Below are positions 1 through 23,484 of a DNA stretch of 23,484 bases, one piece after another; the stretch's first letter is position 1; every line of letters starts with the position of its first letter. The stretch comes from Nitrospirota bacterium (GTDB lineage: Bacteria > Nitrospirota > Thermodesulfovibrionia > Thermodesulfovibrionales > Dissulfurispiraceae). The stretch covers positions 1 to 23,484 of the forward strand of contig JBFLWF010000032.1 in assembly GCA_040758355.1 (NCBI GenBank), read 5' to 3'. Below the pieces are notes generated by a model. The model worked only from the letters and a program-made list of their open reading frames with translations. It was not told the DNA's origin and searched no databases. The translations under genes were made by a program, and so were the position numbers.

Positions 1-127
1 GCTGGCATCTTATAACCCCAAAGGAAAGGAGGTCATCAATAAAAATAAAAAAGCTGCCTAATTCTTATAGCTGCAGACCGGACAGTTTATGTGCTCTATA
101 ACCGGACAATTCTATTTGTTGACAACA
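1..127 (+). mobile_element. Right end of an IS1202/ISNCY-like insertion sequence
   Basis: Ends in ...TTGTTGACAACA (5'-TGT on the other strand), with two internal repeats 24 bp apart: ACCGGACAgTTTAT (77-90) and ACCGGACAaTTCTAT (101-115). This is the multi-repeat TGT-end architecture of IS1202/IS481/IS21-type elements. Confidence 0.6.
2..61 (+). CDS. C-terminal fragment of a probable IS1202/ISNCY-like transposase (runs off the window start)
   Basis: Open frame ...LASYNPKGKEVINKNKKAA* ends with TAA at 59-61, just before an IS-type end. Only 19 codons are visible. Confidence 0.45.
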   Translation: MASYNPKGKEVINKNKKAA

Positions 128-1499
128 GTCTTTTCTGCAAATTCTCATCAGGGCTTTATTCTCAAAGGTTTTCATTGATACGATTATGCCGCAACCCTTT
201 GCCCTCTTGATGTGCGAATCCTGGTAAGGATTGCCTTTGCCTCCTTGGTCATGCTCACCCCATTCCATTTGAGTTCTTTGAGTTGCCAGTAAACCATGGT
301 AAGCCCACGCTCCTCATTCTGAAACCGGCCCGCCACCTTTACTCTTCTCTTCACCTCTTTGAAACTTCTCTCCACTATATTGGTCGTCCGTATTCTGAGC
401 CAGTGCTGGTAAGGATATTTGTAATAGGTCAGACAGTCTTCTATGTTTTCGGTCAGGCATTCTACTGCCGAAGGATACTTCATGCTCCACTTCTTCTTGA
501 ACAGTTCTACGGCCTCTTTTGCGTGCTCATAGGTCGAGGCATAAAATACCTTTCTCACTGATTCCTTCACCGATGCCTTGTCCTGCTCCAGCACTTTATC
601 CAACACATTTTCAGTCCTATGCTTGGTGCAACGCTGTTTGTCCGATTCAGGGAAGACTTCATCCACCGCCTTGATAAGACCGGGGCAACCGTCTATAACC
701 GTGAGCATCGGCTCTCTCATGCCCCTCTTTGTAAGGTCCTCCAGAAAACCCTTCCAGGCATTATATGATTCACTGTTGCCAAGGGATACGCTCACAAGCT
801 CCCTGCTGCCGTCCTCCAAAAACGCCCAGGCCACCAGCACCGCCTCTTTCTCCCTTGTCCCGCCACGTACCCCCACACGTACTCCGTCGAGGACAAGATA
901 AACCACCTGCAGCATCGATAAGTCCCTCTCTTTCCATGCCTTGAACTCCTCGACAATCCTGCCGCTAATCCTCAGGACATTCTGATGACTCAGGCCTTTC
1001 TTGCCTATGAGCTTACCCACCGCTTTTTTGACTTTCCTGCTTGATAGGCCGTTCATGTACAAAAGAGGAATGATTTCCTGTATTTCATCCATTTGCGTCA
1101 CACGCGGTGGCAGTATCAGGGAATGAAATGGTCCACCGGCGTTTCTTACCTGCGGCATCTGTAGCCCTATATCGCCACTGCCGATCTTCACGGTTCTGGG
1201 TTTAGACCCACTACGGCTTCCCTTTGCTCCGATAGTCCTCTCGTAATAGTCCCTCTGTAGATAGGTCGTCACTTCTTCTTCCAACGCTGACTGTAACATC
1301 ATCCTCGCCCCAATCTTCGTCAACTCCGTCAGGGTCGGCATCTCCATAATCTCCTGTACTCCATCCTCAATGACTTTTTTCGCCTTCTTTGATAAACTCT
1401 TCTTCATGGGTATAATTCTCCTTTCTCTCCTTGAGAGATTGTTTTTTACCTTGAGAATTATACCCTGATTCATATTTGCAGAATTCATCTTACACTATC
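128..1499 (-). mobile_element. IS256-family insertion sequence with the tip of its downstream IR missing
   Basis: The upstream IR reads GATAGTGTAAGATGAATTCTGCAAATATGAATCAGGGTATAATTCTCAAGG on the minus strand from 1499. It matches TTCTGCAAATTCTCATCAGGGCTTTATTCTCAAAGG at 133-168. The two enclose an IS256 transposase. Confidence 0.85.
184..1407 (-). CDS. IS256-family (Mutator-type) DDE transposase
   Basis: Motifs LYMNGLSSRKV, YLVLDG, LTVIDGCPGL, QRCTKH and IRTTNIVERSFKEVKRR. Start placed at ATG 1407 behind a GGAGAA RBS rather than the ORF-track start at 1488. Confidence 0.93.
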   Translation of the reverse strand: MKKSLSKKAKKVIEDGVQEIMEMPTLTELTKIGARMMLQSALEEEVTTYLQRDYYERTIGAKGSRSGSKPRTVKIGSGDIGLQMPQVRNAGGPFHSLILPPRVTQMDEIQEIIPLLYMNGLSSRKVKKAVGKLIGKKGLSHQNVLRISGRIVEEFKAWKERDLSMLQVVYLVLDGVRVGVRGGTREKEAVLVAWAFLEDGSRELVSVSLGNSESYNAWKGFLEDLTKRGMREPMLTVIDGCPGLIKAVDEVFPESDKQRCTKHRTENVLDKVLEQDKASVKESVRKVFYASTYEHAKEAVELFKKKWSMKYPSAVECLTENIEDCLTYYKYPYQHWLRIRTTNIVERSFKEVKRRVKVAGRFQNEERGLTMVYWQLKELKWNGVSMTKEAKAILTRIRTSRGQRVAA

Positions 1500-1524
1500 C
1501 GCCGTTGCCAAACGGAGATTTTCC

Positions 1525-2343
1525 ATGAGAAACATAAAACTGACGCTTCAGTACGACGGCACAAATTACAACGGCTGGCAGATACAGCCCGCCGAGATTG
1601 CAGATTGCAGATTGCAGATTGCAGATTGCAAAAAACAAAAAAGCATCATTACAATTCAGGGAGTTGTTCAAGAGGCAATTAAAAAAATAACAGGCGAAGA
1701 CGCGAAAGTCATCGGTGCTGGAAGAACAGATGCAGGAGTGCATGCCATAGGGCAGGTGGCATCGTTTAAGACATCGTCAGGGCTTTCGTCGGATGTTATC
1801 AAAAGGGCATTGAATGCCAATCTACCCGACGACATAAGGATATTGGATGCATTCGATGCGGAGACCGATTTTCATCCCAGATACGATGCAAAAAGCAAGA
1901 TCTATGTTTATGTTATTTCCAATTCCACTGTCATCTCTCCATTTCTATACCGATATGCATGGAGGGTCCCGCACAAATTGCATTTTGAAGATATGTGCAA
2001 TGCCATAGAGTTTATAAGGGGCAGACATGATTTCTCTGCATTCAGGGCAAGCGGCTGCAGCGCAAAAAATCCTGTGAGGACTGTCTTCAATATCGCGATG
2101 GAGAGATTTGATGCCATTCACTTCATGGACATACTTTTCCCCGGCAACTTTTTAAAGGTATGCATAGAAGCCGATGCCTTTTTAAGACACATGGTGAGGA
2201 ATATTGTTGGAACTATCATCGAGATTGGAAAGGGAAAGACGAAATCCGAAGAGATAAGGGAGATTATTAATTCTAAAGACAGAAGGCTTGCCGGCCCGAC
2301 AGCTCCAGCAAGGGGATTATTCCTCGAAAAGATAAACTATTAG
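1525..2343 (+). CDS. truA: tRNA pseudouridine(38-40) synthase TruA
   Basis: YDGTNYNGWQ, GAGRTDAGVHA (catalytic Asp), HDFSAF, FLRHMVRNIVG, TAPARGLFL. GGAG RBS. Confidence 0.97.
   Translation: MRNIKLTLQYDGTNYNGWQIQPAEIADCRLQIADCKKQKSIITIQGVVQEAIKKITGEDAKVIGAGRTDAGVHAIGQVASFKTSSGLSSDVIKRALNANLPDDIRILDAFDAETDFHPRYDAKSKIYVYVISNSTVISPFLYRYAWRVPHKLHFEDMCNAIEFIRGRHDFSAFRASGCSAKNPVRTVFNIAMERFDAIHFMDILFPGNFLKVCIEADAFLRHMVRNIVGTIIEIGKGKTKSEEIREIINSKDRRLAGPTAPARGLFLEKINY
1595..1642 (+). repeat. Heptamer tandem repeat (AGATTGC)x5 plus (CAAAAAA)x2 inside truA
   Basis: Five perfect AGATTGC units at 1595-1629, translated EIADCRLQIADCKKQK. Confidence 0.95.
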
Positions 2344-2346
2344 TCT

Positions 2347-3030
2347 TTATACTTCTTCTCTTTCTATCTTCTCCATCAATTCTTTTCTTTCCTGACAGTC
2401 CCTGCAGTAAATGGCGAAAGGCATGATCTTCAAACGTTCCTCGCTTATCTCATCCCCGCATTCTTCGCATACGCCGTATGTGTCGTCTGCAAGTTTGCGC
2501 AGGGCAGCATCTATCTTAATGAGCGTTTCCCTGTGTGTACTCAACTGCTTGAGGCTTATGTCTTCCGAAAGATCGACAACTGAGAGGTCTCCGTCATCCA
2601 TGACGGTCTCCACAAGCTGCTTCCTTTCGCCTGACTTGAATTTCTTAATCTCGGACTTGGCCTCTCTGACAATATCCTCTCTTTTCTGTATAAGTAATTT
2701 TCTGAGCCTTTCTTTTCTTGCTTTTTCGTCTTCAACAACAGGCATTTCCTTTAGTTTAGCCCCTGTTTTCGGCTTTGGCTGTATTTTCTTCTGTTTTGGC
2801 TGTTTGGGCATTCCTTTTTTCTCCGTCTTTGTTTTTGATTTCGGCTTCGCTTTCGGCTGCGTCTTCACCTTTGTCTTTGCCTTCGATTCTTCTTTCTTAG
2901 ACACTTTCGGCTTTTTCTCCAGCTTCTTTACTGCCTTTTGCTTGGTCTCGGGCTTAGTCTTAGACCTTGTCTTTGTTTTAGGCTTTGGCTCTGATTCCTT
3001 CTTAATTTTCTTCGGCATTTTCTTTGGCAT
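2347..3030 (-). CDS. dksA: DksA/TraR C4-type zinc-finger protein with a long Lys/Pro-rich N-terminal extension
   Basis: C-terminal YGVCEECGDEISEERL...PFAIYCRDC zinc finger, coiled coil with a DDGDLS tip, and a ~95-aa K/P/T-rich N-terminus. GAGGAG RBS. Confidence 0.85.
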   Translation of the reverse strand: MPKKMPKKIKKESEPKPKTKTRSKTKPETKQKAVKKLEKKPKVSKKEESKAKTKVKTQPKAKPKSKTKTEKKGMPKQPKQKKIQPKPKTGAKLKEMPVVEDEKARKERLRKLLIQKREDIVREAKSEIKKFKSGERKQLVETVMDDGDLSVVDLSEDISLKQLSTHRETLIKIDAALRKLADDTYGVCEECGDEISEERLKIMPFAIYCRDCQERKELMEKIEREEV

Positions 3031-3164
3031 TATTCCTCCTCTACTGCTTCCTTAAAAACCTCTATGATGCTTCTGACCTTAATGCCTGCCTGCTCGAGTG
3101 CCTTCTGAACATCCATAAGTTTCGCATCGGTTACCTTCACGATATAATTGCTGTTTGTAGCCAT
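3030..3164 (-). CDS. Small 44-aa hypothetical protein (below the ORF-track cutoff)
   Basis: GGAGGT-6nt-ATG; MATNSNYIVKVTDAKLMDVQKALEQAGIKVRSIIEVFKEAVEEE*. The stop overlaps the dksA start (TAATG). Confidence 0.8.
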   Translation of the reverse strand: MATNSNYIVKVTDAKLMDVQKALEQAGIKVRSIIEVFKEAVEEE

Positions 3165-3175
3165 ATATTTACCTC

Positions 3176-3196
3176 CTTAACTCTTAACTCTGAACT
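3176..3196. repeat. Heptamer repeat CTTAACT/CTTAACT/CTGAACT between frr and the small ORF
   Basis: Read directly from the sequence. Confidence 0.7.
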
Positions 3197-3199
3197 AAT

Positions 3200-3754
3200 T
3201 TATACTTCCATTATCTCTTTTTCCTTGTGCTGAAGGACTTCTTCGACCTTTGCTATATGCGAGTCGGTAATCTTCTGGATCTCATCCTGAAGCCTTTTAA
3301 CATCGTCCTCGCTGAGGTGCTGCTCCTTTTCAGACTTCTTAATCTCGTCATTTATGTCCCTTCTTATATTCCTGACGGCAACCCGTGCTTCCTCTGCCCT
3401 CTTTTTTGCAACCTTTACCAGTTCCTTTCTCCTTTCCTCTGTAAGGGGCGGTATATTAAGCCTTATGACCTTCCCATCATTGGTGGGAGTCAGCCCGAGA
3501 CCGGATTTAAGTATGGCCTTTTCTATCTCCGGAATGAGTTTCTGCTCCCATGGCTGGATAGTTATCTGTCTGGGATCCGGTATGCCGAGCGTTGCGACCT
3601 GATTAAGTGGCGTGGATGTCCCGTAATAATCCACGGCTATTCCATCCAGTAGCGAAAGGGATGCCCTTCCTGTCCTTATAGCGGCAAAGTCCTTTTTCAA
3701 TGCATCTACGGCCCCGTTCATTCTGTCCGTAGCCTTTTTCTTAAACTCTTGCAT
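3200..3754 (-). CDS. frr: Ribosome recycling factor
   Basis: [33 protein letters not shown]. Follows pyrH. Confidence 0.98.
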
Positions 3755-3774
3755 CTTATCACCCCGCCAGAGAT

Positions 3775-5210
<1,436 letters not shown>

Positions 5211-5214
<4 letters not shown>

Positions 5215-5969
5215 TCTGCCATCTCCTCCTGCATGATTTTTTCTTCTATCGCTCCCTTTTCGGTTTCCTCTTCTGCGGACTTGGCGAGCACTCCCTTGCC
5301 TTCAAGGACTGCATCGGCCATCTTGGATGCAAGAAGCTTGATAGCCCTTATTGCATCGTCGTTGCCCGGGATAACATAGTCTGCATCGTCGGGGTCGCAA
5401 TTGGTATCCACAACAGCCACCACGGGTATGGAGAGCCTTCTGGCCTCTGCAACGGTAATCTTTTCTTTCTTAGGGTCTATGATAAAGATAGCACCGGGCA
5501 GATTTGTCATATCCTTTATTCCTGCCAGATTCTTCTCCAGTTTAATCCTTTCCTTCTCGAGTTGTGCCACTTCCTTTTTTGTAAGGACATTGTATGTGCC
5601 GTCTTCCTTCATTGCTTCGATCTTTTTGAACCTCTCTATGCTCCGCCTTACTGTTGAGAAGTTTGTAAGCATGCCGCCGAGCCATCTATTATTCACATAA
5701 AATGCGCCTGCCCTCTGGGCCTCCTCTGCTACGGAGTCCTGTGCCTGCTTCTTTGTGCCGACGAAGAGTACGGGTGCGCCTGTGGATGCCATGTTCCTGA
5801 CAAAGTTGTATGCCTCCTCCACTCCTTTCAATGTCTTTTGAAGATCGACAATGTGAATACCGTTCCTCTCTCCAAAGATGAATTTTTTCATCTTCGGATT
5901 CCATCTCTTTACCTGATGTCCAAAATGGACACCAGACTCCAGCAACTCCTTCATAGTTACAACAGCCAT
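5211..5969 (-). CDS. rpsB: 30S ribosomal protein S2
   Basis: [50 protein letters not shown]. Confidence 0.99.
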
Positions 5970-5974
5970 ACTTC

Positions 5975-6076
5975 CTCCTTATGGTTTTTCCTCCGCCCGG
6001 TTCTCTTAAACCCATAACAACAGCAATGCTGCGGTTATGAGACCATTAGAGAACCTTTTCAGGCGTGTGTTTTTAG
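5975..6076 (-). ncRNA. rpsB 5' leader (t44/S2-leader-like autoregulatory RNA)
   Basis: Minus strand reads AAAACACACGCC...long hairpin (GGTTCTCT...AGAGAACC)...GGGCGGAGGAAAAACC, between the promoter and the rpsB RBS. Confidence 0.65.
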
Positions 6077-6082
6077 CTGATA

Positions 6083-6112
6083 AAGATAGCACAAATGCCC
6101 TTTATTTTTCAA
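6083..6112 (-). promoter_or_regulatory. sigma70-type promoter of the rpsB operon
   Basis: TTGAAA-18nt-TATCTT with an extended -10 TG. Confidence 0.55.
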
Positions 6113-6150
6113 ATTCCAAATCCGAATTTCGAAATTCGAATTTAGGATTT
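6111..6150. repeat. Heptamer-periodic palindrome at the cysK 3' end (possible terminator or REP-like element)
   Basis: AAATTCC AAATCCG AATTTCG AAATTCG AATTTAG GATTT, with a perfect 16-bp palindromic core CGAATTTCGAAATTCG. Confidence 0.7.
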
Positions 6151-7079
6151 CATATTCCTTCTGGTAAGAACAAGCCTGTGCTCAAATACCTGTCTCCCCT
6201 GTCCGGGAATATAACAACCAGTTTTTTGTTCTTCCCAAGCCTCTCTGCTGCCTTCATGGCAGCCCACATTGCAGCGCCAGATGATATGCCTGCGAGTATT
6301 CCTTCCTTTAAAGCCAGTTGTTTTGTCGTGTTTGCGGCATCCTCGTCCGTTACGGGTATCACTTCGTTGTATATCTTTGTATTTAAAACCCCCGGATAAA
6401 AGCCGGCGCCTATGCCTGCAATCTTGTGTTTCCCCGGATTTCCGCCAGACAGGACAGGAGAGTATGCAGGCTCCACTGCAGCTATCCATATATCAGGGTT
6501 CTTTTCCCTTAATGCCTCGCCCGTACCGGTTATAGTCCCTCCTGTTCCAACTCCGGCCACAAAGGCATCGGGCACACAGCCAAGGTCATTGATTATCTCG
6601 AGGGCGGTTGTCCGCCTGTGCATTTCCGGGTTCGCCTTGTTCTCAAACTGTTGGGGCATGAAAAAATCAGGATTGTCTCTGAATATCTCCTCTGCCCTTT
6701 CCACTGCCCCCATCATGCCTTTATCACCGGGTGTCAATATAAGCTCGGCCCCAAATGCCTGCAGCAACTGCCTCCTCTCCATGGACATGGTCTCTGGCAT
6801 TGTGAGGATGAGCCTGTATCCCTTGACAGCAGCCACCATTGCAAGGCCGATGCCGGTATTTCCGCTTGTGGGTTCAACAATAGTGCCGCCTTTGTGCAGC
6901 TTGCCTTCCCTTTCTGCTGCCTCTATCATTGAAAGGGCTATCCTGTCCTTGACAGAGCCTCCGGGGTTAAAACCCTCAAGCTTTGCCCATATCCCGGCAC
7001 TATTTGCCGAAACCATCCTGTTGATCCTGACCATCGGCGTATTGCCGATAAGACTCAGGATATTTTCATGCAGTTTCAT
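6150..7079 (-). CDS. cysK: Cysteine synthase A (O-acetylserine sulfhydrylase)
   Basis: IGNTP, NPGGSVKDR (PLP Lys), EPTSGNTG, GVGTGGT, GISSGA, FPDRGDRYLST. GGAGG RBS. Confidence 0.95.
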   Translation of the reverse strand: MKLHENILSLIGNTPMVRINRMVSANSAGIWAKLEGFNPGGSVKDRIALSMIEAAEREGKLHKGGTIVEPTSGNTGIGLAMVAAVKGYRLILTMPETMSMERRQLLQAFGAELILTPGDKGMMGAVERAEEIFRDNPDFFMPQQFENKANPEMHRRTTALEIINDLGCVPDAFVAGVGTGGTITGTGEALREKNPDIWIAAVEPAYSPVLSGGNPGKHKIAGIGAGFYPGVLNTKIYNEVIPVTDEDAANTTKQLALKEGILAGISSGAAMWAAMKAAERLGKNKKLVVIFPDRGDRYLSTGLFLPEGI

Positions 7080-7138
7080 AAAACCTCCATGTATTTCTTC
7101 TGGTAAATGATAAATATTTAATGCTAAAATTGCAAATT

Positions 7139-7996
7139 ATGATAAGCTTGGGTTTTTCGCCCTGTCCCAATGACACCTTTATCTTTTATGCCCTTGCTAA
7201 TAAACGGATAGACCTGAAAGGTCTCGATTTCAGCCTCCTCATCGAGGACGTGGAGACACTGAACCAGCTTGCAATGAAAAGGGCTGTCGATGTCACAAAG
7301 ATATCATGCCATGCCTTTTATTATTTGCAGGAAGATTACCACTTTCTGAGAGCAGGAGGGGCATTCGGCCGGGGATGCGGGCCGCTCTTAGTTCAGAAGC
7401 CGGAAGTCAGTCTACAAGACCCTGTGGGAAGTCAGAAGTCAGAAATAAAAAAAATAGCGATCCCAGGCGAACTTACAACCGCATTTCTTTTATTGAAACT
7501 CTTTATCTCAGCCACCAGCCATCAGCCATCAGCCATAAGTGCTCCGCAATTCATTGCTATGCCTTTCCATGAGATCATGGGTGCGGTCAGGGATGGGAAA
7601 GTGGATGCTGGCCTCATAATACATGAAAGCAGATTCACGTACCATGAATACGGACTTGCAAAGATCGTAGACCTTGGAGATTGGTGGGAAGAGGAGACAG
7701 GACTGCCCATACCGCTCGGAGGCATAATTGCAAAGAAATCCCTCGGCCTCCAGACCATTAAAACAATTGAATCCCTCATAAGGGCGAGTGTAGAATATTC
7801 CATGCTCCACAGGGAAGATGCCATGCTGTTTATCAAAAGGTATTCACAGGAATTATCAGATGATGTAATATTTAAGCACATATCCCTTTATGTCAACGAT
7901 TACTCCGTTGATATTGGCAATAAAGGGGAAGCCGCACTCGATGAATTGATGAAAAGGGCAAGGGGTATAAAAACGATTACAAACAAGGGAGAATGA
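7139..7996 (+). CDS. mqnD: 1,4-dihydroxy-6-naphthoate synthase (futalosine menaquinone pathway)
   Basis: LGFSPCPNDTF, DVETLN, GRGCGPL, AIPGELTTA, IIHESRFTY, DLGDWWEEETGLPIPLG, HISLYVN. Start could be 7139 or 7121. Confidence 0.93.
   Translation: MISLGFSPCPNDTFIFYALANKRIDLKGLDFSLLIEDVETLNQLAMKRAVDVTKISCHAFYYLQEDYHFLRAGGAFGRGCGPLLVQKPEVSLQDPVGSQKSEIKKIAIPGELTTAFLLLKLFISATSHQPSAISAPQFIAMPFHEIMGAVRDGKVDAGLIIHESRFTYHEYGLAKIVDLGDWWEEETGLPIPLGGIIAKKSLGLQTIKTIESLIRASVEYSMLHREDAMLFIKRYSQELSDDVIFKHISLYVNDYSVDIGNKGEAALDELMKRARGIKTITNKGE
7394..7446 (+). repeat. Degenerate heptamer repeats (C/G)RGAAGT inside mqnD
   Basis: CAGAAGC CGGAAGT CAG...GGGAAGT CAGAAGT CAGAAAT. Confidence 0.7.
7508..7535 (+). repeat. 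Heptamer repeat (YCAGCCA)x4 inside mqnD
   Basis: TCAGCCA CCAGCCA TCAGCCA TCAGCCA, translated SATSHQPSAIS. Confidence 0.9.
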
Positions 7997-9702
7997 CTAT
8001 GACAGTATCCATAAGCGAATTCATCAAAGAGCCGAAGATAGCGTATTTTTCCATGGAGATAGGCGTCAGGAGCGATATGCCCACATACAGCGGAGGCCTC
8101 GGCGTACTCGCGGGAGATACAATAAAATCCACAGCAGACCTGAACCTTCCGGTTGTTGCAGTGACCATCCTCACCAAAAAGGGATATTTCAAGCAGGATC
8201 TCGATATTTACGGCAGACAGACAGAGCTTCCGGATGAATGGGATCCGAATAATTTCATGACCCCGCTTAAAGAAAGGGTGAGCGTTTTTATAGAAGAAAG
8301 GGAAGTTTACATAGGCGCATGGCTTTATGTCGTGGAAAGCATGAGGGGGCCGAGGATTCCAATTTTATTCCTCGATACAGACCTGCCCGAGAATGCACCG
8401 GAGGACAGGGGGATTACGCATCACCTCTATGGAGGAGATCAAGCCTACAGGCTCAAACAGGAAATAGTCCTGGGCATAGGCGGTACAAGGATACTCGATG
8501 AACTGGGATTTGAAATAAAGAAGTATCACATGAATGAAGGCCATTCGGCATTACTAACCCTTGAGCTGCTGAAAAGATACAAAAGGGACATAGAAGAGGT
8601 GTGGGATGAGAGGCTTGTATGGGATGAGGAAAAGGTGAGAGGCCTCTGCGTATTCACGACACATACCCCGGTTGCAGCAGGACATGACAAATTTCCATAC
8701 GACCTCGTGCAAAGGACAATGTGCGAGATAATCCCTATAGATGTAGTAAAGGAATTGGCCGGCCATGAACACCTCAACATGACAATGCTCGCACTGAACC
8801 TCAGCAACTATATAAATGGAGTGGCCAAAAAGCATGGCGAGGTATCAAAGGGAATGTTCCCCGGCTACGAGATACATGCCATAACAAACGGAGTGCATTC
8901 TTTCACGTGGACATGCGACAGCATGAAAAGGCTCTATGACAAATACCTCCCCGGCTGGGCAAATGAGCCCGAAATATTCGTAAGGGTAGGCCGCATACCG
9001 GATGATGAATTGTGGGGGGCACACATGGAGGCGAAGAGGCATCTCATAGATCATGTTAACCGCGAAACACAGACGGGCATGAATTACGATACGCTTACCA
9101 TCGGTTTTGCACGCCGTGCAACTGCATACAAGAGGGCTGACCTGCTTTTTGCGGATATCGAAAGACTGTCGTATATCGGTGAAGGCAGGCTGCAGATAAT
9201 ATATGCAGGAAAGGCGCATCCGAGGGATGAATCGGGAAAGCAGCTTATACAGCACATATTCGAAATCAAAGAAAAGCTCAAAGACAAGATAAAAATCGCA
9301 TTTCTTAAAAATTACAATATGGAACTGGCATTGAAGCTCGTATCCGGCGTTGATGTGTGGCTCAATACGCCGTTGAGGCCACTCGAGGCATCGGGCACAA
9401 GCGGCATGAAGGCAACCCATAACGGTGTTCCAAATTTCAGTGTCCTTGACGGCTGGTGGATAGAGGGATGGATAGAAGGATACACAGGATGGGCAATCGG
9501 ACCTTCACCCGATGTGCCTGCGGATCCTGCAAGGGATGCAGATGATCTTTATTACAAACTGGAGACCGCCATCATCCCCACATTTTACAATGACAAACAC
9601 ACATGGCTCAGGATAATGCAGAATGCAATAGGAAAGAACGCATACTACTTCAACTCGCACAGGATGATGAGGAGATATGTAACAGAGGCTTATATCAGAT
9701 AG
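7993..9702 (+). CDS. glgP: Alpha-glucan (glycogen/starch) phosphorylase, compact 569-aa form
   Basis: AYFSME, YSGGLGVLAGD, HMNEGH, FTTHTPV.AGHD, ITNGVH, FARRATAYKR, EASGTSGMK (PLP Lys), SVLDGWW. Confidence 0.95.
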   Translation: MTMTVSISEFIKEPKIAYFSMEIGVRSDMPTYSGGLGVLAGDTIKSTADLNLPVVAVTILTKKGYFKQDLDIYGRQTELPDEWDPNNFMTPLKERVSVFIEEREVYIGAWLYVVESMRGPRIPILFLDTDLPENAPEDRGITHHLYGGDQAYRLKQEIVLGIGGTRILDELGFEIKKYHMNEGHSALLTLELLKRYKRDIEEVWDERLVWDEEKVRGLCVFTTHTPVAAGHDKFPYDLVQRTMCEIIPIDVVKELAGHEHLNMTMLALNLSNYINGVAKKHGEVSKGMFPGYEIHAITNGVHSFTWTCDSMKRLYDKYLPGWANEPEIFVRVGRIPDDELWGAHMEAKRHLIDHVNRETQTGMNYDTLTIGFARRATAYKRADLLFADIERLSYIGEGRLQIIYAGKAHPRDESGKQLIQHIFEIKEKLKDKIKIAFLKNYNMELALKLVSGVDVWLNTPLRPLEASGTSGMKATHNGVPNFSVLDGWWIEGWIEGYTGWAIGPSPDVPADPARDADDLYYKLETAIIPTFYNDKHTWLRIMQNAIGKNAYYFNSHRMMRRYVTEAYIR

Positions 9703-9709
9703 TTTATTT

Positions 9710-10246
9710 ATGAGGATTCTCATAATCCCCATAGGAGTCATTGACGCAGCAGTCCTGAAAGACATCGCAGATGCCCTTGAAAAGACATTTCATTGCAAGG
9801 TCGAATTTGGCAAAGAAATACCTGTACCGCAGGATTTGTATAGCAACAAAAGAGGGCAGTACCATTCCACACGAATTCTCAGGAGGCTGTATCCCTTTAA
9901 GACAAAAGACTTTCATAGGGTGCTCGGTGTAATGGATGCAGACCTCTATGTCCCGGAACTCAATTTTGTCTTCGGGGAGGCGGATATATTAGCTGGAGTA
10001 ACGGTTATAGCCCTCGCAAGGCTGCGTCAGGAGTTCTATAGACTAAATTCTGACAGAGACCTCTTTCACCTGAGGGCTGTCAAAGAGGCCATACATGAAA
10101 TCGGCCATACATACGGCCTCGGCCACTGTCCTGACCCTAAATGCATAATGTATTTTTCCAATAGTCTGAAAGATACCGACAGGAAAGGCCCTGGATTCTG
10201 TAACATCTGCAAGCATGAACTCAATATTTTAGTTTCAGAGGACTGA
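9710..10246 (+). CDS. Archaemetzincin-family Zn metalloprotease (peptidase M54)
   Basis: LNFVFGEA, HEIGHTYGLGHC, CIMYFSNS, and a Cys4 site ending FCNIC. Confidence 0.92.
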   Translation: MRILIIPIGVIDAAVLKDIADALEKTFHCKVEFGKEIPVPQDLYSNKRGQYHSTRILRRLYPFKTKDFHRVLGVMDADLYVPELNFVFGEADILAGVTVIALARLRQEFYRLNSDRDLFHLRAVKEAIHEIGHTYGLGHCPDPKCIMYFSNSLKDTDRKGPGFCNICKHELNILVSED

Positions 10247-10247
10247 A

Positions 10248-10994
10248 ATGTTCGATCCAGTCATGCTTGCGGAACTGACTAAAAAAGATGTCTGCAAAGA
10301 TGATTCGAGAAAATACTATCGTTTCAGGCCATCGAGATTTTACGGCGGCATATCCACTGCAGACTGCGTTGGATGCTGCCTGAGATGCATATTCTGCTGG
10401 GCATGGAATGTGGTTGCGAGACCTGCCGAGCATGGTGAATTTTATTCTCCGGAAGATGTTGCACGGAGATTGACAAGGATTGCAGAAAAGAAACGCCTTA
10501 ATCAGATGCGCATTAGCGGCAATGAGCCAACCATCTGCCGTGAACACCTTATAAGGGTTCTTGAATTGATAGATGAAAAATACCTATTCATACTCGAAAC
10601 AAACGGCATACTTATAGGCAAAAACGAAGGGTATGCAAAGGATTTATCGAGATTCAAAAATCTGCATGTGAGGGTAAGCCTGAAAGGCACATGCAATGAG
10701 GAATTCTCAAGACTCACAGGTGCTGTTCCAGAGGGGTTTGATTTACAACTAAAGGCACTTGAAAACCTTATCCGACATGGAGTAAAAGTCCATCCCGCCT
10801 GCATGATAAGCTTCAGCACGCAAGAAAACATAAAGGCATTGAGGAAAAGGCTGAAGACAATACATCCGGCATTTGAAGAATTTGAAGTAGAGGAACTCAT
10901 TCTCTATCCCCATGTGGAGGAACGGCTCAAAAAATTGGATATCACATACTATACTGCTTACAGACCTGATAATATCCCGCCTGAACAGGTATGA
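10248..10994 (+). CDS. Radical SAM protein of unknown function
   Basis: CCLRCIFC (CxxxCxxC), RISGNEP, FILETNG, VRVSLKG. Confidence 0.88.
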   Translation: MFDPVMLAELTKKDVCKDDSRKYYRFRPSRFYGGISTADCVGCCLRCIFCWAWNVVARPAEHGEFYSPEDVARRLTRIAEKKRLNQMRISGNEPTICREHLIRVLELIDEKYLFILETNGILIGKNEGYAKDLSRFKNLHVRVSLKGTCNEEFSRLTGAVPEGFDLQLKALENLIRHGVKVHPACMISFSTQENIKALRKRLKTIHPAFEEFEVEELILYPHVEERLKKLDITYYTAYRPDNIPPEQV

Positions 10995-11053
10995 ATACTG
11001 TCCATACACTTATTATATTTTTCGAAAAAAGCATTATAATTTGAGTAGAAACC

Positions 11054-12361
11054 ATGGAAAATGCATTTTTCAGTCAACTGGCACTATATGCATTCCTGTT
11101 CGGAATCTTAAGTGCTGTTTCCCTCCCTATAGGTGCATGGCTGGGTGTTTTAACCAGGCCCACCGAACGTCTCACTGCATCGATAATGGCTTACGGTGCA
11201 GGTGCGCTGCTGGCTGCCCTTACCCTTGAACTGGTTGCCGAAGCACTTGAGAGGCTGCACGGCGGATTCTGGCCTGTAGGTCTCGGCTGCATTATAGGAG
11301 GTCTGACCTTTGTCTCGCTTAACCGTGCAATAAACAATCGAGGCGGCTTCTTAAGAAAGACCGCCACCCTTATAAGGCATGCAACGAAATTGAAGCGCAA
11401 ACGCATCTCTGGCATCATAGAATATTTAAGCAACGTGCCTTTATTGAATTCGCTGCCGCCTGAAGAGATACATTCCCTCGTTGCAAATGTTCAGGAGAGA
11501 GATTTTAAACAGGGGACACGCATTATCACAGAGGGCGAGCAGGGATTTGAGCTATACATGATTAAAAAAGGCTGCGTTGAGGTTCTGCATCAAGGAAAGA
11601 TAGTAGCCACGCTCGGACCATCCGAAGTTTTCGGAGAAATGGCGCTTCTGACGCACGAAGTAAGGCAGGCAACAGTAGTGGCCAAAACCGATGTAACGCT
11701 CCTGGAAATCCATAGGTCTGATTTTGACCGGCTCCTTCAAATTTCTCCCAGATTGAAACAGGAAGTGCAGGATCTTTACGATGCCCATCGCCGTGGATTG
11801 GAACAGATTGAAAAGAGGATCGATTCCGGAATATGGGCAGAAAAAGTGGAAAAATTCACCGAAGAGGAAGTCTATAGACCTTCCGCAGCAGAAATACACG
11901 AAATATCTAAAAAGCATATAGCGCATAAAGGCGCTCCGTTAGCCATCCTGCTCGGCACATTTCTGGACGGCATGCCTGAGTCCTTCGTGATAGGAGCCAG
12001 CATGATAGGCGACGCCGGAGTGAGTCTTGCCCTCATAATCGGTGTATTCCTGGCGAATTTCCCTGAATCCATGTCCAGTTCCATAGGCATGAAGAAAATG
12101 GGCATGCCCAACTGGAAAATAACTTTATTGTGGGGTTCGCTCTGCATATTATCGGGTATCGGTGCATACTTAGGGAATATTGTATTGCAGGAGGCGCCTG
12201 CATATACAGTAGCTTTTTTTGAAAGCCTCGCCGCTGGTGCAATGCTTGCAATGATAGCAGAAACCATGCTGCCGGAGGCATTTGAACAGGGCGGCTCTGT
12301 TGTGGGCATGTCAACTATTTTTGGCTTTCTGTCAGCGATCTTTATAAAGACAATGGAGTAG
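11054..12361 (+). CDS. ZIP-family-like membrane transporter with an inserted cyclic-nucleotide-binding domain
   Basis: Three N-terminal TM helices; a central CNBD (IITEGEQGFELYMIKKG, FGEMALL, RQATV); C-terminal TMs with LDGMPES, LANFPES and AAGAMLAMIAETMLPEAF. Confidence 0.85.
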   Translation: MENAFFSQLALYAFLFGILSAVSLPIGAWLGVLTRPTERLTASIMAYGAGALLAALTLELVAEALERLHGGFWPVGLGCIIGGLTFVSLNRAINNRGGFLRKTATLIRHATKLKRKRISGIIEYLSNVPLLNSLPPEEIHSLVANVQERDFKQGTRIITEGEQGFELYMIKKGCVEVLHQGKIVATLGPSEVFGEMALLTHEVRQATVVAKTDVTLLEIHRSDFDRLLQISPRLKQEVQDLYDAHRRGLEQIEKRIDSGIWAEKVEKFTEEEVYRPSAAEIHEISKKHIAHKGAPLAILLGTFLDGMPESFVIGASMIGDAGVSLALIIGVFLANFPESMSSSIGMKKMGMPNWKITLLWGSLCILSGIGAYLGNIVLQEAPAYTVAFFESLAAGAMLAMIAETMLPEAFEQGGSVVGMSTIFGFLSAIFIKTME

Positions 12362-12380
12362 ACCGGAATAGATATAACGC

Positions 12381-13574
12381 TTATCTCGGCCTTACACGGG
12401 TGCCATCCTTGATTGATTCGTCAGGATGCGCAATGACCATTTCACCCTCAGAAATTCCTGAAACAATCTCAGCTACCAGCCCTGTCCGATGACCGATTTC
12501 AACCTGTCGTAGATGTGCCCTCTTATTCTTCACCACAAATACTGCCCAGCCTTCACCCATGCGAAAGAGGGCGCTGGCAGGGACCTGAAGCACATTCTTT
12601 CCCTCCCAGATTATGAAGCGTGCATCCACCCTGTATCCGTCACCGAGCCTCTGCCAGCTCTCTGGAAGCGAAGTAATGTCTGCTATGACGAGCACCCTTT
12701 GTTCCTCCACTCCGAGACTGGATATCTTTGTAAACCCCGCAGGCTCTATAACCCTCACCTTTCCTGAAAGGGCAGGATCGCCGCCCCATCTCTCAAAAAG
12801 CACGGTAGTTCCTATCTTGATCTTCACCGCATCCGCTGAGAGGAGTTCTACTTTGACCTCAAGCTTGCCTGGATCTCCTATATCTACCAATGGCTCTCCT
12901 GAGTTCACCACTCCTTCACTCTCATGATGTATCTTGAGGACACGGCCATTAACAGGGGTGCGTATTGCAACAATGCGGCCGTGATTCGTGATTCCTTCGG
13001 CTGCAGAATACCGCAAGGCAGTGCGGGCCTTATCAAGCTCAAAGCGTGCCACCCTCACAGCAGCCTCGGCAGAAAGACGATTTGCCTCTGTGCGCTTTGC
13101 CTCTGATTCGGCCTGTTCAAGTGCATCCTTTGAGGCATAGCCTTCATCATAGAGCCTTTTTATGCGTTCATGATTCGACTTCGCATATTCTGCATTTGCT
13201 GCAGATGCACGGGCATTCTCCTCTGCAGCCTTCAGTGATGCTTCTGCTGCTGAAACAGCAGCCTCTGCCTCTGCACGGCTCCTCGGGTCAAGAACAGCAG
13301 ACCTCAGAGGTTCAAGCTCAACAACAACCTGTGTTTTTTTCACATGGTCACCAACATCAAGTTCAATGCGTCTCATGAATCCTGAAACAGGCGCGGAGAT
13401 GACAAACCTGTCCCTTACCCTTGTCTTTCCTTCTTCTTCTATCGTGACGGTCAGCGGCCCACGTAATGCCTTCGCAATATCAACAGGTACATGCCTCGGC
13501 ATAAAGCCATAAACAATGGCGAATATTACAGCCATTGAAATTGCGATTATGATTATCCATCTGCTTTTTCTCAT
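12381..13574 (-). CDS. Membrane fusion protein (HlyD/MacA-like periplasmic adaptor)
   Basis: N-terminal TM anchor, EEEGKTRVRDRFVISAPVSG, a coiled-coil hairpin, and KISSLGVEEQRV. Confidence 0.92.
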   Translation of the reverse strand: MRKSRWIIIIAISMAVIFAIVYGFMPRHVPVDIAKALRGPLTVTIEEEGKTRVRDRFVISAPVSGFMRRIELDVGDHVKKTQVVVELEPLRSAVLDPRSRAEAEAAVSAAEASLKAAEENARASAANAEYAKSNHERIKRLYDEGYASKDALEQAESEAKRTEANRLSAEAAVRVARFELDKARTALRYSAAEGITNHGRIVAIRTPVNGRVLKIHHESEGVVNSGEPLVDIGDPGKLEVKVELLSADAVKIKIGTTVLFERWGGDPALSGKVRVIEPAGFTKISSLGVEEQRVLVIADITSLPESWQRLGDGYRVDARFIIWEGKNVLQVPASALFRMGEGWAVFVVKNKRAHLRQVEIGHRTGLVAEIVSGISEGEMVIAHPDESIKDGTRVRPR

Positions 13575-13576
13575 TT

Positions 13577-15940
13577 TTACTCCCTTGTCTTCAGCGCTGC
13601 CACAAGGTCGAGGCGGTCAAGCCTGTGGCGTACTATCAAGCCCGAAACACAGGCAGATACAACTACAACTGTAGCTGAGAGTGAATAAGTAGCAGGCCCC
13701 ACTGCTACAGGAATCCTGAAGAGGTCGGAACTCAGGGCTATTGCTATATAAGTACAAAGCAGCCTTCCAAGAATAAATCCAAGGGGAATAGCAGCAAGGG
13801 TGAGAAGTCCAAGCTCCCCTAAAAGAATATAGGATATCTCTGCACGCGTGTAGCCCAGCACCCTCAGGCTTGCAAGCTCACGACTCCGCTCTGCCAGCGC
13901 TATTCTTGCGCTGTTGTACACAACTCCGAAGGCAATGGTTCCTGCAAGGATGGTGGCCACAAAGGTGAAGAAGAGGAGCGCCTCAGCCTGTGTCTCGTAG
14001 AAATTCCTTATCTCGTCCTTCCTCACAACAGTGCCAACTACACGGGGCATATCAACAAGCCTCCTGTATATCTCATGCTGATACAGAGAGTCAACAGAAA
14101 GATAGGCGCCTGAAATGGCATTGCCTTCCCTCATGAGCCTGTTGAGGGCGGATAAATCCATATAACCCTGCAGCCCTATGTATTGTTTGATAAGCCCGAT
14201 CACAGGCACCTGGCGTATAGGTCTGTTTCCTTCCAATACTTCCACTGTAAGCATATCTCCCGGCCTGACACCGAGGATTGTGTTCAAATAGTCTGTGAGC
14301 ACTATACCATCAGGGGGAAGATGTATCGGCTTCAGATTCATATCAAGGAGAAAATGGAGATTACTGTCCGGCTCTATACCCTGGATGGATGTTCGATAAC
14401 TGAGGTGCCCGAATCTGAGCCGGGCAGGGACTGACCTGAAGACCTCGGCATGTTCAACACCTGCAAGGCCTTTCAGTTCATAAACCGCCTTTCTTGAAGT
14501 GGGCTCAACAAAGGTGACGGTCATGTCCTCCTTCTGTGATAGCCTGAACTGCACATTTATCATGAAGTCAATAGCATCCCTCGAAAATGTGCCTGCAATC
14601 ATTATAGCACAGGAAAGGGATATGCCCGTGATTGTGAGGAGCGACTTTATCGGCCTTCTTCCTATATTGCGGAGGATCATTCGTGTTGGCTGGGATAACA
14701 GGGGACCGAGGCCGATCCTCTCAATTATTGTTTTCCTGTATAGTGCAGGAGTTTCCGGCTGCATTGCCTCTGCAGGAGGAAGCATTGCTGCCTTCCAGAC
14801 CGAATGGATTGTGCCTGCAAGGGCAGCTCCAATGGTGATGAGCGATGCAGTAATGGCAACTGATGGTTTCAAGTCATATATAAGATACGGGAAACGATAG
14901 AACTCCATGTATATCTTGCCAAGTCCCTTGCCGAGCCATACACCAACAGCAATCCCGCCGGCAATGCCGATGAGTACGATGAGAAGAACCATCTTCACAT
15001 AGTGGATGCCTATGATACGGTTGCTGTAGCCAAAGGCCTTGAGCGTTGCTATCTGTTCACGCTGGAGGCTTATAGTCCTGCTGACAACCACATTGAGCAG
15101 AAAGGCAGCAACAGCAATAAATATGGAAGGAAATATCTCCGCACTCCTCTGCAACTGCTTGAACTCTTCACTGAGAAAGCGGTGGGATATCTGGTCTTTC
15201 CTGCCATACGAGCCGAGGCCGCCGTAGTGGTCTATGAGGCTGTCAAGCTGGATGAGGACATCGTTCAGCCTTGCATCGTCGGAAATGGTCAGCGCCACAT
15301 CATTGAATGCGCCTTTCATGTCATAGGCAGTGCCCATGGCATTTCGCCCCATCCAGAGGATTGCGTAACGCTTGTAGTCAGGGCTTATGGCGCCCGGCCT
15401 TGTCTGCAGGACGAATTCAGGAGAAAGGGCAATACCAACAATGACGAGGGTCTTCCATTTGCCGTTGATAACGGCGCCGAAGCTGTCGCCGGGCTTGAAC
15501 CTGTGCGCCTCTGCAAATGCCTCGCTCACAACCACCTCATTGTCCTTCCATGGGTCAACCATCCTGCCCCTCCTGATATAGAGCCTGTTCAGGAGAGGAC
15601 TGCCGATGTCGGGCACAGAGACAAGCCTGGCTGTTACAGGCTCTAAAAAGCCCTTTATGTCCAGCTTCACATTGGCCGCAACGCGGGTCTCAATCTGATC
15701 CACACCGGGTATTTCATCAATGCGGTTTTTGAGGATTTCAGGTGCACGCTTCAATGATGCAAAGACCTCTGCAAAACCATAGTCTTTATAGAACTTATCC
15801 CTTGTGAGGTTCAGGGAATCCATTACACTTATCAACATGACGTAGGTGGAAACGCCGCTCACAATGACAAGGGCAATGGCAAAGACCTGCTCCCTCATCT
15901 TCCATAAATCCCTCCATAGTTTTCGGTCCAGTGACTTCAT
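13577..15940 (-). CDS. ABC transporter permease, FtsX/MacB-like (duplicated)
   Basis: 787 aa with two FtsX-type halves (QREQIATLKAFGY; ERSRELASLRVLGY). Confidence 0.92.
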   Translation of the reverse strand: MKSLDRKLWRDLWKMREQVFAIALVIVSGVSTYVMLISVMDSLNLTRDKFYKDYGFAEVFASLKRAPEILKNRIDEIPGVDQIETRVAANVKLDIKGFLEPVTARLVSVPDIGSPLLNRLYIRRGRMVDPWKDNEVVVSEAFAEAHRFKPGDSFGAVINGKWKTLVIVGIALSPEFVLQTRPGAISPDYKRYAILWMGRNAMGTAYDMKGAFNDVALTISDDARLNDVLIQLDSLIDHYGGLGSYGRKDQISHRFLSEEFKQLQRSAEIFPSIFIAVAAFLLNVVVSRTISLQREQIATLKAFGYSNRIIGIHYVKMVLLIVLIGIAGGIAVGVWLGKGLGKIYMEFYRFPYLIYDLKPSVAITASLITIGAALAGTIHSVWKAAMLPPAEAMQPETPALYRKTIIERIGLGPLLSQPTRMILRNIGRRPIKSLLTITGISLSCAIMIAGTFSRDAIDFMINVQFRLSQKEDMTVTFVEPTSRKAVYELKGLAGVEHAEVFRSVPARLRFGHLSYRTSIQGIEPDSNLHFLLDMNLKPIHLPPDGIVLTDYLNTILGVRPGDMLTVEVLEGNRPIRQVPVIGLIKQYIGLQGYMDLSALNRLMREGNAISGAYLSVDSLYQHEIYRRLVDMPRVVGTVVRKDEIRNFYETQAEALLFFTFVATILAGTIAFGVVYNSARIALAERSRELASLRVLGYTRAEISYILLGELGLLTLAAIPLGFILGRLLCTYIAIALSSDLFRIPVAVGPATYSLSATVVVVSACVSGLIVRHRLDRLDLVAALKTRE

Positions 15941-15944
15941 TTGC

Positions 15945-16670
15945 TCACCATCTTAGTTGTCCCGGAGGTTTTTTCACAATGTTCCTGGTGATCTCTGAGA
16001 TGAGGCCATTGCTCAGATGCACCACACGGTCTGCCATTCCGGCTATATCAACATTGTGGGTGATGACAACTGTGGTCGTGCCAAGCTCACGATTAACCCT
16101 TTCAAGTGCCTCAAGCACCACAATACCCGTTGCGGAATCGAGGGCGCCTGTCGGCTCATCGCAGAGGAGGACCTCAGGGTTTTTGGATATAGCACGGGCA
16201 ATGGCAACCCTCTGCTGCTCTCCGCCTGAAAGCTGCGAAGGGAAATGGTCAAGCCTCTCACTCAATCCGACAATGGCGAGTGCATCCTCTGGCTTCATGG
16301 GTCTTTTTGCTATATCAGTAACAACAGCAACATTCTCGCGGGCAGTAAGGCTCGGAATGAGGTTATAAAACTGAAAGACAAATCCCACATGAAAACGCCT
16401 GTATTCGGTGAGCTCCTGTTCTGTTGCCTTAGTGATTTCCTTGCCGCGATATATCACCTTTCCGGATGTAGCTGTATCGAGGCCTCCGATAATATTAAGG
16501 AGAGTGGATTTCCCGCTGCCTGATGGTCCGAGCATTACAATAAGTTCCCGTGAATAGATTTCCATATCTACACCACGCAGGGCATGAACCTTCACCTCTC
16601 CCATCTGATAGACCTTTGTGAGGCCGCTTATCTTAAATACTATGTTTTCTGCAACGACAGATTCATTCAT
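15945..16670 (-). CDS. ABC transporter ATP-binding protein (LolD/MacB-like)
   Basis: [37 protein letters not shown]. Confidence 0.96.
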
Positions 16671-16769
16671 TTAATTAAAATTATACTGCATGCCGGGTTC
16701 ATTCACTACCTCAAATATAGCGGGGACTTATGGAAAGTGCTATAGTTGATATATTAAAAGAGGAAGACA

Positions 16770-17759
16770 ATGAACAGGCGGGAATTTATAGCAGCAATGG
16801 CAGGAGGTGTAATACTAACAATGGCAGGTGGAAGACCTGTTTCAGCAACGCAATTAAAATCCCCAATGGATAAAAAAACAAAGGTATCCCTCATTAAAAC
16901 CCCTGACAGGGCTTCAGGAATAAAAAGGGCTATAGAACTCCTTGCTATAAACCCTGTAAAGGGAAAGGATGTGCTCCTCAAGCCGAACTTCAACACTGCA
17001 GACCCCTTCCCCGGCTCTACGCACAACGATACACTCATCCATTTGATATTGCACATGAAGGAGATGGGCGCCAAGAGTATCACCATAGGAGAGAGGAGCG
17101 GCCCTCCTGACACATCAGATGTTCTGAAGGAAAAAGGCATGTACGAACTCTGCAAAAAACTTGATGTTGGACTCATAAACTTCGAAGAACTCCCGCCGGA
17201 TGGATGGGTAAGGATAAGGCCTGAAAACAGCCACTGGAGAGATGGCTTTGATGTGGCAAGGCCTGTGCTTGATTCAAAGTGTATTGTATCAACATGCTGC
17301 CTCAAGACCCACGGTTACGGCGGCGTATTCACCATGTCGTTAAAACTGTCTGTAGGAGTCACTCACAAGAGGAATATGTCGGAACTCCACACATCCCTCC
17401 GGAGCATGAGGAAGATGATTGCAGAGATAAATCAGGCATACAACCCTTCATTGATACTGCTGGATGCTATAGAGGCATTTGTGGATGGAGGCCCTGCAAA
17501 GGGCACTAAAAAGAGGGCTGATGTGATAATTGCCGGAACAGACAGAATCGCCATAGATGCGGTTGGTCTGGCAGTATTGAAAGAACTTGGCAGCAACAAG
17601 GCAATAATGGAAAAGAAAATTTTTGAACAGGAACAGATAGCAAGGGCTGTTGAGCTTGGTCTTGGAGTAAAACAGCCGGGGGATATAGAGATATTAACCG
17701 ATGACAGGCATGGCAAAATATATGCTGAGCGATTGATGGAGATAATTTTGAAGGGCTGA
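16770..17759 (+). CDS. DUF362-domain protein with a twin-arginine signal peptide
   Basis: MNRREFI signal; VLLKPNF, LKTH, TMSLK, DGGP, DRIAIDAVG. GAGG RBS. Confidence 0.82.
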   Translation: MNRREFIAAMAGGVILTMAGGRPVSATQLKSPMDKKTKVSLIKTPDRASGIKRAIELLAINPVKGKDVLLKPNFNTADPFPGSTHNDTLIHLILHMKEMGAKSITIGERSGPPDTSDVLKEKGMYELCKKLDVGLINFEELPPDGWVRIRPENSHWRDGFDVARPVLDSKCIVSTCCLKTHGYGGVFTMSLKLSVGVTHKRNMSELHTSLRSMRKMIAEINQAYNPSLILLDAIEAFVDGGPAKGTKKRADVIIAGTDRIAIDAVGLAVLKELGSNKAIMEKKIFEQEQIARAVELGLGVKQPGDIEILTDDRHGKIYAERLMEIILKG

Positions 17760-17766
17760 TGAATCT

Positions 17767-18714
17767 TTATCTGAGTGCATATAATGCCTTCAATGCTATT
17801 TCTGCTGCGTCCCTTACATATTGCGTGTATTGAGATGCAAACTTATCCTCGCGGCGATTGTCAATAACAGGACATATGACACCTGCCCTGTAGCCGAGGG
17901 CGCCCATGAAATGCAGCAAAAAGCTTGCCTCCATCTCCATATTCTCTATCCTGCGTCCTTCGATGCCGGTATCTATTGATGCAATGACACCATCTATCTC
18001 AGGCACTGTCAAAGGCACTCTCGATACAACCCTGCCCTGATTTGCAAAGAACCCTGAATTGGATATGGTTATACCTCTTTTGTGCTTTATGTCGAGTCTT
18101 TGAGCCTCTCTATTTAATGCTTCAATAACATCTTTATGAGCCCTTGAGGCGTAGGGAAAGATTTTTTCTTTGAATCTTGAATTATGAGGGATAACTTCAT
18201 CGATAGTTTTTCTGATCCTATCCTCAAGCCTTTTGCAATCTTCGTCTTGATAGGGAGCATCATAAAACAATCCTGTATTATCAAGACCTACTGCGTAATC
18301 GGTTATGATAAGCGTCCCTAATTCCGTGTCAAGCTGAATGCCTCCGGAGGTGCCGATGCGGATTATGGTTATCATGTCGTATCCTGATTTTCTTTTCACG
18401 GTGTGAAAATCGATTTCATTCAAAGCAACTATCTCATTGAGCACGATCTCCATGGAAGGAGTGCCCATGCCTGATGTTATGACCGAGACCCTCTGGCCTG
18501 TCTCTTTAACCCTGCCTGTTATTGTCCTTAAACCCCTGTGGGATCTGTCGACTTCTTTTGTGTCAAAGAATTCATCTGCAATAAAAGGAACCCTTTCAGG
18601 ATCGCCGACAATAATGATGTCCCTTGCCAGTTCTTCCGGCCTTAAGTCTAAGTGATAAACCTTATCATTTATTATTGGTAAATCGGAGGTCTTGAAAGAA
18701 ATGTCATTTTTCAT
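17767..18714 (-). CDS. Uridine/nucleoside phosphorylase (PNP_UDP_1 family)
   Basis: YHLDLRPEE, VGDPERV, SGMGTPS, IRIGTSG, GFFANQGR, NMEMEAS. Confidence 0.88.
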   Translation of the reverse strand: MKNDISFKTSDLPIINDKVYHLDLRPEELARDIIIVGDPERVPFIADEFFDTKEVDRSHRGLRTITGRVKETGQRVSVITSGMGTPSMEIVLNEIVALNEIDFHTVKRKSGYDMITIIRIGTSGGIQLDTELGTLIITDYAVGLDNTGLFYDAPYQDEDCKRLEDRIRKTIDEVIPHNSRFKEKIFPYASRAHKDVIEALNREAQRLDIKHKRGITISNSGFFANQGRVVSRVPLTVPEIDGVIASIDTGIEGRRIENMEMEASFLLHFMGALGYRAGVICPVIDNRREDKFASQYTQYVRDAAEIALKALYALR

Positions 18715-18729
18715 GGGAAGCCTTTGGCA

Positions 18730-18928
18730 AATAAAAAGGTGGTGCTTGTATTCCCCTTCACCCAGTGAGTCTTTGTGACTTTACATCTTGAGACTTACAT
18801 CCTAAGACCTACATCTTACGACTTTACATCCTAAGACCTACATCTTACGACTTTACATCCTGAGACTTTACATCTTGAGACCCTGGGTAAAGAGGAGCAA
18901 GACCACCACCTCTTGAAACTCACTCTTT
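18730..18928 (-). ncRNA. Putative structured RNA or leader: long closing stem and U-tract enclosing a 7-unit repeat array
   Basis: Own promoter at 18935-18963. Arms 18883-18911 and 18737-18765 pair with G-U wobbles only on the minus strand and are followed by UUUUUAUUU. Confidence 0.65.
18777..18878. repeat. Tandem array of seven 14-15-bp units, consensus GAC(T/C)T(T)ACATC(C/T)TRM
   Basis: GACTTTACATCTTGA GACTTACATCCTAA GACCTACATCTTAC GACTTTACATCCTAA GACCTACATCTTAC GACTTTACATCCTGA GACTTTACATCTTGA. Confidence 0.95.
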
Positions 18929-18934
18929 GATTAA

Positions 18935-18963
18935 ACCATATACCCTTTTAATGTGTTTGTCAA
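18935..18963 (-). promoter_or_regulatory. sigma70-type promoter driving the repeat RNA and the nucleoside phosphorylase
   Basis: TTGACA-17nt-TATGGT on the minus strand. Confidence 0.7.
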
Positions 18964-18990
18964 GAACTTTTTTTAAGGGCAAAATTTAAA

Positions 18991-19019
18991 TTGAAAGTGG
19001 AGTTAATTTAAGCTATATA
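18991..19019 (+). promoter_or_regulatory. sigma70-type promoter of hslO (possibly leaderless)
   Basis: TTGAAA-17nt-TATATA, with ATG 5 nt downstream and no SD. Confidence 0.45.
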
Positions 19020-19024
19020 AGACT

Positions 19025-19918
19025 ATGGACCTGCTTTTAAAGGGAATGACAAAGGGAGAACCGCTGTTAGTAATCGGGCTTGTTGATACAGAGACTGTTG
19101 AAAAGGCGAGGATTATTCACGATACCTATCCAACTGTGTCTGCAGCCTTTGGCCGTATGATAAGCGGGGCAATTCTTCTTTCCTCTCTTCTCAAGGAAGG
19201 GCAGAAGGTAATTCTTCAGGTAATAGGCGACGGCCCTCTAAAAGAGGTCGTTGCTGAGGCAGACTGGCTCTGCAGAGTGAGGGGCTATGTTAAAGAACCG
19301 CATATTCACCTCGGACTTAAGGGCGGTAAGCTTGATGTTGGAAGGGCTATTGGAAATGGAATCTTGAATGTGATAAAAGACCTCGGTCTAAGGGAATATT
19401 ACCATGGAAGCGTCCTATTGCAAACAGGCGAGATTGCCACTGACCTTGCATATTATTTCAAGGTCTCCGAACAGATACCTGCTGCAGTCTCACTCGGGGT
19501 ATATGTTGATACGGACAATTCTGTGAAGGCATCCGGCGGATTCATGATTCATGCCCTGCCCGGTGTAAGCGAGGAGACAATAGAATATCTGGAAGAAAGA
19601 TTGAAGGGGCTTCGCACGGTAAGTTCCATGATCCTAAATGGTCTCGGCCCAAAAGAGATAATAGAAGAGGCTGTTGGCCTTCCCCTTGATATCATTGACA
19701 GGAAAGAAGTCTTTTATTACTGTCCATGCAATAAAGACAGGGTCATGGATACAATAGTAGCCCTCGGCAAAAGGGATATTAAAGATCTTGTCGAAAAAGG
19801 GGAGACCGTAAATGTCATGTGCCGGTTCTGTAAGACAGGATATGCTGTTTCACGGGAAGACCTGATATCCATTTTAGAAACCATGGATTCTAAGGATAAA
19901 CAAACAAACATGTTGTAA
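19025..19918 (+). CDS. hslO: Hsp33 redox-regulated chaperone
   Basis: GDGPL, VIKDLGLRE.Y.G, GEIATDLAYYF..SEQIP, and the C-terminal CPC...CRFC zinc motif. Confidence 0.94.
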   Translation: MDLLLKGMTKGEPLLVIGLVDTETVEKARIIHDTYPTVSAAFGRMISGAILLSSLLKEGQKVILQVIGDGPLKEVVAEADWLCRVRGYVKEPHIHLGLKGGKLDVGRAIGNGILNVIKDLGLREYYHGSVLLQTGEIATDLAYYFKVSEQIPAAVSLGVYVDTDNSVKASGGFMIHALPGVSEETIEYLEERLKGLRTVSSMILNGLGPKEIIEEAVGLPLDIIDRKEVFYYCPCNKDRVMDTIVALGKRDIKDLVEKGETVNVMCRFCKTGYAVSREDLISILETMDSKDKQTNML

Positions 19919-20033
19919 ATTTTGATGCGAATGACTACAAAAAGTGCTATCCTTGAAATATAAGGGAGTTTATGATGGCAGTGGCAGGTATGAATCCCCT
20001 CAGTATCTAACCTCAAATATAGGACATACAACC

Positions 20034-20270
20034 ATGGGCATCTTTAAATATTTGGTAACAGTCGGAACTCATTATATAGAGCATGGCACAATGGATTTTG
20101 AGCCGTGGTCTGAGAGGATGCTCGATACCTTTGGCCCAGCAATCAAACCATTCCTCAAGGATATAATGAAGTGGTCTATAATGATGACTTCTACAGGAGA
20201 TGGGAACGAGTCTATAAAAGGGGGCCATTGGGATTTCGAAGATGAAAGGCAGACAGATAACGAGCATTAA
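20034..20270 (+). CDS. Hypothetical protein (~78 aa)
   Basis: ATG at 20034 after AGGA; protein-like helical sequence MGIFKYLVTVGTHYIEHG...FGPAIKPFLKDI. Start uncertain. Confidence 0.5.
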   Translation: MGIFKYLVTVGTHYIEHGTMDFEPWSERMLDTFGPAIKPFLKDIMKWSIMMTSTGDGNESIKGGHWDFEDERQTDNEH

Positions 20271-20279
20271 AGTGATGGA

Positions 20280-20648
20280 ATGGACATATTCCAGAAAATT
20301 GCAGAGAGAAAAATACAGGAAGCAATAGAAAACGGTGAGTTTGACAACTTACCTAATCGTGGCAAGCCCATCAAGCTGGATGAAGATATCTCTATTCCGC
20401 CGGAACTGCGTATGGCTTATAAAATCCTGAAGAATGCCGGATGTCTTCCTCCAGAGCTTGAACTAAGGAATGAGATCGTCTCACTTCGAGCCATGATAGA
20501 CTCCTTAGACAATGACAATGAAAGGATTAGAAAGATCAGAGAATTAAATTTTAAACTCCTTAAACTCAATGAATTGCGGAAAAAGCCCTTCCATTTAGAA
20601 GACTTTCCTGAGTACCAGGACAAAATCCATCAAAAATTCATTCCGTAA
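20280..20648 (+). CDS. DUF1992 (YhdN-like) protein
   Basis: IAERKIQEAIENGEFDNLP.RGKP, PPELRMAYKILKNAGCLPPE. Confidence 0.9.
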   Translation: MDIFQKIAERKIQEAIENGEFDNLPNRGKPIKLDEDISIPPELRMAYKILKNAGCLPPELELRNEIVSLRAMIDSLDNDNERIRKIRELNFKLLKLNELRKKPFHLEDFPEYQDKIHQKFIP

Positions 20649-20784
20649 AATCTCGCTCAACCCCATACCTTCCCCTGCCCCTTTTCTTTCATTGCAACAG
20701 AACTACTTTCTTGATAATCTTAATTAAATGATAGCTTACCATTCCGATGGTTTCCACTGAAAATTTACCAGAAAGAGGTGGCAT

Positions 20785-21651
20785 GTGTTATTGATTGTTC
20801 ATGGCGGTGCAGGAGAAAGAAAGCCAACGGAAAAGGCATTAAAGAAGCTTTCTGAATCCCTTTCATCCGGATACGAAATATTGGGCAATGGCGGGACTGC
20901 CCTCGATGCAGTGGTCAAATCAATAACCATCCTTGAAGACTCCGGACTTTTTAATGCAGGCTCCGGAGGAAACCTGCAGTTCGATGGTGTCAGGCGCCTT
21001 GATGCATCCATTATGAATGGGAAGGATTTAAAAACAGGCTCGGTAATAGGTGTTGAAGGAATAAAGAATCCCATTAAGCTAACAAGGATTATAATGGACA
21101 TGCCCCATGTAATGCTGACAAATGTAGGAGCACGAAGGATTGCTGATGCGCACAACCTTGAGCCTCTGCCAAAACCAGACAGAGATTCATTGGAGATTCT
21201 CAAGAAGATAAAGAAAAAAGAAAAGGAAATGGTTCGTATTTATAAAAAGTATTTTTCAACAGTCGGCGCAGTCGCCCTCGACAAATACGGCAACCTTGCA
21301 GCAGGCTCATCAACAGGAGGAATAGCAGCAATGCTCCACGGCAGGGTGGGCGACACGCCTATCATCGGAGCAGGTACATACGCAGAAAACTCATTTGGTG
21401 CTGTTTCATGCACAGGCAAAGGAGAGTTTATAATCAGGCTTTCACTCGCAAAAGAGATATGCATGAACCTGAAAAGAATGTCTCCTCTTAAGGCAGCGCA
21501 ATTTTCCTTAAAAAGGCTTTCTAAAATAGGCGGCAAGGCAGGCGTTATCGTGATAAATAAAAAAGGACAATTCACAATACTGCATTCAACAAGATACATG
21601 GCATCGGGGTATGTGAATGCAAAGGGGATTGTGGTGAAGATACAATCTTAA
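20785..21651 (+). CDS. Isoaspartyl peptidase / L-asparaginase (type 2, Ntn hydrolase)
   Basis: IVHGGAG, FNAGSG, LDASIM, S|TVGAVALD (Thr nucleophile), STGG, GRVGDTPIIGAG, SCTGKGE. GTG start after GAGG. Confidence 0.93.
   Translation: MLLIVHGGAGERKPTEKALKKLSESLSSGYEILGNGGTALDAVVKSITILEDSGLFNAGSGGNLQFDGVRRLDASIMNGKDLKTGSVIGVEGIKNPIKLTRIIMDMPHVMLTNVGARRIADAHNLEPLPKPDRDSLEILKKIKKKEKEMVRIYKKYFSTVGAVALDKYGNLAAGSSTGGIAAMLHGRVGDTPIIGAGTYAENSFGAVSCTGKGEFIIRLSLAKEICMNLKRMSPLKAAQFSLKRLSKIGGKAGVIVINKKGQFTILHSTRYMASGYVNAKGIVVKIQS
21577..21639 (+). repeat. Direct repeat copy 1 (3' end of the asparaginase gene)
   Basis: About 52/63 identical to 22345-22406 by manual alignment. Confidence 0.85.
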
Positions 21652-21652
21652 A

Positions 21653-22018
21653 TTAAATTGCCACTTCAAGTGCTATTTTGTCATAACTCACATGAGGAAT
21701 CTTCTTATCTTTTGTTTCTGTTATCTCCACAAGTCCGAGTTCCTGAAGATATGTCAAATCCTGCAAGACATTTTTGATATCCCTGTTAACCATCTTGGCA
21801 AGCTCGTACACTGATGCAGGCTTTTTGTCTTTAATTGTCTTCAGAAGTTCCAAACGTCTTTCGGTAAGGACTTTTCTCATCTCTTTGAGATTGCTGAAAT
21901 ATATTGCCGTCTTTTTCTGGACATGCTCGTCCCTTGAAAGTTTCTCAAAGACCTCTCCAGCCTCTTTTAAGGCATCGTTAAGGCTTTTTATCTCTATTTT
22001 GACCCTCTTAATCTTCAT
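21653..22018 (-). CDS. Winged-HTH DNA-binding protein, putative antitoxin (HVO_A0114-like)
   Basis: KVLTERRLELLKTI...PASVYELAKMVNRDIKNV..DL..L.ELGLV. Start at ATG 22018 after GGAGGTG; overlaps the partner gene's stop. Confidence 0.8.
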   Translation of the reverse strand: MKIKRVKIEIKSLNDALKEAGEVFEKLSRDEHVQKKTAIYFSNLKEMRKVLTERRLELLKTIKDKKPASVYELAKMVNRDIKNVLQDLTYLQELGLVEITETKDKKIPHVSYDKIALEVAI

Positions 22019-22301
22019 CCCATTCACCTCCTCTTATTTTCTTCAAATCCTTTTTAAAATCTCTTATCAAATCCCATATAGTATCGAACCTATATGGCCC
22101 TTCATTGCCTCCATAATGCCTGTGGTCTCCCTTTCCTTCAGCATTGTCATAACCAAGGAGCCTTTTCCCATCCTTAATATAGACTATGGAGTATTTAATC
22201 CCGTGCGGCTTATCCTCCGACCTCGGAACCTGCCATATCTTGATTTCTACAATCTCGTCTCCCTTGACTTCCTTGGTATGGAGGACTTTCATAGCCTTCA
22301 T
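22008..22301 (-). CDS. DUF6516-like small protein, putative toxin
   Basis: VEIKIWQVP...KPHGIKYSI...GKRLLGYDNAEGKGDHRH...PYRF...LIRDF. Start at ATG 22301. Confidence 0.78.
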   Translation of the reverse strand: MKAMKVLHTKEVKGDEIVEIKIWQVPRSEDKPHGIKYSIVYIKDGKRLLGYDNAEGKGDHRHYGGNEGPYRFDTIWDLIRDFKKDLKKIRGGEWDED

Positions 22302-22308
22302 AGTAGGT

Positions 22309-22337
22309 ATTATATACCCACTAAAGAAATTATGCAA
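22309..22337 (-). promoter_or_regulatory. sigma70 promoter of the TA-like operon, leaderless configuration
   Basis: TTGCAT-17nt-TATAAT, with ATG 7 nt after the -10 box. Confidence 0.75.
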
Positions 22338-22344
22338 AACTTAC

Positions 22345-22430
22345 GTACTACATCCAACAAACACATGGCATCAGGCTATGCAAATGAGAAGGGGATTGTG
22401 GTGAAGGAAGGGGTAAGATTGGCAACTTAG
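22345..22430 (+). pseudogene. Orphaned duplicate 3' end of the asparaginase gene (direct repeat copy 2)
   Basis: Reads VLHPT/(1-nt gap)/HMASGYANEKGIVVKEGVRLAT*, versus ILHSTRYMASGYVNAKGIVVKIQS* in the intact gene. Confidence 0.8.
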
Positions 22431-22575
22431 ATGTTGAGCGTAGAATGTAAATATAATTTTCTGATGGGGTTGCAACTTCATTATCTTTGCCAAGGCTGTT
22501 CTATCAGATATTCATTTTAGATTATAATTTAAAGAAGGAGCGTAACAATCTTAAAAATTGGAGCACGGTGAAAAA

Positions 22576-23229
22576 ATGATAATCGAATCACTCAATATCG
22601 GCCTGCCAAAGAAGGAAATATTTTACGGTAAAGAGATAGTAACAGGCATATGCAAGGTTCCTGTGACTAAACCGTTAATCCTCTCTAAACTCGGATTTGA
22701 GGGCGACGGTGTTGGTGACTCGAAACACCACGGTGGAACGGATAAGGCCGTCTGTGTCTACAGCGTAGACTATTATCCTTACTGGGAAGACGTCCTCGGG
22801 ATTAAATTGCCACCTGCCGCATTCGGTGAAAACCTCTCTGTTTCTAATCTGAAAGAGGATGATGTTTGTATCGGAGATATTTTTCAAATAGGGGCTGCTG
22901 TTGTTCAGATCAGCCAGCCACGCCAGCCTTGTAAGACGCTTGCAGCACGGTATGGCAGAAGCGACATGGTAAAGCTGGTAGTGGATTCGGGCCGTACCGG
23001 ATTCTATTTCAGAGTACTGGAAGAAGGGACTGTAGAAAAAGGAGATACCTTGACCTTAAAAGAAAGGGATACCCATGGGGTAACAGTTTCATTTGCCAAC
23101 CGCATTTTGCATCATGGCAGAGATAATTGTGATGGCATTAAGAAAGTCCTTGCAGTTCCGGCCTTGTCTGAATCGTGGCAACGGTCTTTTCAAGAGTTGA
23201 ACAAGAGGTGCAAGGAGGGGGGCAGATGA
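22576..23229 (+). CDS. MOSC-domain protein (YiiM-like, with a 3-alpha tail)
   Basis: GFEGDGVGD..HHGG.DKAVCVY, AFGENL, CIGDIF, SQPRQPCKTL, RTGFYFRVLEEG. ATG 22576 preferred over TTG 22558. Confidence 0.92.
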   Translation: MIIESLNIGLPKKEIFYGKEIVTGICKVPVTKPLILSKLGFEGDGVGDSKHHGGTDKAVCVYSVDYYPYWEDVLGIKLPPAAFGENLSVSNLKEDDVCIGDIFQIGAAVVQISQPRQPCKTLAARYGRSDMVKLVVDSGRTGFYFRVLEEGTVEKGDTLTLKERDTHGVTVSFANRILHHGRDNCDGIKKVLAVPALSESWQRSFQELNKRCKEGGR

Positions 23230-23312
23230 AATTTGATGTAATATACACCATTTTAGAAGAAGTGAAAAGTTTTGTCTTTAAGCTGGCATGGTCAAAGCAA
23301 CAATAAAAATAT

Positions 23313-23340
23313 TGACAGAATTTCCATATATGGTATGTTT
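23313..23340 (+). promoter_or_regulatory. Possible sigma70 promoter
   Basis: TTGACA-16nt-TATGTT with an upstream A-rich tract. No target gene is visible in the window. Confidence 0.35.
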
Positions 23341-23484
23341 AGAATATACAGAAAGTCTAAGGCTGTTCAATAACAGCGAATAGTTTTTGACAAGGAGTTA
23401 ACAAACTGGGCAAATCAGACAACAAGGCAATGCAAACCGCAACTACAGCACATAATAACCTCAAACAACGCGGCTTCAAGTCCG

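Follow-up and report, generated by a model that had tools for sequence, protein, structure and literature searches.

Repeat-rod RNA: an apparently undescribed RNA family of the Thermodesulfovibrionales and a candidate multivalent protein-titrating RNA

Multivalent small RNAs that titrate proteins are, to our knowledge, known from few protein partners. CsrB, RsmY and RsmZ are paralogous, free-standing sponges whose binding sites are GGA hairpin loops. In ToxI arrays and TRAP-type leaders, a promoter is followed by the repeats, a terminator and a coding sequence. According to PMC11697453, the paralogous FopS sRNAs of Bacteroides are bound by the RRM protein RbpB; the FopS RNAs work through a pairing seed, and RbpB shows a preference for regions that are single-stranded.

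The element described here, repeat-rod RNA, is a new family within a known general class, the multicopy protein-binding sRNAs, but its build is unusual and no tested family fits. It resembles CsrB, RsmY and RsmZ in being free-standing and paralogous, with its own promoter and terminator and a variable number of short sites, but these sites are GAY/GUC helices within a predicted rod rather than the GGA hairpin loops of CsrB and RsmZ. With 6S RNA, the RNA-polymerase decoy (SsrS, RF00013), it has in common a closed rod, a similar size and, as far as the accessory 6S RNAs are concerned, a promoter signature and often the locus; unlike 6S, it has no central bubble, no 6S sequence elements and no match to the model. 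Within the window the order promoter, repeats, terminator, coding sequence recalls the type III antitoxin ToxI and TRAP-type leaders, although no toxin family lies downstream, no downstream gene is fixed and the repeats sit inside the terminator stem. Like the FopS family, it is a lineage-restricted multicopy sRNA family, here with RRM proteins encoded in 30 of 32 carrier genomes; it differs in being almost fully paired by prediction, and RRM binding is a candidate property.

The window, that is, the whole stretch of DNA analysed, is 23,484 nucleotides long and comes from a genome of 2.77 Mb (99% complete; G000) that has a single copy of repeat-rod RNA. The features of this copy and its immediate neighbours are as follows.

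18968..18974, minus strand: A-tract, UP-element-like, upstream of the -35 box
18958..18963, minus strand: -35 hexamer TTGACA, conserved family-wide
18935..18940, minus strand: -10 hexamer TATGGT, 17 nt from the -35 box, with a purine block before it and AATYAAG after it (the family promoter signature)
18912..18928, minus strand: purine-rich 5' leader; putative transcript start 6-7 nt past the -10 box
18889..18928, minus strand: P0, an alternative hairpin of leader and 5' arm, predicted at -12.5 kcal/mol and exclusive of the closing stem
18883..18911, minus strand: 5' arm of the closing stem, pairing with the 3' arm
18777..18881, minus strand: array of seven GAU-GUA(A/G)(A)-GUC units, predicted to form a rod by inter-unit pairing
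18820..18830, minus strand: apical hairpin GAU-GUAAA-GUC; the family form is mostly GAC-GUAA(A/G)A-GUC
18737..18765, minus strand: 3' arm of the closing stem, pairing with the 5' arm
18729..18737, minus strand: U-tract U5-A-U3, which makes the closing stem a putative intrinsic terminator
17767..18714, minus strand: uridine-phosphorylase-like gene (Pfam match PNP_UDP_1 only), starting 15 nt past the U-tract, with an SD-like AAAGG at 18725-18721
19025..19918, plus strand: hslO (Hsp33), divergent, a local neighbour only

A preliminary description of this DNA had read a TTGACA-17-TATGGT promoter on the minus strand, and it is present base for base. A promoter-pattern scan of the window gives three sites against 6.7 expected by chance and is on its own no evidence; support for the promoter comes from its conservation, TTGACA being kept upstream of 55 of the 56 loci found by the model. 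The closing stem of 14 contiguous base pairs (two of them U-G), then 4, then 8, and the U-tract were confirmed where the same description had placed them, and so were the seven repeat units, which lie on the minus strand at 18874, 18859, 18844, 18830, 18815, 18801 and 18787 and have the loops GUAAA (four units), GUAG (two) and GUAA (one). TRF assigns the array a period of 15, 7.2 copies and a score of 119, which puts it with the top-scoring arrays of the window. The copy is an extreme of its family, with seven units against five in the sister species, because of one exact 29-nt tandem duplication inside the array (18795-18823 / 18824-18852); among the closest relatives the unit number runs 7, 5, 5, 5, 5, 4 and 2. 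A scan of the stretch against Rfam 15 at E<=5 found no match, as had been predicted.

The minus strand of the element folds at -85.6 kcal/mol (z -9.0) and the plus strand at -50.7 kcal/mol (z -3.4), neither value being equalled by any of 200 shuffles. The sense strand is also the more stable one in 106 of 111 family members and in 99 of 100 metagenome members, which bears out the strand-specific RNA structure proposed earlier.

Homologues were gathered by a BLAST search of 61 relatives, which gave 13 loci, the window's included, with promoter, stem and U-tract by inspection. A covariance model built from nine of these (R1) finds repeat-rod RNA in 32 of the 151 genomes of the order Thermodesulfovibrionales, with one to six copies each, and a second model (R2), built from a 22-member alignment, finds it in 33 of 151. 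For statistics, 128 loci were reduced to 111 members by removing 14 duplicates and three loci without an assignable stem or promoter. A GTDB-wide pattern scan returned at least 123 stretches; among the matches listed, the model scored 99 of 99 with Nitrospirota titles and none of 24 others, the lineage being assigned by the titles, which read Thermodesulfovibrionales, Dissulfurispiraceae, Ca. Sulfobium and similar. A metagenome scan added 121 further stretches, 100 of them distinct, which may share members with the GTDB set. Repeat-rod RNA was found in none of 124 genomes of other Nitrospirota families, in none of 151 genomes of the phylum of locus L185 (a search without an internal positive control), and not in viral contigs, plasmids or phages.

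The homologues keep the promoter, the closing stem, the GAY/GUC repeat motif and the U-tract; the stem shows compensatory changes and the repeat number varies. TTGACA lies upstream of 92 of the 97 metagenome members in which this was testable, the search pattern itself being free of TTGACA, and in the A-tract positions -8, -7, -6 and -4 are A in 71-79% (111 members). At L005, L006, L038, L062, L065, L084 and L129, which are unrelated loci, IS-like ends of two kinds lie 0-30 nt upstream of the RNA promoter, and at L065 the end of the element itself supplies TTGACA. At L093, L095, L157 and L170 two copies of different subtype stand in tandem, and each has a promoter to itself; at L157 a 6S-like RNA follows the pair, so that three ncRNA genes stand in a row. 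The RNA gene family is real, belongs to a single order of anaerobic Nitrospirota and is apparently undescribed: in the literature on small RNAs of the lineage no description of such an RNA was found, although supplements outside that search may bear on novelty. The main text of PMC8632094 and of PMC11109978 has no term Nitrospira or Thermodesulfovibrio; their supplements may still list the motif.

The repeat units had been thought to form independent mini-hairpins, but the 3-bp hairpins would cost +0.7 to +1.0 kcal/mol and have a pair probability of 0.000 in the full window RNA fold, except for unit 4, the predicted apex of the rod (0.98-1.0). The units are self-complementary and therefore pair with one another, and covariation supports the predicted single long rod, made up of short GAY/GUC helices and of internal loops that are small and almost symmetric. 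In an alignment of 28 members, all of the commonest subtype, 93.6% of the cells of the rod are paired and 17 of 41 pairs show two-sided change, in a sample of kin that are not independent and with a structure derived from the same sequences; none of 500 shuffles comes as high, and slid controls reach 35-53% paired. The motif helices (helices 4-6 of the rod) are conserved in sequence with little covariation, a pattern typical of protein sites and counted here for the protein-binding reading. Single rods are predicted for 82 of the 111 members and branched folds with the same hairpin motif for the other 29, and many members have only one to three motif copies, observations that weigh against a multivalent titrating RNA. 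Among 203 members the commonest apical loops are GUAAAA, GUAAGA, GUAAAAA and GAUUA, closed by GAY/GUC pairs; family comparison places GUA(A) and UCA(R) in the rod loops beside the GAY/GUC helices and GUAA(A/G)A in the cap. The same unit thus either caps a hairpin or sits in the rod, so that the register given in the preliminary description is right locally: the repeated unit is a GAY/GUC helix that lies between GUA and UCA.

A feature that had been missed is the pairing of the leader, about 19 nt long, with the 5' arm, in competition with the 3' arm. The true leader pairs better than its own shuffles in 99 of 111 members (median z -1.8) and in 90 of 91 metagenome members, and better than the promoter spacer in 96 of 108. 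In reciprocal swaps between members with different arms the cognate leader is favoured in 71% of 2254 pairs, by a mean of -2.4 kcal/mol; the one-sided form of this test is weak, with a median rank of 0.41 and 12 of 111 members in the top decile. Prediction and comparison agree that P0 and the closing stem are mutually exclusive. In prefix folding P0 is predicted to persist to about nt 170 and then to be displaced by the 3' arm, the closed form being 16 kcal/mol more stable than the best fold that keeps P0. The hairpin is preserved to the same degree before convergent genes (18 of 20, median z -1.56), same-strand genes (18 of 21, -1.45) and 6S RNAs (8 of 8, -1.4). Since P0 is kept equally well in the convergent copies, it points to a role in folding, not to attenuation alone; alternative 5' hairpins serve such a role in the SRP precursor and in type I toxin mRNAs. 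A reading frame from a GUG in the stem runs for 3 to more than 40 codons (13 codons in 31 of 111 members, open in 10) and is unconserved as a leader peptide, and start-stop mini-ORFs in the RNA are not conserved.

The flanks of the loci bear on whether the element is a cis leader of the nucleoside phosphorylase, as had been suggested. Long flanks were available for 60 loci. The first ORF with a Pfam match on the downstream side shares the strand of the RNA at 27 of these and converges on it at 22, and there is none at 11; the phosphorylase is downstream in three, and the downstream genes span more than 20 unrelated Pfam families. No protein family is a conserved neighbour on either side, the most frequent one occurring in five loci. 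In genome G002 the RNA is intact and the phosphorylase was not found, just a remnant of the gene start. Comparison thus speaks for a free-standing gene with its own conserved sigma70-type promoter, and the phosphorylase is a local passenger, probably fed by read-through. The layout of a type III toxin-antitoxin locus fares no better, there being no constant downstream gene and no type III toxin family in the Pfam matches of 96 downstream ORFs. The block of RNA, phosphorylase and DUF362 gene (window 16770-18963) recurs at L004 in a genome of another genus (G016), with the RNA 93-96% and the phosphorylase 82% identical, and the phosphorylase was not found in three genomes of the window's own genus; horizontal transfer of the block is possible.

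Elsewhere in the window, on the minus strand, lie a TumE-like / HVO_A0114-like toxin-antitoxin pair (21653-22337) and an IS256-family (Mutator) transposase (184-1488) with imperfect terminal inverted repeats at 133-165 and 1451-1483. The toxin-antitoxin pair is bracketed by a 44-nt direct repeat (21596-21639 / 22363-22406) that copies the 3' end of an asparaginase gene, in the manner of an insertion. There are 7-nt tandem repeats at 1595-1630, 4555-4583, 6123-6151 and 7508-7536, one of them in frame in a truA-like ORF.

Also missed had been a link with accessory 6S RNA. In 8 of 111 members a 6S-like RNA stands directly past the U-tract, and there the U run averages 4.4, against 5.9 in the 102 members that no 6S follows. 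Among 100 metagenome members, seven have one on the downstream side at a distance of 5-95 nt; some 92% of copies stand without a 6S neighbour. The abutting RNAs score 30-41 bits against RF00013, below the cut-off of 46.4, and possess the conserved core; more distant accessory relatives score 47-49 bits. Of 18 loci examined for full-length matches to the accessory subfamily, in a search whose query came from a tandem locus, 11 abut repeat-rod RNA, two lie within 500 nt of one and five stand alone; none of 12 more distant accessory loci has one. Abutting copies have no room for a promoter of their own. Stand-alone accessory 6S genes (19) have the promoter signature and first bases of the repeat-rod family, with a median score of +3.6 against -20.1 for 92 TTGACA-17-TAnnnT sites of G000, a control that includes non-promoters; three of the 19 are exceptions at -14 to -32, and primary 6S genes are without the signature. 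No homology of the two RNAs beyond promoter and first bases was detected. At least two 6S matches occur in 18 of 32 carriers against 35 of 119 other genomes of the order, all five genomes with three or four matches are carriers, and the accessory subfamily is found in 16 of 32 carriers against 14 of 119 others; here as in every carrier count the genomes are related, so that co-occurrence is overstated. PMC10578484 describes the possession of two 6S paralogues as something unusual for bacteria.

The window copy has no adjacent 6S, and its genome has two 6S genes elsewhere, together with SRP and tmRNA genes. The second 6S is divergent (34 bits; G000:C9:93834-94025, L033:1501-1692), its signature score is -13, TTGACA-17-TATTCT lies upstream and the gene ends about 55 nt before a 16S rRNA gene. 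No group of G000 promoters clearly has the family signature; the best other site scores 4.5 and precedes what we take to be the structured, c-di-AMP (ydaO)-like riboswitch leader of a Kup-like gene (G000:C1, minus strand from 81796). At L312, L314 and L318 a conserved rod of about 115 nt lies just 3' of a stand-alone accessory 6S; it has no Rfam match and, by models R1 and R2, is unrelated to repeat-rod RNA.

Two rival readings also touch on 6S RNA. In a protein-sensing attenuator, P0 would act as an antiterminator, and the binding of a protein by the repeats would settle whether transcription terminates or reads through, into the accessory 6S in the ancestral arrangement and into the phosphorylase in the window. 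The predicted exclusivity of P0 and closing stem, the promoterless 6S copies behind a shortened U-tract and the short distance to the phosphorylase start all suit such a device, but it sits poorly with the 22 of 60 loci that face a convergent gene with P0 equally well kept, with the stability of the closed fold and with the lack of a consistent downstream class; we regard it as doubtful. The other reading is a decoy that captures RNA polymerase or a factor associated with it, and that either derives from accessory 6S RNA or acts together with it. This would account for the common promoter signature and transcript start, for the tandem, spaced and convergent arrangements with accessory 6S genes and for the co-occurrence in genomes. 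Yet the RNA matches neither RF00013 nor the accessory 6S profile, lacks a central bubble (the longest one-strand internal loop has a median of 5 nt and reaches 12 or more in 6 of 111 members), and in G000 stands apart from both 6S genes; antisense pairing of its 5' arm with 6S is no better than with shuffles (p 0.08-0.85). This reading is given little probability.

The remaining readings rest on the multicopy character of the family or on its sites. An Hfq-type base-pairing sRNA with the free 5' leader as seed, comparable to other paralogous sRNA families, would fit the copy number and the terminator with its U-tail, and Hfq is encoded in five of five genomes tested; as two of these are non-carriers, that presence is uninformative, the leader is variable and changes together with the 5' arm of the same RNA, and the conserved sequence lies inside the rod, so a seed-pairing function seems very improbable. 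Up to six copies per genome, patchy presence, tandem pairs and IS ends just upstream at several loci could suggest a selfish repeat or MITE. What makes this harder still to believe is the single copy in G000, a promoter that lies outside the inverted repeat and yet travels with the RNA, strand-asymmetric folding, flanks that are orthologous across genera and the absence from phage, plasmid and viral collections; ISL3-like ends with an 8-bp duplication occur in 0 of 111 members, and flanking 8-bp direct repeats number 2 against 2.7 expected. Least credible, and close to dismissal, is a CsrB/RsmZ-type CsrA sponge. G000 does have CsrA, and three units of the window read (C/U)AGGAUG, which we assume to resemble the CsrB repeat and count in its favour; but CsrA is encoded by just 8 of 32 carriers against 59 of 119 others, which leaves 24 carriers without it and also disposes of CsrA as a general ligand. 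Moreover, 63 of 111 members have no or one interior GGA, GGA is paired in the predicted rod, and FliW is encoded next to csrA in G000.

Several further candidate partners were rejected. SpoVG is found in 0 of 151 genomes of the order, and the Ro60/TROVE ligand of bacterial Y RNA (PF05731) was not found in the 99% complete G000. For a SelB/SECIS decoy, the presence of SelA in 141 of 151 genomes is uninformative for that very reason, and the carriers G111 (99% complete) and G171 (77%) are without SelA; a listing of SECIS hairpins gives three convincing selenoprotein sites, presumably formate dehydrogenase-, SelD- and rhodanese-like by motif, whose hairpins are unlike the repeat motif. A mimic of CRISPR repeats finds no counterpart in the single array found in G000 (G000:C28:20385-20779, seven repeats of about 36 nt), the repeat of which is unrelated. 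Identity with SRP RNA is rejected as well: the element has no RF00169 match, and the SRP gene of G000 is on another contig.

The hosts mostly lack CsrA and have no SpoVG; one would therefore expect the ligand to be a global regulator that has escaped recognition, or else a known one put to a new use. The best lead, and it is a lead only, is an RRM protein of the RbpA/B-like type. RRM_1 is present in 30 of 32 carriers against 75 of 119 other genomes of the order (again related genomes), and an RRM gene is divergently adjacent to repeat-rod RNA at L046 and L060. Against this lead, visual inspection of the upstream regions of 13 RRM genes revealed no copy of the motif, and scanning G000 for the motif yielded no target leaders that were convincing. 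U1A on PIE RNA is a precedent for several RRM proteins on a rod with symmetric repeated loops.

The reading that we favour, at somewhat better than even confidence, is that repeat-rod RNA is an RNA of about 190 nt, probably abundant, that titrates a protein multivalently and is co-regulated with accessory 6S RNA. The earlier suggestion of a protein-sponge sRNA or multivalent leader thus survives in its first half, a multivalent protein-binding sRNA being the best reading, and not in its second, given the convergent loci. Comparison of the homologues carries the transcription unit, the strand-specific rod, the variable motif number, the alternative leader hairpin and the association with accessory 6S; we infer that the RNA is highly expressed and terminates at the U-tract, that some transcription continues into the phosphorylase or 6S, and that the RNA titrates a protein. 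During transcription P0 would hold the 5' arm while the repeats zip into the rod, and the 3' arm would then oust the leader from the inside out, so that transcription would end with the RNA closed into a rod that resists nucleases. This rod would present one site two to seven times, the dose being adjusted through slippage and through the number of gene copies, and would titrate a cellular RNA-binding protein. It would belong to the same expression programme as the accessory 6S RNAs of the order, with co-transcription through a weakened U-tract in some genomes.

An unlikely but more far-reaching version makes repeat-rod RNA a second class of transcription-decoy RNA paired with accessory 6S, in which the slippage-tuned rod would bind several copies of a protein of transcription or RNA handling and a leader/terminator switch would couple occupancy of the sites to release of the downstream 6S. 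For the favoured multivalent titrating RNA, the family would offer a multicopy set with a site geometry different from that of the known titrating sRNAs, and its naturally occurring 2-, 5- and 7-site forms make it possible to test valency directly. Its connection with accessory 6S RNA, in turn, may help to explain why more than one 6S RNA is retained in some bacteria.
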